Part shown: positions 1 through 64,000 of the stretch, piece by piece | Layout of the letters: every line of letters begins with the position of its first letter | How positions within the stretch are numbered: position 1 is the stretch's first letter | Assembly (NCBI GenBank): GCA_014653355.1 | Contig: JACWEO010000001.1 | Span: forward strand, 12,912 to 76,911 | DNA from: Pelagibacterales bacterium SAG-MED47 | GTDB taxonomy: Bacteria > Pseudomonadota > Alphaproteobacteria > Pelagibacterales > Pelagibacteraceae | DNA length: 64,000 bases | Direction of reading: 5' to 3' | Notes under the pieces: generated by a model | What the model saw: the letters and a program-made list of their open reading frames with translations, nothing else | Databases searched by the model: none | What the model was told of the DNA's origin: nothing | Made by a program: the position numbers and the translations under genes

Positions 1-1177
1 CAATCTCCTCAGATATCTCAGACTTTTTTTTAAACGAAAGTTTTTCCTTTTTATTTTCAGAGTCTCTAAAATAAATAATTACTTCATTGTAGTCAGAGTC
101 AAAACCAATATTTTTTTTAGATACATCATTACCTATAATCCAGTCACAATTTTTATTCTTGAGTTTAGAGATTGCGTTTTTATTTAGATCATTTGTTTCA
201 GCGGAAAAGCCAATTACTAATTTTGGCCTCATAGAATTGTGATTTGAAACATAGTTCAATATGTCTATATTTTCCTCTAAATTTAAGGTCATACTTTTTT
301 TTTTTTTTATTTTATCTACACTTTGTTCACTTATTTTATAATCAGCTACAGCTGCAGTAAATACAGCTATATCGGTTGGTAAATTTTGTTGAGTAGCTTT
401 GAACATTTCTTCAGTAGTTTCAACCTTAATTAAATTTATATCATCGTCAATTTCTAAATTTGTCGGTCCAGATATTAGTGTAGTATTAAAACCTCTTTTA
501 GACAAAGATTTTGCTATTTCGTATCCCTGTTTTCCGCTTGATTTATTTGTTATAAATCTTACGGGATCAATGTATTCTTTAGTTGGCCCTGCAGTGACTA
601 AAGCTTTAACTCTTCTATTTTTTGTTTGATTATTCAAAAAATTATATATTCTCTCGAAAATATCTGCAGGCTCAGACATTTTTCCCTCACCATATTCACC
701 ACAAGCCATATCACCTGTTACAGGGCCAATAAGTTTGTAGCCGTAATTTTTCAAAATTTTTAGATTGTTTCTTGTTGATTGATGTTCCCACATTCTCACA
801 TTCATTGCTGGAGCTAAAAATACTTGTTTGTTAGAAGCTAAAATAACTGTGGATGCTAAATCTTCAGATGTGCCCTGACTTAATTTTGAAATAGTATTTG
901 CTGTGGTTGGGACTACTAGAATAACATCTGCCCATCTTGATAACTTAATATGATCCATTTCCGACTCATTTTCTAAACTAAAAAGATTATCGTAGACTTT
1001 TCCTTGAGATAAAGAAGCAACAGATAAAGGGGTTACAAATTCTTTAGCACTTTTGGTTAGAATAGTTTTGATCTCTGCATTATTTTTCTTGAATAATCTT
1101 ACTATATCAAGACTTTTGTATGCAGATATTCCACCACAAATTATAAACAAAATTTTTTTGTTTGTTAAATCTTTCAT
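1..1177 (-). CDS. coaBC: Bifunctional phosphopantothenoylcysteine decarboxylase/ligase (3' end runs off the window; absent from the ORF track)
   Basis: Manual translation from ATG at 1177: MKDLTNKKILFIICGGISAYKS...APAMNVRMW...MACGEYGEGKM...VTAGPTKEYIDPVRFITNKSSGKQG. The frame stays open to the window edge. Confidence 0.95.
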   Translation of the reverse strand, partial: MKDLTNKKILFIICGGISAYKSLDIVRLFKKNNAEIKTILTKSAKEFVTPLSVASLSQGKVYDNLFSLENESEMDHIKLSRWADVILVVPTTANTISKLSQGTSEDLASTVILASNKQVFLAPAMNVRMWEHQSTRNNLKILKNYGYKLIGPVTGDMACGEYGEGKMSEPADIFERIYNFLNNQTKNRRVKALVTAGPTKEYIDPVRFITNKSSGKQGYEIAKSLSKRGFNTTLISGPTNLEIDDDINLIKVETTEEMFKATQQNLPTDIAVFTAAVADYKISEQSVDKIKKKKSMTLNLEENIDILNYVSNHNSMRPKLVIGFSAETNDLNKNAISKLKNKNCDWIIGNDVSKKNIGFDSDYNEVIIYFRDSENKKEKLSFKKKSEISEEI

Positions 1178-1185
1178 CGAATGAA

Positions 1186-2766
1186 TTAAAATACTAATAG
1201 ACCAAAAATTACAAGGATTAATAAACCAATAATAGATTGGTTTCTAAAAGCTATCATTTCTGTTTTTTTGGTATTTAAAGCTGTATAAGAATTTGAATTC
1301 TGTGGAATTTGCCCACTAGCTAAATAAGTAAGTGCTTGATTTGCCTTATCCATAATTTCAGGGAATTCAGGTAATCTTTTTATAACTTCTGAGGTATTCT
1401 TAAGTGTTTCATTAAGAGTTGTCATTGGATCTTTAGTTTCTTTAAGCCAGCTTTCAAGAATAGGTTTTGATGTTGTCCAAATATTTGTATTTGGATTTAA
1501 TTTTCTTGCTACCCCTTCTACGACAACCATTGTTTTTTGTAACATTAAAAGCTGGGGTTGAGTTTGCATATTAAATTTTTCAGTAACATCAAAAAGTTGT
1601 TTTAACAATTTTCCACCAGAAATATCTTTAACTGCTTGACCAAAAATTGGTTCACCAATTGATCTCAATGCTTGGGCGAGGTCATCAATTGGGACATTAT
1701 TAGGAACTAATCCAGCAATTAAGTGTACTTCTGCAACCTTTTTATAGTCTCTTTGTATAAAACCAAATAATATTTCAGCTAAAAACCTTTTGCTCATTTT
1801 ATCAAGTCTTCCCATTATTCCAAAATCAATTGGAACAATATGGCCATTATTATCTATAAATATATTTCCTTGGTGCATATCTGCGTGAAAAAAACCATCT
1901 CTGACAGCATGTCGAAGAAAGTTCTGAATTATATCCTCAGCAATTTTTTCAGTATTAAAGGTTCTTTTTTTAAGTTCGTCTGTTTCTCTTATAGAGACCC
2001 CATCAACCCAATCAAGGGTCATTACATTTTCACTTGTAAAATTCCAGTATATTTGGGGAACTCTAAAACCAACATCATTTTTAGTGTTTTCAGCATACTC
2101 ATTTGCTGCAGCAGCTTCAAATCTGAGATCCATTTCAAGATTCGTAATTTCTTTTAATAAAAAGACAACTTCTACTAATTTAAGTCTTTTAGTTTTTTTG
2201 ATGAAAGATTCTACTAAAAAAGCAAACAACATAATTGCATCTATTTCTTCGTTAAATATTTTTTTTATATCAGGTCTTAAAATTTTAATTGCCACATCTT
2301 TCAATGTTCCGTCATCATTAATTTGAGCTTTATGAACTTGGGCTATAGATGCCGCTGCTACTGGTTCACTTAAATTTATAATAGAGTTATAGGTATCATC
2401 ACCTAGATCATTTTTTATAATTTTTTTTGCATCAACTAATGAAAATGGTGGTAATTTATCTTGAAGATTTTCAAGTTTCTTTGAAAGATCTTCTCCAATT
2501 ATATCCGGTCTAGTAGCTAAAAATTGACCAAGCTTTATAAAAGTTGTTCCCATTGACTCTAGGGAATCAGATAGTCTTTCACCCTCATCTTTCTTTATAT
2601 TATCTTGCTTCTTTGCTGAAAAAGAAAAAGATAAAATTTTAAATAAGATCTTAATTATAATTGGTGGCTTCTTAAATTTGGAAGTTATGTTTAATATATC
2701 CGATTTGGCTACTTTTCTACCAAGTTTAAATAGAGTAATAATTTTTTTAAACATTAAATTTTCCAT
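1186..2766 (-). CDS. ubiB: Ubiquinone biosynthesis atypical kinase UbiB
   Basis: FIKLGQFLATRPD, AAASIAQVH, VAIKILRP, FFHADMHQGN and DFGIMG motifs of the ABC1/UbiB family; adjacent to ubiE. Confidence 0.95.
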   Translation of the reverse strand: MENLMFKKIITLFKLGRKVAKSDILNITSKFKKPPIIIKILFKILSFSFSAKKQDNIKKDEGERLSDSLESMGTTFIKLGQFLATRPDIIGEDLSKKLENLQDKLPPFSLVDAKKIIKNDLGDDTYNSIINLSEPVAAASIAQVHKAQINDDGTLKDVAIKILRPDIKKIFNEEIDAIMLFAFLVESFIKKTKRLKLVEVVFLLKEITNLEMDLRFEAAAANEYAENTKNDVGFRVPQIYWNFTSENVMTLDWVDGVSIRETDELKKRTFNTEKIAEDIIQNFLRHAVRDGFFHADMHQGNIFIDNNGHIVPIDFGIMGRLDKMSKRFLAEILFGFIQRDYKKVAEVHLIAGLVPNNVPIDDLAQALRSIGEPIFGQAVKDISGGKLLKQLFDVTEKFNMQTQPQLLMLQKTMVVVEGVARKLNPNTNIWTTSKPILESWLKETKDPMTTLNETLKNTSEVIKRLPEFPEIMDKANQALTYLASGQIPQNSNSYTALNTKKTEMIAFRNQSIIGLLILVIFGLLVF

Positions 2767-3458
2767 CCGCTGTGTATAGAAACTATTCCACCTGATAAAT
2801 TTCTATATTTACATTTTTTAAAACCATTTTTTTCCATTAAATTGATTAATTCATCTTGATTTATAAAATTTTCGATACTTTTAACTAAGTATTTGTAAGG
2901 TTCACTATCACCAGCAATGATTTTCCCTATGGAAGGTATTAATTTTGAATAATTTTTATAAAATAAATCTAAATTTGTATTTTGTATTTTTGAAAACTCG
3001 AGACAGAGATAACGTCCACCAGGTTTTAAAACTCTAAAAGCCTCAGATAATGTTTTATCTAAATCTTTAGTATTTCTTAAACCAAAACTAATGGTATAAA
3101 AGTCAAATAAACTTTCTGAAACTGGTAATTTCTCAGCTGGAGCAATTACCCAGTTTAAATTTTTAAATTTAACTAGTTTTTCTCTAGCTTTTTGGATCAT
3201 TTTTTTATTAGGATCAACACAAGTAACTTGTGTATCTTTTTTGATATAATTTAAAAAAAGTTTTGCTATATCTCCTGTTCCACAAGCGACATCAATTAAT
3301 TTATGGTTTAATGAAGGATTCATCATGCTTATCAAATGTTTTTTCCATAACCGATGTACGCCTAGCGACATGAAGTCGTTCATCAGATCATACCTGTCAT
3401 AAACCTGATCAAAAACACTTTCTACTAGCCCTTTCTTATTTTGAAGATATTGTTGCAT
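2754..3458 (-). CDS. ubiE: Ubiquinone/menaquinone C-methyltransferase UbiE
   Basis: YDLMNDFMSLGVHRLWK, DVACGTGD, ISFGLRN, RVLKPGG motifs. Confidence 0.95.
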   Translation of the reverse strand: MQQYLQNKKGLVESVFDQVYDRYDLMNDFMSLGVHRLWKKHLISMMNPSLNHKLIDVACGTGDIAKLFLNYIKKDTQVTCVDPNKKMIQKAREKLVKFKNLNWVIAPAEKLPVSESLFDFYTISFGLRNTKDLDKTLSEAFRVLKPGGRYLCLEFSKIQNTNLDLFYKNYSKLIPSIGKIIAGDSEPYKYLVKSIENFINQDELINLMEKNGFKKCKYRNLSGGIVSIHSGWKI

Positions 3459-3489
3459 AAAATTAAATATATATTGAATATAGTATTAA

Positions 3490-4353
3490 ATGCCAGAATT
3501 ACCAGAAGTAGAAGTTGTAAGACAGTCGCTACATAAAAAAATTAAACAAAAAAAGGTAAAAAAAGTAATAATAAGAAATAGAAATTTAAGATTTAAAATT
3601 CCTCTAAATTTAAAAAGTTTTTTGAAAAAACAAACAATAATCAAAGTTGATAGATTTTCTAAATATTTAATCTTACATTTATCAAATAATAGTTTTTGTA
3701 TATTCCATCTTGGAATGTCAGGAACTATTCATTTAATTGAAAAAAACAAAAAGAATATATTTACTAATACAAGTTTTTATAGTTATACCTCTTTACCAAA
3801 AAAACATAATCACATAGAGATAATTTTTGAAGATTTAAGGCTAGTTTATAATGATCCTAGGAGATTTGGTTTCATTGAAATTATTAATAACCCTAACTTG
3901 TTAAAACAAAGATTCTCAAAATTAGGACCAGAACCTTTTAATTTAAAATTTGATTTAAATTACGTTTGTTCTTTTTTAAAAGATAAAAAAAAAAATATTA
4001 AAAATTTTTTATTGGATCAAAATTTTGTATCTGGTATTGGCAATATTTATGCAAGTGAAATTTTATTCTTAAGTAAAATTAATCCTGATTTACAAGCTCG
4101 GTTGTTAAAAAAAGATAAGTGTAAAAGTATCATAATTAATTCAAAGAAAATTCTTTTAGATGCAATTAAAAAAGGTGGATCAAGTATAAGAGATTTCAAG
4201 GGAGTATCAGGTAACAGTGGTAATTTTCAAAAAGAATTCAAAGTTTATGAAAGAGAAGGTTTAAATTGTAAAAGATTAGAATGTCGAGGAATAATTAAAA
4301 AAAAAGTTATTTCAAATAGATCTACCTTCTATTGTAATAATTGCCAAAAATAA
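3490..4353 (+). CDS. mutM: Formamidopyrimidine-DNA glycosylase
   Basis: N-terminal PELPEVE, HLGMSG, DPRRFG, GIGNIYASE and a C-terminal Cys4 zinc finger. Confidence 0.97.
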   Translation: MPELPEVEVVRQSLHKKIKQKKVKKVIIRNRNLRFKIPLNLKSFLKKQTIIKVDRFSKYLILHLSNNSFCIFHLGMSGTIHLIEKNKKNIFTNTSFYSYTSLPKKHNHIEIIFEDLRLVYNDPRRFGFIEIINNPNLLKQRFSKLGPEPFNLKFDLNYVCSFLKDKKKNIKNFLLDQNFVSGIGNIYASEILFLSKINPDLQARLLKKDKCKSIIINSKKILLDAIKKGGSSIRDFKGVSGNSGNFQKEFKVYEREGLNCKRLECRGIIKKKVISNRSTFYCNNCQK

Positions 4354-4365
4354 GAAATTATTTGA

Positions 4366-4394
4366 TTGACCATTATAAATTCTCAAGTTATACC
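4366..4394 (+). promoter_or_regulatory. Putative sigma70 promoter of rpsT (TTGACC-17-TATACC)
   Basis: -35 at 4366-4371, 17-bp spacer, -10 at 4389-4394, then 7 nt before the ATG at 4402. Confidence 0.6.
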
Positions 4395-4401
4395 CCTGCG
4401 A

Positions 4402-4662
4402 ATGGCAAATACTAAATCTGCAATTAAGAGAATAAGAAGGATTTCAAAACAGACAGCTGTAAATAAAGCTAGAAAGAGCAGATACAAGAACGCAATTAAG
4501 AAAATGAATTTGTTGATAGACAGCAAAAAAAAATCAGAAGCCTTAAAATTCTTACCTAAGTTGAATTCCGAGTTAATGAAGGTAGCAAAAACAGGAATAG
4601 TAAAAAAACAAAATGCTGCAAGAAACGTTTCAAGATTTACTAAAAGGATAGCATCAATTTAA
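4402..4662 (+). CDS. rpsT: 30S ribosomal protein S20 (start reassigned from the track's 4366 to the ATG at 4402)
   Basis: MANTKSAIKRIRRISKQTAVNKARKSRYKNAIKK is the S20 N-terminus; lies upstream of dnaA as in other alphaproteobacteria. Confidence 0.96.
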   Translation: MANTKSAIKRIRRISKQTAVNKARKSRYKNAIKKMNLLIDSKKKSEALKFLPKLNSELMKVAKTGIVKKQNAARNVSRFTKRIASI

Positions 4663-4929
4663 ACGTTTAATACCACAGGTTGTTACTCAGATACAACTTC
4701 AGGGTCTACAAAATCTGTACTAATTTTTTTTTAAAATACAATATTTTGATTTAGTAAATAAATAATGAAACATTATTCAATTAAAAATTTTATTTACAAA
4801 AATTATATTTAATTTTTTTTACTAATTAAAAAATTTTTACACAATCCCTGATTTAATTTTTTTTAACCATAATCAATATACTCCTTGCAATAATTTTGTA
4901 TTGGTTCTAACTAATAACTCCTCATATAA

Positions 4930-6354
4930 ATGAATAACACTTATACAAAAAAAAATTTAAATAAAATAGACTCTGAAAAACTTGATTGGACTTTAATTCA
5001 ACAAGAAATGAGAAATAAATTAGGCTCAGACATATATGACAGTTGGTTAAAAAAAATTGATTTTGTAGAGGAATTTAACAATTATTTATTATTATCTGTT
5101 CCAACAAGATTTATCCGCGATTGGATAACATCAAGGTATTTAGATCAGATTTTACAATCCATAAGAAATTACAGAAAACAAATTATCAGAATAGAGTTTA
5201 AAATAATTGAACAAAACTCAAAAAATACTCAAAATGAAATTCATGTAAAAAATCTAGACAATATTGAGAACATTTCTTTTATTAAGGACTCTCATCTTCA
5301 ATATAGCCGTATAGATCCAAATAAAAGATTTGATAATTTTATAACAAGTTCAAGTAATAAATTGGCCTTTGAAGCCTCTCTTAAAGTATCAGAAAATATA
5401 TCATATTATAACCCGCTATACATATATGGCGGTGTTGGAATGGGAAAAACTCATCTTTTAAATTCAATTGGTTTTGAGTTGAAAAAAAATAAAAAAGTCA
5501 TGTTTATTTCAGCAGAACGATTTATGTACCAGTTTGTCAAATCAATAAAAGCTAACGATATGGTTAAATTTAAAGAGTATTTTAGAAATACAGATATTTT
5601 ACTAATTGATGATATTCAGTTTATGAATGGTAAGGAAGCCATGCAGGAAGAATTTTTTCATACCTTTAATGCTTTATTAGACAAAGGTTCCCAAATAATT
5701 CTCTCTGCAGACAGAGCCCCAAATAAATTGACGAGAATACAAGAAAGAATTAAATCAAGATTTTCTGGTGGGTTGGTTGTTGACATTCAAAAACCTGATT
5801 ATGAACTTAGAAAAAAAATTGTTGAAATGAAAACTGAGGAATTAAAAAACTTATACCCCGATCAATTAAAAACACCCATAACCAAAGAAATACAAAATTT
5901 TATCAGCACGGAAATAAATACAAGTGTAAGAGAATTAGTTGGTGCAATTAATCGAATAGTCTCTTTTTTTAGAGTTTATAATAAAATGCCAAATTTAACA
6001 GAAACAAAAATAGTATTAAAAGATTTATTAAATTTAGCAGAAAACAAAGTAACAATTGATTTGATACAAACAATAGTATGTAAATATTACAAAATTAGTA
6101 AAAATGAGATGTTATCTTCTAGAAGATCCAGATATTTAGTAAGGCCAAGACAAGTTGCGATATATCTTACAAAAATTTTGACCTCTAAATCATTGCCTGA
6201 AATTGGTCGGGAATTTTCAAATAGAGATCACACTACAATAATCCATTCAGTAAAGACTATTGAAAAATTAAAAGATAATGACAATGAAATGGTTGATAAT
6301 ATTAATAAATTAAAAAATCAGATATTATATAATAATAAGGATAATGAAATTTAA
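4930..6354 (+). CDS. dnaA: Chromosomal replication initiator DnaA
   Basis: YNPLYIYGGVGMGKTHLL, LLIDDIQF, QEEFFHTFN, SLPEIGREF and RDHTTIIH motifs. Confidence 0.98.
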   Translation: MNNTYTKKNLNKIDSEKLDWTLIQQEMRNKLGSDIYDSWLKKIDFVEEFNNYLLLSVPTRFIRDWITSRYLDQILQSIRNYRKQIIRIEFKIIEQNSKNTQNEIHVKNLDNIENISFIKDSHLQYSRIDPNKRFDNFITSSSNKLAFEASLKVSENISYYNPLYIYGGVGMGKTHLLNSIGFELKKNKKVMFISAERFMYQFVKSIKANDMVKFKEYFRNTDILLIDDIQFMNGKEAMQEEFFHTFNALLDKGSQIILSADRAPNKLTRIQERIKSRFSGGLVVDIQKPDYELRKKIVEMKTEELKNLYPDQLKTPITKEIQNFISTEINTSVRELVGAINRIVSFFRVYNKMPNLTETKIVLKDLLNLAENKVTIDLIQTIVCKYYKISKNEMLSSRRSRYLVRPRQVAIYLTKILTSKSLPEIGREFSNRDHTTIIHSVKTIEKLKDNDNEMVDNINKLKNQILYNNKDNEI

Positions 6355-7456
6355 CGTAAACCAACAAGACCTCCAACAGGCATTAAGCTACTGCCAAGGT
6401 GTTATAGAAAAAAGAAGTACTCTTCCAATACTATCAAATATACTTTTAGAAGCCAAAGAATCTAGATTAACAATAACAGCAACTGATTTAGATTTAATTT
6501 TTATTCATCAGATAGATAACATTGAAGTTTTAGAGGAGGGAAAAACTACAACAACATCATCGATAATGTACGATATTGTAAGAAAGTTTTCGTCTGGGAA
6601 AAAAATTAATTTAACTCTAACAGATTCTAGCAAATTACACCTTGAGTCTGAGAAATCAAATTTTAATCTTAATTGTATAAGTTCTTCTGAGTTTCCTCTT
6701 ACTGATGAGAATTTTAGTGAGAATGAATTCTCAATTAAATCAAAGCAACTTTTAAAACTATTAAATAAATGTAAGTTTTCTGTATCTAATGACGAAACGA
6801 GACACTATCTAAGTGGGATATATATTCATCAAACAGAGGTTGAGGATAAAAATTATTTGACTGCTGTTGCAACAGATAGTCACAGAATGTCTATATCAAA
6901 AATAAGGTTAGATAAAAAAATAGAATTTGATCCTGTAATATTGCCTAAAAAAACAATATTTCAATTATGTTCTTTATTGGACAATTATGATGGATTAATT
7001 AAGATTTCAAATATTAAATCAAAAATAAAGTTTGAGTTGAATAAAAGTATTTTAATTTCTAAGTTGATCGATGGGAAGTTTCCTAACTATATTCAAGTTA
7101 TACCAAAAAATAACCAAAAGAAACTAGACATTGATTTAAAAATTTTTTTAGACTCTGTTGATAGAGTTGCCTCAGTCTCATTAGACAAAAAAGATGGAGT
7201 AAAGTTTAATTTATCAAAAGAAACTTTAAATTTATCAGTCAATAATACAAATAGTGGAGATGGCAAGGAAACTATATCTGTAAAATTTGATCATGACTTA
7301 GAAATTAGTTTTAATTCTAAGTATTTAATTGATGTTGCTTCACAAATTGATGGAGAAAAAATAGAATTATTTTTTAATGATTCTGGTTCACCTGTGTTAA
7401 TCAAAGATCCAGGTGATTTTGATAGTATATTTGTAGTAATGCCAATGAAAGGTTAA
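6344..7456 (+). CDS. dnaN: DNA polymerase III beta sliding clamp
   Basis: TLPILSNIL, ATDLD, NDETRHYLSG, ATDSHR, KLIDGKFPNY, VVMPM; follows dnaA. Confidence 0.97.
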   Translation: MKFNVNQQDLQQALSYCQGVIEKRSTLPILSNILLEAKESRLTITATDLDLIFIHQIDNIEVLEEGKTTTTSSIMYDIVRKFSSGKKINLTLTDSSKLHLESEKSNFNLNCISSSEFPLTDENFSENEFSIKSKQLLKLLNKCKFSVSNDETRHYLSGIYIHQTEVEDKNYLTAVATDSHRMSISKIRLDKKIEFDPVILPKKTIFQLCSLLDNYDGLIKISNIKSKIKFELNKSILISKLIDGKFPNYIQVIPKNNQKKLDIDLKIFLDSVDRVASVSLDKKDGVKFNLSKETLNLSVNNTNSGDGKETISVKFDHDLEISFNSKYLIDVASQIDGEKIELFFNDSGSPVLIKDPGDFDSIFVVMPMKG

Positions 7457-8154
7457 TTTAATAAGTTGAGTTCAGAATAAATCTCATTTTCTAACATCTC
7501 AATAAATTTATCTTTTGAAATTCCAGGAGTTATAGGTTTTAAAATAGAAATAGTAATAGTTTTGTTACTATGTTTTTGTCCTTTCTTGGGCCAAACGTAA
7601 CCAGAATTAATTGCAACTGGTTGGCACGAAATATTCAAATTATCATAAATTCGAAACACACCTTTTTTGAATGGTGGTCTTTCATTAGGCAAAACTCTTG
7701 TACCTTGAGGAAAAATTATCAGTGGTCGATTAGAATTTACGATTATTCTAGAAATGTTTTTAAAAAAATCTAAATTATCTTTTGATACTTTATTTCTTTT
7801 TATTGAAATAGATCCAATTTTTTTTAAATACCATCCAAAAATAGGAACTAATAGCAATTCTTTTTTTAGAATAAATACTGGTGAGTTAAAAATAGTTTGT
7901 AGATAAAATGTTTCAAACATTGATTGATGTGACGAAGCTATAAAAAATTTATCATTTTTAATAATATTTTCTTTCCCTTTTACTACTATTTTAATTGACA
8001 AAAAAAATTTCAAACAAATCTGAGTCCAGTAACCCATTAATTTACCTCCTATTAAAACATATTTTTGTGGTAAAAAAAATGAAGGTATGAAAATCAATGA
8101 AATAATTATTATTCCAACAAAAAAGAAAATTGAAAATATTTTATCTCTAAACAT
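7453..8154 (-). CDS. plsC: 1-acyl-sn-glycerol-3-phosphate acyltransferase (PlsC family)
   Basis: SHQSMFET (HX4E variant of HX4D), FILKKEL and IFPQGTR blocks. Confidence 0.8.
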   Translation of the reverse strand: MFRDKIFSIFFFVGIIIISLIFIPSFFLPQKYVLIGGKLMGYWTQICLKFFLSIKIVVKGKENIIKNDKFFIASSHQSMFETFYLQTIFNSPVFILKKELLLVPIFGWYLKKIGSISIKRNKVSKDNLDFFKNISRIIVNSNRPLIIFPQGTRVLPNERPPFKKGVFRIYDNLNISCQPVAINSGYVWPKKGQKHSNKTITISILKPITPGISKDKFIEMLENEIYSELNLLN

Positions 8155-8166
8155 TACTATTTAAAG

Positions 8167-9381
8167 TTACATTAAATCTTTTAGGTTTTGTCTTTTTCTT
8201 ATAACTCTAATTTTAGTTCCTTTTATTAATAATTCTATAGCTTTAGGTCTTACATTGTAATTTGAACTTAAGGACATTCCGTATGCTCCTACATCACAAA
8301 TAGCGATAAGATCTTTTTCCTTTAATTCCTGAAATTTTTTTAAAGTACTAAATTTATCTGTAGTTTCGCAAATAGGTCCAACAAACTCATAAATTTTATT
8401 TGAATTTTTTCTTTTCTTTAAAAAGGGTAATATCTTATGTTTTGCACCATACAAAGCAGGTCTTATAAGATCATTCATTGCTGAGTCTAAAACAATAAAA
8501 TTTTTTCTCTCGCTATTTTTAATATAAACTACTTTAGTAAGTAAAATACCTGTGTTACCGATAATACTTCTTCCTGGTTCAAATATAATTTTTGATTGAT
8601 GTTTTTTTAAGAATTTTTTTATTGCAATATTATATTTTTCAAAATTAAGTTTGTTATCACTATTATTATAGGAAATTCCCATACCCCCACCTAAATCAAT
8701 ATACTCAAAATTGTATTTTATTTTATTTAAAATTTTACTTAATATATTAAGCATTTTTTCGTAAGGCTTATGATCTAAGATTTGACTTCCAATATGAACA
8801 CTAAGACATTTTAGAACTATATTATTAGATTTTTTACAAAATTTTACCAGTTCGACAAATGTTTTACCATTGACTCCAAATTTATTTTCTTTTTTTCCAG
8901 TAGAAATTTGACTTAGAGTTTTAGCGTCTGTATTGGGATTTAGTCTTATTCCGATGTTTACTTTCTTTTTTTTTATTTTTGCAATTCTTTCAATTTCATT
9001 AATTTCACTATGTGACTCTGCATTTATGAGAAGTATTTTTTTTTCAATAGCGTAGGCTATTTCTTTTGATGTTTTACCTACACCAGAAAAAACAATCTTT
9101 TTTGGATTTATACCTGCTTTGAGAGCCATCATAAGTTCACCCGCAGAAACAACATCAGCTCCTAAACCAAACTTTTTAATTTCTTTAATCAAATTTACAT
9201 TTGTATTTGATTTAATAGCAAAACATATCAATGGTGAGAACGACTTAAAATTTTTTTCAAAATCGATTATATTTTTTTTTAATTGACTGTAGGAATAGAC
9301 ATATGAGGGTGTTCCATAGTTTTTTGCAATTTTATCTAACCCAACATTTTCAATTCTAAGTTTATTATTAATATATCTCAT
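8167..9381 (-). CDS. lysA: Diaminopimelate decarboxylase
   Basis: YGTPSYVYS, FAIKSN (PLP Lys), HIGSQI, DLGGG, EPGR, GPICETTD, GAYGMS. Confidence 0.96.
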   Translation of the reverse strand: MRYINNKLRIENVGLDKIAKNYGTPSYVYSYSQLKKNIIDFEKNFKSFSPLICFAIKSNTNVNLIKEIKKFGLGADVVSAGELMMALKAGINPKKIVFSGVGKTSKEIAYAIEKKILLINAESHSEINEIERIAKIKKKKVNIGIRLNPNTDAKTLSQISTGKKENKFGVNGKTFVELVKFCKKSNNIVLKCLSVHIGSQILDHKPYEKMLNILSKILNKIKYNFEYIDLGGGMGISYNNSDNKLNFEKYNIAIKKFLKKHQSKIIFEPGRSIIGNTGILLTKVVYIKNSERKNFIVLDSAMNDLIRPALYGAKHKILPFLKKRKNSNKIYEFVGPICETTDKFSTLKKFQELKEKDLIAICDVGAYGMSLSSNYNVRPKAIELLIKGTKIRVIRKRQNLKDLM

Positions 9382-9506
9382 TAAAGTATATAAATATTTT
9401 GAATTTTAGTCTCTTTTCTAGATTCTTTGTATATTGGATCACTTTTTTTTCCACATGAGATTACCACACAAGATAATATTAAAGTAAAAATAATTTTTTT
9501 AATCAT
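9381..9506 (-). CDS. Small lipoprotein, LptM/YifL(LppL)-like, 41 aa (absent from the ORF track)
   Basis: MIKKIIFTLILSCVVISCGKKSDPIYKESRKETKIQNIYIL*: basic N-terminus, hydrophobic core, lipobox VISC then GKK. Overlaps the argH stop (ATGA) and the lysA start (TAATG). Confidence 0.85.
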   Translation of the reverse strand: MIKKIIFTLILSCVVISCGKKSDPIYKESRKETKIQNIYIL

Positions 9507-10894
9507 TTTTGTTTTTTATATTTCACTATCATCTTTTTAATATTACTAAAAGATGTTCCACCATATGATTTTTTAGAATTAACAGAATTCTTTAAATCTA
9601 GGACTTTAAAAACATCATTAGTTAATTTTGGTATAATTTCATTGAATTCCTCAAGATTTAATTCATTAAGATTTTTCTTTTTCTTTTCAGCAAAATTTAC
9701 TAATGCTGCCGTTTTTTTATAAGCATTTCTAAATGACATTGAGTGATTTTTAACAAGATAGTCAGCTAAATCTGTTGCAACTATATAACCAGAGCTTGCT
9801 AATTCCAACATTCTTCTTTTGTTTGGACTAACATTTTTAAGAATTTCATTAAATATTTTTAAGCAGTTCAATAATGTATCATATGAATTAAAAACAATTT
9901 CTTTATCGTCTTGAAGATCTTTGAAATATGATAAAGGAAGTCCTTTTAAGATTGTGAGCATAGAAAATAGATTACCATAGGTGCTTCCAGACTTTCCTCT
10001 TAAATATTCTAATAGGTCAGGATTTTTTTTTTGAGGCATAATTGATGAACCTGTAACTACTTTATCTGATAAATTTATTAAATTAAAACCCTCTGAATTC
10101 CAGATAATTAGTTCTTCTGAAATTCTAGACAAATGCATTGAGCAAACTGAAACACTGTACAAGAAGTCTAACACAAAATCTCTATCCGAGACAGTATCTA
10201 TAGAATTATTGGAGGGTCTTTCAAAGCCAAGTTTTTTTGTTGTGTAATTTCTATCTATATTAAAAGAAGTGCCTGCAATGGCAGCAACCCCTAAAGGATT
10301 TTCGTTTAAACTTTGTAAATTATTATTGAACCTTTTTTTATCTCTATGAAACATCTCAACATATGCCATTAAGTAATGTGCGAATGAAACTGCTTGAGCA
10401 TTTTTTAGATGAGTAAAACCAGGCATAATTGTTTCTATATTTTTTTCTGCTAACTTTAATGAACTTCCAATTATAGTATCGAGTATAGAATTTATTTTAT
10501 TAGTAGCTGACTTTATCCAAATTTTAAAATCAGTAATTACCTGATCATTTCTTGATCTTGCTGTATGAGTATATCCTGCTTCTTCACCAATTAATTCAAA
10601 AAGTCTATTTTCGATATTCATATGAATATCTTCATATTTTGTATTAAAATCAAACTTTTTATTATCAATTTCTTTTTTAATTTTATTTAGACCGTAAATA
10701 ATTTTATTTTTAATCTTAAAAGAAATTATCTTTTGTTTAAATAGCATTTCAACATGCGCAATAGATCCTAATATGTCTTCCTTATAAAGTCTTTTATCAA
10801 TATCAATAGAATTTGTAGTTTTTTGGAATAATAATGAACTATTATTCTTAATTCTAGTATTCCATATTGTCTTGTTGTTTTTATTTTTTGTCAT
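9503..10894 (-). CDS. argH: Argininosuccinate lyase
   Basis: EDIHMNIE, TARSRNDQV, MPGFTHL, GSSIMPQKKNPD, ATDLADYLV. Confidence 0.97.
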   Translation of the reverse strand: MTKNKNNKTIWNTRIKNNSSLLFQKTTNSIDIDKRLYKEDILGSIAHVEMLFKQKIISFKIKNKIIYGLNKIKKEIDNKKFDFNTKYEDIHMNIENRLFELIGEEAGYTHTARSRNDQVITDFKIWIKSATNKINSILDTIIGSSLKLAEKNIETIMPGFTHLKNAQAVSFAHYLMAYVEMFHRDKKRFNNNLQSLNENPLGVAAIAGTSFNIDRNYTTKKLGFERPSNNSIDTVSDRDFVLDFLYSVSVCSMHLSRISEELIIWNSEGFNLINLSDKVVTGSSIMPQKKNPDLLEYLRGKSGSTYGNLFSMLTILKGLPLSYFKDLQDDKEIVFNSYDTLLNCLKIFNEILKNVSPNKRRMLELASSGYIVATDLADYLVKNHSMSFRNAYKKTAALVNFAEKKKKNLNELNLEEFNEIIPKLTNDVFKVLDLKNSVNSKKSYGGTSFSNIKKMIVKYKKQK

Positions 10895-10918
10895 GGTAAT
10901 TAATTATATCTTTTTAAC

Positions 10919-11428
10919 ATGAGAATTTTAATAATACTTATTTTTTTAATGTCTAGTTCTTTTGCTAATGAAACAAAAGACATAAAAAATGTTTTTATTA
11001 ATAAAGAACTAAAAAAATATGATGGTTTAACGTTTTTAGACGTTAAAAATGAGGAATTAAATTTAAGTGACTTCAAAGGAAATTTGATTTTATTGAATTT
11101 TTGGGCAACCTGGTGTGCTCCTTGTAAAGAAGAAATGCCATCTTTAGACTCACTTCTTACTCACAAAGAACTAAATAATTTAAAAATATTTCCAATTAAT
11201 GTTGGTCAAGATAGTAAAGAAAAATCTTTAATCTTTTTTAAAGAATTACAAATTAAAAATATTGAGATATATTTTGACTCTCCAGTGACCTTAGCAAAAA
11301 AATTGGGTCTTAGAGGCATCCCGACATCGATTTTGTTTAATAAAGAAGGATTTGAATTTGCAAGAATTATAGGTTCAATAAATTTTGAGGATAAAAAATT
11401 TATAAAATGGTTAAGCAATTATAACTAG
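10919..11428 (+). CDS. tlpA: TlpA-family thioredoxin-like disulfide reductase
   Basis: LNFWATWCAPCKEEMP and RGIPT motifs; N-terminal signal/anchor; divergent from argH. Confidence 0.88.
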   Translation: MRILIILIFLMSSSFANETKDIKNVFINKELKKYDGLTFLDVKNEELNLSDFKGNLILLNFWATWCAPCKEEMPSLDSLLTHKELNNLKIFPINVGQDSKEKSLIFFKELQIKNIEIYFDSPVTLAKKLGLRGIPTSILFNKEGFEFARIIGSINFEDKKFIKWLSNYN

Positions 11429-11628
11429 TCTTTAAAAAAATACGCAAAACTTACAAGAGCAATTATTGCTATGAATTGTAACAAAACTCTTAATTGCATT
11501 AATTTGTTAGAATATTTTTTGCTTGTTTCTCCTCCTTTAAATAAAGTACCTATGCCAAGTATTAAAACTATTCCTACAGCGATTAAGAGAGTTATTGATA
11601 ATACTTTTACTAATATTCCAGAAATCAT
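11425..11628 (-). CDS. HIG1-domain twin-transmembrane small protein
   Basis: Two hydrophobic helices around KYSNKLMQLRVLLQ, the HIG_1_N signature. Confidence 0.8.
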   Translation of the reverse strand: MISGILVKVLSITLLIAVGIVLILGIGTLFKGGETSKKYSNKLMQLRVLLQFIAIIALVSFAYFFKD

Positions 11629-11677
11629 TAAACTATTGTAGGATGTTTTAAAAATAAAAAAACATAAATCACCAAGT

Positions 11678-12328
11678 ATGACATTTTGTCTAGACTCTAC
11701 GATTATAAAACCTGAAAATAATGCTGAGATTAAGAATGCAATTATTCTACTTCATGGTTACGGTGGTGATGGAAAAGATATAAGTATGTTATCTTTAAAT
11801 TGGAAAAGATATCTACCCAACTCAATTTTTATATGCCCTAACGGTCACGAAACATGTCCGATTAATCCCTCTGGGTTTCAATGGTTTGATTTAACAAAAG
11901 ACGATCCTAATTATATTCTTGAGCAATCCATTAAGGCAGAAAAAAAATTAAATCAATTTATTGATGAAGTAAAAAGTAAATTTAATTTATTAAATAATCA
12001 GATCTGTTTATCAGGCTTTAGCCAAGGATGTATGATGTCACTTAATTTGGGTTTGACATCAGATCAGAAGTATAATTCTATTGTTGGATTTTCTGGTAAA
12101 ATTATCAGTCAAGAAAATCTTAAATTGAGAAAAAATGTGACTACAAGTGTTTTGTTAATTCATGGTGAAATGGATCAAGTTGTCCCACCTTACCATATGT
12201 TAGAAGCAAAAGATTTTTTAATTAGAAATAAAGTAGAAGTAGAAACTCATTTAATCAAAAATTGTGATCACAATATTCCCATTGAAGCATCAAGTATAGC
12301 TTTAAATTATATTTTAAAAAAAATTTAA
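11678..12328 (+). CDS. Phospholipase/carboxylesterase (alpha/beta hydrolase)
   Basis: LLHGYG, GFSQG nucleophile elbow, HGEMDQVVP, C-terminal His. Confidence 0.9.
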   Translation: MTFCLDSTIIKPENNAEIKNAIILLHGYGGDGKDISMLSLNWKRYLPNSIFICPNGHETCPINPSGFQWFDLTKDDPNYILEQSIKAEKKLNQFIDEVKSKFNLLNNQICLSGFSQGCMMSLNLGLTSDQKYNSIVGFSGKIISQENLKLRKNVTTSVLLIHGEMDQVVPPYHMLEAKDFLIRNKVEVETHLIKNCDHNIPIEASSIALNYILKKI

Positions 12329-12340
12329 TTATTGCTCTTA

Positions 12341-12369
12341 TTGAAATATATTTTTATTTAAGTTAAACT
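12341..12369 (+). promoter_or_regulatory. Putative sigma70 promoter of the HNH gene (TTGAAA-17-TAAACT)
   Basis: -35 at 12341-12346, -10 at 12364-12369, 5 nt before the ATG at 12375. Confidence 0.45.
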
Positions 12370-12374
12370 TTGTT

Positions 12375-12944
12375 ATGAATAATTTTTTTGAACAAGAAGT
12401 TTCTTTAGAAAAATGTCCTGCATTAGTCTTAAATGCTGATTACAGACCATTAAGCTATTACCCTTTATCATTATGGTCTTGGCAAGACACTGTCAAATCA
12501 GTGTTTTTAGATAGAGTGATAATTGTTAGTAATTATGAAAGAGTTGTCAGGAGTCCTTCATTTAATATGCAATTACCAAGTGTTATAGCTTTAAAAGATT
12601 ACATAGTTCCACAATCAAAACCAAGCTTTACAAGATTTAACGTTTTTTTAAGAGATAAGTTTTCGTGTCAGTATTGTGGAAGTAAAGAAGAACTAACATT
12701 TGATCACTTGTTACCAAGATCTAAAGGTGGTGAAACACACTGGGACAATGTTGTGACTGCTTGTTCGGCTTGTAATGTTAAAAAAGGTGGAAAACTTTTA
12801 AAAGCATCAGGCATGAATATTGCTCAATATCCATATCAACCTTCTACAGAGGATTTGCACCGTAATGGAAAAAACTTTCCTCCAAATTACTTACATAAAA
12901 GTTGGATGGACTATTTGTATTGGGATGTAGAGCTAGAATCTTAA
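12375..12944 (+). CDS. HNH endonuclease (zinc-binding, conserved alphaproteobacterial type)
   Basis: LVLNADYRPLS, RDKFSCQYCG, LTFDHLLPRSKGG, NVVTACSACNVKKG. Confidence 0.9.
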   Translation: MNNFFEQEVSLEKCPALVLNADYRPLSYYPLSLWSWQDTVKSVFLDRVIIVSNYERVVRSPSFNMQLPSVIALKDYIVPQSKPSFTRFNVFLRDKFSCQYCGSKEELTFDHLLPRSKGGETHWDNVVTACSACNVKKGGKLLKASGMNIAQYPYQPSTEDLHRNGKNFPPNYLHKSWMDYLYWDVELES

Positions 12945-12947
12945 AAA

Positions 12948-13478
12948 TTATATCTTTTCTGAAATATTTATAGCTATTTTTGAACCCGTTTTGATAATTT
13001 TGTCCATTATTGAATATAGTCCTTTCTTAGTTGCACCTTTTTTATAGGCTATATCTTTGTGATGTAATTCATCTTCTCTAAATTTAACAATTTTTTTTTT
13101 TAAAACTTTTTCATCATTTCCTAAGTAATCAATTTGATTTTGATAATGTTCGTCAATAACTTCTTCAACAGATGCAGTACATAACATAGCAGCTTTTTTT
13201 CCTAGTAGAGTTGAACCAAAACCTAAGCTTACTCCTAATAGATCCCATAATGGTAAAAGTTTAGTTGGCTTTATATTTCTTTTTTTAATTTCATTTTCAA
13301 AAAACTGACAATGTTCCTTTTCATGAACTTTCATTTCTTCTATTGTTTTTTTTAAACTTTCATCTTTAATAATTGTATTTAAAGCTAATAGTTGACCCTC
13401 GTAGATCTTAACAGCTCCCCTTTCTCCCGCATGGTCAACTCTTATAAATTCTTCAATTCTATTTTTTGAATTTTTCAT
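12948..13478 (-). CDS. coq7: Demethoxyubiquinone hydroxylase (COQ7, di-iron)
   Basis: IRVDHAGE, HEKEH, VEEVIDEHY and DELHH di-iron ligands. Confidence 0.92.
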   Translation of the reverse strand: MKNSKNRIEEFIRVDHAGERGAVKIYEGQLLALNTIIKDESLKKTIEEMKVHEKEHCQFFENEIKKRNIKPTKLLPLWDLLGVSLGFGSTLLGKKAAMLCTASVEEVIDEHYQNQIDYLGNDEKVLKKKIVKFREDELHHKDIAYKKGATKKGLYSIMDKIIKTGSKIAINISEKI

Positions 13479-13947
13479 TTTTTCTAAAGATTTTAATTGA
13501 TAAAATTAACATAATTATACTTATGATTATATTAAGGGTCGTGAGTGAAAATCCAAAAACTCTAAATGTCACATCTTTACAGCTGACAGTTTTTACTTGT
13601 AATTGTTTCAATAATTCTTCTTTTGATAAAATATCTGAATTACTAATGATTTTACAGACAGGAGACTCTTTAAAAAAGCCTTGTTCAATTCCAAAATGAT
13701 AAAATGAGATTATTAAAGAGAAAGTAAATATTATAATTAATAATAAAACTATGAATTGTTCACTTTTTTTTAAAATATAATAAAGAATTACCAAAAGTAT
13801 ACCTAATCCATATGGGATCCTTTCGATCAAACATAGATTACAAGGTTGATATCCAAGAATATACTCAATAAAATATGCTGAAGTTAGAGAAAGTATACTT
13901 ATAATAAAAATTATTTTAAAATAAATTTCTTTTTTTAAATTATACAT
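13459..13947 (-). CDS. dsbB: Disulfide bond formation protein B family
   Basis: YQPCNLCLIER, YHFGIEQG, second Cys pair and four hydrophobic segments. Confidence 0.88.
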   Translation of the reverse strand: MYNLKKEIYFKIIFIISILSLTSAYFIEYILGYQPCNLCLIERIPYGLGILLVILYYILKKSEQFIVLLLIIIFTFSLIISFYHFGIEQGFFKESPVCKIISNSDILSKEELLKQLQVKTVSCKDVTFRVFGFSLTTLNIIISIIMLILSIKIFRKNEKFKK

Positions 13948-13951
13948 TAGA

Positions 13952-14545
13952 TCAAATTATCAGATAAATTATAACTCCAATTAAAACAACTAATATTCCA
14001 GTTACTGTGAACCACTTAGAACCATGTTTGTTCATAAATTGTGAAAATATATCTCCAAATTTATATGACAAATATGAAATTATATAAAAACGCAACCCAC
14101 GAGAAATTAAACTTATTAATATGAAAATTAAAATATTAAAACCAATTAGACCACTAGCAATTGTAAAAACTTTGTAGGGCAGAGGTGTGAAGCCAGCTAA
14201 AAAAAGAATTCCGAGCCATGCATAAAAACCCTCCTTTTGAATTAAATTATTTTTGAGAATAATTAATTTATCTTCATAATTGTATAAACTCATTATTTGC
14301 ATTCCTACATCAAAAAAAAATGCTCCAATCAAATATCCCAAAATTCCACCTAAAACTGAAAATAATGTTGTAATAATGAAAATTTTGATGAAATCACTTT
14401 TTTTTGCAATGACCATTGGAATTATCATTATATCTGGTGGAATTGGAAAAAAAGAACTTTCTATAAAAGAAACTAAAGCTAAGTAATATTTAGAACTTTT
14501 ATGAGAAGCTAAATTTAAACATTTTTTGTAAAGAGCATTTAACAT
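13952..14545 (-). CDS. DedA/YqaA family membrane protein
   Basis: SFIESSFFPIPPD, SVLGGILGYLIG, FTPLPYKVFTIASG. Confidence 0.9.
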   Translation of the reverse strand: MLNALYKKCLNLASHKSSKYYLALVSFIESSFFPIPPDIMIIPMVIAKKSDFIKIFIITTLFSVLGGILGYLIGAFFFDVGMQIMSLYNYEDKLIILKNNLIQKEGFYAWLGILFLAGFTPLPYKVFTIASGLIGFNILIFILISLISRGLRFYIISYLSYKFGDIFSQFMNKHGSKWFTVTGILVVLIGVIIYLII

Positions 14546-14604
14546 TTTTTGGTTTTAATATAATTTTAGTTCTTATACTATTTATTATATTATTAAACAA
14601 TTAA

Positions 14605-14689
14605 GGGCGAATGGCGGAACTGGTAGACGCGCACGACTCAAAATCGTGTTTCGCAAGAAGTGAGAGTTCGATTCTCTCTTCGCCCACCA
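14605..14689 (+). tRNA. tRNA-Leu (CAA), CCA encoded
   Basis: Acceptor GGGCGAA/TTCGCCC, anticodon arm CACGA-CTCAAAA-TCGTG, long variable arm, T arm GAGAG-TTCGATT-CTCTC, ends ACCA. Confidence 0.97.
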
Positions 14690-14693
14690 AATT

Positions 14694-16388
14694 ATGAAAC
14701 TAAATGAGATTAACAGTTTAGTAGAACTTTTTTTTATAAAGTATTATGAAAAAAAATCTAAAAAAAGTCAGCCATTTTTAAAATGGTTAAAAACTGAGAA
14801 AAATAATTTTTTAACCTGGGAACAAGTTAAAAATAATATCTCAGTTTTGTCAGAGTATTTGAAAAAAAATTTATCAAAAGGTGATAGATGTATTTTGTTG
14901 TCAGAAAATCGTCCAGAGTGGCTTATATCAGACATAGCAATTATGAATGCTGGAGGAATTACTGTTCCATTGTTTACAACTTATTCTGATAAGGATTACG
15001 AATATATATTAAATGATTGTAAACCCAGTTTGTGTATTGTTTCAAACTATATTCAGTTTAAAAAAATAGAAAAATTTATTTCAAATGAGACAATAGTTTT
15101 ATCAATTGAAAATTTCAGTCAAAAAATTGAAAGTATTGAAAACATTCTAATAAATTCTTCTAAACAAGAAATAAACTTTGAGCATTATAATAAAAAAATT
15201 ACAAGAAGGGATTTAGCTTGCATTATTTATACTTCTGGTACAACTGGCAATCCAAAGGGTGTGATGTTAAGTCATGGAGGAATTTTATCAAATTGTGAGG
15301 GAGCACAAGAAATTTTAGAAACTTTAGTTGAAAAAGATTTACCAGTTTTTTTAACTTGGCTTCCATTGTCTCATTCATATGAACATACAGTTCAATATGT
15401 TCAAATCTTACTTGGGGCAAAAGTTTTTTATGCTGAAAGCTTAGAAAAATTATTGCCCAACATGTTAGTTGCTAATCCCACTATTATGACTGCAGTACCA
15501 AGATTTTATCAGAATTTATATAATAAAATTTCTCTAAATTTTTCAAAACAAAAAGGATTAAAGAAAAAATTGATTGAGAGTACCATTAAACTTGGAAAGA
15601 AAACTTTAAATAAGGAGAAACTAAGTTTTAAAGAGAAGATTATTAATATTTTTTGCGAAATTTTGGTAAGAAAAAAAATCAAAATTCAATTTGGAGGTAA
15701 GTTAAAAGCCTTTGTTTCAGGTGGAGGTGCTTTAGATCAAAAAATTGGGGAATTTTTAAATTCTATAGGTTTACCTACCCTACAAGGATATGGTTTAACA
15801 GAGGCTTCACCAGTTGTAAGCTGTAATATTCCTGAAAATATAAAGATAGAGACTGTTGGACCACCTTTTAAAACAAATAAAATAAAAATCGCTGGAGATG
15901 GAGAAATCTTAGTTAAAGGTGAAAATGTGATGCTTGGTTATTGGAACAAAAAAAAAGAGACAGATAATATTTTAAAAAATGGTTGGTTACATACTGGAGA
16001 TATAGGAGAGATTACGGAAGAAGGAAATTTAAGAATAACTGATAGAAAGAAAGAAATTATCGTTAATCTTGGTGGTGATAATATTTCACCTTCAAAAATT
16101 GAAAATTTGATTTGTCTTAATCAAAAGATCAAACAAAGTTTTGTTTATGGAGATAAAAAAACATATTTAGTTGCTTTGATTGTGGGTGAAAGAGGTGACA
16201 ATGAAAAAAAAATTAAATTTTTTCTTGAAAATTTAAATAAAAGTTTATCTTCAGTTGAAAAAGTTAAGAAATTTAAATTAATTACAGAAGAATTTACAAT
16301 TGAAAATGGAATGTTAACACCAACTTTAAAACTTAAAAGAAAAAAAATCTTAAATAAATATAAAGAAGATTTAGAAAAACTTTATTAA
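14694..16388 (+). CDS. fadD: Long-chain fatty acid-CoA ligase (AMP-binding)
   Basis: IIYTSGTTGNPKG, LPLSHSYE, QGYGLTE, GWLHTGDIG, LTPTLKLKR. Confidence 0.9.
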   Translation: MKLNEINSLVELFFIKYYEKKSKKSQPFLKWLKTEKNNFLTWEQVKNNISVLSEYLKKNLSKGDRCILLSENRPEWLISDIAIMNAGGITVPLFTTYSDKDYEYILNDCKPSLCIVSNYIQFKKIEKFISNETIVLSIENFSQKIESIENILINSSKQEINFEHYNKKITRRDLACIIYTSGTTGNPKGVMLSHGGILSNCEGAQEILETLVEKDLPVFLTWLPLSHSYEHTVQYVQILLGAKVFYAESLEKLLPNMLVANPTIMTAVPRFYQNLYNKISLNFSKQKGLKKKLIESTIKLGKKTLNKEKLSFKEKIINIFCEILVRKKIKIQFGGKLKAFVSGGGALDQKIGEFLNSIGLPTLQGYGLTEASPVVSCNIPENIKIETVGPPFKTNKIKIAGDGEILVKGENVMLGYWNKKKETDNILKNGWLHTGDIGEITEEGNLRITDRKKEIIVNLGGDNISPSKIENLICLNQKIKQSFVYGDKKTYLVALIVGERGDNEKKIKFFLENLNKSLSSVEKVKKFKLITEEFTIENGMLTPTLKLKRKKILNKYKEDLEKLY

Positions 16389-16504
16389 TAAAGTATAATA
16401 TTTGATTATAAAGCGCATAAACATTAACTTTTTTACACTTTAAAATTTTAAAAATTTTTTTATTTTCAATTTTTTTTTTTAAGATTTTAATTTTAATTAA
16501 AGAA

Positions 16505-16533
16505 TTGACATAACGTACATAAAAAAATAAAAA
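16505..16533 (+). promoter_or_regulatory. Putative strong sigma70 promoter (TTGACA-17-TAAAAA) with upstream A/T tracts
   Basis: Perfect -35 at 16505-16510, 17-bp spacer, -10-like at 16528-16533; ~110 bp of A/T tracts upstream (UP-element-like). Confidence 0.6.
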
Positions 16534-16542
16534 TAAGTTAAT

Positions 16543-16563
16543 AACGAATCATTTTGATTCGTT
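16543..16563 (+). repeat. 8-bp perfect inverted repeat AACGAATC-ATTTT-GATTCGTT in the leader of the basic-peptide gene
   Basis: Read directly from the sequence; sits between the predicted start site and the SD. Confidence 0.85.
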
Positions 16564-16584
16564 TAACTAAAAAGGGAGCTAAAG

Positions 16585-16662
16585 ATGCCTAAAAGAAGAA
16601 AAAAAGCAAAGAAGGCTAAGAAAAAAGCTAAGAAAAAAGCTAAGAAAAGAAGAAGAAGATAA
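16585..16662 (+). CDS. 25-aa Lys/Arg/Ala peptide MPKRRKKAKKAKKKAKKKAKKRRRR (absent from the ORF track)
   Basis: SD AAGGGAG ~6 nt upstream, double stop TAATAA, own promoter and terminator, 12-bp tandem repeat GCTAAGAAAAAA. Confidence 0.8.
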   Translation: MPKRRKKAKKAKKKAKKKAKKRRRR

Positions 16663-16682
16663 TAACTTAGTATTCTTTAATT

Positions 16683-16727
16683 AAAACGCTTCTCATAACG
16701 ATATTCGTGTGAGAGGCGTTTTTTTTT
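16683..16727. terminator. Bidirectional intrinsic terminator
   Basis: Stem AAAACGCTTCTCAT / GTGAGAGGCGTTTT (with G-U pairs), 9-T tract on the + strand, TTTT on the - strand; lies directly between the peptide gene and the carD stop. Confidence 0.85.
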
Positions 16728-17565
16728 ATTCTTCTAGAACTTCTTCACTGTCTGAAATAGGTTCTTCATTACTTAAATTAGGTGAAGGATTTTTTGTTAT
16801 TTGTTGTTGAGTGGCAGGTTGTGGACTTAAATTTCTTTTGAGAGCTTTATCTAATTTTTTTTGGGTATCTTCTAATGAAATATTTAATATAATTTGAAAT
16901 TCAGCCAATATTCTTTCATAAGCCTTTTCGAACAATTGTCTTTCACTGTAAGATTGATCAACCATTAAATCGTCACCTTTATTTAAATCTCTTACTACCT
17001 CTGCGAGTTCATAAATTTTACCAGAGGAAATTTTTGCCTCATATTCTTGAGCACGCCTACTCCACATAGATCTTCTTATTTTAGGTTTACTTTTTAGTAT
17101 TGAGATACATTTATTAACTTGATTTATAGTTGCTAAAGCCCGAAGATGTGATTGTTTGTTGACTGGGACCATACCATTAGCTTTATCTTTCTCAAATTTA
17201 ATTACATAGGTTTCAACATCAATTCCACCAATATTAATTTTTTTAAATTCTGTAATCTGACCAACGCCGTGTTTAGGATAAACTACATAATCTTTAATTT
17301 TATATTGTCTTTTTTCTGTGTCTTGTTTTTTGACTTTTTTAATTTCTGGCTTTAATTCATTGCTTTTGGGAATTCTAAGATTATCTGTTTTTGTATCTAA
17401 TTTACTAGTGCTTTTTTTGATTATTTTTTTTGTTAATGATTTCTTGATTTTTGTTACAACTACTTTCTTTGGTTTCTTACTTAGAATTTTTTTTTTTTTA
17501 CTTACTTTTTTTTTTTGTTTTTTAAAGGTTTTCTTTAAAATATTTTTCAAACTTATTTTGCTCAT
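16726..17565 (-). CDS. carD: CarD-family RNA polymerase-binding transcription factor with a Lys-rich N-terminal extension (start uncertain: 17565, 17580 or 17607)
   Basis: [36 protein letters not shown] and [12 protein letters not shown]. There is no in-frame ATG between the fdxA stop and the CarD domain. Confidence 0.9.
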
Positions 17566-17848
17566 CTTTATATTTTTCATGATCCGATGGTGGATCTTTT
17601 TTTTCACTAATATTTGGCCAGATTTCAGAATACTGTTTATTGATTTCTAACCATTTTTCGCTTCCTGACTCAGTATCAGCTTTAATAGCATCAACTGGAC
17701 ACTCTGGCTCACAAACGCCACAATCTATACACTCATCCGGTTTAATTACAAGCATATTTTTACCCTCATAAAAACAATCTACTGGACACACGTCAACACA
17801 ATCCATTAATTTACATTTTATACATTTGTCATTAACTATGTAGGTCAC
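17522..17848 (-). CDS. fdxA: FdxA-family dicluster ferredoxin
   Basis: [21 protein letters not shown] and [12 protein letters not shown]; upstream of carD as in other alphaproteobacteria. Confidence 0.95.
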
Positions 17849-18264
17849 TATGAATTTTCTTTTTTGATTTTATCTTTGATATCTCCCATAATTTTATTGT
17901 CAATATACAATAAACCAGCAAGTCGTCTCATCAAACTTGTTTCATACATATCTGCTTCATTATTTGAGTAAATTATTTGCCATAAGGTTTCAATAATTTG
18001 AATCTTTTTTTTATTATCTATATTCTTAACTTCTTTTGTAAAATCTAAAATTTGATTAGAATTTTCCTCTATTTTATTAGCCTGATACAATAAATTGTCT
18101 ATATTTTCATTTGTAGCTCCAATTTTTAAAATTGCTTTTTTTATTATTTCTTCCTCTTTTTTTGTATAATTCTCATCAATTTTTGCCGCATGAATCAATA
18201 AAGCTGTAATTTTAATCAAATCATCATCAGGTTTATCAATCTTATCTTTTTTAAAAAATATCAT
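17848..18264 (-). CDS. TerB-family (tellurite resistance B-like) protein
   Basis: [34 protein letters not shown] pattern. Confidence 0.8.
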
Positions 18265-18265
18265 A

Positions 18266-20746
18266 CTAATTTAAATTTAAATCTTTCAAAATACCAAACG
18301 GGTTTTCTTTTAAATTTTTTTTAATGAATTTTTTTTTATTTTTCATTTCTCGTTTATATTTGAAAAAAATTTCATTATTTTTTTCAATAATTATATAATT
18401 CATATTTTTTAAAAGATTTTTAAAGTTATCCTTACTACAACCTAATAAATTAAGCATTTCAGGTTTCATTTTTATTTCTTTATTTTTTTCAGGATTTGAA
18501 TTTATGATTTGAACAAATAACCTTTCTAAAATATCAATTCTTATAAAAAAATTTTCAAATTTTTCAAATCCACATAGAAGCATAAAACTTTTATTTTTAA
18601 TTTTGTTATCATTCAAAAAATTTAATCCAAAAGTTGGTGGTTTTAAATTGAAATATTTCTGATGATAATTTTTCCAAAGTAAGGTTCTAAATAAAACTGC
18701 TTCTGGTTTAATTAATTTAAATAAAAAAACATGATATCTTCCAAATTTTACTCCCAGATCTCTCAAAATTTTTCTTTCGTTTTGACCTAAATTTTTTAGG
18801 TAATCAGTGACATTCTCTCTTTTTAAAACTCCGTTATTTTCATAAAGTTGATATGATAAAGCTTTCACTGAGGAATTTTTTTCTTTTAAATTTTTTAAAT
18901 CAATTAGACTTTTGAGAATTGTGTCTATTTTATTCTTTAACCATATTTCTAAAAAATTAGTTAATTTTTGTCTTTGATTTGTGTCCAAAATATCGTCAAC
19001 TAATAATTCTAGATTAGGATTTAAGTAATCTCTTCCAGGTGTTATTCTACCTATTGATGATTTGTTCCAATAAATCTTAAAATCATCATGTAGCTCTATG
19101 GAACCTGAATCTATAATAGCTTGAACTCTTTTTTGAAGTTCTGGACCTATAGTTTGTCTAGCAGCCTTTTTAAGTGATTTTATATCAGTTTCCAGTGCAC
19201 CTTTTTTTAAATCTAATTCTAGTTTTAAACCATTAATTCTACCGATAAACTGTTCATCTATCATTACTTCGTTGTTCTTTAAAATTTTAGTATTAAATTC
19301 CATATCTTGTTTTAAACCTCTAGCTAGAACACTCGCTCTTTTATCAATAAATGTTTTAGAAAGTTCTTCATGAAGCCTATCTGAGAGTTTGTCTTCCAGT
19401 AATTTTGTCTTTTCTACCCAATAGTTTTGATTTTCTACCCAGTTATTTTTATTTGAAACATAAGACCAAGTCCTTACATTTGCAATTCTATTTGATAAAG
19501 AATCAACATTTCCCTCTAATTTATCTAATTTGATGAGTTTAAGGCGCATATAATCGTCTGTTATTTTGGCTTTATGGCTACTTAGATAGGTGAATACACT
19601 GCTTATTACTTCGTAGTGGTGACCATAGGTTTTTTTTACAAAATCTGGTATCTGACAGCATTCCCACAAAAGACTTAATTTTTCTCTATTTAATTCAATT
19701 TTTTCTAAATTTTTATCTCTTAAAAAATATTTTAAAGCTTTTTCATCAATACACTCGTGTATTTTTCTAAGCCAACTTCTACTTGGTTTTTCATCTAAAG
19801 ATTTAATTAGGACTGAAGAGTTATCAAAATTTAAATTTGAATTTCTCCAAAAAAGTGTTTTGATTTCTTCAAATTTATGATTTTCTAATAATTCAACTTC
19901 TTCATTATTTATCTCTTTGCATTGACCGGTAATTCCAAAGTTGCCATCATTAAGATATCTACCTGCACGACCAGCTATTTGTCCAATTTCTGATAAATTT
20001 AATTTTCTTAATTTTTTTCCATCGAATTTTTTAAGATTAGAGAAATAAACGTGATCTATATCCATATTAATTCCCATACCAATAGCGTCTGTGGCTACTA
20101 AAAAATCTACATCTCCAGATTGATATAAATTAACTTGGGCATTTCTAGTTTTTGGGCTTAAAGAACCCATAACTATGGCAGCCCCTCCCTTTTGTCTTCT
20201 AATTAACTCAGCAATGGCATAAACCTCTTCTGTAGAGAAAGCTATAATTGCTGTCTTTCTATTTATTCTTGAGATTTTTTTATGACCAGCATACGTGAGA
20301 TTGGACAGTCTATTTCTATTAACAAATTCAATGTCACCATCTAATTTAGAAATAATATTTTTAATTGTATAAGAACCCATAAACATAGTTAATTTTTCAC
20401 CTCTCATATTGAGTAATCGATCTGTAAAAATATGACCACGTTCATGATCTGCACACATTTGAATTTCATCAATAGCAACAAAATCTAGTTGCTTATCAAT
20501 AGGCATTGACTCAACAGTACATAAAAAATACTTTGCATTAGTTGGTATAATTTTTTCTTCACCCGTAATCAAAGCAACTTTGTCTAAACTAGTTTTTTTG
20601 ATTACTTTGTCGTAAACTTCTCTTGCAAGTAATCTTAATGGAAAACCAATCATTCCACTATCAAAAGACATCATGGTTTCTATAGCTAAATGAGTTTTTC
20701 CTGTATTTGTAGGACCCAAAACTGCAGTAATTTTGTTTTTAGTCAT
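18266..20746 (-). CDS. SF2 helicase, SUV3/MgpS-like
   Basis: LGPTNTGKT (Walker A), AIDEIQ, VATDAIGMGIN, QIAGRAGR. Confidence 0.88.
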   Translation of the reverse strand: MTKNKITAVLGPTNTGKTHLAIETMMSFDSGMIGFPLRLLAREVYDKVIKKTSLDKVALITGEEKIIPTNAKYFLCTVESMPIDKQLDFVAIDEIQMCADHERGHIFTDRLLNMRGEKLTMFMGSYTIKNIISKLDGDIEFVNRNRLSNLTYAGHKKISRINRKTAIIAFSTEEVYAIAELIRRQKGGAAIVMGSLSPKTRNAQVNLYQSGDVDFLVATDAIGMGINMDIDHVYFSNLKKFDGKKLRKLNLSEIGQIAGRAGRYLNDGNFGITGQCKEINNEEVELLENHKFEEIKTLFWRNSNLNFDNSSVLIKSLDEKPSRSWLRKIHECIDEKALKYFLRDKNLEKIELNREKLSLLWECCQIPDFVKKTYGHHYEVISSVFTYLSSHKAKITDDYMRLKLIKLDKLEGNVDSLSNRIANVRTWSYVSNKNNWVENQNYWVEKTKLLEDKLSDRLHEELSKTFIDKRASVLARGLKQDMEFNTKILKNNEVMIDEQFIGRINGLKLELDLKKGALETDIKSLKKAARQTIGPELQKRVQAIIDSGSIELHDDFKIYWNKSSIGRITPGRDYLNPNLELLVDDILDTNQRQKLTNFLEIWLKNKIDTILKSLIDLKNLKEKNSSVKALSYQLYENNGVLKRENVTDYLKNLGQNERKILRDLGVKFGRYHVFLFKLIKPEAVLFRTLLWKNYHQKYFNLKPPTFGLNFLNDNKIKNKSFMLLCGFEKFENFFIRIDILERLFVQIINSNPEKNKEIKMKPEMLNLLGCSKDNFKNLLKNMNYIIIEKNNEIFFKYKREMKNKKKFIKKNLKENPFGILKDLNLN

Positions 20747-20851
20747 TTTCTATCATTGGTATAATTTTTTTTTTACCTACTAGATGTAGTTAGTCTTAAA
20801 GAACAAAAATAGACTAAAACATGACCGAATCGGAGGATAAAAAGTTCTCAT

Positions 20852-21256
20852 TTAACTATTTATTTTTAAAATTTTCCAAACACCACTAGCTGAAGTAATA
20901 ATTTTATTATTACATCTTAACTCACAAAATAAAAAAACCAATGTGCTTGTTTTTTTTAAAATTTTTACATGACCAATAATTTCATCTCCGGCTTTAGATG
21001 ATCCAATAAATTTTAAGTCCAAAGAAATTGTTACACAAGGTGCATTATCTGTGGATCTATGAGCTGCAGTACCTGCACCAGCATCTACTAAGGCTGATAA
21101 ATATCCTCCATGAGTAATACCTGCAGCATTTAAATGGTTTTCATTTATTGTTGATTTAAATTCATATTCTGTTTCAGAAATATTTCTAAACATAACGCCA
21201 CCATTATGTTTCATAAAACCTTGTTTTAAACTAATTTGTTCAAATTTTTCAGACAT
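20852..21256 (-). CDS. PaaI-family hot-dog thioesterase
   Basis: HLNAAGITHGGYLSALVDAGAG motif. Confidence 0.88.
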   Translation of the reverse strand: MSEKFEQISLKQGFMKHNGGVMFRNISETEYEFKSTINENHLNAAGITHGGYLSALVDAGAGTAAHRSTDNAPCVTISLDLKFIGSSKAGDEIIGHVKILKKTSTLVFLFCELRCNNKIITSASGVWKILKINS

Positions 21257-21262
21257 ATTTTT

Positions 21263-21361
21263 TTATAGTATAAAAGTCAAAATTAATAAAATAATAAAAA
21301 TGATTATAAAAAAATAAATTACTGACACTTGAAGAGAAGTATTCATAAACCATTTTAACAT
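21263..21361 (-). CDS. Putative 32-aa single-pass membrane peptide (absent from the ORF track)
   Basis: MLKWFMNTSLQVSVIYFFIIIFIILLILTFIL*; SD GAGGA 6 nt upstream; fills the gap between tRNA-Arg and the PaaI gene (6 nt before its ATG). Confidence 0.55.
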   Translation of the reverse strand: MLKWFMNTSLQVSVIYFFIIIFIILLILTFIL

Positions 21362-21378
21362 ATTAATTCCTCATTTTA

Positions 21379-21455
21379 TGGTGCGCCTGCTAGGAGTCGA
21401 ACCCAGAACCTCCTGGTCCGTAGCCAAGCGCTCTATCCAGTTGAGCTACAGGCGC
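21379..21455 (-). tRNA. tRNA-Arg (ACG), CCA encoded
   Basis: Reverse complement GCGCCTG...CTTGG-CTACGGA-CCAGG...TTCGACT...CAGGCGC-ACCA; canonical 77-nt cloverleaf. Confidence 0.97.
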
Positions 21456-21525
21456 ATCTTTAATTTTATTTATTATAGTATATTATTTTTTAGTGTATTT
21501 TAATTATAAAACAATTTGAAATTAA

Positions 21526-22701
21526 ATGAGTAATAAAATTAAAGAAGTAGTTATTATTGAGGCAGTAAGAACACCAATCGGTACTTTTATGGGCTCACTA
21601 AGAGATTTAAGGCCAGATCAGCTTGGTTCAATAGTAATAAGTGAAGTGATAAAAAAATCTAGATTTCATAATGAGGAAATTGATGAAGTAATTATGGGTC
21701 AAGTATTAACTGCTGGATGTGGTCAAAATCCTGCAAGACAAGCTGCTATAAATTCTGGTATACCTGTTTCAAAACCAGCTTATTTAGTTAATCAGGTATG
21801 TGGATCTGGACTTAGAGCCGTTATTTCAGGCTATCAATCAATTAAATTAGGAGAATTAACAAATGTAATCTCTGGAGGACAGGAAAATATGTCTAGTGCG
21901 CCTCACTCAATTTTTTACAGACACGAAAAAAAAATCTTAAAAGAAAAATTACTAGATACAATGATTAGTGACGGATTGATTGATGCATTTAATAATTATC
22001 ACATGGGTGTAACAGCAGAAAATATTGCAAAAAAATTCAGTATAAATAGACAACAACAAGATGAGTTTGCATTCAATTCTCAAAAAAAAACAAAAATAGC
22101 TTTAAAAAGTAAAAGATTTAATTCAGAATTAATAACAATAAACAATAATAACAGTATTCTAGATAAAGATGAGCATCCTAGGTCAGAAATAAGACTAGCC
22201 GATTTACAAAAATTGAAAAGTGCTTTTAAAAAAAATGGAACTGTTACGCCAGGTAACTCTTCTGGTATTAATGATGGAGCTGCAGCACTTCTATTAACAA
22301 CTTTACATGAGGCAGAAAAAAGATCTATTGAACCTTTAGCTAAGATAGTATCTTGGGCTTCAGTTGGAGTTGATCCTTCATTAATGGGTTTAGGACCTAT
22401 TGAAGCTGTAAGGGAGGCAGTTAAAAAAGCAAAATGGGATTTGAATGAAGTTGATCTGTTTGAAATTAATGAAGCTTTTGCTGCTCAAAGTATTGCAGTT
22501 ATAAATCAACTAAATATAGATAAAGAAAAAGTAAATGTAAATGGGGGGGCTATAGCTTTAGGGCACCCTATTGGTGCATCTGGAGCAAGAATATTAGTTA
22601 CTCTTATTCATGAAATGAAAAAACAAAATAAAAAAAAAGGTTGTGCAACACTTTGCATTGGTGGTGGGATGGGTATAGCTTTATGTGTAGAGAAAGTTTA
22701 A
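21526..22701 (+). CDS. Acetyl-CoA acetyltransferase (thiolase)
   Basis: QNPARQA, NQVCGSG (active Cys), NEAFAAQ, GHPIGASG, CIGGGMG. Confidence 0.93.
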   Translation: MSNKIKEVVIIEAVRTPIGTFMGSLRDLRPDQLGSIVISEVIKKSRFHNEEIDEVIMGQVLTAGCGQNPARQAAINSGIPVSKPAYLVNQVCGSGLRAVISGYQSIKLGELTNVISGGQENMSSAPHSIFYRHEKKILKEKLLDTMISDGLIDAFNNYHMGVTAENIAKKFSINRQQQDEFAFNSQKKTKIALKSKRFNSELITINNNNSILDKDEHPRSEIRLADLQKLKSAFKKNGTVTPGNSSGINDGAAALLLTTLHEAEKRSIEPLAKIVSWASVGVDPSLMGLGPIEAVREAVKKAKWDLNEVDLFEINEAFAAQSIAVINQLNIDKEKVNVNGGAIALGHPIGASGARILVTLIHEMKKQNKKKGCATLCIGGGMGIALCVEKV

Positions 22702-22814
22702 GAGTTAATTTTCCCGTATTTCTTTTCTAACAAAATTTTTTGTATCCAAATTTTAGCATCTTTATAAGCACTAACTTTTGGTTGAATAAGAGTTTTAAAT
22801 AACTTTTTTAACAT
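22698..22814 (-). CDS. Putative 38-aa basic amphipathic small protein (absent from the ORF track)
   Basis: MLKKLFKTLIQPKVSAYKDAKIWIQKILLEKKYGKINS*; its stop shares a TTAA with the thiolase stop, like five other convergent gene pairs in the window. Confidence 0.55.
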   Translation of the reverse strand: MLKKLFKTLIQPKVSAYKDAKIWIQKILLEKKYGKINS

Positions 22815-22910
22815 TCTTACATGTTGAATTAAAAGAGTGTCAAAAAATTGTGCAGAATGTGTTAAATTTTACAATTTACAAGGTTTTTATGGTGTATAAG
22901 ACTTAAATAG

Positions 22911-25900
22911 ATGACAGAAAAACTATTAGTTCCTGATATTGGAGAGTTTCAAGATGTAGAGGTAATTGAACTTCTAGTAAAAGAGGGGCAAAAAATTAGT
23001 AAGAATGATCCAATAGTAACGATCGAAAGTGATAAATCGAGTGTTGAAATCCCTTCTACAATTGAAGGTACAATCGATAAAGTAGAGGTAAAGATTGGTG
23101 ATAAAGTTTCTAAAGGTGATCTTTTACTTTTAGTATCTAGTAAAGACAAACCTACATCTACAAAAGAAACAGTTCCTAAAAATACTGAAAATTTAATAAA
23201 AGAGGCAGAAATCTCATTGAAAAAAAAACAGAGAGAAGCGGTAAAAGTTGAGGAAAAAAAATCAGAAATAACTCAAGTTGTAAACAAAGTTGACATCGAT
23301 CCACTCGAAACTAATGAATGGATAGAGTCCCTTTCAGCAGTAATAGAAAAAGATGGAAATCAAAGAGCACATTATTTAATTAAAGAATTAATAAACAAAG
23401 CATATAAAGAGGGAGCAAATATTCCTTATACTCAAAATACTCCCTACATAAATACCATCCCATTTAGTGAAGAAAAAAAATCTAATGGAGATCAAAATGT
23501 AGAAAGAAGAATTAGATCATTAATTAGATGGAATGCCGCCGCAATGGTGGTAAGAGCAAATAAAAAATTTCCTGAGTTAGGAGGTCATATAGGAACTTTT
23601 GCCTCTGCAGCCACTCTATATGATATAGGTATGAACCATTTTTGGAGAGCTAAAAATAATAAATTTGGTGGTGATCTTATCTATTTTCAGGGACATAGTG
23701 CGCCTGGCATGTATGCTAGAGCCTTTTTAGAGGGAAGGCTAAATGAAAAACAATTAGATAGTTTTAGACAAGAGGTTAATCCTGGTGGTCTATCTTCTTA
23801 TCCTCATCCTTGGTTAATGCCAAACTTTTGGCAATTTCCAACAGTCTCTATGGGTTTAGGTTCAATGTTAGCAATTTATCAAGCTAGATATATGAAATAT
23901 TTAATTAATAGAGGATTAATTAAAGATGAAGGAAGAAAAGTTTGGGCATTTCTTGGAGATGGTGAAATGGATGAACCAGAATCTTTGGGTGCAATTGGTT
24001 TAGCAGCTAGAGAAAAATTAGATAATCTAATCTTCGTTGTGAATTGTAATCTCCAAAGACTTGACGGACCAGTTAGAGGAAATGGTAAAATAATTCAGGA
24101 GTTAGAGGGTATTTTTAGAGGGGCTGGATGGAATGTTATCAAAGTAATCTGGGGCTCTTATTGGGATCCTTTATTGGCTAATGATAAAACTGGCCATTTA
24201 ATTAAAACTATGAATGAAACTGTTGATGGTGAATATCAAGCAATGAAAGCAAGAGATGGGGCTTATGTTAGAGAAAAGTTTTTTGGCAAATATCCTGAAA
24301 CTAAAGAATTAGTTTCAAGCCTCTCAGATAAAGATATATGGAGATTAAATAGAGGGGGACATGATCCTCATAAAGTTTTTGCAGCTTATGATAAAGCCTC
24401 AAAAAATATTGGAAGCCCAACAGTTGTGATTGCCAAGACTATAAAGGGTTATGGAATGGGAAAAAGTGGTGAAAGTGTAAATACAACCCATCAAACTAAA
24501 AAGTTAGATATAGATGATTTGATGTATTACAGAGATAGGTTTGATGTTCCTCTAACTGATAAACAAGTGCAAAATATTGAATATTATAAGCCAGACGAAA
24601 ACTCACCTGAAATAAAATATATAAAAGAAAGAAGACTTCAATTGGGAGGATTTATCCCAGAGAGAACTACTTATGCAAAACCCATTAAAGCTCCTCCAAA
24701 AAATATTTTTGACAATATGAAAGAATCAACAGGTAAAAAAGAAATGTCTACCACGATGGCATTAGTAAGAATGCTTACTAATCTTCTGAGAGATAAAAAT
24801 GTTGCCTCAAGATTAGTTCCAATTATTCCTGATGAGGCGAGAACATTTGGTATGGAAGGTTTTTTTCAAAAAATTGGTATTTATGCTCATGAAGGACAAA
24901 AATATGAACCTGAGGATTCAGCACAATTAAGTTCATATCGAGAAGAAAAAAGTGGACAAGTTTTGGAGGAGGGAATTAATGAGGCAGGTGCCATGTCTTC
25001 ATGGATTGCTGCAGGTACTTCTTACACAAATCATGATATTGAAATGATCCCTATCTATCTTTTTTACTCAATGTTTGGTTTTCAGAGAATAGGTGACTTT
25101 GCTTGGGCAGGAGCAGACAGTCAATCAAGAGGATTTTTAATTGGTGCTACTGCTGGGAGAACAACACTAGCAGGAGAGGGTTTGCAGCATCAAGATGGAC
25201 ATAGTCATTTAATGGCATCAACAATTCCAAATTGTAAGTCTTATGATCCAACATTTCATTATGAATTAGCAACAATCTTTAGAGAAGGATTGAAAAGAAT
25301 GCATGAGAAGAAAGAAAATATTTTTTATTATATCACAACAATGAACGAAAATTACCCTCATCCTGCTATGCCAGCTGAAAAATCATGTGAAGAAGGCATT
25401 TTAAAAGGAATGTATAAAATCAAAGAATTTAACAAATATAAAAAAACTAAAATTCAATTTCTAGGATCAGGCACAATTTTAAGAGAAATGATAGCTGGTG
25501 CTGAAATCCTACAAAAAGAATATCAAATTGATAGTGAAGTTTGGAGTGTAACTAGTTTTAACGAATTAAGAAGAGATGGCTTAGAGGTTGAAAGATATAA
25601 TTTATTAAATCCTGAAAAAGAACCAAAAAAATCTTATGTTGAAAGCTGTTTAGGCGAAACTGAAGGTCCAATTTTAGCTGCATCAGATTATATGAGAATG
25701 AACTCAGACCAAATTAGACCTTATATTAACAAGAGCTTTTACTCGTTAGGAACAGATGGATTTGGTCGAAGTGATACAAGAAAAAATTTGAGGAAGTTTT
25801 TTGAGGTTGATAAAGAGCATGTTGTTACATATGGACTAAGTGTTTTAGCTAAAGAGCAATTAATTGCTTCTAAATATGCTCAAGAGGCAATAAAGAAATA

Positions 25901-25940
25901 TCAAATTGATAAAGATAAACCAATGCCTACAAAATTATAA
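22911..25940 (+). CDS. aceE: Pyruvate dehydrogenase E1, homodimeric type, with an N-terminal lipoyl domain
   Basis: Residues ~2-76 form a lipoyl domain (ESDKSS); then DIDPLETNEW, GGHIGTFASAA, YFQGHSAPG, GDGEMDE (ThDP), QHQDGH. Confidence 0.96.
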   Translation: MTEKLLVPDIGEFQDVEVIELLVKEGQKISKNDPIVTIESDKSSVEIPSTIEGTIDKVEVKIGDKVSKGDLLLLVSSKDKPTSTKETVPKNTENLIKEAEISLKKKQREAVKVEEKKSEITQVVNKVDIDPLETNEWIESLSAVIEKDGNQRAHYLIKELINKAYKEGANIPYTQNTPYINTIPFSEEKKSNGDQNVERRIRSLIRWNAAAMVVRANKKFPELGGHIGTFASAATLYDIGMNHFWRAKNNKFGGDLIYFQGHSAPGMYARAFLEGRLNEKQLDSFRQEVNPGGLSSYPHPWLMPNFWQFPTVSMGLGSMLAIYQARYMKYLINRGLIKDEGRKVWAFLGDGEMDEPESLGAIGLAAREKLDNLIFVVNCNLQRLDGPVRGNGKIIQELEGIFRGAGWNVIKVIWGSYWDPLLANDKTGHLIKTMNETVDGEYQAMKARDGAYVREKFFGKYPETKELVSSLSDKDIWRLNRGGHDPHKVFAAYDKASKNIGSPTVVIAKTIKGYGMGKSGESVNTTHQTKKLDIDDLMYYRDRFDVPLTDKQVQNIEYYKPDENSPEIKYIKERRLQLGGFIPERTTYAKPIKAPPKNIFDNMKESTGKKEMSTTMALVRMLTNLLRDKNVASRLVPIIPDEARTFGMEGFFQKIGIYAHEGQKYEPEDSAQLSSYREEKSGQVLEEGINEAGAMSSWIAAGTSYTNHDIEMIPIYLFYSMFGFQRIGDFAWAGADSQSRGFLIGATAGRTTLAGEGLQHQDGHSHLMASTIPNCKSYDPTFHYELATIFREGLKRMHEKKENIFYYITTMNENYPHPAMPAEKSCEEGILKGMYKIKEFNKYKKTKIQFLGSGTILREMIAGAEILQKEYQIDSEVWSVTSFNELRRDGLEVERYNLLNPEKEPKKSYVESCLGETEGPILAASDYMRMNSDQIRPYINKSFYSLGTDGFGRSDTRKNLRKFFEVDKEHVVTYGLSVLAKEQLIASKYAQEAIKKYQIDKDKPMPTKL

Positions 25941-27205
25941 TGTCAAAGAAAGATATAAAAGTTCCAAATATTGGTGAATTTAAAGATGTGGAAGTAATTG
26001 AAGTTTTAATTAAAAACGGTCAAAAAATAAAAAAGAACGACCCATTAATTACTATTGAAAGTGATAAATCAAGTGTGGAAATACCATCATCTGATGATGG
26101 AACTGTAATCTCTTTAAATGTTAAAATTGGAGACAAGGTATCAGAAGGTGATAAAATTATTGAAATTGAAAGTGAGAAAGAAACAAAAGAAACAAGTGCT
26201 CAGGAATTAACAAAAAATCAATCATCAAAAAAAATAAAAAAAAATGAAGTTAAAAAAGGTAATGCAACTGAAAATATAATAGTCAAAGATTTTTCTGCAA
26301 AAGCTTCAGCATCACCAAAAGTAAGAAAATTTGCGAGAGAACTTGGAGTAAATATTAATAAAGTTCCTGGTAGCGAAAGACAAGGTAGGGTTACTGAAAG
26401 TGATGTGAAGTTATTTGTTGCAACTAAATCTTATAAAAGTTTCAAAGATCAAACTACAACTAAGCAAAAGATTGAACTAGAATATTCTCATTCAGATTTC
26501 GGAGAAGTAGATATTAAAGATATCCCTAGAGTAAAAAAGTTATCATCTAAATATTTAATAAACTCCTGGACAAAAATTCCTCATGTAACCAATCATGATG
26601 AAGCTGATATAACCGAATTAGAGGAATTTAGAACTTCTCTTACGGACGTATATACTGGTGAGAAAAAAAAAATTACTCCATTAGCTTTTATTGTAAAAGC
26701 ATTAACAGCATCATTAAAAAAATTCCCAAATTTTAATACCTCAATCGATGAAATTGAAAACGGTAAAATGACTGTTAAAAGATATTATCATGTTGGCGTA
26801 GCAGTAGATACTCCGCATGGTTTGATGGTTCCTAAATTGAGAAATGCAGATAATAAAAATATTTCTTTAATAAGTACAGAATTGAAAAAAATAAGTCAGC
26901 AATGTAGAGATCTAAAAATTGATAAAAAAGATTTATTTGGAGGCTCTATGACTATAACAAGCCTAGGGGGGATAGGAGGATCTTTTTTTACTCCAATTAT
27001 AAATTATCCTGAGGTTGCAATTTTAGGAGTAGGTAAAGCAGAAAAAAAACAAGTATTTATAGATGGAAAATTTGTAAGTAGAACAATGTTACCTTTGTCT
27101 TTATCTTATGATCATAGAATTATTGATGGCGCGGAGGCAGCTCGATTCAACAATGAACTAAAAGAAAATTTAGGTAAAAACTTTGCCTATAAGTTAGCTG
27201 TTTAA
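25940..27205 (+). CDS. aceF: Dihydrolipoamide acetyltransferase E2 (one lipoyl domain)
   Basis: ESDKSS lipoyl motif, ASPKVRKFARELGV E3-binding domain, DHRIIDG catalytic motif. Confidence 0.96.
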   Translation: MSKKDIKVPNIGEFKDVEVIEVLIKNGQKIKKNDPLITIESDKSSVEIPSSDDGTVISLNVKIGDKVSEGDKIIEIESEKETKETSAQELTKNQSSKKIKKNEVKKGNATENIIVKDFSAKASASPKVRKFARELGVNINKVPGSERQGRVTESDVKLFVATKSYKSFKDQTTTKQKIELEYSHSDFGEVDIKDIPRVKKLSSKYLINSWTKIPHVTNHDEADITELEEFRTSLTDVYTGEKKKITPLAFIVKALTASLKKFPNFNTSIDEIENGKMTVKRYYHVGVAVDTPHGLMVPKLRNADNKNISLISTELKKISQQCRDLKIDKKDLFGGSMTITSLGGIGGSFFTPIINYPEVAILGVGKAEKKQVFIDGKFVSRTMLPLSLSYDHRIIDGAEAARFNNELKENLGKNFAYKLAV

Positions 27206-27213
27206 ATAAATTT

Positions 27214-28104
27214 ATGACCAAAACTGTTTCTTTATTTAGCGCTTTATTATGCACATTTATATGGGGAACAACTTTTATTGCTCAGGATACTGGAATGGAT
27301 GATATTGGTCCATTCACATTTAACGCTGTAAGATTTTTTGTTGGTTTCCTAGCAATACTTCCTTTAGCATTTTTATTTGAAACTAAAAAATTTAGATCTG
27401 AATTTGAATTAGATTTTAAAACTTTCGTAATACTCTCTACCCTAATTGGCATATCACTTTTTTTAGGTTCAGCGTTACAACAGGTTGCTTTACTTCATAC
27501 AGATGTAGCAAACGCTGCTTTCTTCACAATTTTTTATGTACCTATGGTGCCAATTATAGTGTTTTTATTTAGAAAAAAATCGATTCATTGGAGCGTATGG
27601 CCCTCAGTCGTTTTATGTTTAATTGGAGGATATTTACTTACAAATTTTTATGATGCAACTGTAAGACTCGGAGACAGTCTGGTATTATTAGGTGCTTTAT
27701 TTTGGAGTACTCACATTATCTTTACTGGTATGATTGTTACTAAGTATAATCTTCCCCTAACAATAGGTGCTTTACAAACATTAATTGTTGCAATACTGTC
27801 TTTTATAGTTGGTTCAATTTATGAAGAATTTATTTTAAATAATATTTTAAAAGAAATTGACTCTATTTTGTACGCTGGGATTTTGTCTGGAGGATTTGCA
27901 TTTGTATTACAGATTTATGCTCAAAGACGTATTTCACCAGCTCCAGCTGCAATTATCTTTTCTTTAGAGGGTGTATTCGCAACGATTGCTGCTTGGTTTT
28001 TGCTTAATCAAATATTAGATATTGATAATATATTAGGATGTTTTTTTATTATGTGTGGAGTTTTGTTATCGCAACTTTTACCTTTGATGAAGAAGACAAC
28101 TTAA
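27214..28104 (+). CDS. DMT/EamA-family transporter
   Basis: IWGTTFIAQ, PFTFNAVRF, about ten hydrophobic segments, AAIIFSLEGVFA. Confidence 0.9.
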   Translation: MTKTVSLFSALLCTFIWGTTFIAQDTGMDDIGPFTFNAVRFFVGFLAILPLAFLFETKKFRSEFELDFKTFVILSTLIGISLFLGSALQQVALLHTDVANAAFFTIFYVPMVPIIVFLFRKKSIHWSVWPSVVLCLIGGYLLTNFYDATVRLGDSLVLLGALFWSTHIIFTGMIVTKYNLPLTIGALQTLIVAILSFIVGSIYEEFILNNILKEIDSILYAGILSGGFAFVLQIYAQRRISPAPAAIIFSLEGVFATIAAWFLLNQILDIDNILGCFFIMCGVLLSQLLPLMKKTT

Positions 28105-28868
28105 AAATATATTATTAAAAATAATATTAAAGCGATTAAAATTCTGTAGATAACAAAAATATTTAAAGAGAATTTATTTATATACCTTAAAAAAAACTTG
28201 ACTGTAATATATGAAAATAAAAAAGATAAAATAACAGAAAGTATAATAAGATAATTTATTTCAAGTGATTGATTAGCTGCATCTTTAAGCCCAAGAAAAC
28301 TTGCCCCTGCTAAAGCAGGTATAGATAAGAAAAATGAAATTTTACTTGAATCAACTCTATTAAATTTTAAAAACCTTGCTGCAGTTAAAGCAATACCTGC
28401 TCTACTTACACCAGGAATTAATGCTAGGATTTGAAATAGACCAATAAATATTATAGATTTAATATTTAAATTTATAGATATATTTTTATAGATCTTTTGC
28501 TGATCAGCAAAAAACAAAACTATTCCAAAGAATAATGTTGTCCATGCTATAACTTTTAAATTTCTGAGTAGATAAATAAGTTCAGTTGAGTGGAGTAAGT
28601 ATCCAAAAATGATTAAAGGTATAGATCCAAGTAAAATGAGTTGTAAAAGTTTTTTATTATTCTTTAAATCTAGTAGGTCTTTTCTGAAATAAAATATAAT
28701 CGCAAATAAAGAACCTAAATGTAAACTTATATCTATTAATAAAGATCCTGTTTTTAAATCATAGAAATTAGAAACTAAAATTAAGTGTGCAGAGGAACTA
28801 ATTGGTAAAAATTCAGATATTCCTTGAACCGCGGATAGAATAAGGATTTCTATAAATTCTTGAAACAT
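28101..28868 (-). CDS. uppP: Undecaprenyl-diphosphatase
   Basis: VQGISEFLPISSSAHL, LHLGS, ALIPGVSRAG, FFLSIPA. Confidence 0.95.
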   Translation of the reverse strand: MFQEFIEILILSAVQGISEFLPISSSAHLILVSNFYDLKTGSLLIDISLHLGSLFAIIFYFRKDLLDLKNNKKLLQLILLGSIPLIIFGYLLHSTELIYLLRNLKVIAWTTLFFGIVLFFADQQKIYKNISINLNIKSIIFIGLFQILALIPGVSRAGIALTAARFLKFNRVDSSKISFFLSIPALAGASFLGLKDAANQSLEINYLIILSVILSFLFSYITVKFFLRYINKFSLNIFVIYRILIALILFLIIYF

Positions 28869-28969
28869 ATAAGTGTCGTAACTTAAAAAATATTGATTTT
28901 AAACAATTCGATTTACTCATAATAGGTATGCAAAAATTGGAATTCTTATATAAATGGCTATCAATTTAT

Positions 28970-29000
28970 TTATTTAGGTCATATATACTGACCTAAATAA
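28970..29000. repeat. 12-bp perfect inverted repeat TTATTTAGGTCA-N7-TGACCTAAATAA upstream of gltD
   Basis: Read directly from the sequence; followed by TTCTTTT; ends 50 bp before the gltD ATG. Confidence 0.9.
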
Positions 29001-29050
29001 TTCTTTTACTAATAAAAACAATGTATATTTTGCCTTAAATTTAAAAAAAA

Positions 29051-30490
29051 ATGACTGATAAAATGTTAAAGTTTGTGAAAATAGGTCAACAAACTCCACC
29101 TAAAAGAGAGGTAGGCACCAGAAAAGAAGATTTCAATGAAATTTATGATGAATTTATAAATCAAAAGGCCCAAGAACAATCAAGCAGATGTTCACAATGC
29201 GGAGTACCATTCTGTCAAATCCACTGCCCACTCAGTAATAATATACCAGATTGGTTAAAGTTAACTGCGGAGGGAAGATTAAAAGAGGCCTATGAGTTAT
29301 CACAAAGCACAAACAATATGCCTGAAGTATGTGGAAGAATATGCCCACAAGACAGATTGTGTGAGGGTAATTGTGTTATAGAACAATCAGGCCATGGAAC
29401 TGTAACTATTGGTTCGATGGAAAAATATATTACCGACAATGCCTGGGAACAAGGATGGGTTAAACCGATAGAAGTAAAATATGAAAAAGATCAAAGTGTT
29501 GGCATAATAGGAGCTGGGCCAGCTGGGCTTGCTGCTGCAGAACAATTAAGAAAAGATGGATATAAAATTACAGTTTATGATCGATATGATCGTGCAGGGG
29601 GATTATTAATTTATGGAATTCCTAATTTTAAATTAGAGAAACATGTTGTTGAAAGAAGAACAAAACTATTAAAAGATGGTGGTATTGAATTTGTACAAAA
29701 TTTTGAAATAGGAAAAGACACCAACCTAGATCAACTTAGAAAAAAACATGATGCAATTTTAATTGCCACTGGAGTTTATAAACCTAGAGAAATTAAGTTG
29801 CCAGGAAATGACTTAGATCATATTTTCCCTGCAATGGAATTTTTGACAGCTTCAAATAAAAAAGGTTTAGGTGATGAAGTTGAACTTTTTGATAAAGGAA
29901 TATTGAATGCAGAAGGTAAAGATGTTGTAGTAATAGGTGGTGGAGATACTGCTATGGATTGTGTTAGAACTTCAATAAGACAGAAAGCTAAATCTGTTAA
30001 ATGTCTTTATAGAAGAGATAAAGAAAATATGCCAGGATCTGTTAGAGAAGTTGCTAACGCAGAAGAAGAAGGAGTTGAATTTGTTTGGTTATCAAGTCCC
30101 AAAGAATTTAAAGGAAAAAATAAAATTGAAAAACTAATAGTTGATCAAATCAAATTGGGTAAGCCAGATGACTCTGGAAGAAGAAGACCAGAAATTAAAG
30201 AGGGTTCAGAGTTTGAAATTAAAGCAGACATGGTTATTAAAGCTTTAGGCTTTGACCCAGAAAATTTACCACTATTATTTGATGCACAAGAATTACAGGT
30301 TACTAAGTGGGGAACTATTAAGACAGATTTTGATACTATGGAAACAAATTTAAATGGTGTTTTTGCTGCAGGAGACATAGTTCGAGGAGCATCATTAGTT
30401 GTTTGGGCTATCAAAGATGGAAGAGATGCGGCCTCATCAATGAAAAAATATCTTGAAAATATTGCAATAAAAAAAACACAAGTAGCTTAA
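29051..30490 (+). CDS. gltD: Glutamate synthase small subunit
   Basis: RCSQCGVPFCQIHCP, GRICPQDRLCEGNC, IGAGPAG, GGGDTAMDC, AAGDIVRG. Confidence 0.97.
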   Translation: MTDKMLKFVKIGQQTPPKREVGTRKEDFNEIYDEFINQKAQEQSSRCSQCGVPFCQIHCPLSNNIPDWLKLTAEGRLKEAYELSQSTNNMPEVCGRICPQDRLCEGNCVIEQSGHGTVTIGSMEKYITDNAWEQGWVKPIEVKYEKDQSVGIIGAGPAGLAAAEQLRKDGYKITVYDRYDRAGGLLIYGIPNFKLEKHVVERRTKLLKDGGIEFVQNFEIGKDTNLDQLRKKHDAILIATGVYKPREIKLPGNDLDHIFPAMEFLTASNKKGLGDEVELFDKGILNAEGKDVVVIGGGDTAMDCVRTSIRQKAKSVKCLYRRDKENMPGSVREVANAEEEGVEFVWLSSPKEFKGKNKIEKLIVDQIKLGKPDDSGRRRPEIKEGSEFEIKADMVIKALGFDPENLPLLFDAQELQVTKWGTIKTDFDTMETNLNGVFAAGDIVRGASLVVWAIKDGRDAASSMKKYLENIAIKKTQVA

Positions 30491-33400
30491 TGAAAAATTA
30501 TAAAAATAATCTGGAACTTCTCTCTAAAAATTATGTTTATTCTCATGAGATGGAACATGATGCTTGTGGAGTAGGTCTGATTGCTTCTACAGAGGGAAAA
30601 AAATCAAGATCAGTTGTTGAGTATGGAATCGAGGCTCTCAAAGCTGTTTGGCATCGTGGTGCAGTAGATGCAGATGGAAAAACAGGTGATGGAGCAGGGA
30701 TACATTTAGAGATACCAAAAGATTTTTTTATAGAAAAAATTCAAGTTACAGGACATCACCATGATAATTCTGAAATTTGTGTTGGAATGATTTTTTTACC
30801 TAAAAATGATTATTCTTCTCAAGAAAGCTCTAAAACTATAGTTGAAAGTGAATTAACCAGAAATGATTTTAATATTTATGGATGGAGACAAGTTCCTGTA
30901 AACCCAAAAGTTTTAGGTGAAAAAGCTTTACAAACAATGCCAGAGATTATCCAAGTTTTATTTAAGTCAAATAATCCAAATTTACTTGATAAAGAACTTG
31001 AAAGAAAAATTTATGAAACTAGAAAAAAAATAGAAAACTCAGCTAATAGACTATCTTTAAATAATTTTTATGTATGTTCTATGAGTTCTAAATCAATAAT
31101 TTATAAAGGAATGTTTTTAGCTGAAGCAATTTCAGATTTCTATTTAGATTTAAAAGATGAGAGATTTATTTCAAGATACGCTATTTTTCATCAAAGGTTT
31201 TCTACAAATACTGCTCCTAGCTGGAGTTTAGCTCAACCATTTAGGGCAATAGCTCATAATGGAGAGATAAACACTTATAAAGGAAATAAAAACTGGATGA
31301 AAGTTCATGAAGAAGAGATGAGTAGTCCTTTATTTGAGAATGTAGAAAATTTAAAACCTGTAATTTCTCAAGGAGTTTCAGATTCAGCTGCGCTAGATAA
31401 CGTTTTTGAATTATTAAATAAGTCAGGTCAACCGGCTCCTTTAGCTAAATTAATGTTAGTTCCAGATGCATGGTCGAAAAAAAATAAAACTCTATCAAGA
31501 AATCATCAGCAGTTATTTAATTTCTTAAACAGTACTATGGAGCCCTGGGATGGACCTGCAGCGATCGCAGCCACTGATAATGAATGGGTTATAGCTGCAA
31601 ATGATCGAAATGGCCTGAGACCTCTTAGGTATGCAATCACCAAAGATAAACTACTTTTTGCTGGATCAGAAACTGGGATGATAAAGCTGAATGAAAAAAA
31701 GATCTTATCCAAAGGAAGATTAGGACCAGGCGAAATTATTGGAGTAAGAATTGAAAAAGGAAAAGTTTTTTTAAACAATCAAATTAAAGATTTTTTAGCA
31801 AAAGAATTTAAACATTTTAACTCACAAATTATTGATTTAGATGAAAAAATCTTTATTGCTAAAGAGAAGCATAATTTTGCAGGGGAAGACTTAAGAAGAA
31901 GACAGCATACCTTTGGAATAAGTTTAGAAGATTTAGAATTAATCTTACATCCAATGGCAGAAGATGCAAAAGAGGCAACTGGTTCAATGGGAGATGACAC
32001 ACCACTAGCAGTATTATCAGACAAATACAGGCCTCTTTATCATTTTTTTAGACAAAATTTTAGTCAAGTAACCAATCCTCCAATTGATTCCTTAAGAGAA
32101 AATAAAGTTATGAGTTTGAAAACTAGATTTGGAAACTTAGGAAATATTCTAGATTTTGGTACGCTGACTAAAGAGAATATTTATGTTTTAAACAGCCCAA
32201 TTTTGTCAAATTCTCAATTTAATAAATTCATAAACTATTTTGGAAAAAACTCTTTATCAATTGATTGTACATTTTCTGATGATGAAAATTTAACACTTGC
32301 TATTAAAAGAATTCAAAAAGAAGCTGAAATTGCTGTTAGACAAGGTGTATCACAAATAATTTTAAGTGATAAAGATCTATCATCAAAAAAAATACCAATG
32401 CCAATGCTTCTGTGTGTGGGAGCAATTAATACTTTTCTTATTGATAAAAAGTTAAGAGGATATGTGTCAATAAATGTTCAATCAGGTGAGTCACTAGATA
32501 CGCACGCATTTGCTACATTGATCGGAGTAGGAGCTACAACGGTTAATCCTTATCTAGCTTTTGACAGCTTATATCAAAGATATGAAAAAAAGTTATTTGG
32601 GCAGTACAGTTTTGATGATTGTGTACATAGATATATAAAATCAATAAATGCAGGTCTTTTAAAGATAATGTCTAAAATGGGTATATCTGTTCTTAGTTCT
32701 TATAGAGGAGGATGTAATTTTGAGACAGTTGGATTGAGCAGGACTATTGTTAATGATTATTTTCCTGGCGTAGTTTCTAAAATCTCTGGGATTGGTCTGA
32801 TAGGAATTGAAAAAAAAATACGTCAGATTCATAAAGAGGCATTTGAAAGTACAGATACAGTTTTACCTATCGGAGGTATTTATAGATATAGAAAGAATGG
32901 TGAAACTCATCAATATCAAGGCAAATTAATACATTTATTACAAAGTGCCGTAGGTTCAAATTCTTATTCAGCGTATAAAAAATATGCTGAAGGAATATAT
33001 AATTTACCTCCAATAAATTTGAGGGATTTAATTGATTTTAGGAAAAAGAAAATTGGCCCTTCGATAGAATTATCTGAAGTAGAACCTATAGAAAAAATAC
33101 TCAAAAGATTTGGAAGTGGGAGTATGTCTCATGGAGCCCTATCTAAAGAAGCACATGAAACCTTAGCTATTGGTATGAATAGAATCAAAGGAGCCTCTTG
33201 CAGTGGAGAAGGTGGTGAGGATGCAGAGAGATTTAAGATTATGGATGGAGGAGATAGTGCGAATTCAAGAGTTAAACAAATCGCATCTGCAAGATTTGGT
33301 GTAACTGTAAACTACTTAAATAATTGTAATGAAATAGAAATAAAAATGGCTCAAGGTGCAAAACCAGGAGAAGGAGGACAACTACCAGGCTTTAAAGTAA

Positions 33401-34995
33401 CTGAGGAAATAGCTAAATTAAGACATTCTACACCAGGGGTTACTTTAATTTCACCCCCACCACATCATGATATTTATTCAATAGAGGATCTTGCACAACT
33501 TATTTATGATCTTAAACAAATAAATCCTAAAGCAAGAGTTGGTGTTAAGTTAGTTGCTTCTTCGGGCATTGGGACTATTGCAGCTGGAGTAGCTAAAGCT
33601 AAAGCAGATATTATTTTAATTTCAGGGCATAACGGTGGAACAGGTGCAACACCCCAATCTAGTGTTAAATATGTAGGTATACCATGGGAGATGGGTCTAA
33701 CAGAGGCTAATCAAGTTCTTACATTAAACAACTTAAGACATAAAATAACTTTGAGAACAGACGGTGGAATAAAAACAGGAAGAGATGTTGTTATCGCAGC
33801 TATGATGGGAGCAGAAGAATATGGAGTTGCAACAACAGCTTTAGTTGCAATGGGATGTATCATGGTAAGACAGTGTCACTCAAATACCTGCCCAGTTGGT
33901 GTATGTTCACAAGATGAAAAATTAAGAGAGAGATTTACTGGCACACCAGACAAAATAGTAAACTTATTTACATTTATTGCTTCTGAAGTCAGAGAGATTT
34001 TAGCTAAGCTAGGCTTTAAATCATTAAATGATGTTATTGGAAGAACTGATTTATTAATGCAAGTAAACAAAGGTTCACCTAATTTAGATGACCTAGATTT
34101 AAACCCGTTATTTGTCCAAGCTGATCCTGGTAGAAATAAAAGATATTGTGAGATACCTGAAATTAATAAGGTGCCAGATACATTAGACCAAGAGATTTGG
34201 CCTGAAATTGAAAAATCACTTAATAACTCAGAAAAGATTGAAAAAGAATTTATTATTCAGAATACCAATAGAGCTGTAGGTACTAGAATTTCCCACCTTC
34301 TTTATAGGAAATATGGTTATGAAAAATTAAATGAAAATTTTCTCACATTAAATTTCAAAGGTTCTGCAGGACAATCTTTTGGAGCTTTTTCATCTAAAGG
34401 ATTAAAACTTAACCTTAAAGGAGATGCAAATGATTATGTTGGTAAAGGACTATCAGGAGCAACTATTTCTATAAAACTTTCTGATGAAAGTAATTTAGTT
34501 TCAAATGAAAATACAATTATTGGAAATACCGTCCTTTATGGGGCAACATCAGGCAAACTTTTTGCTGCTGGTCAAGCAGGAGATAGATTTGCAGTAAGAA
34601 ATTCTGGTGCAATAACGGTTATAGAGGGATGTGACTCAAATGGCTGTGAATATATGACTGGAGGCACTGTAATAATTCTTGGGCAAGTTGGTGATAACTT
34701 TGCAGCTGGTATGACAGGTGGTATGGCTTTTATTTATGATAAACAAAAAGATTTTGAAAAAAAAGTAAATTCTGATTCAGTTGTCTGGCAAAACGTTGAA
34801 ACTTCATATTGGAAAAATTTTTTAAAGAATTTGATTCTTGAACATTCAAGTGAAACTAGGTCCTTATTATCAAAAAGTTTAATTTCAAATTTTGAGGATG
34901 AAATAAAAAATTTTGTTCAAGTTTGTCCAAAAGAAATGTTAGATAAACTCAAAAATCCGATCACTTTAAATTCTAAAGTAAAAGAAGTTAGTTAA
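30490..34995 (+). CDS. gltB: Glutamate synthase large subunit
   Basis: EHDA/CGVG propeptide junction, HQRFSTNT, EPWDGPA, IKMAQGAKPGEGGQL, CIMVRQCHSNTCPVG. Confidence 0.98.
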   Translation: MKNYKNNLELLSKNYVYSHEMEHDACGVGLIASTEGKKSRSVVEYGIEALKAVWHRGAVDADGKTGDGAGIHLEIPKDFFIEKIQVTGHHHDNSEICVGMIFLPKNDYSSQESSKTIVESELTRNDFNIYGWRQVPVNPKVLGEKALQTMPEIIQVLFKSNNPNLLDKELERKIYETRKKIENSANRLSLNNFYVCSMSSKSIIYKGMFLAEAISDFYLDLKDERFISRYAIFHQRFSTNTAPSWSLAQPFRAIAHNGEINTYKGNKNWMKVHEEEMSSPLFENVENLKPVISQGVSDSAALDNVFELLNKSGQPAPLAKLMLVPDAWSKKNKTLSRNHQQLFNFLNSTMEPWDGPAAIAATDNEWVIAANDRNGLRPLRYAITKDKLLFAGSETGMIKLNEKKILSKGRLGPGEIIGVRIEKGKVFLNNQIKDFLAKEFKHFNSQIIDLDEKIFIAKEKHNFAGEDLRRRQHTFGISLEDLELILHPMAEDAKEATGSMGDDTPLAVLSDKYRPLYHFFRQNFSQVTNPPIDSLRENKVMSLKTRFGNLGNILDFGTLTKENIYVLNSPILSNSQFNKFINYFGKNSLSIDCTFSDDENLTLAIKRIQKEAEIAVRQGVSQIILSDKDLSSKKIPMPMLLCVGAINTFLIDKKLRGYVSINVQSGESLDTHAFATLIGVGATTVNPYLAFDSLYQRYEKKLFGQYSFDDCVHRYIKSINAGLLKIMSKMGISVLSSYRGGCNFETVGLSRTIVNDYFPGVVSKISGIGLIGIEKKIRQIHKEAFESTDTVLPIGGIYRYRKNGETHQYQGKLIHLLQSAVGSNSYSAYKKYAEGIYNLPPINLRDLIDFRKKKIGPSIELSEVEPIEKILKRFGSGSMSHGALSKEAHETLAIGMNRIKGASCSGEGGEDAERFKIMDGGDSANSRVKQIASARFGVTVNYLNNCNEIEIKMAQGAKPGEGGQLPGFKVTEEIAKLRHSTPGVTLISPPPHHDIYSIEDLAQLIYDLKQINPKARVGVKLVASSGIGTIAAGVAKAKADIILISGHNGGTGATPQSSVKYVGIPWEMGLTEANQVLTLNNLRHKITLRTDGGIKTGRDVVIAAMMGAEEYGVATTALVAMGCIMVRQCHSNTCPVGVCSQDEKLRERFTGTPDKIVNLFTFIASEVREILAKLGFKSLNDVIGRTDLLMQVNKGSPNLDDLDLNPLFVQADPGRNKRYCEIPEINKVPDTLDQEIWPEIEKSLNNSEKIEKEFIIQNTNRAVGTRISHLLYRKYGYEKLNENFLTLNFKGSAGQSFGAFSSKGLKLNLKGDANDYVGKGLSGATISIKLSDESNLVSNENTIIGNTVLYGATSGKLFAAGQAGDRFAVRNSGAITVIEGCDSNGCEYMTGGTVIILGQVGDNFAAGMTGGMAFIYDKQKDFEKKVNSDSVVWQNVETSYWKNFLKNLILEHSSETRSLLSKSLISNFEDEIKNFVQVCPKEMLDKLKNPITLNSKVKEVS

Positions 34996-35734
34996 TAATT
35001 AATTTTAATTCTTTTTTTAACATCACTAAGTGTTTAGGTGAAGATAGACTGTGATCACCATTTTTAATAATTACTAACTTTTTTTTACTATTTTTAAAAA
35101 TTTTTAACACTTTTTTTGAGTAAGAAACTGGAACAACCTCATCTTTTTGACCGTGGACCATTGTAATATTTATTTTATAATTTATTTTTTTATTCAAAAC
35201 CCTATTTTTTCTTCCATCTTTTATTAATTGAAGAGTTATTGGATAAATATAGTCTCCATGTTTTAAATTATAAATCCCATTTTTTATTGCCTCAGCTTTC
35301 ATTTTTTTTGAAAATTTATTCCACATTAAATTCTCTAGAAATTCTGGTGCTGAACCAATACCCAAGAAACCTTTAATCTGTTTTTTAAAAATTTTGAATT
35401 GGTTTAATGCTATCCATGCACCCATACTAGAACCAATAAAGATTATTTTATTTGTTTTAACTATTTTTTTAATTAAAATACTCGTTTCTTTAGTCCACTT
35501 AGAAATATTACCTTTTGTAAATTTACCAGATGATTTTCCATGGCCAGAATATTCTAATGCTAAAAAGCCTAATTTATTCTTTTTAGCAAATTTTAAAAAT
35601 GATTTTGGTTTATTGCCATCTAAATCAGACATAAATCCATGTAAAAAAACAATATAGTCACGGTTTTTTTGATACAGTTTTAGATATCTTATCTTCCTAG
35701 CTTTTCTTAATTTATAATAGTTAAATTTCGTCAT
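34988..35734 (-). CDS. Alpha/beta hydrolase
   Basis: FLHGFMSD, YSGHGKS, GSSMG nucleophile, HGQKDEVVP, GDHSLS. Confidence 0.88.
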   Translation of the reverse strand: MTKFNYYKLRKARKIRYLKLYQKNRDYIVFLHGFMSDLDGNKPKSFLKFAKKNKLGFLALEYSGHGKSSGKFTKGNISKWTKETSILIKKIVKTNKIIFIGSSMGAWIALNQFKIFKKQIKGFLGIGSAPEFLENLMWNKFSKKMKAEAIKNGIYNLKHGDYIYPITLQLIKDGRKNRVLNKKINYKINITMVHGQKDEVVPVSYSKKVLKIFKNSKKKLVIIKNGDHSLSSPKHLVMLKKELKLIIN

Positions 35735-35776
35735 TAAAGTTTATTAGTTTTATCTATTATTATATAATCTTATCTT

Positions 35777-36931
35777 ATGTCGTCTAATATAAATGTTTTA
35801 CAGGTAATACCAAAATTAGGATATGGGGGAGCAGAAACAGGCTGTTATGATATTGCACATTATCTACCAGAAAATAATTGTAAATCTTTTATTGTTACTA
35901 GTGGCGGTGAGTTAACTAAGTTTATAGATAAAAAAAAAGTAAAATTAATTAGGCTACCAGTTCAAAGTAAAAATCCTATACTAATATTTTTTAATTCAAT
36001 CATTCTAATTGGTATAATTTTATTTTTTAATATTACAATAGTTCATGCTAGAAGTCGTGCACCAGCATGGTCATGTCTTTTAGCAACAAAATTGACTAGA
36101 AGAAAATTTGTAACAACATTTCATGGTACTTATAATTTTAGTGGTAAATTAAAAAAATTTTACAACTCTGTCATGGTTAGATCTGATTTGATAATTGCCG
36201 GGTCGAATTTTATTTTTTCACATATTAAAGAAAATTATTCTGAACTTTTAACACTTAAAAAAAAATTTCTTGTAATATTCAGAGGTATAAATGTGGATTA
36301 TTTTGATCCATCCTCAAAATTAGAGGAGGATGAAAAAAAACTTCTTACAAAATGGGAGATTAATAAAGAAAAAAAAATTATTTTAGTACCTGGTAGACTT
36401 ACTTCCTGGAAAGGGCAGGAAATGCTTATAGAAGCAATTAATTTAATAAAAGTTGAATTAGGCTATGAAGCTTTTCATCTTGTTATATTAGGAAGTCATC
36501 AAGGGAGAGATTTATATAAAAAAAAATTGATCCGTATTACTGAACAACATCGTTTAACTAATCAAATAAAATTTATAGATCAATGTAAAGATATGGCTTT
36601 AGCATATAAAGTCTCGGATATTGTCATATCACCCTCGATAGAGCCAGAAGCTTTTGGGAGGGTTGCAGTGGAGGCACAATCTATGGAAAAATTGATTATT
36701 GCGAGCAATATAGGAGGTTCAAACGAAACAATAATAAATGAAAAAACTGGTTTTTTATTTGAAGCTGGAGATGTTAATTCTTTAAGTAAAAAAATTATTC
36801 AAGCAATTACGATGGATGAGTCATCACTTAAATTAATGGGAAAAGAGGGAAGAAAAAACATTATTAAGAAATTTAATGTTGAAAAAATGTGTTTTTCTAC
36901 TTATTCAGAGTATAAAAGATTAGTAAATTAA
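35777..36931 (+). CDS. Glycosyltransferase family 4
   Basis: GGAETG, HARSRAPAW, PGRLTSWKGQ, EPEAFGRVAVEAQ. Confidence 0.9.
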   Translation: MSSNINVLQVIPKLGYGGAETGCYDIAHYLPENNCKSFIVTSGGELTKFIDKKKVKLIRLPVQSKNPILIFFNSIILIGIILFFNITIVHARSRAPAWSCLLATKLTRRKFVTTFHGTYNFSGKLKKFYNSVMVRSDLIIAGSNFIFSHIKENYSELLTLKKKFLVIFRGINVDYFDPSSKLEEDEKKLLTKWEINKEKKIILVPGRLTSWKGQEMLIEAINLIKVELGYEAFHLVILGSHQGRDLYKKKLIRITEQHRLTNQIKFIDQCKDMALAYKVSDIVISPSIEPEAFGRVAVEAQSMEKLIIASNIGGSNETIINEKTGFLFEAGDVNSLSKKIIQAITMDESSLKLMGKEGRKNIIKKFNVEKMCFSTYSEYKRLVN

Positions 36932-38851
36932 ATGCCAACTATTACACTACCAGATGGAAACAGCTTAGACTTTCCAAATAAAGTTACTGGAATAGAAGTA
37001 GCTGAAAAAATTAGCAAATCGTTAGCAAAACAAGCATTAATAATGAGCGTAGATGAAGAGTTAAAAGATTTATATTTTTCAATAAATAACGATTGCTCAG
37101 TCAAAATTTTTACAGCAAAAGATCCTGAAGGATTAGAAGTCATAAGACATGACACTGCACATATTATGGCTATGGCTGTTCAAGAATTATACCCAGGTAC
37201 TCAAGTTACAATTGGACCGGTAATAGAAAATGGTTTTTTTTATGATTTTGCTAGAAAAGAACCTTTTACAGAAGATGATCTTAAGAAGATAGAAAAAAGA
37301 ATGTCAGAGATAATTGATAAGGATGTAAAAACAAGAAGAGAAGTTTGGGAAAGAGACAAAGCAATTAAACATTTTAAAAAAATTGGTGAAAAATATAAAG
37401 CTGAAATAATTGAAAGTATTCCAAAAAACGAGGAACTTTCTGTGTATCATCATGGCGATACTTGGCATGATTTGTGTAGAGGCCCACATCTAACCTCTTC
37501 CAGTAAAATTGGTAAAGCCTTCAAATTAACAAAAGTTTCGGGAGCTTACTGGCGTGGTGACTCCAATAATGAGATGCTTCAAAGAATTTATGGTACTAGC
37601 TGGGCATCCCAAAAAGATTTAGATGAATATTTAAAGAGGATAGAAGAAGCAGAAAAAAGAGATCATAGAAAACTTGGTAAGGAAATGAACTTATTTCATT
37701 TTAGAGAAGAAAGCCCCGGCTCTGTCTTTTGGCATGAAAAGGGCTGGTCTTTATTTCAGAAATTAATAAATTATATGCGAGCTAGACAGGATACTGCTGG
37801 ATATAGGGAAGTTAACACCCCCGAGGTATTAGATAGATTGTTGTGGGAAAAATCTGGTCATTGGGAAAAATATGGAGGAAACATGTATACTTCAGAAACT
37901 CCAGATGAAAAAGTTTTTGCAATTAAGCCAATGAATTGTCCAGGCCATATCCAAGTTTTTAATCAAGGTTTAAAAAGCTATAGAGATTTGCCTCTACGGA
38001 TAACAGAGTTTGGAAAAGTTCATCGATATGAGCCATCAGGAGCACTTCATGGGCTTTTAAGAGTAAGAGCCTTTACTCAAGATGATGCTCATATCTTTTG
38101 TACTGAGGATCAAATCACCAGTGAATGTTTAATCGTTACAAATTTAATCTTAGATATTTATAAAGATTTAGGTTTCGAAAATGTAGTTCTAAAATATGCA
38201 GATCGACCAGAGGTGAGAGTTGGTGATGATAAAGTTTGGGATAAAGCTGAAGCTTCATTATTAAAAGCAGTTAAAGCATCAAAATTAGAATATAGCATTA
38301 ATAAAGGCGAAGGTGCTTTTTACGGTCCAAAAATTGAGTTTGTTTTAAGAGATGCAATTGGTAGAGATTGGCAATGTGGAACTTTACAAGTCGATTTCAA
38401 TTTACCTGGAAGATTGGATGCTTCATACATTGATAAAGATGGAACAAAAAAAGTTCCTGTTATGTTACATAGAGCTTTATTTGGTTCTCTTGAAAGATTC
38501 ATTGGAATTTTAATTGAAAATTACGCTGGAAAATTTCCATTTTGGATTTCACCATTACAAACAGTTGTAATACCAATCTCAGAAGACTTTGAAGATTATG
38601 CAGTTAAAGTATCTGAAAAAATTAAATCGGCTGGTATGAGCTCATTAGTAGATTTAAAAAATCATAACTTGAATTATAAAATTAGAGAACATTCTCTTGC
38701 AAAAGTCCCTGTTTTATTAATTTGTGGTAAAAAAGAAGTTGACAGTAACTCAGTAACTATTAGAAGATTGGATACTAATAAACAAGAAAATATGGAACTA
38801 GATAAATTTTTAAAAACATTTTCTGCTTTAAATAAAGTGTCCTCAAAATAA
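36932..38851 (+). CDS. thrS: Threonine-tRNA ligase
   Basis: TGS domain, [37 protein letters not shown]-like ERF. Confidence 0.98.
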
Positions 38852-39397
38852 GTGGCAGATTTTAAACAAAATTATTTTCAAAGAAGAACTAAAGATCGAG
38901 GACCAAGATCTAATAATAGAATTTCATCTCCAGAGGTGCAAGTAATAGCCAGTGATGGTGAAAATCTTGGTGTAATAAACACAAACGAAGCTATCTCCAA
39001 AGCTAAGAGCCAAGGACTTGATTTGATAGAGATTGCTCCAAACGCTAATCCTCCAGTCTGTAAAATTATGGATATGGGAAAATTTAAATATGATGCTCAA
39101 AAAAAAGCTAACTTGGCAAAGAAAAAACAAAAAATTATTGCACTAAAAGAAATAAAAATGAGACCTGTAACTGAGACACATGACTATGAATTTAAAGTTA
39201 AAAATGCAAAAAAATTTATTGCTAAAGGGGATAAAGTAAAATTCACAATAAGATTTAAAGGCCGTGAACTTCAACATTCACATTTAGGTAATGAATTAAT
39301 GACTAAAATCAAAGAGGACATGAAAGATATTGGAAAGGTTGAATTACACCCTAAATTCGATGGTAAGCAAATGATTATGGTCATTCAGCCCTTATAA
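38852..39397 (+). CDS. infC: Translation initiation factor IF-3 (GTG start)
   Basis: LDLIEIAPNANPPVCKIMD, KEIKMRP, GDKVKFTIRFKGRE. Confidence 0.96.
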   Translation: MADFKQNYFQRRTKDRGPRSNNRISSPEVQVIASDGENLGVINTNEAISKAKSQGLDLIEIAPNANPPVCKIMDMGKFKYDAQKKANLAKKKQKIIALKEIKMRPVTETHDYEFKVKNAKKFIAKGDKVKFTIRFKGRELQHSHLGNELMTKIKEDMKDIGKVELHPKFDGKQMIMVIQPL

Positions 39398-39410
39398 GTC
39401 TTAATATAGG

Positions 39411-39439
39411 TTGTAAATTTTCAACATTCTTTGTATAAA
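39411..39439 (+). promoter_or_regulatory. Putative promoter of rpmI-rplT (TTGTAA-17-TATAAA)
   Basis: Hexamers at 39411-39416 and 39434-39439; 11 nt before the ATG, with no SD. Confidence 0.55.
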
Positions 39440-39450
39440 CTCGCTCAATT

Positions 39451-39657
39451 ATGCCAAAACTTAAAACAAAAAGCTCAGCTAAAAAAAGATTTAAAATATC
39501 AGCTAAGGGTAAAGTTATGATGGCTCAAGCTGGGAAAAGACATGGTATGATTAAAAGAACAAATTCGCAAATTAGGAAATTGAGAGGCACAACTACGATG
39601 TCAAAACAAGATGGAAAAATTGTAAAATCGTATATGCCATATAGTTTAAGAGGTTAA
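39451..39657 (+). CDS. rpmI: 50S ribosomal protein L35
   Basis: [15 protein letters not shown]...AGKRH signature. Confidence 0.97.
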
Positions 39658-39658
39658 A

Positions 39659-40015
39659 ATGGCAAGAGTAAAAAGAGGTGTTACAAGTCGAGCAAAACAC
39701 AAAAAAGTTCTAAAATCCGTAAAAGGTCAGTGGGGCCGAAGGAAAAATACAATTAGAGTTGCAAAGCAGGCGATGGAAAAAGCTATGCAATATGCTTATA
39801 GAGATCGTAGAAATAAAAAAAGAGATTTTAAATCTCTTTGGATACAAAGAATAAACGCGGGTGTACGATCTGAAGGATTGACATATTCTAAGTTTATTAA
39901 TGGTTTAAATAAATGTGGGATAAAGATTGATAGAAAAATTCTAGCTGAGATAGCGTATGATAGCCCAGAAGCCTTTAAAAATATTGTCCAAAAAGCACAA
40001 TCTGCTTTAAATTAA
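39659..40015 (+). CDS. rplT: 50S ribosomal protein L20
   Basis: MARVKRGV...[24 protein letters not shown]. Confidence 0.98.
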
Positions 40016-40058
40016 TCTTCACTATTGTTTTATTTCGCTGAAGAAATAATCTGTAAAA

Positions 40059-41126
40059 ATGTCTGAACTAAAAAAAATAAAAGATGAATTTCTCTCAAAA
40101 CTTAAAGAGAGTTCAGATCTTTCTGAAATAAACAAAATCAAATCAGAACTATTTGGTAAAAATGGTCTAATTTCATTACAGTTTAAAAAAATTGGAATAA
40201 TTGCTGAGTCAGAAAGAAAACAATTTGCATCAGATTTAAATGTTATTAAAGATGAACTACAGAATTTGATCAATTTAAAAATAGATAAAGTCGAAAATTT
40301 AGAAATAAATAAAAAATTAGAGAAAGAAAAAGTCGATATAACTTTACCTGAGAGATCATTTGTTAGAGGGAAAATTCATCCAGTTTCACAAACAATTGAT
40401 GAAATATCATCTATTTTTTCTGAAATAGGTTTTAGTGTTGAGGAGGGCCCAGATGTAGAAAATGAATATAATAATTTTACAGCGTTAAATACACCAGACA
40501 ATCACCCAGCTAGAGATATGCATGATACTTTCTATTTAGATGAAAAGAAGCAAATACTTTTACGCACACATACTTCACCAGTTCAAATTAGAACTATGCT
40601 TAAAGATAAACCACCCTTCAAGATTATTGCGCCTGGAAGAACTTATAGGTCGGACAGTGATCAAACTCATGCGCCCATGTTTCATCAAGTAGAAGGTCTT
40701 CATATAGATAAAAATATTAATATGGGTCATCTAAAAGGATGTCTTAATTATTTTATAAAAGAATTTTTTGAAGTAGATAAAATTAAAATGAGGTTTAGAC
40801 CAAGCCATTTTCCTTTCACAGAACCATCTGCAGAAGTTGACATAGGTTATGAAATGAAAGATGGAAAAATAATTGTGGGTGAAGGTGATAAGTGGTTAGA
40901 AATTTTAGGATGTGGAATGGTACATCCAAACGTTCTTAAAAATGTAAAAATAAACCCTAAAAACTTTCAAGGGTATGCATTTGGCATCGGAATAGATAGA
41001 TTGGCTATGTTAAAATATGGGATTAATGATCTGAGATCTTTCTTTGATTGCGATTATAGATGGTTAAATCACTTTGGATTTGATCCTTTGGATGTTCCAA
41101 CCAATTATAGAGGTCTAAGTAGATGA
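40059..41126 (+). CDS. pheS: Phenylalanine-tRNA ligase alpha subunit
   Basis: [43 protein letters not shown]. Confidence 0.98.
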
Positions 41127-43528
41127 AAATTACATTTGATTGGTTAAAAGATCATCTAAAAACTAACTTGAAAGAAAAAAATCTTTTAGAACAATTAACT
41201 AATATAGGATTAGAGGTTGAGAGTTTAGGAGACATTACCAGTGATAATGTGTCATTTAAAATAGCAAAAATTATTAAAACCGAAGAACACCCAAATGCAG
41301 ATCGACTTAAAGTTTGTGAGGTTTATGTTGGAGATAAAGAGACTAAAAAAGTTGTATGTGGAGCAGCTAATGCACGAGAGGGATTAATTACAGTATATGC
41401 ACCTCCTGGTGCAGTTATTCCTAAGTCTAAAACAAAGTTAGTAGCTGCCAAAATTAGAGGAGTCACTTCTTATGGAATGCTTTGTTCTGAGTCGGAGCTA
41501 AATTTATCTGATGAAAGTGATGGAATAATTGAATTATCAACAAAATACAAAAAAAATATTGGTAAGAGTTATTTTTCTAAATCAAAATCTACTCTAATTG
41601 ATTTATCGATAACACCAAATAGGCCAGATTGTTTGGGAGTTAGAGGAATAGCCAGAGATCTTGCTGCTTCAGGTTTTGGCAAATTAATAGATCTAAAAGA
41701 AAAAAAAATTAAATCAAAAATGAAACAGACCCTAAAAGTTCAAATAAATAGAGAAAAGAATCAAGGTTGTAGTATTTTTGGAAGTTGTTTAATTAAAAAT
41801 GTAAAGAATACAGAGAGTCCTAAGTGGCTTAAAGATAAATTAATTTCAGTTGGCCAAAAACCAATCTCGGCAATAGTTGATATTACAAATTACGTAATGC
41901 TAGATACTAATCGTCCATTACATGCGTATGATGCTGATAAAATAGAAAAAGGCATCGTAGTTCGAAACTCTAAATCTGGAGAGAAATTTACAGCTCTAGA
42001 TAATAAAAATTATAAACTAGAAAACGGTATGTGTGTGATCTGTGATGATAAAGGTGTCTTGGGATTGGGCGGTATTATTGGAGGAATAAGATCGGGTACA
42101 GAATTTGATACAAAAAATATATTATTAGAGTCAGCTCATTTTGAACCAGGCTTAATAAGAAATACAGCAAAAAAATTAAATCTTGATACAGATGCAAAAT
42201 TCAGATTTGAAAGAGGAGTTGATCCATTATCAATTGAAAATGGGTTGAATAAGGCTGGACAATTAATTAAAGAAATTTGTGGGGGTGAGATTAGTAAAAT
42301 AGACATTCAAAAAATTGGAAAATATAAAACTAGGAATATTATATTCCATTTAGAACTTTTCGAAAAAATATCTGGTTTTAAAATTTCTACAAAAAAAATG
42401 ATTAAAATTTTGGATGATCTTGGTTTTAAATCTAAAAAGAATAAAAAGAATTTAAGATTAACCATTCCATCATGGAGACCAGATATTTTGCAAGAAGTAG
42501 ATATTGTTGAAGAATTAGTAAGAATAAGTGGTTATGATAATATTAAAACTATAGATCCAATAAAAAAAAGAAAAAAATCTACTTTAAGTAAATCTCAAAA
42601 ATTATTTCATTTTTTACAAAGGTCTATTGCATCAAAAGGTTATTTTGAAGCAATCACCTGGTCTTTTACAGACTCAAATTATAATGATTATTTTAAAGAT
42701 TTAAAAAAAGAAATTAAAATTGTAAACCCTTTAAGTTCTGATTTAGGTGTTTTAAGAAATTCTATATACTCAAATTTGATTATGTACATGAATAAAAATC
42801 TTGATAGAGGCTTTAAAGATTTATCATTATTTGAAATAGGCCCAATTTTTACAGGTTCAAATCCAGGTGATCAAAATACAGTAGTTTGTGGTTTATCAGC
42901 AGGAAAAAAATCTAGATTATCTTGGATTGAAAAAGAGAGAAATGTAGATGTATTTGATGTTAAAAGAGATGTAGTTCAAACATTAATTGAAGTAGGTTAT
43001 AATTCTAATAAATTTTTTATAGATAATGTAACCCCTAATTATTATCATCCTGGAAAATCAGGTAGATTATTCTTACATAAAGGAGATGAACAAGTAGCTG
43101 CATATTTTGGTGAGATTCATCCTAATATTACAAAGAAAATTGATATTAAAACAGAGTCTCTAGTTGGTTTTGAAATTTTTATCGATAATTTAAAGTTTTC
43201 TAAAAAAACTTTAAAAGATCAGAAATCAAAATTTACTTTTTCAGATTATCAAAAATCTGAAAGAGATTTTGCATTTATTGTTAATAAGGACGTAAATGCT
43301 CAAGATTTAATAAATGCTGTATCAAGTGTACACTTAAGTTTATTAAGTAATATTAAAGTTTTTGATGTTTATGAGGGAGACAATATTCCTGAAAACAAAA
43401 AATCTATAGCTATAAGTATAACAATTCAGTCGTTTGAAAAAACATTAAACGATAATGACTTAGAAAGTATTAATAATTTGATAATTAAGACAGTTGAAAA
43501 CAAAACTGGTGCTAAAATTCGTTCCTAA
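41123..43528 (+). CDS. pheT: Phenylalanine-tRNA ligase beta subunit
   Basis: [42 protein letters not shown]. Confidence 0.97.
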
Positions 43529-43535
43529 AAATTAA

Positions 43536-45344
43536 ATGAACACTATTGATAACATAAGAAACTTTGCAATTATTGCACATATTGACCATGGTAAATCTAC
43601 AATTGCCGATAGGATAATTCATAAATGTGGTGGTTTAACTGAAAGAGAGATGAAAGCACAGGTTTTAGACTCAATGGATATTGAAAGAGAAAGGGGCATA
43701 ACTATAAAAGCTCAAACAGTAAAACTAAATTATAAAGCTAAAAATGGAAAAGACTATATTTTGAATATAATAGATACACCGGGACATGTTGATTTTAGTT
43801 ATGAAGTGAGTCGGTCTCTTTATGCATGTGAGGGATCAATATTAATTGTGGATAGTACGCAAGGTGTTGAAGCTCAAACATTGGCTAATGTTTATCAAGC
43901 ACTAGACATCGATCATGAAATCATCCCAGTATTAAATAAGATAGATTTACCAGCTTCAGATTTAGACAGAACAAATAAACAAATAGAGGAAGTAATTGGA
44001 ATAGACACAGAAAATGCAATTCCATGCTCAGGAAAAACTGGTGAGGGGATAGAGGAAATTTTAGAGCAAATTATAAATCAGTTGCCTGGTCCAGAGGGTA
44101 ATCCAAAAGAGGATCTAAAATGTTTATTGGTTGATAGTTGGTATGATACTTATCTTGGGGTAGTAATTTTAGTTAGAGTGATCAATGGCAAAATAATTAA
44201 AAATATGAAAATTAAAATGATCTCTACTGATCAAGATTATATTGTTGAAAAAGTTGGAGTTTTTACTCCAAAGGCTAAAGATATAAATGAATTGAATTCT
44301 GGTGAGATCGGTTTTATTACAACAGGTATTAAAGTTTTGTCAGAAACTAAGGTAGGTGATACAATTTGTGACGCATCAAAGCCAAAATTAAATCCCTTAC
44401 CAGGATTTAAACCTAGTAACCCAGTAGTTTTTTGTGGACTGTTTCCAGTTGACAGCTCTGAATATCAAAAATTGAAAGATGGGTTAGCTAAATTACAATT
44501 AAATGATGCTAGTTTTTCATTTGAGGCTGAGTCCTCTACAGCCTTGGGACTAGGTTTTAGGTGTGGATTTTTGGGATTACTACATCTTGAAATTACTACT
44601 GAAAGATTAGAAAGGGAGTTTGATGTAAATTTACTCACAACAACACCAGGTGTTGTTTATAAAGTAAGTCTAAATAATGGAGGTGTTGTTGATTTACAAA
44701 ATCCATCAAGTCTTCCAGATCCAACTTCAATAAATTATATTGAAGAACCATGGATTAAAGCAACAATAATAACACCAGATGAATATTTGGGATCCATAAT
44801 TAAATTATGTCAGGATAAAAGGGGAATTCAAAAAGATTTAAATTATTCAGGTAACAGAGCAGTTATAAGCTATGAACTTCCATTGAATGAAGTTGTTTTT
44901 GATTTTAATGATCGTATCAAATCAATGACAAGTGGCTACGCAAGCTTTGATTATGAAATAATAGAACATAGAGAGGGAGATTTAGTTAAACTTGGGATAT
45001 TAGTTAATAGTGAACCAGTTGACGCTCTAGCAATGATGATACACAAAGATTTTGCCCAAAAGACTGGCAGAGAAGTATGTGAGAAATTAAAAGATCTAAT
45101 ACCTAGACATAATTTTATGATACCAGTGCAAGCAGCTATTGGGGGTAAAATTATTGCAAGAGAAACAATTAAAGGTTTTAAAAAAGATGTACTAACTAAA
45201 ATTCATGGTGGAGGAGCTACAGATAGAAAAAGAAAATTACTTGAAAAACAAAAAAAGGGGAAGGTGAGATCTAAACAATTTGGAAGAGTAGAAATTCCCC
45301 AAGAAGCATTTATTGGCGTATTAAAGATTAATAAAGAAAAGTAA
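43536..45344 (+). CDS. lepA: Elongation factor 4 (LepA)
   Basis: [53 protein letters not shown]. Confidence 0.98.
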
Positions 45345-46223
45345 CTATTTTAAATTTTTCAAAATATTTGAAGTAATATTTTTTGGGGAAACTATGTCTG
45401 AATTAAAAAACTTTACCTTATTATAAATAGTTTTGCTTGATTTATTTGTATGTTTTGGATAATAAATGCTCATTACTTTTTTTTTAAGTGCAGCACCTAT
45501 ACAGATTGGTCCAGATTCATTTCCAATAATATATGAACACGTGTTCATCAGATTGATAATTTGATTAAACTTTATTGAATAAGTAAACATGATTTTTCTA
45601 ATGTCTTTAAATGACTTTAATATATCTTTGAATGCTTCAACTTTAGATGGATCAAAATTTACGTAAATTCTTTTAAATTTCTTTTTTCTTAATATTTTTT
45701 TAATTAATCTAATATAATAAGCCTGGCTCCAATCATTTGAATCGTGCCTGGAGTCAATACTGATGAAAATATTTTTATTTAGTATTTTACTTGATTTGAA
45801 TTTTAAAAAATAATTATTTATAAATTTAATGTCTCCTATTTCTACTTTTGATTGTTTAATAATATATTTTGACAAATCTCTAGTTTTATCTTTTTTAAAA
45901 TATATCTTATTTTTTGCATTTGAAAAAATTAATGGAATAATCAATCTTTTTGTTGGAGCAGTTAAAATACAAATATCACAATTAAAGGAATTAATTTTTT
46001 TAAAAAAAATAAAAGAATTTTTAATTTGATTTTCTCGTTGAAAACTTATGTATTCAATTTTTTTTATTGACGGTTCATTTTTTAGCAAATCTTTTGCCTT
46101 ATTCACTCTGTTAGTGAGAACATTTATATTTGCTTTATATTTTTGACTTAAACCTCTTATTAAAGGTACATGAAAAATCAAATCACCAATGCCTCGATAG
46201 GGTATTACTAAAACAATTCTCAT
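45345..46223 (-). CDS. Glycosyltransferase family 9 (heptosyltransferase-like)
   Basis: RGIGDLIFHVP and IGNESGPICIGAA resemble the GT9 xIGD...P and GNDSGPxHxAAA motifs. Confidence 0.75.
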   Translation of the reverse strand: MRIVLVIPYRGIGDLIFHVPLIRGLSQKYKANINVLTNRVNKAKDLLKNEPSIKKIEYISFQRENQIKNSFIFFKKINSFNCDICILTAPTKRLIIPLIFSNAKNKIYFKKDKTRDLSKYIIKQSKVEIGDIKFINNYFLKFKSSKILNKNIFISIDSRHDSNDWSQAYYIRLIKKILRKKKFKRIYVNFDPSKVEAFKDILKSFKDIRKIMFTYSIKFNQIINLMNTCSYIIGNESGPICIGAALKKKVMSIYYPKHTNKSSKTIYNKVKFFNSDIVSPKNITSNILKNLK

Positions 46224-46304
46224 ATAAATAATTTATGATGTAATTTTTGACTTTAGGATAAAATAACAATAAAAAGGTCAAAATAAACGTAAAAATCAAT
46301 TAAA

Positions 46305-47327
46305 ATGAAAAAGGTATTAATTACTGGGGGAGCAGGCTTCATAGCTCACCACATTATAGCCCATATTATTAAAAATACTGATTGGGAGATAGTCACTATT
46401 GATAGATTAGATATCTCTGGAAATTTAAATAGGTTAAATGAAATTCTGAATCAGTTTTCTGATAAAGATAAAAAAAGATTAAAAATAGTATTTCATGACT
46501 TAAAAGCAGAAATTAATTCTCAAATCGAGTCTGCCATTGGAATACCAGATATAATATTGCATTTGGCAGCAGCCAGTCACGTTGATAGATCAATCTCTTT
46601 TCCAATGGAATTCGTTCAAGATAATGTTGTAGGGACTGTAAATTTATTAGATTTTGCAAGAAGACAGAAAAAATTAGAGAAATTTGTTTATTTTTCTACT
46701 GATGAGATATTTGGTAATGCTCCTGAAGGAGTATCTTACAGCGAATATGATAGATACAACTCTACCAATCCTTATAGTGCAAGCAAAGCCTCGGCAGAGG
46801 AATTTTGTGTTGCCTACGAAAATACTTATAAATTACCTATTTATATCACTCACACAATGAATGTTTTTGGAGAAAGACAGCATCCAGAAAAATTTATACC
46901 CATGACAATTCAAAGAGTAAGAGATCAACAGAAAGTATTAATTCATGCAAATGAGGAAAAAACTCAAGCGGGTAGTAGACATTATATTCATGCTCAAGAT
47001 GTAGCTGATGGTTTAATGTTTATATTAAATTTAAATAACTACGTTCATAGAGGAGATTTTGGTAACGCTAAATGTCCTAAATTCAATTTAGTAGGCCCTG
47101 AAGAAATTGATAATCTTACTTTAGCTCAAATCATCGCCAAAGTTCAAAAAAAAGAATTGATATACGAATTAATTGATAATCATACATCCCGTCCAGGACA
47201 TGATTTAAGATATTCTCTAAGTCCAAAATTATTAAAATCACTTGGGTGGGAACCAAAAATAAAGCTAAGTAAAAGAATAGAAGAAGTAGTTGAATGGAGT
47301 TTAAAAAATAAACGTTGGCTTTCATAA
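46305..47327 (+). CDS. NDP-sugar 4,6-dehydratase (dTDP-glucose 4,6-dehydratase-like, extended SDR)
   Basis: ITGGAGFI, HLAAASHVDRSI, STDEIFG, YSASK, QHPEKFIP, RPGHDLRY. Confidence 0.88.
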   Translation: MKKVLITGGAGFIAHHIIAHIIKNTDWEIVTIDRLDISGNLNRLNEILNQFSDKDKKRLKIVFHDLKAEINSQIESAIGIPDIILHLAAASHVDRSISFPMEFVQDNVVGTVNLLDFARRQKKLEKFVYFSTDEIFGNAPEGVSYSEYDRYNSTNPYSASKASAEEFCVAYENTYKLPIYITHTMNVFGERQHPEKFIPMTIQRVRDQQKVLIHANEEKTQAGSRHYIHAQDVADGLMFILNLNNYVHRGDFGNAKCPKFNLVGPEEIDNLTLAQIIAKVQKKELIYELIDNHTSRPGHDLRYSLSPKLLKSLGWEPKIKLSKRIEEVVEWSLKNKRWLS

Positions 47328-48508
47328 AAATAAATAATTGTTTAGCTTGTGGATCTAATAAATTGAGAAATGTACTCAATTTAAATAAACAACCTTTAGC
47401 TAATTCATATTTAAAAAACTTAAAAACTGAAGAAAAAAAGTATGAGTTAAAAGTTAATGCATGTCTTAATTGTTCTCATCTTCAATTGTCTATTGCAGTA
47501 GACCCAAAAAAAATTTACAAAAACTATGATTATCTAAGTGGGACTACGAAGACTTATTTAAACTACATGGAAGAATTTTATAATTTTTGTATTAAAAAAT
47601 CCTCTAAGTTTGTTTTTAAAAATATTCTCGATATAGGATGTAATGATGGTTCACAATTAGATGTATTTAAAAGAAATAATTTCAAAACGTTTGGTATTGA
47701 TCCAGCAAAAAATATTTTTAAGATTTCTTCAAAAAAACATAAGATATATTGTGATTTTTTTAACAAAAAAATTGTAAAAAAAATTAATAAAAAATTTGAT
47801 TTGATCATCTTTCAAAATTCTTTTGCTCATAATCCAAACCCCTATAATTTATTACTTGATATAAAAAAACTTATGCATGATAAAAGCACTTTAATAATTC
47901 AGACTAGCCAAGCAGATATGTGTAAAAATAAAGAATTTGATACAGTATATCATGAGCATATAAATTTTTTTAATATAAATAGTATGAATCAACTTACTAA
48001 AAGAGCCAAACTAACATTACATGATGTCGTAAAGAAATCTATACATGGAACCAGTTATCTATTTGTTATAAAACCCAGTGCAAGTTCCAACAAAATAAAA
48101 AAACTTCTTATAAATGAGTCTTATTTGAATTATTCATTTTATAAAAAATGGGGAAATTACTGTTCTGTAAATATTAAAAAAATTCAAAAAAAAATAAAAG
48201 AGATTAAGAAAAAAGAAATTATTATTGGGTATGGAGCAGCAGCTAAAGCTAATACATTTTTAAATTTTTCAAAAATTAATTTAGACTTCGTTATTGATGA
48301 TAATAAATTTAAACAAAATAAATATTGTCCTGGAAGCAAAATACCAATTAAATCAGGGAATTTATTAAAAAAGATAAATAACGATTTATATATATTGCCT
48401 TTAGCTTGGAATTTTTACAATGAAATAAAGGCTAGAGTAAAAAAATTAAGACCAAAAAAAAATGATAAATTTATATTATGTTTTCCTCATTTTAAAATTG
48501 AAAAGTAA
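47315..48508 (+). CDS. NDP-sugar C-methyltransferase family (Zn-binding N-terminal domain + SAM domain); TTG start
   Basis: CLACGS and CLNCSHLQL Cys pairs, LDIGCNDG, YHEHINFF, GYGAAAKANT. Confidence 0.82.
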   Translation: MAFIKINNCLACGSNKLRNVLNLNKQPLANSYLKNLKTEEKKYELKVNACLNCSHLQLSIAVDPKKIYKNYDYLSGTTKTYLNYMEEFYNFCIKKSSKFVFKNILDIGCNDGSQLDVFKRNNFKTFGIDPAKNIFKISSKKHKIYCDFFNKKIVKKINKKFDLIIFQNSFAHNPNPYNLLLDIKKLMHDKSTLIIQTSQADMCKNKEFDTVYHEHINFFNINSMNQLTKRAKLTLHDVVKKSIHGTSYLFVIKPSASSNKIKKLLINESYLNYSFYKKWGNYCSVNIKKIQKKIKEIKKKEIIIGYGAAAKANTFLNFSKINLDFVIDDNKFKQNKYCPGSKIPIKSGNLLKKINNDLYILPLAWNFYNEIKARVKKLRPKKNDKFILCFPHFKIEK

Positions 48509-48509
48509 A

Positions 48510-49343
48510 TTAAATTCTAAATTTTGATTTTTTATTAAGGTATCCATTTAATAACCCTAAAAAACGATGCTTATAAATCAAATGTTTTTTTTTATTAATA
48601 ACAAAAAAAATTATCATTTTTAAAAAAGCTGAAATAAATTTTCCAATTGTTATTTTAAAAGCATATAAAATATTCTTGTGTTTCTTATTAAAATAAAATA
48701 GTGACCACATATAATGCCAATTTCTTTGAATTTCCATTTTTTCTGAATAACTTGGGTCGTGCGATTTACCTGCAAAATGTTTGACATAAATATTAGGAGC
48801 TAGACAAATTTTTTTGTCAAGTAATTTCAATCTTTTACAAAGGTCAATTTCCTCAAGATATAAAAAAAAATTTTCATCAAAATATTCCGAATATTTACAA
48901 TTTAAATTATTTATTAACATTACAAACCCTTTGACATGATCAACTTCTATATAATCTTTTTTAATTTCTTTTTTAATTTCTGAAATTTTATTTGTTTCCC
49001 TAGCTGATATAATGCCCAGATCACTTATACCTTTTGCTATTTCATACATTTTAAAAATAATTTCGGTTTCAACTAAAACATCAGGATTTATATGAAATAT
49101 ATATTTAGAATCAATTTGTTTTGCTCCAATGTTAAAAGCGGAGCCAAAGCCTAGATTTGCCCCTGTTAAAATACACCTTGTGTTTTTTCTTTTTTCCATT
49201 CCCTCTTTAAAGTCATTATTATTTGAATTCTCAACTATTGTAACTTTAAAATTCTCATCAATGTTTGATAAGCATTTTTTGATGATATGATCAGATTTAT
49301 ATGTAATTGTTAAAATTTCTAATTCTTGATATATTTTGTTCAT
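48510..49343 (-). CDS. Glycosyltransferase family 2 (ATG at 49343; the track uses an upstream TTG)
   Basis: IVENS, NLGFGSAFN, INPD, FFLYLEEIDLC, HFAGKS. Confidence 0.85.
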   Translation of the reverse strand: MNKIYQELEILTITYKSDHIIKKCLSNIDENFKVTIVENSNNNDFKEGMEKRKNTRCILTGANLGFGSAFNIGAKQIDSKYIFHINPDVLVETEIIFKMYEIAKGISDLGIISARETNKISEIKKEIKKDYIEVDHVKGFVMLINNLNCKYSEYFDENFFLYLEEIDLCKRLKLLDKKICLAPNIYVKHFAGKSHDPSYSEKMEIQRNWHYMWSLFYFNKKHKNILYAFKITIGKFISAFLKMIIFFVINKKKHLIYKHRFLGLLNGYLNKKSKFRI

Positions 49344-49398
49344 ATTAAATAACAATTATAGTAGAAAATAATAAATATAACATTTTATATAAAAAAAA

Positions 49399-50199
49399 TT
49401 GAATTATAAAAATACATTAACTTTTAAAGCATTTAAGAAAAGTAAATATTTTTCATTAAAGTATATTAATTATTTCCCAATTTATGACACTTTATTAAAA
49501 AAATTTAGAAATAAAAAAATTATATTTGTTGAAATAGGTGTCTTTTCAGGAGGTTCATTGTTTATGTGGAGAAATTTTTTTGGTAAAAAGGCAAAAATAA
49601 TAGGAATAGATTTAAATCCAGATATAAAAAGATTTGAAAAGTATGGATTTGATATAATCTTAGGCGATCAAAGTAGCAATAAATTCTGGAAAAAATTTTT
49701 TCAAAAGTATGGGAAGGTAGATGTTATATTAGATGACGGAGGACATACAAATCATCAACAAATAACTACTGTTAACAATTGTGTTCCGAATGTAAAAGAT
49801 GGTGGTATCCTTATTACTGAAGATGTTCATACAAGTTATATTAGAGATAAGTGGTATAATCCTAGCAAATATTCTTTTATAAATTATTCAAAAAAGTTAA
49901 TTGATGACATCAACACGAGGTATCCAGGAATTAAAAAACAAAAATTTTCACTAAGTAAATATATCTATTCTATTCAAAGCTTTGAATCTCTTACAGTTTT
50001 TAACATAAACCGTAAATTATCTAAGATTAATAGAGAGGTTAGAAATAATAAATTAAGCACAAATCCAAAAGAATTTAGGGCAAGTTTGAATAAAGATAGT
50101 TTTTTTTTTAAAATTAAAAATTTCTTCAATGTAAAAACAAATTTTACTTATTTAGTTTTTTTAATTAATTCATTAAAGTTGAGAAATTTTTTTAAATAA
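49399..50199 (+). CDS. Class I SAM-dependent (sugar O-)methyltransferase; TTG start
   Basis: [39 protein letters not shown]. Confidence 0.78.
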
Positions 50200-50201
50200 A
50201 T

Positions 50202-50291
50202 GGAGAGGTGGCCGAGTGGTTGAAGGCGCACGCTTGGAAAGTGTGTAAAGGGGAAACTCTTTCATGGGTTCGAATCCCATTCTCTCCACCA
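50202..50291 (+). tRNA. tRNA-Ser (GGA), CCA encoded
   Basis: Acceptor GGAGAGG/TCTCTCC, anticodon arm CACGC-TTGGAAA-GTGTG, long variable arm, ATGGG-TTCGAAT-CCCAT, ends ACCA. Confidence 0.97.
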
Positions 50292-50301
50292 AAATCTAAA
50301 A

Positions 50302-51156
50302 TTAAAATATCAAACAATTGAAATGTCTTGTCTTACCTGAATTAATAAAAAGTTTTTCAAAGTTTTCAATCTTATCTTTTTTTGGATATTTGTTATCAAG
50401 AACAGATAAATACTTATAATTTTTTTTTAATAGTATAGTTATTTTTTTTGAGTTCTTTTTCTTCATAAAATTGGTGTCGAATTCTATAATTAAAGGCACT
50501 TTTTTTAATATAAATTTATTACCACTTATTAGAACTTTATCTTCAAATCCTTGCACATCTATTTTGATTAATAATCTTTTTAAATTAAATCTTTTTATAA
50601 AATGATTTAATTTAACAATTTTAAATTTATCTTTCTTTTTAGAATTGACTCTAAATTTATTATCTCCAAAATTATTTTTATTTATAGATACAGAAAGTCT
50701 CTCCTTCAATTTATCTGAAATCACATAATCATAGGTGATTATTTTATCACTGACTTCATTTAGAGTAATATTAATATTTAAAATATCATAAATTTTTTTG
50801 ATAGGCTCTATTGCTATACATTTTTTTAACAAACCATCTTTGATCGGCGGTATACAAAAAGTACCTAAATTTGATCCCACATCAATTAAGTAACTTATTT
50901 TTTTATTTAACATAATGTTCGATTTTTTGAATAAATGATAATCATGAGGTCCATTAATATAAGTTTCTCTTGATATAAATTTATCTTTACCAAAGATTAT
51001 GAAATAATATTTGTTATGATAAAGTTTGAATTTACCAGAAAAATATTCAAATTCGATCTTTCTAATTCTTCTAATTTTATTTTTGAGAAAAACTAATATT
51101 TTGATTAAATTAATGACTACAATATTAATGAAATATATGTAAATTTTTTTTATCAT
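50302..51156 (-). CDS. FkbM-family methyltransferase
   Basis: [21 protein letters not shown] motifs. Confidence 0.85.
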
Positions 51157-51233
51157 TTTTATCTGTGAATATTTAATCTATATATAACTTTCAATTTATT
51201 AACATAATGATATAATAATATTTTCTTATATAA

Positions 51234-53291
<2,058 letters not shown>

Positions 53292-53293
53292 AA

Positions 53294-54574
53294 ATGAAGT
53301 TTTTTGAGACTTCTAAATACTATTCTTTAAAAAAATCAACATATATCACACTTAGATGGATTGGTGTAATTGGTCAGTTTATTTCTGTAAATTTTATTTA
53401 TTTTTATTTTGGATTTGAATTTGATTTTATTTCAGCAAATATTACTATTTTGATTGGAATCATAACAAATCTCTATTTAATATTTATTTACGACAAAACC
53501 CAATTATCAGATAGATCTAGCTTAATCTTTTTATTGATTGATATATTTCAACTTGGGGTACTAATTTACTTAACTGGTGGAATAGTTAATCCATTTGTAA
53601 TTTTTTTGATTATTCCAAGTGTCTTTGCATCATCAAATTTAGGTTTGAGAACAAATGTGTTATTAATTTTAGTAACATCATTGATAATTGTAATATTAAC
53701 TTTTTTTTCTAAGGACTTACCTTCACCTTTGAACGATCATTTTCATGTAAGCCCATATTATTATTATTCAATTCCTATAGCTTTAGTTATTGCGTTAATT
53801 TTTTTAAATTGTTTTGCAATCATTTTTGGTTCACAATCAAGATTAAGAAAAGAAGCATTAAATAAAATGGAGGAAGTAATGGCAAAAGAACATGAAATGT
53901 TATCTTTAGGTGGTCAAGCTGCAGCAGCAGCCCATTCTCTGGGGACTCCATTGTCTACTATAAAAATAATTTCTCAAGAGTTAAAAGAACAGTTCAAAGA
54001 TCAAAAAGATTTATCTCAAGATATAGAGCTGTTATCAAGTCAGGTAGAGAGATGCAATCAAATCCTTACTAGATTAACCTTGAACCCAAATCATGAAGAT
54101 GAATTTATTGATGAAAATTTTAGTTTTAGAGATTATTTAAATGAAATAGTTTTGTCTTTTAAAGAAACAAGTTCTAAAAATTTTGTTTTAAATTTTGATC
54201 AAGACACAAATTTGAAAAAAATGACGAAGTCAGCAGAAATAGTTTATGGATTAAGAAATTTTATTGGAAATGCTAATAAATTTAGCTTTAAAAAAGTATT
54301 TATAACACTTAAAAGCAACAATGAGAAAATTGAGGTTATAATAGAAGATGATGGAAATGGTTATCCTAATGATATTTTATCAAAAATAGGGGAACCATAT
54401 TTAAATTCTGATAACAAATTAAATGATAAAAAATCTGGCTTAGGTCTTGGAATATTTATAGGAAAAAATTTACTTGAAAAGAATTTTGCATCGATTAATT
54501 GTAGAAATTCAAAGACTAGAGGCGGGGCAGAAGTTGTTATTTCGTGGAAGAATGAAGACTTTAATAAGATTTAA
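53294..54574 (+). CDS. regB: RegB/PrrB/ActS-family redox sensor histidine kinase
   Basis: TGGIVNPF quinone-binding motif, [13 protein letters not shown]-box, conserved Cys (ERCNQIL), NFIGNA, DDGNG, GLGLG. Confidence 0.9.
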
Positions 54575-56379
54575 TGTAATCTTTTTTTATTATCAAATAG
54601 TGAACTTAACTGAGATATCATCACATCTCCTAATTCATTTACATCTGTAATTTTAATTGCCTTATTATAGTATCTCGAAACATCGTGGCCAATTCCTACA
54701 GCTAAAATTTCGGTTTCTGTCTTGTCTTCAATGAATTTAACTACCTTTTTTAAATGTTTCTCTAAAAAATCCCCAGAATTTACTGACAATGTAGAGTCAT
54801 CGACGGGAGCACCATCAGAAATAACCATTAGTATCTTTCTTTCCTCTTTCCTTTTTTTTAATCTATTAAATGCCCACAATATTGCTTCTCCGTCTATATT
54901 TTCCTTCAACAATCCTTCTTTAAGCATTAATCCTAAATTATTTTTTGCTTGTCTCCATTGAGTATCGGCACTTTTATAAACGATGTGTCTTAAATCATTT
55001 AATCTTCCAGGTTTTTTTGGCTTACCTTTTTTGTTCCATTCTTCCCTATTAGCACCACCTTTCCAATTTTTTGTAGTAAAACCTAATATTTCAACTTTAA
55101 CCGAACATCTTTCCAAGGTTCTAGATAAAATATCTGCGCAAATTGCTGCTATAGTGATTGGCCTCCCTCTCATGGATCCGGAATTATCTATAAGTAATGT
55201 TACTACAGTATCTTTAAAGTCTAAATCTTTTTCTTTTTTGAATGATAAAGAATTATAAGGATCCATAATAATTCTAGTTAATTTTGAACTATCTAATAAA
55301 CCTTCCTCTAAATCAAATTCCCAAGAACGATTTTGTTTTGCTAATAATTGTCTCTGGAGTTTATTAGCAAGTTTTGTAATAACATCTTGAAAACCTATTA
55401 ACTGCTGATCTAAAGTTTTTCTTAATTTTATAGCTTCATCAAAGTTTTCTAAATTCTCCGCTTTGATAGTCTCATCAAAAAGACTTGTAAAAATTTTATA
55501 TTCTAGGCTTAAATCACTAATATTCTTTTTATGGATAACCTGTTCATTATTCTCTTTGGTAGAGTCTGTATCAATAAGTTCTTCATTTAATTCATAATCA
55601 TCAATATTAAAATTTGAGTCTAAGCTAGCCTCATTTTCTTGGTCTTTATTTTGGTCTTCCTTATCCTCTGAACTACTTTCTTGGTCATCGTTAGATGGAT
55701 TGTTTTTGTCGTCTGCTTGATTTTCTTCCTTAGCTTCCTCGTTTTGATCATTTTCAAATATTTCCATCTTTTGCAAAATTTCTGAAAATTTAGAGGAGTA
55801 TTTATCTTGAAACTCTAAGTTATCTCTTAAAAATTCGATATGCTCTTCAATTGCTTTATCAAAATCTTTTACCCAAAAACTTAGAATTTCATTTGTTAAA
55901 GAATTAAGTTTTAGATTATGAAAATTTTTAAGCATATAAATTTCGAATGCTTCAACAACTGAAACATCATCTTTATTTTTGAGTTTATCTTTTCTTTTTG
56001 AGTCAAGTTGTTGATTATAATTTTCATTTAAATTTTTTTTAATTCCTTTAAGCATTTTTGATCCTAGTGATTCATATCTAATTCTTTCAGCAATTGTATA
56101 GAGTGACTTACATGAAGAATTTAAAGGTAAATTTTTTTTAAAAATTTCTTTATTAGAGAATTTTTTCTTTAAAGCTGAAGAGTCTGAGTTGGCTCTTGCT
56201 TTTATAAAATCACTTCTTGAGCTTAAGTCCTCTAAATCAATTGACTCAAATTTTATTAGGTTCTTATCTTGATTTACATTTTTTTTATATTCAATATCAT
56301 CGGAAATAACTCTTTCTGTAGAAACTAAAGCCTCTCTGAGTCTTTCTTTAAAGTTATTTTCTTTAGTTTTGTTACCCAT
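54571..56379 (-). CDS. cobT: CobT-like VWA protein (cobaltochelatase subunit family)
   Basis: Acidic linker, [13 protein letters not shown] (MIDAS), [24 protein letters not shown]. Confidence 0.9.
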
Positions 56380-57354
56380 TTATATCTGAACATTTACTAA
56401 AGACTCTGGTAAATCTTCTCCAAAACATCTTTGATAATATTCAGCAATAGTATTTTTTTCGATATCATCACATTTATTTAAAAATGTGACTCTAAACGCA
56501 TACCCAATATCTTTGAATATTTCTACATTTTCTGCCCAATGCAATACTGTTCTCGGACTCATCACTGTTGAAATATCACCTGCAGCAAAACCTTTTCTTG
56601 TTAAAGATGCAACTTTAATCATGTTAGAAACTTTTTCTTTACCTTTTTGATTATTAAGATTTTTATTTTTAGCCAAAATTATTTCCATTTCCTTTTCTAA
56701 ACTAAGATAATTAAGTGTAGTAACTATATTCCATCTGTCCATTTGTCCTTGATTTATTTGTTGAGTTCCATGATACAAACCAGTTGTATCCCCTAAACCT
56801 ATTGTATTTGAGGTAGCAAATAATCTAAAAAATTTATTTTGGTTAATAACTCTATTTTTATCGAGAAGTGTGAAATTACCTTCTGCCTCAAGAACCCTTT
56901 GAATGACAAACATAACGTCAGGCCTACCAGCGTCATATTCATCGAAGACTAAAGCAATTGGGTTTTGAATCGACCAAGGTAAAATTCCCTCATTAAATTT
57001 TGTTATTTGCTTACCGTCTTTTAAGACTATTGCATCTTTTCCTATTAGGTCAATTCTACTAATGTGGCTGTCGAGATTAACTCTGATACACGGCCAGTTT
57101 AGTCTGGCAGCTATTTGTTCTATATGGGTTGATTTACCTGTTCCATGATATCCTTGTATCAAAACTCTTTTGTTAAATGCAAAACCTGAAATAATTGCCA
57201 AGGTAGTATCTTTATCGAATTTATAGTTTTTATCTATTTCAGGTACATACTCATTTTTTTTTGAGAAAGCATCTACCTCCATTTCAGAGTCGATCCCAAA
57301 AGTCTGTTTAATTGATACCTTAATATCAGGCTGAATATTTAAATTATTTGTCAA
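56380..57354 (-). CDS. cobS: CobS-like AAA+ ATPase; TTG start
   Basis: GYHGTGKSTHIEQ, RVNLDSHISRIDL, FDEYDAGRPD, QGQMDRW. Confidence 0.92.
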   Translation of the reverse strand: MTNNLNIQPDIKVSIKQTFGIDSEMEVDAFSKKNEYVPEIDKNYKFDKDTTLAIISGFAFNKRVLIQGYHGTGKSTHIEQIAARLNWPCIRVNLDSHISRIDLIGKDAIVLKDGKQITKFNEGILPWSIQNPIALVFDEYDAGRPDVMFVIQRVLEAEGNFTLLDKNRVINQNKFFRLFATSNTIGLGDTTGLYHGTQQINQGQMDRWNIVTTLNYLSLEKEMEIILAKNKNLNNQKGKEKVSNMIKVASLTRKGFAAGDISTVMSPRTVLHWAENVEIFKDIGYAFRVTFLNKCDDIEKNTIAEYYQRCFGEDLPESLVNVQI

Positions 57355-57871
57355 TTTTTTCTTTATAAGTATTTTTTAATTGAGTATAAGCTAAAGTAAT
57401 CAATTTTAGTTTTTCCTCATATTTTTTATTTCCAGAATTCATATCAGGGTGAAATTTTTTGACAAGGACTTTGAATTTTTCTTGAACTTTTTGCCATTTT
57501 AACCCCACAGAAATACCTAAAATACCAAAAGCTTTTATATCCTTATGATCAAAATTAAATTGACGCATATGGTTAAAAGTACCTTTAAATTTATCTTTAT
57601 CTAATTCGTCTTTAAGTGTGTTATTCCATAAGACTTTGAAAAAATTATCCGAAGAACTAAAACTTTGGGTAGGTTTGTGCCATAGCATATCTGATTTTAA
57701 AAAATTAATAACTTGTTCATCATTCATACCAGCAAAATAATTCCAGTTTTTATTAAACTCTTTAACATGTTCCAAACACAACATTCTAAATTTTTTGCTA
57801 TTATCTTTCTCAATAGGTGCTTTATATTCACCTATTTCTTTACAATTATTCCAATCACAAATATTCTTCAT
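57344..57871 (-). CDS. J-domain protein with an N-terminal Cys/His domain
   Basis: C-terminal KFHPDMN J-domain; N-terminal CDWNNC...CLEH; sits upstream of cobS. Confidence 0.85.
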   Translation of the reverse strand: MKNICDWNNCKEIGEYKAPIEKDNSKKFRMLCLEHVKEFNKNWNYFAGMNDEQVINFLKSDMLWHKPTQSFSSSDNFFKVLWNNTLKDELDKDKFKGTFNHMRQFNFDHKDIKAFGILGISVGLKWQKVQEKFKVLVKKFHPDMNSGNKKYEEKLKLITLAYTQLKNTYKEKIDK

Positions 57872-57892
57872 GATATGATATATATATTATAA

Positions 57893-58153
57893 ATGAATAT
57901 TAACGAATTAATAATTATAGTTAAAAAAAAACTAGGAGATAGAATTATTATTGAAAATATATTAATTGAAGATAAGTCATTTCTTCATAAAAATCATCCT
58001 GGAAATCAAATAAATAAATTTCATTTAAAGCTATCGATTAAATCAAATGAATTAAAAAAAATGAATAAAGTTGAAAGTTACAAAAAAATACATAAAATTT
58101 TGCATAAAGAATTAAAAGATTTCATACATTCTTTACAAATTTTAATTCACTAA
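57893..58153 (+). CDS. bolA: BolA-family protein
   Basis: EDKSFLHKNH, FHLKLSI, IHSLQI pattern. Confidence 0.8.
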   Translation: MNINELIIIVKKKLGDRIIIENILIEDKSFLHKNHPGNQINKFHLKLSIKSNELKKMNKVESYKKIHKILHKELKDFIHSLQILIH

Positions 58154-59248
58154 TTCTTTTTTTAAAAATAATTTCAAATTTTTTTTACTATAGTTCTTAT
58201 TTATTTCAGGTGTGCCTATTCTTTTTAATAGTATAAGATTTATCTTATCGGAAGTATTTTTTTTATCTTTTTGCATAAAGGAAATTATTTTATTCAAATG
58301 TTTTGTGGAAAATTTTTTTTTTAGATCATTCGGTAATTTTGAAATCTTAATATGATTAATTATTGACTTATATTCATGATTTTCTAATAATTTTTCTTTT
58401 AAACTAAAATTTAATGCTGATTTCATTCCCAACAATACAGCTTCTCCGTGATTTAACTTCTTTGAATAACCAAGAGTTGCCTCATAGGCATGGGCAAATG
58501 TATGACCAAAATTTAATATTTTTCTAAAGTTTTTTTCTTTTTCATCTTTTTCAACTACTTTTTTTTTAATTCTACAACTTTCAGTTATTACCTTTTCAAT
58601 GAAAGGTGACTCTAATTTTAAAATACTAGAAATATTTATATTCAAATATTTATAAAAATTTTTGTTTGCAATTAGGGAATGTTTTAATATCTCACCATAA
58701 CCACATATTATTTCTCTGGGAGGTAAAGTTTTCAAAAAGTTGCTATCACTAATTACTAACTTAGGTTGATAAAAAGTTCCAATAAGATTCTTACCGTATT
58801 TAGTATTAACACCTGTCTTTCCTCCAATACATGAATCAACTTGAGCTAATAAAGTTGTAGGTAGATTAATGAATTGCATACCTCTTTTAAAAAGGCTTGC
58901 AACAAAACCACCCAAATCACCTGTAATACCTCCTCCAACAGAAATTAAACAATCTTCTCTTGAAAAATCTTTCAATAACAATTTATCAAGAATTTTATTC
59001 GCTATTCTTTGATTTTTATTTTTTTCATTAGCATCAATAAAATAGATAATTGTTTCCTTATTTTTAAAAGATTTTTTAATTTTATTAATTTGATTTTTTG
59101 GAATATTCTTATCTATAATTAAAAAGCACTTATTAAATCGAATTGAATTTTCTTTAATTATAATATTCAACTTTGAAATCAAATTTGAACCAATTATTAT
59201 TGGATATTTTTGAGTCTTAGTATTAATTTTTATCTTTGTAGATTTCAT
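58142..59248 (-). CDS. aroB: 3-dehydroquinate synthase
   Basis: VGGGITGDLGGF, PTTLLAQVDS, GGKTGVN, KNLIGTFYQP, LNFGHTFAHA. Confidence 0.96.
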   Translation of the reverse strand: MKSTKIKINTKTQKYPIIIGSNLISKLNIIIKENSIRFNKCFLIIDKNIPKNQINKIKKSFKNKETIIYFIDANEKNKNQRIANKILDKLLLKDFSREDCLISVGGGITGDLGGFVASLFKRGMQFINLPTTLLAQVDSCIGGKTGVNTKYGKNLIGTFYQPKLVISDSNFLKTLPPREIICGYGEILKHSLIANKNFYKYLNINISSILKLESPFIEKVITESCRIKKKVVEKDEKEKNFRKILNFGHTFAHAYEATLGYSKKLNHGEAVLLGMKSALNFSLKEKLLENHEYKSIINHIKISKLPNDLKKKFSTKHLNKIISFMQKDKKNTSDKINLILLKRIGTPEINKNYSKKNLKLFLKKELVN

Positions 59249-59747
59249 CGATTTTTAATATTTTGTTAACTATTTCTGTTTTAGTTAAATTATTACAATT
59301 AACTTTATACAATGCTTTTGAATAGATGTTAGAACGTTTTTTAATTAAAATTAAAAGTTCTTCTCTACTAACATTAAAAGCCAAGGGTCTTTTTAAGCTA
59401 TTCCTAATTCTATTAATCAAAACTTTACTATCACAATTTAACCAAAAAGATATATGATTCATTAAAACTTCTTTTCTTATATTTTTATTTAAAAAACCCC
59501 CTCCACCTAAAGAAATAACAATACCCTTTTTTTTTAACGTATTTAAAGTTATCTTTTCTTCAATCAGTCTAAAATACTCCTCACCTTTATTTAGAAATAT
59601 TTCTGAAATTTTCATTTTCATTTTATTTTCTATGACATTATCTATGTCAAAAAAGTTTAGTTTAAGTTGTTTGGAAACTAATTTACCAATCGAAGTCTTT
59701 CCTGACCCCATCATCCCTAAAAAAACAATATTTTTTTTTGATTCCAT
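59223..59747 (-). CDS. aroK: Shikimate kinase (start reassigned to the ATG at 59747)
   Basis: GMMGSGKTS P-loop, FFDID, FRLIE, SLGGGG, RPL. Confidence 0.93.
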   Translation of the reverse strand: MESKKNIVFLGMMGSGKTSIGKLVSKQLKLNFFDIDNVIENKMKMKISEIFLNKGEEYFRLIEEKITLNTLKKKGIVISLGGGGFLNKNIRKEVLMNHISFWLNCDSKVLINRIRNSLKRPLAFNVSREELLILIKKRSNIYSKALYKVNCNNLTKTEIVNKILKIDEIYKDKN

Positions 59748-59803
59748 AAGTTCTCTATTGAAAAAACACAAATATGTCTTAATTTGAAATTAACTAAAAC
59801 TAT

Positions 59804-59983
59804 ATGCAATTTATTAAAAAAACAAGTTCGAGAATGACTATTCTTGGTTTGATAATAAAATCGGCTTTAGTTTTAGTTATAATTCTTGGAATTGTTTTTT
59901 TACTTAATAAAATAGATTTTCCTGCACCAAAAAAAGAAATTGAAAAAATAATTCCAAATGAAAATTTTAAAATTATTAAATAA
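59804..59983 (+). CDS. 59-aa single-TM small protein (absent from the ORF track)
   Basis: MQFIKKTSSRMTILGLIIKSALVLVIILGIVFLLNKIDFPAPKKEIEKIIPNENFKIIK*; overlaps the next gene by 26 nt. Confidence 0.75.
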   Translation: MQFIKKTSSRMTILGLIIKSALVLVIILGIVFLLNKIDFPAPKKEIEKIIPNENFKIIK

Positions 59984-61730
59984 AAAAAATCTCTTTATTC
60001 TCGTGATTTTGATTTTAGGATCGATAGTTCGAGCTGAAGAAAAACCATTGGATATTTGGAGTATAGATAAAAAAGAAATTGAAAATAATCTTAAGGTTAA
60101 TGAAGAAACAAATAATCAAAATAAAAATAATGAAATACAGGGTGAAACAAATATTTATAAAATGCAATCTCAAAAAGAAATTAATTCAATAGAACTTGAT
60201 GAAAAATTAGTTTCAAGAAAAGTAAAAATATATGGTTTATATGATCCAGATGATTATGACCTAGATATTAATATGTGGTCCAATTCAAATGGAGATCAAC
60301 TAAAGAAACTTTTTTCTAAACTAAATTCAATTAAACTTTCAAAAGATGCTTCAGAAATAATGAATATTTCCTTACTAACTAATTCTCATTTCCCTGAAAA
60401 AAATATTACAGAAAAAGAGTTCTTACGTTTTAAATCAGATTGGCTCATAAAAAATTCAGATTTAGATTTAATAGAAGAATATTTAATTAAAAATCAAATT
60501 TTTAATTTACATCCAGAATTAACAAAATATTTAGTCAACAAATATTTGTCAGAGTCTAATATTGAAAAAGCATGTAATTTATTTCAAAAAAATACACATT
60601 CAATTGATGATGAGTATTTGTCTAAATTCAATATTTATTGTCTAATTTATTTAAATAAGAAAGATGAAGCTCAATTAATATTTGATTTAAAAAAGGAATT
60701 GGGATTTGAAGATAAATATTTTGAGAAAAAAATAAATTTTTTATTTGGCTATACCTCTAAAATAAATGAAAAAATATCTGAGGATTCTATTTTAGATTTT
60801 CATTTAGCTCATATAACGAATCCCAATTTTACTTTTGAACCAAATGAGTCAACAAGTAAAATAATATGGAAATATCTTTCATCCACGAATTTATTAAGTT
60901 CATTTCAACAAATTGAAAGCTCAGAGTTAGAAAAAATTTTATTATTAGAAAAAGCAACAAATAATAAAGATTATCCAGAAAAAGATTTATTTGAAATATA
61001 CAAAAGATTTCAATTTAGTATTAATCAACTTTTAAATGCTGAAAGTTCTTATAAGTCTTTATCTAAAATTGAGGCTAGAGCTTTGATTTACCAAAAGGCT
61101 CTTTTAGAATCTGAAATGATAGAAAAATTAAAATTATTAAAAATTTTAAAAGGTTTATTTAAAAAGGATAATTTAAATAATGCATTTGATACAGAACTTA
61201 AAAAGTTTTTGGAGAAAATTAATCCTACTGATGTCCCCGATAATTTAACAAGTTTTTATTATACTAATATTAAAATCAAAGATGAAACAGAGAATAGTAT
61301 CAAAGTAAATAATGATATCTTACATCAGTCAAAACTTTTAAATTATTTTAATGGGGATTATTCAAAATCTAAAATAGAAAAAGATGTTAATAATTTTTTA
61401 AAAAAAATTAAAAAAGATAAGAAATATTCTTTATCTAAAAAGGACCAAATATTTTTAGAATCTTTACAATTTGATGGTATAGAAATTTCAAAAAAATATG
61501 TAGATCTTTTTCAACCTAATGAATCAGAGATACCATCTGATATGCAGGTGATGGTTAATAATAATGAAAAAGGGGCAATTTTGTTAAGAATTATTGAAGT
61601 TATTGGTCAAGATAAAATTGAAAGAATTGATGATGATACCATTTATTTTGTTATTAGAGTTTTAAATCAATTAAATATTGATTTTATTAGAAACAAAATT
61701 TTATTAAAAGTTCTTCCTTTAAAAGTTTAA
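59958..61730 (+). CDS. Hypothetical secreted, alpha-helical protein (590 aa)
   Basis: Long ORF with a signal peptide (…GSIVRA|EEKPLDIW); no catalytic motif recognised. Confidence 0.85.
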   Translation: MKILKLLNKKNLFILVILILGSIVRAEEKPLDIWSIDKKEIENNLKVNEETNNQNKNNEIQGETNIYKMQSQKEINSIELDEKLVSRKVKIYGLYDPDDYDLDINMWSNSNGDQLKKLFSKLNSIKLSKDASEIMNISLLTNSHFPEKNITEKEFLRFKSDWLIKNSDLDLIEEYLIKNQIFNLHPELTKYLVNKYLSESNIEKACNLFQKNTHSIDDEYLSKFNIYCLIYLNKKDEAQLIFDLKKELGFEDKYFEKKINFLFGYTSKINEKISEDSILDFHLAHITNPNFTFEPNESTSKIIWKYLSSTNLLSSFQQIESSELEKILLLEKATNNKDYPEKDLFEIYKRFQFSINQLLNAESSYKSLSKIEARALIYQKALLESEMIEKLKLLKILKGLFKKDNLNNAFDTELKKFLEKINPTDVPDNLTSFYYTNIKIKDETENSIKVNNDILHQSKLLNYFNGDYSKSKIEKDVNNFLKKIKKDKKYSLSKKDQIFLESLQFDGIEISKKYVDLFQPNESEIPSDMQVMVNNNEKGAILLRIIEVIGQDKIERIDDDTIYFVIRVLNQLNIDFIRNKILLKVLPLKV

Positions 61731-61752
61731 AAATTAGTTTAATTGTTTATTT

Positions 61753-62277
61753 ATGTCTATTAGAGAAATTATTACAGTTCCTGATGAAATCTTAAAAAAA
61801 ATTTCTGATCCAATTGAAAAAGTAGGAGTTAATGAAAAAAAACTAATAGATGATTTATTTGAAACAATGTACAATTCAAATGGAATTGGTCTTGCTGCTG
61901 TTCAAGTAGGGATACTAAAAAGAATCTTAGTTGTCGATGTTTCAAATAAAGATGAAAAAAAACAACCTATTGCCTTAGTAAATCCAGTGATTAGAAATTT
62001 AAGTAGTGAAACATCAGTTTACGAAGAAGGATGTCTTTCAATACCTGAAACGTTTATTGAAATTGAAAGACCTAAAATATGTGAAGTTGATTACATTGAT
62101 AAAAAAGGAGAAAAAAAAATTCTTAAATGTGATGGACTTTTATCGACATGTGTTCAACATGAAATAAATCACTTAGATGGAAAATTGATTATTGATCATT
62201 TATCAAAATTAAAAAAAGATTTTATCATTAAAAAAATTTCAAAAGTTAAAAAAAATCCAGACAGAATTGTTGTTTAA
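61753..62277 (+). CDS. def: Peptide deformylase
   Basis: GIGLAAVQVG, EGCLSIP, QHEINHLDG. Confidence 0.97.
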   Translation: MSIREIITVPDEILKKISDPIEKVGVNEKKLIDDLFETMYNSNGIGLAAVQVGILKRILVVDVSNKDEKKQPIALVNPVIRNLSSETSVYEEGCLSIPETFIEIERPKICEVDYIDKKGEKKILKCDGLLSTCVQHEINHLDGKLIIDHLSKLKKDFIIKKISKVKKNPDRIVV

Positions 62278-62279
62278 AG

Positions 62280-63212
62280 ATGGCTAGAAAAATTATCTTT
62301 ATGGGTACACCATATTTTTCAGTTCCTATATTAAAATCTTTATATCAAAATGGTTATTCAATTTCAGCGGTCTATACACAACCTCCACAAAAATCTAATC
62401 GAGGTCAAAAGATTAATAAGTCTCCAGTTCAAGGTATTTCTGAAATTTTAAATTTAGATTTTAGATGTCCTTTAACTTTAAAAAATAATGATGAGGAATA
62501 TAGATTTTTAAAAGAATTAGAAGCTGACCTTGCAATAGTTGTTGCCTATGGTCAAATTATTCCAAAAAGTTTTTTAAATTTAACCAAAAAAGGTTTTGTA
62601 AATATTCACGCCTCTATACTTCCAAAATGGCGAGGAGCAGCACCAATTCAAAGATCAATCATGAATCTAGATAATGAGACTGGTATAAGTATGATGAAAA
62701 TTTCAGAAGAATTAGATTTTGGACCAGTTAGTAATATTTATAAGATAAAGATTGATCAGAGTCAGAATGCTGAAGAAATTTCAGAAAAACTATCTACTCT
62801 CGCAGCAGAAAAAATTTTAGACAATGTAGATGATATACTTGATGATAAAGCAAAGTTTGTTGAACAAGATCATTCTAAAGCAACTTATGCAACTAAAATT
62901 GATAAGAAGGAATCCCAAATTAATTGGAATAGTGATGCACCTAAAATCATGGGAAAAATAAATGGCCTTTTCCCAGATCCTGGTGCTTTTTTTAGTTTCA
63001 ATGGTGAAAGATATAAAGTTTTAAAAGCTGAAATTGGTAATGGTATTGGTAAAGTTGGTGAGGTAATTTCAGATCAGTTGGAAATCGCTTGTAACAAAAA
63101 TCAATCCATCAAGATTCTTAAAATCCAAAGACAAGGAAAAAAACCTCAGAGAATTGGTGAATTTATGCTTGGTTCTCAAATTAAAAAAGGTTCAAGATTA
63201 TTTTATGTTTAG
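62280..63212 (+). CDS. fmt: Methionyl-tRNA formyltransferase
   Basis: FMGTP, VVAYGQII, NIHASILPKWRGAAPIQR. Confidence 0.97.
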   Translation: MARKIIFMGTPYFSVPILKSLYQNGYSISAVYTQPPQKSNRGQKINKSPVQGISEILNLDFRCPLTLKNNDEEYRFLKELEADLAIVVAYGQIIPKSFLNLTKKGFVNIHASILPKWRGAAPIQRSIMNLDNETGISMMKISEELDFGPVSNIYKIKIDQSQNAEEISEKLSTLAAEKILDNVDDILDDKAKFVEQDHSKATYATKIDKKESQINWNSDAPKIMGKINGLFPDPGAFFSFNGERYKVLKAEIGNGIGKVGEVISDQLEIACNKNQSIKILKIQRQGKKPQRIGEFMLGSQIKKGSRLFYV

Positions 63213-63945
63213 ATATCAAATATTAATTGAATTTGTGGGTACTAATTTTAGAGGATGGCAAATTCAAAAAAAAGGGAAAACTATTCAGGGACTTATTCAA
63301 GATAAAATTAAAAAAATTTTAAGAGAAAAAATTACAATATATGGAGCAGGAAGACTAGATGTCGGTGTTCATGCAAAAGAACAATCTGCTCATTTTGATT
63401 GTATTGATGAAATTAATCAACTCGATAAGTTTTTAAAATCTATTAACCACTTTTTGAATAACGAAGGAGTAGCAATACTGAAGATCAAAAAAAGAAATGA
63501 TGATTTTCATGCAAGGTTTTCAGCTAAATTAAGAGTTTATAAATACGTGATTATAAATCGAATTAGTGGTCCTGTGTTAGATCAAAATAGAGGCTGGCAT
63601 ATCATGAAAGATCTTGATTTAAATTTAATGAAAAAGGGTGCAAAAAAATTAATTGGGACTAAAGATTTTAGTACTTTTAGGAAATCCACTTGTAGAGCCA
63701 AAAGTCCAATAAAGACTATGAAATCGGTAAAAATAAATTTTAGAAAAGAAAAGATAGAAATTGAATTTATATCTCAATCTTTTCTACAACAACAGGTTCG
63801 ATCAATGGTTGGTTGTTTAAAATATCTTGGAGAAAAAAAATGGTCAATTAAAAAATTTGAAAATATAATGAATTCAAAAAAAAGATCATTGTGTGCTCCA
63901 CCAGCACCACCAGAAGGATTATATTTAATGAGAGTTATTTATTAA
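63205..63945 (+). CDS. truA: tRNA pseudouridine(38-40) synthase (start reassigned to the ATG at 63205)
   Basis: FRGWQIQ, GRLDVGVHA, FHARFSA, KDFSTFR, FLQQQVRSMVG, APPEGLYL. Confidence 0.94.
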   Translation: MFRYQILIEFVGTNFRGWQIQKKGKTIQGLIQDKIKKILREKITIYGAGRLDVGVHAKEQSAHFDCIDEINQLDKFLKSINHFLNNEGVAILKIKKRNDDFHARFSAKLRVYKYVIINRISGPVLDQNRGWHIMKDLDLNLMKKGAKKLIGTKDFSTFRKSTCRAKSPIKTMKSVKINFRKEKIEIEFISQSFLQQQVRSMVGCLKYLGEKKWSIKKFENIMNSKKRSLCAPPAPPEGLYLMRVIY

Positions 63946-64000
63946 TTTTTTTTTAGTTGCCATTGAAAATTTTTTACCAATTCGCCATCTGGACTCTTCT
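63942..64000 (-). CDS. Probable 3' end of a convergent gene starting outside the window
   Basis: Open frame …KSPDGELVKNFQWQLKKN*, whose stop shares a TTAA with the truA stop. Confidence 0.4.
   Translation of the reverse strand, partial: KSPDGELVKNFQWQLKKN

Follow-up and report, generated by a model that had tools for sequence, protein, structure and literature searches.

No free-living bacterium is more abundant than SAR11, which is also the textbook example of a streamlined genome, so a conserved unit that spends 330 bp on 25 codons must pay its way. Such a unit lies in the stretch of 64,000 nucleotides analysed here (referred to as the window), between a gene resembling fadD and one resembling carD, and the question that it raises is what it makes and how its product might serve the cell. 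A sequence-only reading had taken it for a stand-alone gene of a very basic, protamine-like peptide, with the nucleoid and the ribosome as its two candidate sites of action.

A probable transcription unit in the fadD-carD spacer

The window sequence places the unit in a spacer of ~330 bp, with the following parts and neighbours.

14694..16388, + strand: upstream neighbour, acyl-CoA synthetase-like ("fadD" is the label of the sequence-only reading), supported by synteny in all family loci examined
16440..16504, + strand: A/T-tract region, putatively UP-element-like; its sequence varies in relatives and its richness in A/T tracts is kept
16505..16534, + strand: promoter-like site from the alignment of 25 genomes, TTGACA(T), a spacer of 17-18 nt and TAAAAAT
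16505-16510, + strand: -35 element TTGACA
16528-16534, + strand: -10-like element TAAAAAT
16543..16563, + strand: 5'-proximal leader hairpin, CGAATC/GATTCG, from RNA folding and the 25-genome alignment
16572..16578, + strand: Shine-Dalgarno (SD) sequence AAGGGAG, 6 nt 5' of the ATG, read from the window sequence
16574..16592, + strand: complement of the rhtB hairpin apex, with 14 contiguous nt (16574-16587), one mismatch and 4 more
16585..16665, + strand: 25-codon short open reading frame (sORF; MPKRRKK...RRRR) and double stop; ATG at 16585, ORF 16585-16662, TAA TAA 16660-16665
16666..16678, + strand: 3'-UTR motif CTTAGTATTCTTT, kept in most loci of the genus
16687..16727, + strand: intrinsic terminator with an 11-bp stem and 10-nt loop (16687-16718) and T9 (16719-16727)
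16726..17607, - strand: convergent neighbour, CarD/CdnL-like (label likewise from the sequence-only reading), with a Lys-rich N-terminal extension

Every element that the sequence-only reading had listed, from the A/T tracts, TTGACA and hairpin to the SD, ORF, double stop and terminator, was found in its place. The encoded peptide is made up of 13 Lys, 6 Arg, 4 Ala and 1 Pro in addition to Met, which gives 19 basic residues out of 25 (76%), no Asp or Glu and a net charge of about +19; this recount bears out the earlier figure of 19 Lys or Arg residues and none acidic. The transcript from 16530 to 16735 folds far more stably than shuffled controls (z = -5.3), and in the minimum-free-energy fold CTTAGTATTCTTT can pair with the coding segment 16608-16620. 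The last 2 nt of the T-run fall within the stop codon of the convergent carD, and the terminator is common to the sORF and carD, which end back to back.

Two of these elements set the unit apart from the rest of the genome. The claim that its terminator is the sole strong one in 64 kb was reproduced by a scan that asked for a perfectly paired stem of 8 bp or more, no fewer than 4 GC pairs in it, and T6 or longer after it; this returned exactly one case in the window and 10 in the whole 1.13-Mb genome; a standard scan misses it because its loop is longer than 8. The SD is exceptional in its turn, since among 933 long ORFs any 4-mer SD core is found ahead of 10%, GGGAG ahead of 6 ORFs and AGGGAG ahead of just 2. 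The sORF unit is real and distinct from the rest of the genome. No Rfam family reaches its threshold at the sORF region, where a ctRNA_pT181 match (29 bits, E = 0.6) was rejected as merely the sORF terminator, and a weak match to RF01814, accounted for by the rhtB complementarity described below, runs antisense over the ribosome-binding site (RBS) at 16547-16612.

Conservation of the reading frame

Twenty genomes of the same genus share the spacer at a DNA identity of 74-93%, and conservation extends along its whole length. The ORF is intact, with 22-30 aa, in all 18 same-genus loci that are not cut by a contig end, and the 15-mer AGGGAGCTAAAGATG, which forms the SD context, is invariant in them. 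Used as a search pattern, AGGGAGCTAAAGATG was present in 86/86 genomes of the window's genus and also found matches in eight further genera. The sORF occurs in at least ten other genera of the family (g5, g8, g9, g10, g12, g15, g17, g19 and g21 among them); in g15 and g17 the SD context differs, and the sORF was reached there via carD synteny. The gene order fadD, sORF, carD, fdx, with carD convergent, is retained in all family loci examined. Peptide length in the family is mostly 17-41 aa, and the charge, start codon and SD are retained. A conserved SD, ORF and terminator between fadD and carD across SAR11, with synonymous changes, was what the sequence-only reading had asked to see, and the frameshifts or stops in relatives that it named as telling against a gene are rare indeed: the 18 loci just mentioned have none, and about 75 loci in all contain a single frameshifted copy (L024, in a metagenome-assembled genome).

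The coding signal was assessed on 59 distinct nucleotide sequences, which encode 43 distinct peptides and hold 1477 internal codons. Lys accounts for 817 of these codons, Arg for 315, Ala for 255, Thr for 55, Pro for 19, Gly for 8 and Ser for 5, which together make 1474 and leave 3 for all other residues. Codons for Asp, Glu, Asn and Gln, each only one mutation from AAA in an AT-rich genome, are absent (0/1477), as are internal stops. The differences between loci are mostly AAA/AAG, AAA/AGA and GCN changes along with the gain or loss of whole codons, and (A/T)KKK units have been gained and lost among the peptides. Selection is visible at silent positions as well. AAG supplies 29% of the Lys codons in the sORFs and 13.5% in the genome at large; GCT is chosen over GCA, and before Lys codons GCT and ACT are the favoured forms. 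The longest run of A averages 7.0, and redrawing the synonymous codons at genome frequencies raises this figure to 10.0 +/- 0.18. None of 300 simulations gave a mean as low as that observed, and a run of 10 A's, expected in 56% of the sequences, occurs in none of the sORFs. Synonymous codon choice in the sORF is not neutral and avoids long A-runs, which agrees with a translated poly-Lys gene, as such a gene must shun slippery poly-A.

The signals around the frame are conserved in their own right. All 25 genomes in the alignment have TTGACAT, and the A-rich -10 block AAAAAAATAAAAAT changes little among them. The stem of the 5' hairpin is conserved in these 25 genomes while its loop varies, and other genera display G-U variants (GATTTG) and longer alternative 3' arms; a stem that is kept by way of G-U variants supports a hairpin formed by RNA of the + strand. 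Terminator stems show double compensatory changes across genera around a constant stem base (CGC...GCG) and T-run. A stand-alone gene, as originally claimed, is thus what the family retains, with its own promoter, SD and terminator.

A sister family of the same order has an ORF of 40-99 aa at the same position, convergent with carD. It starts with MEELKVIFAKA and continues in KKKAAP and KRKPAKKK repeats to a basic C-terminus; it has two terminators and, spaced 6 nt from the start as in the family form, a GGGAG SD. The g17 peptide contains RRKPAKKA, which bridges the two forms. Position, composition and RBS similarity suggest that the family and sister-family forms are homologous, and as far as comparison of the loci can tell the unit is conserved across the order Pelagibacterales. 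The surroundings of carD, out to about 1.5 kb, were scanned in 28 further alphaproteobacterial families and contained no comparable ORF. A profile search with the peptide alignment over 121 alphaproteobacterial genomes was uninformative, as it missed even the window's own genome. A degenerate pattern, run against about 186,000 species, recovered the SAR11 genes; it also matched Lys-rich ORFs of other phyla that have no relation to them, such as Planctomycetes ORFs of 20 aa and H1-like proteins longer than 100 aa.

These data bear on two ways of explaining the unit in which the peptide would have no role of its own. The sORF is of low complexity, its 12-nt repeat units could expand in frame without selection, and one further frame of the + strand runs through the ORF without a stop, all of which could be expected of a non-coding RNA or of a chance ORF in purine-rich DNA whose frame is irrelevant. 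Such an origin is nevertheless very hard to credit when length differs between loci by single codons (22, 23, 25, 26, 27 aa and so on), when ATG and SD are invariant at a fixed 6-nt spacing, when acidic, amide and stop codons never appear though they are one step away, when third-position AAA/AAG and GCN changes dominate, and when so few copies are frameshifted. Alternatively, an ORF of Lys and Arg codons followed by a terminator is the classical layout of an attenuator, in which a leader peptide senses charged Lys/Arg-tRNA. This was rejected because the + strand offers no downstream gene to regulate: carD runs towards the sORF and has its end within the T-run, so that the sole product of read-through would be antisense to it. 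The stop codon also lies 21-24 nt before the terminator stem, and neither the fold nor a comparison of 3'-UTRs revealed a conserved anti-terminator pairing, which leaves attenuation with a very slight chance of being right. Translation of the sORF is suggested by the conserved coding frame, and it is very probable, from the comparisons above, that the sORF is an expressed protein-coding gene.

The rhtB RNA hairpin and the ribosome-binding site

The RBS of the sORF is complementary to the loop of a hairpin RNA encoded elsewhere in the genome; no other site in the genome matches that hairpin as well, and the two partners co-vary. In most genomes of the genus the pattern search gave two sites, the other one being a near-identical 16-mer. 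In this genome an rhtB RNA lies outside the window at G000:C23:21210-21291 (+), where it scores 69.5 bits in RF01814 against a gathering score of 55 and has the bulged hairpin and conserved loop of that family, beside a gene of LysE type. Meyer et al. described the rhtB motif RF01814 in 2009 without a function, and noted that its loop is conserved and that a U-tract sometimes occurs (PMC2704228). No target of rhtB, and no link between its loop and the RBS of the sORF, was found in the papers searched. In G160, a genome of the same genus whose sORF peptide has 29 aa, the rhtB element sits at the published HTCC1062 coordinates (PMC2704228).

On the transcribed strand, the 13-nt rhtB loop and one stem base are the exact complement of GGGAGCUAAAGAUG, which runs from the SD through the AUG of the sORF. 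The strand assignment follows from an inner-stem G-U pair conserved in all eight distinct rhtB hairpins and from the co-directional LysE-family gene, which together make the transcribed strand the anti-RBS strand. Contiguous complementarity of 14-18 nt between loop and RBS is present in 15/15 pairs from genomes that have both loci. It spans 14 nt in lineages with a Met-Pro peptide start and 17-18 nt in those with Met-Ala; Met-Pro lineages have an uncompensated mismatch just after the AUG, and complementarity often runs on into the 5' arm of the hairpin. Complements of at least 13 nt to the hairpin apex are found at the sORF RBS only, out of both strands of the 1.13-Mb genome and setting aside the rhtB locus itself. 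The duplex has an energy of -28.8 kcal/mol, about 6 sd beyond the genome mean of -7.1 (sd 3.5).

Several lineages have altered both partners. In G483 the RBS reads ...AAAAATG, with G changed to A just before the AUG, and the loop reads CAUUUUUAG, with C changed to U at the paired position; compared side by side, the two changes are compensatory. In G262 the RBS and loop are both shortened at the same end, and a C-to-U change in G081 retains a G-U pair. In four of the five g15 genomes the RBS is quite different (GAGGAACGGAGAUGGCU), and a different hairpin, a candidate partner, matches it over 16-20 nt. This hairpin lies between DUF502 and cyclophilin-like genes, which are not homologous to the genes flanking rhtB, and no LysE gene adjoins it.

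The rhtB element is present, in one copy each, in 47/47 other Pelagibacter genomes searched, as well as in this genome and g19. It was not found in 102 genomes of 11 other genera or in the four sister-family genomes searched, and no convincing anti-RBS hairpin was found in g5, g12, g17, the sister family or three further genomes. Third sites in G106 and G331 were considered as sORFs and rejected as chance matches. With rhtB limited to few lineages, control by this RNA would be a lineage-specific addition and cannot explain the order-wide conservation of the sORF. The genome, at about 91% completeness, gave no match to Hfq, and this fits pairing mediated by a loop.

A conserved extended -10 box (TGnTATnnT) lies 6-7 nt before the rhtB hairpin and would place the transcription start at the hairpin foot. 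An ORF of the LysE family (PF01810, 84 bits) follows on the same strand, with its ATG 8-16 nt 3' of the hairpin; in this genome the order is hairpin, U7 and the LysE-family AUG, the U-run following the hairpin directly. Members of the LysE family export basic amino acids. Since the sORF peptide is three-quarters Lys and Arg, it is attractive to turn the relationship around, with a presumably abundant sORF transcript opening the rhtB leader hairpin, a terminator in some genomes, to control the exporter, and the ORF of Lys and Arg codons acting mainly as a translation-dependent sensor of Lys/Arg supply. The close spacing of promoter, hairpin and exporter would suit this arrangement, as would pairing that enters the 5' arm in several genomes (for example 14 nt, one mismatch and 7 nt), which strand invasion requires. 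A U-run of 6-9 follows about half of the rhtB examples (PMC2704228). Most of the recovered Pelagibacter copies, however, have no U-run after the hairpin, the motif stands ahead of other genes too (PMC2704228), the g15 hairpin lies beside no LysE gene, and the sORF is order-wide while rhtB belongs to two genera only. Purifying selection on charge and the avoidance of A-runs further argue that the peptide product itself matters, and we consider it quite improbable that the RNA is the main actor.

The nature and possible role of the peptide

No described protein family takes in the peptide. As a kind it is familiar, for bacteria are known to have H1-like polycations and to place one of them under antisense control. 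Pfam and NCBIfam gave no family for four variants of the peptide at E up to 10, which includes the bS22 / AURKAIP1-COX24 model, and the Hc1 and HC2 models of Pfam did not match the short form. A PDB sequence search found no chain at E up to 10. The sister-family forms of 84-99 aa fared little better, with one meaningless Pfam match (E = 8.5), and a homologue search with an 85-aa form returned two short metagenome calls of the same protein and one unrelated match. Exact look-up of 11 peptide variants in a collection of 15 billion proteins found none; the sORF is too short for the protein collections searched. The earlier description of the peptide as unannotated holds for its relatives also, and no description of the gene was found in the papers searched.

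Its composition suggests that the peptide binds DNA. The nucleoid is the most likely target and RNA a possible one, as judged from sequence features, and we rank a disordered, nucleic-acid-binding polycation like the tail of histone H1 first and a ribosomal protein second. H1-like bacterial proteins built from Lys/Ala/Pro repeats, such as AlgP, and the C-terminal tail of eukaryotic linker histone H1 form the comparison class. The likeness lies in a composition of Lys, Ala, Pro and Thr, in the KKKAAP and KPAKKK repeats of the sister-family form and in probable disorder; the differences are that the SAR11 peptide stands alone, with no globular or other domain, and that its family form is nearly free of proline. 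The genome has two genes of the HU/IHF family, so the peptide would supplement ordinary nucleoid proteins and not replace them.

The ribosomal alternative, a very small basic protein that sits in an rRNA pocket, is a serious one. Borrelia bS22 has 30 aa and 61% Lys and Arg, was not annotated, was found only by cryo-EM and led to the prediction of more such cases (PMC10618245). With bS22 of Mycobacterium, Flavobacterium and Borrelia, and with eL41, mS38, bL37 and Thx, the peptide has in common its size and charge (24-33 aa and 60-75% Lys and Arg in these proteins) and a tendency to be missed by gene callers (PMC10618245). At 25 aa and 76% Lys and Arg it matches eL41 and bS22, and its very strong promoter, SD and terminator would suit a ribosomal protein. 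The known proteins differ in that they are of fixed length and conserved sequence, Borrelia bS22 varying by one residue across its genus (PMC10618245), whereas the SAR11 peptide is a variable repeat, with 43 distinct forms among 59, and lacks any HMM or PDB sequence match. Its length changes through gain and loss of repeats from 17 to 41 aa in one family and up to 99 aa in the sister family. Bacterial ribosomal-protein genes are for the most part under autogenous control and not under that of a dedicated antisense RNA. A second polybasic ORF, found by scanning the genome outside the window (G000:C6:7082-7162, 27 aa, beginning MGYPKKHRGRRK), has the pattern that the sORF lacks: its length is fixed, its peptide is identical in 10/12 Pelagibacter loci although their codons have undergone many silent changes, and g15 and one other alphaproteobacterial family have the ORF as well. 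By its conservation it looks like the better candidate for a ribosomal protein. Our ranking follows from this pair of patterns, since length and repeat number drift in the sORF peptide while the second ORF shows the conservation of a pocket-bound protein. A tiny ribosomal protein in an rRNA pocket is an unlikely identity for the sORF product, which is probably not a fixed ribosomal subunit. Of the two roles offered by the sequence-only reading, the polycation stands, the ribosomal option is weakened by the variable length, and a nucleoid or H1-like role would fit better.

The closest parallel for an H1-like polycation under RNA control comes from Chlamydia, where loop 1 of the small RNA IhtA occludes the start codon of hctA, the mRNA of histone-like Hc1 (PMC4355289). 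Hc1 (HctA; PMC4355289, PMC3469542) and Hc2 (HctB) are, like the SAR11 peptide, small or repeat-built polycations rich in Lys and Ala, and in both systems a separate RNA has a hairpin loop whose bases complement those of the mRNA around its translation start, with repression a prediction in SAR11. There are clear differences. Hc1 is about 125 aa long as against 17-41 aa, there is no sequence homology by Pfam, and DNA condensation is a predicted property of the SAR11 peptide. IhtA pairs over 6-7 nt around the AUG while the SAR11 RNA pairs over 14-18 nt that cover both SD and AUG, and the hairpin in SAR11 belongs to the 5' leader of a LysE-family gene. The Lys-rich repeats of Hc2 vary in copy number between relatives, as do those of the sORF peptides. 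SAR11, unlike Chlamydia, is not known to have a developmental cycle.

Taken as a whole, the locus may be read as the gene of an H1-tail-like, nucleic-acid-binding polycation whose translation is gated in Pelagibacter by the antisense rhtB hairpin, an account that we hold with as much doubt as confidence. According to this account, a strong promoter would drive the sORF mRNA, the 5' hairpin and terminator would stabilise it, and the very strong SD would give efficient translation unless rhtB RNA pairs with this site. As the bulged hairpin that opens the leader of the LysE-family exporter mRNA, rhtB would pair through its 13-nt loop and one stem base with the stretch from SD through AUG and so occlude the RBS; we infer both the direction and the sign of this regulation. 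The peptide would be intrinsically disordered, like a histone H1 tail or protamine, and would bind and neutralise nucleic acid. More tentatively, the two mRNAs may form a circuit in which the exporter leader hairpin pairs with the RBS of a Lys/Arg-rich microprotein mRNA and couples the export of basic amino acids, or Lys/Arg status, to a polycation that neutralises the nucleoid, with a separate anti-RBS hairpin having arisen or diverged in a second genus; this remains a speculative extension.

SAR11 cells have a volume of about 0.01-0.05 cubic micrometres, and if the peptide does neutralise or compact nucleic acid, it bears on how a chromosome is packed in so small a cell. The rhtB RNA motif, an orphan since 2009, gains a function that is directly testable, and a free-living example is added to the antisense control of a histone-like polycation, so far known from Chlamydia. 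The sORF is invisible to gene callers, homology searches and tryptic proteomics alike, and it is therefore likely to be missing from the annotations, omics tables and models of SAR11.

The sORF transcript and its carD neighbor

The 25-codon gene for a polycationic peptide (sORF) is followed by a conserved motif in its 3'-UTR that has a potential pairing partner within the coding region.

Window 16666-16678, sORF transcript: conserved 3'-UTR motif CTTAGTATTCTTT
Window 16608-16620, sORF: coding segment AAAGAAGGCTAAG, the potential partner

Pairing is possible at 12 of 13 positions, and the 3' half of the ORF would be enclosed by it. The sORF always adjoins a carD gene that encodes a Lys-rich extension. 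This extension is N-terminal and is Lys-rich in both families of the Pelagibacterales (window 16726-17607, minus strand; loci L052-L081), where the open frames of CarD span 259-326 aa, compared with roughly 165-200 aa in many other alphaproteobacterial families.

Hairpins matching the sORF ribosome-binding site

The loop of the RNA hairpin motif rhtB (RF01814) is complementary to the sORF from Shine-Dalgarno (SD) sequence through AUG in Pelagibacter. In the window's own genome (G000), the hairpin lies outside the window.

G000:C23:21210-21291 (L051:1511-1592), plus strand: rhtB hairpin

A conserved extended -10 box is found directly upstream of the hairpin start. In G000, the hairpin is followed by U7, and the start codon (ATG) of a LysE-family gene comes at once after that. 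This gene lacks an SD, and the hairpin may therefore regulate it in cis as well. In g15, another genus of the family, a different conserved hairpin has a DUF502 gene on one side and a cyclophilin-like gene on the other.

L278, L279, L280 and L317 (genomes G084, G149, G052 and G075): g15 hairpin, stem GCUCAAGAG / CUCUUGAGC

Its interior matches the g15 sORF ribosome-binding site over 16-20 nt, either as a copy or as a complement, and it is not detected by the Rfam rhtB model. The G149 bin carries two sORF types (L032 and L316), one with a Pelagibacter-type and the other with a g15-type ribosome-binding site, pointing either to mixing within the bin or to an additional copy. One metagenome-assembled genome of genus g12 (L024, G049) has a frameshifted, read-through sORF copy.

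Other basic reading frames

Elsewhere in the genome, outside the window, lies a second polybasic micro-ORF that is unrelated to the sORF and has a separate SD and promoter-like site.

G000:C6:7082-7162 (L294:780-863), minus strand: 27-aa polybasic micro-ORF, start MGYPKKHRGRRK

Lys-rich frames are also seen in other phyla. Planctomycetes, including Ca. Kuenenia (L118, L171, L185, L165), contain very short ORFs (10-21 aa) of the MAKKKKKAAKKVAKKKKGHG type preceded by a GGAG SD, and such ORFs recur across Planctomycete genomes. Spirochaetales, Nitrospirota and Bdellovibrionia (L128, L132, L140) encode long, H1-like Lys/Ala repeat proteins of 129-160 aa that share the N-terminal motif MAKKKKK or MPKKKKK.

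The length of the 27-aa micro-ORF is constant, and although its DNA shows many synonymous changes, 10 of 12 Pelagibacter loci encode exactly the same peptide. The micro-ORF is found in g15 too, at 85% identity, and a further alphaproteobacterial family has it at 78% identity (G388). Searches of Pfam, NCBIfam and PDB returned no match to the peptide, which looks like an unannotated tiny protein of ribosomal type.

Follow-up and report, generated by a model that had tools for sequence, protein, structure and literature searches.

Proteins of the CdnL/CarD family are global factors needed for normal growth in the Alphaproteobacteria studied and are thought to compensate for weak -10 elements (PMC8407463). 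[quoted passage not shown] An additional DNA-binding region is known from M. xanthus CarD, in which an HMGA-like basic domain confers a DNA binding on which activity depends and an acidic stretch is also present (PMC2919716); a passage of the same article ascribes a histone H1-like domain to Anaeromyxobacter CarD (PMC2919716). A basic domain in front of an RNAP-binding factor has been described for Streptomyces DdbA (SCO2075), where a 93-residue H1-like N-terminal domain precedes a DksA-like module and itself binds and condenses DNA in vitro (PMC3643593).

The window analysed here is a stretch of 64,000 nucleotides from Pelagibacterales bacterium SAG-MED47 (contig JACWEO010000001.1). On its minus strand, a cdnL/carD-family gene at 16726-17565 (279 codons plus the stop codon at 16726-16728, within an open reading frame that as a whole spans 16726-17607) encodes a 279-aa protein, identified from the ORF list, the sequence, and Pfam matches to PF02559 and PF21095. 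The RNAP-interacting, Tudor-like domain occupies residues 88-143 (17137-17304, minus strand) and matches PF02559 (CarD_TRCF_RID) at 49.8 bits against a curated cut-off of 23, with beta strands at residues 93-134 in the AF2 model. The CarD C-terminal helical domain occupies residues 153-239 (16849-17109, minus strand) and matches PF21095 (CarD_C) at 67.4 bits against a curated cut-off of 23.1; both matches lie behind an N-terminal extension. The conserved tryptophan "wedge", W168 (17062-17064, minus strand), lies within the motif MWSRR and is invariant in the aligned homologues, and the role of the equivalent residue has been shown for W86 of Thermus CarD (PMC4593161). Solved CdnL/CarD chains align to residues 86-242, numbered from the ATG at 17565, from their own residue 3-10 onward, and none of them covers the residues ahead of approximately 86.

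The protein shares with the stand-alone CdnL/CarD proteins the RID and helical core and the Trp wedge, and with other Alphaproteobacteria the fdxA-cdnL neighbourhood, but it has 87 additional residues at the N-terminus, its gene lacks a 5' leader, and an acidic end takes the place of the Ala-Ala degron. The extension of about 87 aa noted ahead of the CarD domain in a preliminary description of this DNA corresponds exactly, as residues 1-87, to positions 17305-17565. The gene product is a bona fide CdnL (CarD N-terminal-like) factor that consists of an ordinary core extended by 87 residues at the N-terminus and by a tail of 34 residues at the C-terminus. By homology, the core is predicted to bind the RNAP beta lobe and to stabilise the open complex. 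A search with the full-length protein returned a single match in its own genome, which is 91% complete, and no second paralogue was seen; the tailed protein appears to be the only CdnL of this genome.

Several lines of comparative evidence address whether the extension is part of the protein. The ATG at 17565 is conserved in those members of the genus with an intact 5' region. The upstream starts GTG 17607 and ATG 17580, the latter chosen by some gene callers to give a product of 284 aa, were rejected as they lack conservation in relatives. The next in-frame canonical start after ATG 17565 is a TTG five codons on; apart from it, the stretch of about 90 codons leading up to the domain contains no canonical start in the window or in most relatives. 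In the sister family, a single ATG is found 109-122 codons upstream and is preceded by GGAGG. In each of 28 genomes, the extension (92-121 codons) is free of stop codons in the CdnL frame, while the remaining two sense frames contain 11 and 14 on average. In the block preceding the domain, nucleotide diversity is 0.18, 0.17, and 0.39 at codon positions 1, 2, and 3, respectively, and this approximately twofold excess at the third position indicates purifying selection on the protein. Wherever homologues differ in length, the reading frame is preserved. By these comparative criteria, the extension is real, conserved, and translated from ATG 17565, and a minor short isoform initiated at a non-canonical codon might still be produced alongside. 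The preliminary description had raised the prospects of a non-canonical start just before the domain and of an extension that is not conserved; the conserved ATG, the open frame in 28 genomes, and the codon-position pattern speak against both. An antisense ORF of 110 aa on the plus strand (17318-17650) was discarded as a Phe-rich mirror artefact of the AAA/AAG codons, its frame being open because the sense frame lacks TTA, CTA, and TCA codons.

The extension is strongly basic. As first counted, its initial 52 residues include 24 Lys and no Asp or Glu, the first acidic residue being an Asp at position 57, and the 87 residues together contain 33 Lys (38%) and 2 Arg, giving a net charge of approximately +30. 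The background Lys content of the long ORFs in the window, which has a GC content of 27.8%, is 11.6%, and the next Lys-richest ORF reaches 16 Lys per 52 residues; genome-wide, the CdnL tail is the third most positively charged 52-residue stretch (1222 ORFs of at least 80 aa in the 1.13-Mb assembly). In composition the tail is rich in Lys, Ile, Ser, and Thr, with Ile, Leu, and Val making up approximately 23%, no Ala, and Pro at 3 of 87 positions. S/TPKK repeats are absent from the tail, a Pfam scan of the tail alone returned no family below E = 0.19, HC2 (PF07382) included, and the protein as a whole (279 residues) lacks an AT-hook of the RGRP type. The label "histone H1-like" that had been given to this segment is thus apt for its positive charge and its Lys:Arg ratio of 33:2, with a Lys content close to the approximately 40% of H1 C-terminal domains and a similar predicted disorder, but not for its lack of Ala, few Pro, many Ile, Leu, and Val residues, and absence of a Pfam match.

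Three parts can be distinguished within the tail. Residues 1-16 (17518-17565, minus strand) form a conserved N-terminal motif that includes the conserved ATG and is largely invariant in the 40 aligned homologues, with a short helix modelled by AF2 at residues 6-14 (pLDDT of approximately 70). Part of this motif overlaps the final 14 codons of fdxA, and its core, KNILKK, is retained in genomes whose fdxA ends ahead of the cdnL ATG. Residues 17-58 (17392-17517, minus strand) make up a Lys-rich middle that is hypervariable by alignment diversity, in length as well as sequence, and disordered by AF2 prediction, pLDDT being below 50 over residues 17-63. This middle comprises about 45 residues of which approximately 45% are Lys, with a net charge of approximately +19, an amino-acid diversity of 0.64, near-equal diversity at codon positions 1, 2, and 3, and in-frame indels. 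Two A-runs of 12-13 nucleotides are located at about 17482-17518, a weak in-frame 21-nt repeat is present in this part of the gene, and one sister-family homologue carries a 30-nt repeat in 3.3 copies, 98% identical, inside the Lys-rich part. Across 28 genomes, the Lys fraction of the extension is steady at 0.37-0.45 with few acidic residues. Because this fraction is held despite in-frame indels and tandem duplications, the middle is probably under selection for composition rather than sequence.

The third part, residues 59-92 (17290-17391, minus strand), is a basic block adjoining the RNAP-interacting domain, recognised as conserved by its codon-position diversity. AF2 predicts no secondary structure in it, and it is kept in genus g8, where the tail is shorter. 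Compared by eye, the approximately 18 residues directly preceding the domain share four identically spaced features with the short CdnL leaders of Bradyrhizobium, Methyloceanibacter, and Rhodobacterales: a basic pair, a Thr, an aromatic residue, and a Lys. The tail therefore seems to have arisen by expansion at the front end of a short basic leader that was already present in an ancestor.

Of 201 Pelagibacterales genomes, 187 yielded the CdnL core, and a Lys-rich leader is present in every lineage of the order whose sequence was inspected, with lengths of 92-121 residues in the genus of the window, approximately 43-64 in another genus of the family, and 106-119 in the sister family. Outside the order, the comparison drew on 95 full-length representatives of 50%-identity clusters, those closest to this core; 66 of them have at least 60 residues before the domain. 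Tailed forms are over-represented in such a sample, as clusters are split by divergent low-complexity tails. Strongly basic pre-domain regions were found in 48 of these 66, reaching up to 366 residues and mostly rich in Lys, Ala, Pro, and Thr. Leader lengths in named genomes are patchy: 13-14 residues in Rhodobacterales, 18 in Methyloceanibacter, 71-80 in Bradyrhizobium, and pre-domain tails of approximately 150-270 residues in Hyphomicrobium, Parvibaculum, and related MAGs; numerous lineages of uncultured Alphaproteobacteria carry tails of this kind as well. The tail of one relative from a GC-rich genome (P0192) matches Pfam HC2, a histone H1-like nucleoprotein family, at 45.3 bits against a cut-off of 40. 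These tails resemble that of SAR11 in position, strong positive charge, and variability in length; however, they are Ala/Pro/Thr-rich, as encoded in GC-rich genomes, and mostly keep an Ala-Ala end, whereas the SAR11 tail is Lys/Ile/Ser/Thr-rich. Given their low complexity, the SAR11 and other tails may or may not share an origin.

That typical CarD/CdnL proteins have no such extension, as the preliminary description stated, holds for the characterised proteins, the solved chains being 158-170 aa apart from two domain fragments and one SUMO fusion, but not for the nearest relatives, 66 of 95 having at least 60 pre-domain residues. No description of an N-terminally tailed CdnL was found in the literature, and a survey of 239 alphaproteobacterial proteomes makes no mention of an N-terminal CdnL tail (PMC5324124). 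The feature represents the AT-rich form taken in one lineage by a CdnL variant that is widespread but undescribed, and is not a new kind of system.

The closest functional parallels are those of the myxobacteria and Streptomyces. In myxobacterial CarD, as here, a CarD-type RNAP-binding module is joined to an intrinsically basic region, and the parallel drawn earlier with Myxococcus CarD, which gains DNA binding from its added basic domain, is apt (PMC2919716). The myxobacterial basic domain, however, is C-terminal, contains AT-hooks or is Ala/Pro/Lys-rich, works with CarG, and belongs to a protein that coexists with a separate CdnL, whereas the SAR11 tail is N-terminal; the two proteins are probably functionally analogous and of independent origin. 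DdbA is similar in carrying an N-terminal basic domain of species-variable length ahead of an RNAP-binding factor, but its module is a secondary-channel DksA and its repeats are of the form (S/T)(A/T)AKK, while the SAR11 module is a beta-lobe CdnL and such repeats are absent. The tailed CdnL can thus be viewed as a functional analogue of both myxobacterial CarD and DdbA and a member of neither group.

By this analogy, the most likely role of the tail, and a plausible one, is that of a sequence-independent electrostatic DNA tether. Such a tail would hold CdnL on the AT-rich nucleoid and, on RNAP-bound CdnL, would add contacts to the duplex DNA flanking the promoter; we infer that, starting from the beta lobe, a disordered chain of this length could extend to the duplex at either edge of the bubble. 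Together, these effects would increase occupancy and prolong the life of the open complex in a bacterium whose specific regulators are few. More speculatively, the acidic C-terminal tail may fold back onto the basic tail and temper DNA binding.

Lys-rich stretches are not confined to CdnL in this genome. They occur at the N-termini of acetyl-CoA synthetase, where the stretch holds the only ATG, and of a protein of unknown function, as well as at the C-terminus of a DEAD-box RNA helicase, while the two HU/IHF-type genes of the genome have no tails. A Lys-rich tail alone is therefore no marker of a DNA-binding protein here, and the tail of CdnL might bind another polyanion, namely nascent rRNA or ribosomes, polyphosphate, or, by means of the short N-terminal helix and the polybasic run, the anionic inner membrane. 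The action of CdnL at rRNA promoters, the Lys-rich tails of the helicase, the synthetase, and the protein of unknown function, and the succession of a predicted helix (residues 6-14) and a polybasic run, in a tail with many hydrophobic residues, are each compatible with this reading. However, the helix is not significantly amphipathic, the hydrophobic moment of residues 2-16 being reached by 1778 of 5000 shuffles, the known working site of CdnL is promoter DNA, and the experimentally tested precedents, CarD and DdbA, bind DNA. A polyanion other than DNA as the target is therefore considered unlikely.

Part of the expansion could be neutral, because the extreme AT bias (27.8% GC) favours AAA codons and slippage. 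Taken further, the whole Lys-rich middle would be a largely neutral low-complexity expansion of a short basic leader, driven by AT bias and A-tract slippage and tolerated as a spacer, with function residing in the end blocks only. The near-equal diversity of the middle at all codon positions, its frequent indels, the recent in-frame tandem duplications, the range of tail lengths inside one family from approximately 43-64 to 121 residues, and the gain of a similar tail on DksA in a subclade only would all fit such a history. Against it, the leader is retained in streamlined genomes of 1.0-1.5 Mb with almost no spare DNA, across two families it keeps its frame intact, its Lys fraction at 0.37-0.45, and its acidic residues very few, and none of the inspected lineages has reverted to a leader of 13-18 residues of the kind seen in Rhodobacterales and Methyloceanibacter. 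A largely neutral middle is judged to be no more and no less likely than an alternative polyanion target, and the DNA tether is preferred to both.

A more far-reaching version of the tether, and a more doubtful one than either alternative above, is that in SAR11 cells CdnL doubles as an abundant nucleoid-bound protein resembling a linker histone, and that Lys-rich tails serve generally as a "nucleoid address tag", one also carried by acetyl-CoA synthetase, by other proteins, and, within a subclade, by DksA. If this were true, chromosome organisation, global transcription, and perhaps metabolism would be coupled, and the protamine-like peptide encoded beside cdnL would be a competitor or partner for the DNA surface. 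A rule that both RNAP factors are tailed was not upheld, as the DksA tail is found only in part of the genus and is absent from the sister family, and metabolic enzymes also have Lys-rich N-termini.

The opposite end of the protein raises a further alternative. The acidic C-terminal tail reported in the preliminary description is present as quoted: residues 246-279 (16729-16830, minus strand) form a variable disordered tail with a net charge of -6 that ends in an acidic run. The final residues are Glu-Glu, and acidic residues end most proteins of the genus, while those of the sister family end in LLN or PSI. The C-terminal Ala-Ala or Val-Ala that is usual in Alphaproteobacteria is absent from the window protein; this AA/VA end is a degron linked to ClpXP-dependent turnover in Caulobacter and is found in over 80% of alphaproteobacterial CdnL (PMC5324124), and an AA end is present in 53 of the 95 relatives (the nearest full-length cluster representatives). 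With net charges of about +30 for the N-terminal tail and -6 for the C-terminal one, and an acidic end in the genus in place of the common AA/VA, the two tails might act mainly on the protein itself through autoinhibition, through a control of stability that replaces the ClpXP Ala-Ala degron, or through a throttling of translation by the A-runs. The sister family, however, has the basic tail without the acidic end, and many relatives from GC-rich genomes combine a basic tail with an AA end, from which it follows that the tail is no degron substitute. Self-directed action of the tails is considered improbable, ranking below even the linker-histone-like role, and the DNA tether remains the favoured reading.

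The gene neighbourhood has two aspects that bear on the tail. Downstream, cdnL converges on a 25-aa polybasic ORF (16585-16662, plus strand), and between the two lies a hairpin (16683-16722) resembling a bidirectional terminator, so that both the convergence and the shared terminator-like element described earlier are present. Direct folding of the hairpin gave energies of -22.2 kcal/mol on the plus strand, where it is followed by U9, and -16.4 kcal/mol on the minus strand, with z-scores of -6.8 and -4.7 and no shuffle folding as well; a consensus terminator scan missed it. The hairpin could terminate both cdnL and the peptide gene. All 17 loci of the genus for which sufficient flanking sequence is available retain the convergent ORF, as do two more genera of this family, and 53-74 nt separate the stop codons of cdnL and the peptide gene. 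In the sister family, however, the Lys-rich CdnL is kept with no polybasic ORF within 1.5 kb, indicating that the tail is independent of the peptide; a degenerate pattern search of low sensitivity in five sister-family genomes also did not find the peptide. The proposal that the two genes form a chromatin/transcription module thus draws on a convergent arrangement and shared hairpin conserved within one family, where gene order is uniform across the loci inspected and synteny alone says little; convergent genes are not co-transcribed, and the neighbour is absent in the sister family. A functional module of CdnL and the peptide is very improbable on these grounds.

Upstream, cdnL is the last gene in a tightly packed row of a Suv3-like helicase gene, a terB-like gene, fdxA, and cdnL, the same order being found on a public contig. 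The fdxA gene (17522-17848) overlaps cdnL by 44 nt (17522-17565, minus strand), leaving no non-coding leader. In 75 of 80 other alphaproteobacterial loci, fdxA is also upstream of cdnL, at 231-1224 nt from the domain; there, cdnL follows a long leader or intergenic region (median 312 bp; PMC5324124), whereas here the interval is all coding. Although those long 5' regions (PMC5324124) and a distance from fdxA to the domain of approximately 230 nt, similar to that of short-form species, might recall an untranslated leader with a non-canonical start near the domain, this reading is barely credible, being already contradicted by comparative data: the frame open in 28 of 28 genomes (other frames: 11-14 stops), the purifying codon-position pattern, the in-frame indels, and the conserved ATG.

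SAR11 is a dominant bacterium of the ocean and has a minimal set of regulators. If the charged tail alters how promoters are found and held by a single general initiation factor, it would contribute to the way in which a streamlined, very AT-rich genome is transcribed. Beyond this order, basic N-terminal CdnL tails span many Alphaproteobacteria, including Bradyrhizobium and Hyphomicrobium, so that studies of the short proteins from Caulobacter, Rhodobacter, and Mycobacterium may overlook a trait that is common in the family.

The cdnL gene, which encodes the CdnL/CarD-family protein with a Lys-rich N-terminal tail, lies in a gene order that is widespread in the Alphaproteobacteria: 75 of the 80 alphaproteobacterial loci compared (L031 to L110), which span many orders, have fdxA as the next gene upstream, in the same orientation. 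In SAR11 this pair closes a row of genes, on the minus strand of the window, encoding a Suv3-like helicase, a TerB-like protein and FdxA (17522-20746) and then CdnL, whose ends abut or overlap. Three of the loci (L031, L037 and L048) carry cdnL and fdxA of alphaproteobacterial type, yet are titled as a Bacteroidota MAG, an Actinomycetota MAG and Nocardioides marinus; these off-lineage titles probably reflect mistakes made when the public records were binned or labelled.

On its other side, cdnL converges on a polybasic ORF (16585-16662, plus strand) that is left uncalled by gene callers and matched no NCBIfam model. Three genera of the family conserve this ORF in its convergent position next to cdnL (see also L147 to L151), where it encodes 22-30 residues that begin Met-Pro/Ala-Lys-Arg-Arg-Lys-Lys and end in an Arg run; no counterpart turned up in the sister family.

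Lys-rich stretches also occur on other proteins of the genome. DksA, identified by its Pfam DksA_N and zinc finger domains (L115, nt 1-531; contig C12:51529-52059, minus strand), carries a Lys-, Ala-, Pro- and Val-rich N-terminus of about 50 residues, followed by a conserved 'YM' at which the alignment with E. coli DksA can be anchored. This tail is present in roughly 10 genomes of the genus and, to judge by open frames that are shorter there (about 140-156 aa), absent in the remaining genus genomes and the sister family; a short form could also be produced from the internal ATG at codon 55 of L115. The highest positive charge of any stretch in the genome belongs to a protein of 408 aa that matched no Pfam family (L111, nt 1-1227; C41:16067-17293, minus strand), in which about 65 nearly purely Lys-rich residues follow a single ATG. 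A DEAD-box helicase (L114, nt 1-1428; C42:49657-51084) has a Lys/Phe-rich tail at its C-terminus, and an aldehyde dehydrogenase ORF (L112, nt 1-1740; C42:9217-10956) includes 65 Lys/Arg-rich codons that lie in frame upstream of ATGs within the ORF (codons 42, 66 and 71), which makes its true start uncertain. Acetyl-CoA synthetase (L113, nt 1-2073; C40:40922-42994, plus strand) begins with a run of about 45 residues, nearly all Lys, Arg, Asn and Ser, before its ACAS_N domain, with start codons at codon 1 (ATG) and codon 10 (GTG) and no others. The presence of such a tail on a metabolic enzyme counts against DNA binding as the default reading of these tails.

Opposite the Lys-rich tail of cdnL, an antisense ORF encoding 110 Phe/Leu-rich residues (17318-17650, plus strand) was rejected as a mirror artefact of AAA/AAG codons, which also leave this frame open in most relatives. 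In one cdnL of the sister family, a 30-nt unit inside the Lys-rich stretch is repeated 3.3 times with 98% identity (L030:1468-1565). Here a 10-residue unit has recently been duplicated in tandem and in frame, which illustrates how such tails grow.

Follow-up and report, generated by a model that had tools for sequence, protein, structure and literature searches.

The aceE gene of Pelagibacterales bacterium SAG-MED47 raises the question of why a pyruvate dehydrogenase (PDH) E1 should begin with a lipoyl domain, and whether that domain is likely to work. We analysed the gene within a stretch of 64,000 nucleotides from contig JACWEO010000001.1 (GenBank assembly GCA_014653355.1), hereafter called the window, and compared it with its counterparts in SAR11, other Pseudomonadota and archaea. 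The features of the locus are listed in Table 1.

Table 1. Features of the aceEF locus, in window coordinates
Feature	Position	Strand	Evidence
aceE open reading frame, 1009 aa	22911..25940	+	
N-terminal lipoyl domain of AceE (residues 1-77)	22911..23141	+	Pfam PF00364, PDB matches, AF2, AceF identity, dN/dS
Codon of Lys42, predicted lipoyl-lysine, motif E-S-D-K-S-S	23034..23036	+	Translation; SAR11 alignment
K/E-rich inter-domain linker of AceE (residues 78-127)	23142..23291	+	AF2, column conservation, dN/dS
Homodimeric-type E1 proper of AceE (residues 128-1009), including the N-terminal segment that binds the E2 PSBD in E. coli E1p	23292..25940	+	phmmer, Pfam, Foldseek
aceF, E2 dihydrolipoyl acetyltransferase, 421 aa	25940..27205	+	ORF, Pfam
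AceF lipoyl domain (residues 1-80)	25940..26179	+	Pfam, BLASTP, lipoyl-domain tree

Architecture of AceE and its partner proteins

AceE consists of a lipoyl domain, a linker of about 50 residues and a full-length E. coli-type E1p. PF00364 (Biotin_lipoyl) was matched at residues 5-73 with 62.1 bits against a cut-off of 22.1, which bears out the preliminary description, where a lipoyl domain had been placed at 22911-23140, i.e., residues 1-77. The domain also matches the PDB lipoyl domains 7b9k, 1gjx and 1qjo (E about 1e-12 for the latter two, with 5e-13 for 1gjx). In the AF2 model, strands lie at residues 2-6, 16-21, 34-39, 44-48, 53-58 and 71-76 (pLDDT 70-87), and this six-strand model of residues 1-77 conforms to the flattened beta-barrel of about 80 residues that defines the lipoyl-domain fold. 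Lys42 lies in E-S-D-K42-S-S, which fits the D-K-[A/S] pattern of a target lysine at a hairpin tip near residue 42, and its column is Lys in all 128 of the 128 aligned SAR11 AceE sequences. The translation also reads V-P-D-I-G-E-F-Q-D-V-E-V-I-E, with P-D-I-G in the loop between strands 1 and 2, in addition to E-S-D-K, indicating that the P-D-I-G loop and the acidic surface typical of E2p lipoyl domains are kept in the AceE domain. The role of this loop in recognition by E1p has been described (PMC6270654), and acidic residues of lipoyl domains dock on the E2 core (PMC8421416); the D/E positions that match these docking residues are retained in the E1-borne domain. BLASTP gave 58% identity (E = 6e-33) between the lipoyl domains of AceE and AceF, and over the domain alone the figure is 64%, so that the close resemblance proposed earlier holds at about 60% identity, with Lys42 and Lys43 in the same ESDKSS motif.

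The linker is much less regular. Across residues 79-128 the AF2 model has pLDDT values under 50 and places a helix at 91-106. In the SAR11 AceE alignment, the commonest residue of a column has a mean frequency of 0.64 in the linker, 0.88 in the lipoyl domain and 0.96 in E1. The distance from Lys42 to the E1 motif varies between 81 and 106 residues among SAR11 AceE sequences. Two sub-motifs stand out, namely a semi-conserved helix motif near residues 88-100 (P-K-x-T-E-N-L-I-x-E-A-E) and, directly N-terminal to the E1 part, E-I-I-Q-V-V-N, which is short, conserved and strand-like. Note that a likeness between the AceE linker motif and T-E-N-I-I-V-K-D in the AceF linker was put down to chance, as it holds in the closest strains only.

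The remainder of AceE, residues 128-1006, aligned by phmmer to residues 7-883 of E. coli E1p (1l8a) with 1127 bits (E = 0). As this alignment spans the whole of the E1 part, the extension is a true N-terminal addition and the start is not displaced. Pfam domains follow in the order PF00456 Transketolase_N (201-413), PF17831 PDH_E1_M (607-818, 349 bits) and PF22613 Transketolase_C_1 (833-967), and Foldseek comparison of the AF2 model with 4qoy and 1l8a gave TM values of 0.87-0.92, normalised by target length. The ThDP/Mg motif GDG...NCN is found at 349-380, where G349-D350-G351 and N378-C379-N380 are invariant in the alignment, and H527, E691 and H760 align to H407, E571 and H640 of E. coli E1p, which we take to be its catalytic His/Glu residues. 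The segment that binds the peripheral subunit-binding domain (PSBD) of E2 is present as well (AceE 128-150 aligning to E. coli E1p 7-28); the chain does not start with it, being preceded by the lipoyl domain and linker. By domain order, fold and ThDP motif, AceE is thus classified as a homodimeric-type pyruvate dehydrogenase E1, and its enzyme activity is predicted.

The aceE stop codon and the aceF start share one base. According to Pfam, AceF has one lipoyl domain (Lys43), a PSBD at 124-157 and a catalytic domain at 194-411; it aligns to residues 207-618 of E. coli E2p (7b9k) and has the DHRxxDG catalytic motif. R407 of E. coli E2, which takes part in lipoyl-domain docking, corresponds to R197 of AceF. 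SAR11 AceF has acidic residues in place of K391 and K396, the two E. coli core lysines in contact with the lipoyl domain. The genome encodes LipA (370 bits) and LipB (145 bits), and its sole Lpd (G000:C4:26135-27517) is without a lipoyl domain and adjoins sucAB. PF00676 had one strong match in the genome only, a SucA-sized gene upstream of sucB, and no E1-alpha of the alpha2-beta2 type was found. The neighbours of aceEF are a thiolase, an EamA transporter and UppP (Pfam). A scan for promoters and terminators gave matches that were no commoner than in shuffled sequence.

Distribution and origin of the E1-borne lipoyl domain

The fusion was found in 59 of the 60 Pelagibacteraceae species sampled, closed genomes among them, and in none of 138 other Pseudomonadota, including 51 operons that were looked at in detail. 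The single exception, G095, has neither a fused aceE nor aceF. These counts uphold the earlier statement that E. coli-type AceE normally has no lipoyl domain, and the long open frames upstream of 16 proteobacterial aceE genes contained no hidden lipoyl domain at E <= 1. It had likewise been stated that most alphaproteobacteria do without an AceE-type E1, and we found this type in 6 of about 397 non-SAR11 genomes sampled. Within Pelagibacteraceae, four genomes (G001, G017, G021 and G113) have two tandem lipoyl domains on AceE. The fusion arose once, at the base of the family, and has been retained since.

In the E1 lipoyl domain dN/dS was 0.07-0.22, as against 0.18-0.78 in the linker, which indicates purifying selection on the domain and not on the linker; the AceF lipoyl domain gave 0.02-0.18 and the core 0.02-0.05. 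Constraint on the E1 lipoyl domain of the window is looser than that on the AceF domain, as dN against the closest relative was 0.165 for the former and 0.016 for the latter.

In a tree of lipoyl domains, the SAR11 E1 and E2 domains form one clade (support 100/97), apart from proteobacterial E2 and E3 domains. Since they fall together, the AceE domain is a within-lineage copy, and the AceF lipoyl domain is its closest relative and the likely source. The proposed shuffling of a domain from E2 to E1 therefore agrees with the tree. Descent of the AceE domain from an E3 lipoyl domain of relatives was also considered; the E3 and E2 lipoyl domains of relatives pair by genome in this tree too, and its 83 columns fit duplication and homogenisation alike. 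A recent gene conversion event between the two lipoyl-domain sequences of the window was ruled out, as they share 66% nucleotide identity and the longest identical run is 14 nt.

The same layout of lipoyl domain, linker and AceE occurs in a subclade of Marine Group II (MGII) archaea (Poseidoniaceae), with about 1000 aa in total and a linker of about 45 residues. The lead (P0240) came from a representatives search, the hits of which were mostly fragments and do not amount to an exhaustive census. The tree built from the E1 core places the fused MGII clade inside the unfused MGII AceE sequences and far away from SAR11; both fused clades have support of 100 and unfused lineages lie between them. 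The MGII E1-borne lipoyl domain groups with the E2 domain of its own lineage, and is only 35-37% identical to that of SAR11. The two trees rule out that the fusion passed horizontally between SAR11 and Marine Group II, and indicate that the MGII subclade made its lipoyl-AceE independently, taking the domain from its own E2. In most Marine Group II archaea E2 bears a single arm and no other subunit has any, which shows that an extra arm is not needed in general.

Being family-wide in Pelagibacteraceae and having a second origin in Marine Group II, the fusion is widespread. The unusual PDH architecture proposed for this genome is therefore real, though not peculiar to it. The preliminary description had also reckoned with a fusion already widespread and characterised; only the first part applies, as a literature search found no paper that describes or characterises lipoyl-AceE.

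Function of the extra lipoyl domain

Taken together, the sequence evidence makes it probable that aceE encodes a working homodimeric pyruvate dehydrogenase E1 with an acquired, functional N-terminal lipoyl domain, and the most likely function of that domain is that of an extra, E1-borne acetyl-carrying arm. In such a complex, Lys42 would be lipoylated by LipB and LipA, and the arm would be reductively acetylated at the E1 active site of its own dimer or of a neighbour. The acetylated arm would then swing to the AceF core, pass its acetyl group to CoA, and be re-oxidised by the single Lpd of the cell, the one encoded with sucAB. That E1 acetylates its own arm, as had been suggested, is plausible, and the data fit acetylation in cis and in trans equally. 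The N-terminal region of E1p binds the PSBD of E2 (PMC6270654). An arm attached directly N-terminal to this docking segment would therefore emerge near the node of E2's own arm. There would accordingly be two arms per E2 chain instead of one, and three in the genera with two copies on AceE. Relatives appear to reach similar arm numbers through two or three E2 domains or through a lipoyl domain on a dedicated E3, which is absent in SAR11. Three observations count against an acetyl-carrying arm on E1, namely the acidic residues of AceF at the K391 and K396 positions, the faster divergence of the E1 lipoyl domain of the window, and the Marine Group II archaea whose only arm is that of E2.

The parallel with E3, which the preliminary description had cited as known, was recovered both in the PDB (1gjx, 5u25) and in the genomes: a lipoyl-bearing E3 follows aceF in 21 of 47 proteobacterial operons sampled. 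Sorted by the number of E2 lipoyl domains, such an E3 was found in 11/16 operons with one domain, 10/20 with two and 0/11 with three; these are descriptive counts from related genomes. A wider reading, which we put forward tentatively and hold to be possible rather than probable, is that the number of lipoyl arms per PDH complex is itself a selected quantity that can be met via E2, E3 or E1, that SAR11 swapped a lost E3 arm for a cis-acetylated E1 arm, and that the gain in MGII is a shared adaptation of oligotrophs. On this reading, the lipoyl-bearing E3 of an ancestral aceE-aceF-lpd operon would have been lost as SAR11 streamlined to one shared Lpd, and the extra arm would have moved to E1 as compensation, where cis acetylation by its own dimer would give each E1 a private acceptor. 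The MGII gain would then mark a common adaptation of surface-ocean oligotrophs living on scarce pyruvate.

Among the alternatives to an acetyl-carrying arm, the one that survives best, although we regard it as unlikely, is that the domain serves as an assembly aid, whose binding to the E2 core or E3 would add avidity and so hold E1 on a small complex with a one-arm E2, with no net acetyl flux. The E2-core-docking surface kept in the domain would suit this role, as would the conserved linker sub-motifs (the predicted helix 91-106 and the strand-like motif), since a tether that is purely passive could do without them. However, simple tethering would require neither an invariant lipoyl-lysine (128/128) nor a full E1p-recognition loop, and E1 already has the canonical N-terminal segment for binding the PSBD.

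More improbable is a regulatory or redox role, in which the domain would sense the acetyl or redox state to gate E1, or pass reducing equivalents on to a different system, for example a peroxidase relay. A relay of this kind has been reported for mycobacterial Lpd/DlaT, and the independent gains in two lineages of surface-ocean oligotrophs hint at an environmental pressure common to both; to our knowledge, moreover, the function of the analogous lipoyl domains on E3 and E1-beta has never been settled. Nevertheless, no partner gene is linked to aceEF, whose neighbours are those given above, and the domain is close to the catalytic E2 arm with nothing specific to regulation seen in it.

We give slightly less credence still to the domain being a neutral relic of an old duplication, tolerated and neither lipoylated nor used. 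It does evolve more quickly than the E1 core, and in one pair it outpaces the AceF domain as well; one sampled genome lacks fused aceE together with aceF. A relic, however, is hard to square with dN/dS well under 1, with the invariance of Lys42, with a frame kept in 59 of 60 species of a lineage known for genome streamlining, and with a domain that some genera duplicated again and that archaea acquired by convergence. An artefact of annotation or assembly, with the lipoyl domain as a separate small gene or the true start downstream, is excluded for practical purposes by the single stop-free frame that runs through the fusion in 59 of the 60 Pelagibacteraceae genomes, closed ones included, by the absence of any Met from the stretch that joins the lipoyl domain to E1 in the AceE of the window, and by a linker that stays in frame despite its length changes.

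Comparison with known systems and significance

SAR11 AceE resembles E. coli E1p (PDB 1L8A, 2IEA, 4QOY) in domain order, ThDP motif and PSBD-binding segment. However, E. coli E1p starts at the E2-binding segment, whereas SAR11 AceE has 127 extra residues of lipoyl domain and linker; E. coli has three lipoyl domains on E2, whereas SAR11 has one on E2 and one on E1. A similar layout is seen in Neisseria meningitidis P64K (1GJX), 5U25 and the Ralstonia PdhL type, where a peripheral PDH subunit likewise has an N-terminal lipoyl domain and a flexible linker, in complexes that also contain an AceE-type E1. There the carrier is the flavoprotein E3 (Pyr_redox_2), whereas in SAR11 it is E1, and the single Lpd has no lipoyl domain. 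Zymomonas mobilis PdhB and the E1-beta of some other alphaproteobacteria have an N-terminal lipoyl domain, which like that of SAR11 sits on an E1 subunit; that E1 is, however, a heterotetramer (alpha2-beta2) with a chain organisation unrelated to AceE. The MGII lipoyl-AceE differs from that of SAR11 in its motif (T-D-K-A-T), its P/A/E-rich linker and an aceF that is not adjacent, although in each case the nearest relative of the domain is the E2 domain of the same organism. Actinobacterial OdhA/KGD is an E1o fused to an E2 catalytic domain, with a lipoyl domain borrowed from the PDH E2 (PMC10415282). Like SAR11 AceE, it joins E1 and E2 parts of a 2-oxoacid dehydrogenase in one chain, but the E2 part is the catalytic domain, whereas SAR11 has fused the lipoyl domain and kept the catalytic core separate.

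The database annotation "pyruvate dehydrogenase, homodimeric type" hides the extra lipoyl domain. The SAR11 PDH complex, where E2 has one arm and E1 one or two, is apparently built unlike the textbook machine of E. coli. It is a natural experiment on the long-standing question of why PDH complexes have several lipoyl domains, and it bears on whether arms function only when anchored on the E2 core and on the purpose of the extra lipoyl domains on E3 and E1-beta. Given two independent origins in unrelated plankton, an adaptive explanation is worth testing. SAR11 bacteria need pyruvate or its precursors and are among the most abundant organisms in the ocean, which makes their PDH complex a major path for carbon flux in the sea.

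Architecture and conservation of AceE

The window has a G+C content of about 28%, and its proteins are 88-94% identical to those of Candidatus Pelagibacter (SAR11). The gene order around aceEF is given in the table. A Pfam search placed a Biotin_lipoyl domain at residues 5-73 of AceE (62 bits), before the three homodimeric-E1 domains, and in a phmmer alignment AceE residues 128-1006 matched residues 7-883 of E. coli E1p, indicating that the protein is a complete E. coli-type E1p with 127 extra N-terminal residues. The same alignment retains the N-terminal segment of E1p, which binds the peripheral subunit-binding domain (PSBD) of E2 (PMC6270654). The predicted lipoyl-lysine of AceE is Lys42, in the motif E-S-D-K-S-S, and AceF combines one lipoyl domain (Lys43, E-S-D-K-S-S) with a PSBD and a catalytic domain that looks active and contains DHRxxDG. 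As examined by Pfam, phmmer and translations, the preliminary description, which had noted on AceE an AceF-like lipoyl domain with these lysines, was right in every particular.

In an AlphaFold2 model built from a 67-sequence alignment, residues 1-78 formed a six-stranded beta domain (pLDDT 70-87), residues 79-128 had pLDDT below 50 with a single predicted helix at 91-106, and the core superposed on E. coli E1p with a TM score of 0.87-0.92, normalised by target length. The lipoyl domain contains the P-D-I-G loop, the feature by which E1p recognises its substrate lipoyl domain (PMC6270654), and the acidic residues responsible for docking on the E2 core (PMC8421416) are retained as well.

Lys42 was invariant across 128 SAR11 AceE sequences, in which the frequency of the commonest residue (column mean) was 0.88 in the lipoyl domain, 0.64 in the linker, whose length varies, and 0.96 in the E1 N-terminal part. 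Pairwise Nei-Gojobori dN/dS, a rough estimate because dS was often near saturation, was 0.07-0.22 for the E1 lipoyl domain, 0.18-0.78 for the linker, 0.02-0.05 for the E1 core and 0.02-0.18 for the AceF lipoyl domain. Two pieces of the otherwise variable linker are conserved within the genus. Compared with its two closest relatives (loci L127 and L128), the lipoyl region of aceE diverged far more (dN 0.165-0.176, dS 0.9-1.2) than the core (dN 0.013-0.017, dS 0.56-0.66), the rest of aceE and the AceF domain, a pattern suggestive of a recombination breakpoint or of fast evolution confined to this segment.

Features of the aceEF locus and AceE variants in other SAR11 genomes (L, loci; G, sampled genomes; C, contigs)
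Feature	Position	Strand	Description
Thiolase	21526-22701	+	upstream neighbour of aceE
aceE	22911-25940	+	1009 aa
aceE lipoyl region	22911-23141		excess divergence
First linker piece	23172-23228		helix-like, P-K-[DN]-T-E-N-L-I-x-E-A-E
Second linker piece	23259-23285		strand-like, just ahead of E1 part, E-I-I-Q-V-V-N (R-I-E-I-K in other genera)
aceF	25940-27205	+	421 aa; start overlaps aceE stop by one base
EamA-family transporter		+	next after aceF
UppP/BacA		opposite to aceEF
gltD/gltB			beyond UppP/BacA
Tandem-lipoyl AceE	L001:663-4001; L002; L003; L004	- (L001)	G001, G017, G021, G113; open frames 1111-1133 aa
Unfused AceE paralogues	G001:C1:10933-13539; G085:C7; G095:C4		L012, L013, L014

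Distribution in SAR11 and other Pseudomonadota

We sampled 120 species genomes of the order, 60 from Pelagibacteraceae and 60 from the sister family. An AceE-type gene was present in 60/60 Pelagibacteraceae, and in 59 the alignment began at query residue 1-5 and so included the lipoyl domain. The one remaining genome, G095, lacks aceF and encodes an unfused AceE paralogue alone. On these alignments, lipoyl-AceE is real and lineage-wide in SAR11. AceE was found in 0/60 sister-family genomes, and four examined further (G002, G004, G006, G008) each encode just a single E2-sized lipoyl protein, their sole E1 being of SucA type, so that the sister family appears to be without any PDH complex. In four genomes from two other genera, AceE carries a tandem pair of lipoyl domains; the inner copy, with the motif D-K-S-S-M, shares 70-77% identity with the AceF domain of its own genome; G003, a sister genome to these, has one AceE lipoyl domain only. 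Some SAR11 also encode a second, unfused AceE of about 895 aa (51-52% identity), in agreement with a published account of several aceE copies in subclade IIIa (PMC10030771).

Among about 397 alphaproteobacteria sampled outside SAR11, AceE occurred in just 6, always without a lipoyl domain, in line with the earlier statement that most of the class use the alpha2beta2 E1. No alignment extended over the lipoyl domain in the 138 other sampled Pseudomonadota with AceE. Sixteen of these genes have long upstream open frames, in which a direct check revealed no lipoyl domain, and 0/51 operons examined in detail had a lipoyl domain on E1, as expected if E. coli-type AceE normally lacks one.

A second fusion in Marine Group II

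AceE residues 1-330, searched against 1.8 billion representative proteins, returned one non-SAR11 fusion (P0240), on a high-G+C fragment assigned to Marine Group II (MGII) archaea (Poseidoniales). Twelve MGII species representatives encode a lipoyl-AceE of about 1000 aa, the remaining MGII AceE genes being unfused; in an order-wide sample, 6 of 233 genomes with a match had the fusion. The E1 core tree united the fused genes of SAR11 in a single clade (support 100) beside proteobacterial AceE, and those of MGII in a clade of their own (support 100) nested within unfused MGII genes (support 99). In the lipoyl-domain tree, every SAR11 E1 and E2 domain fell in one clade (100/97), upholding the proposed E2 origin of the AceE domain, and every MGII E1 and E2 domain in another (84/84); the MGII E1 domain shares 64-75% identity with the E2 domain of its own genome, but only 35-37% with SAR11 domains. 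We infer from the two trees and these identities that lipoyl-AceE arose twice, the source each time being the lineage's own E2 arm.

In MGII (L015-L026, G890-G894), aceE does not adjoin the E2 gene, and the single E2 (412-443 aa, one lipoyl domain) lies on a separate contig. Two contigs labelled Verrucomicrobiales (L045, NZEQ01000093.1) and Crocinitomicaceae (L071, PBWG01000104.1) carry aceE of MGII (Poseidonia) type and are probably mis-binned; the former gene is almost identical to a Poseidonia gene in the E1 tree, and the match of the latter is limited to the N-terminal region.

The AceE domain as a probable additional swinging arm

The possibility had been left open that the fusion was already widespread and characterised. 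Widespread it is, being family-wide in Pelagibacteraceae and present too in a subclade of MGII, but our search of a literature library found no paper mentioning a lipoyl domain on the homodimeric E1 of SAR11 or MGII; a SAR11 genomics paper treats aceE copy number and leaves the domain unmentioned (PMC10030771). Public databases already contain these sequences together with their Pfam architecture, labelled only as 'homodimeric type' E1. Lipoyl domains on E3 and E1-beta (the latter in Zymomonas) are already known.

The best-supported reading is that the AceE domain is an additional functional swinging arm, as judged from an intact, conserved and selected E2p-type domain, a flexible tether, the cofactor machinery (LipA and LipB are encoded) and all partner enzymes. 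Less likely, the domain could be an avidity tether, have a regulatory or redox role, or be a neutral relic; the invariant Lys42, purifying selection, repeated duplication of the domain and convergence with MGII argue against each of these and against an artefactual fusion, leaving some small probability to the avidity and regulatory roles. As an additional arm, Lys42 would be lipoylated, reductively acetylated at an E1 active site, relieved of its acetyl group at the AceF core and re-oxidised by a shared Lpd. The genome's one Lpd has no lipoyl domain and is encoded downstream of sucB, which a SucA-sized E1 gene precedes. Since the start of the tether lies just ahead of the E1 segment that binds the PSBD, the arm would emerge near the anchor of E2's own arm. 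A linker of about 50 residues, added to the flexible N-terminal segment of E1, should allow it to reach both its own dimer and neighbouring sites.

P64K-type E3 (PDB 1gjx, 5u25) carries a lipoyl domain on E3, whereas SAR11 has it on E1 instead. In 21/47 proteobacterial operons (L111-L121, L133-L172), the gene after aceF encoded an E3 bearing one or two lipoyl domains at its N-terminus, and Pfam confirmed lipoyl plus Pyr_redox_2 on it in two cases. In several proteobacterial genomes, the E3 and E2 lipoyl domains are more closely related to each other than to any others, pointing to repeated duplication or to homogenisation. Such an adjacent E3 occurred in 11/16 operons with one lipoyl domain on E2, 10/20 with two and 0/11 with three, counts that are descriptive, the source genomes being related. 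The counts nevertheless suggest that peripheral subunits supply arms where E2 has few. SAR11 has one arm on E2, one or two on E1, and no dedicated E3.
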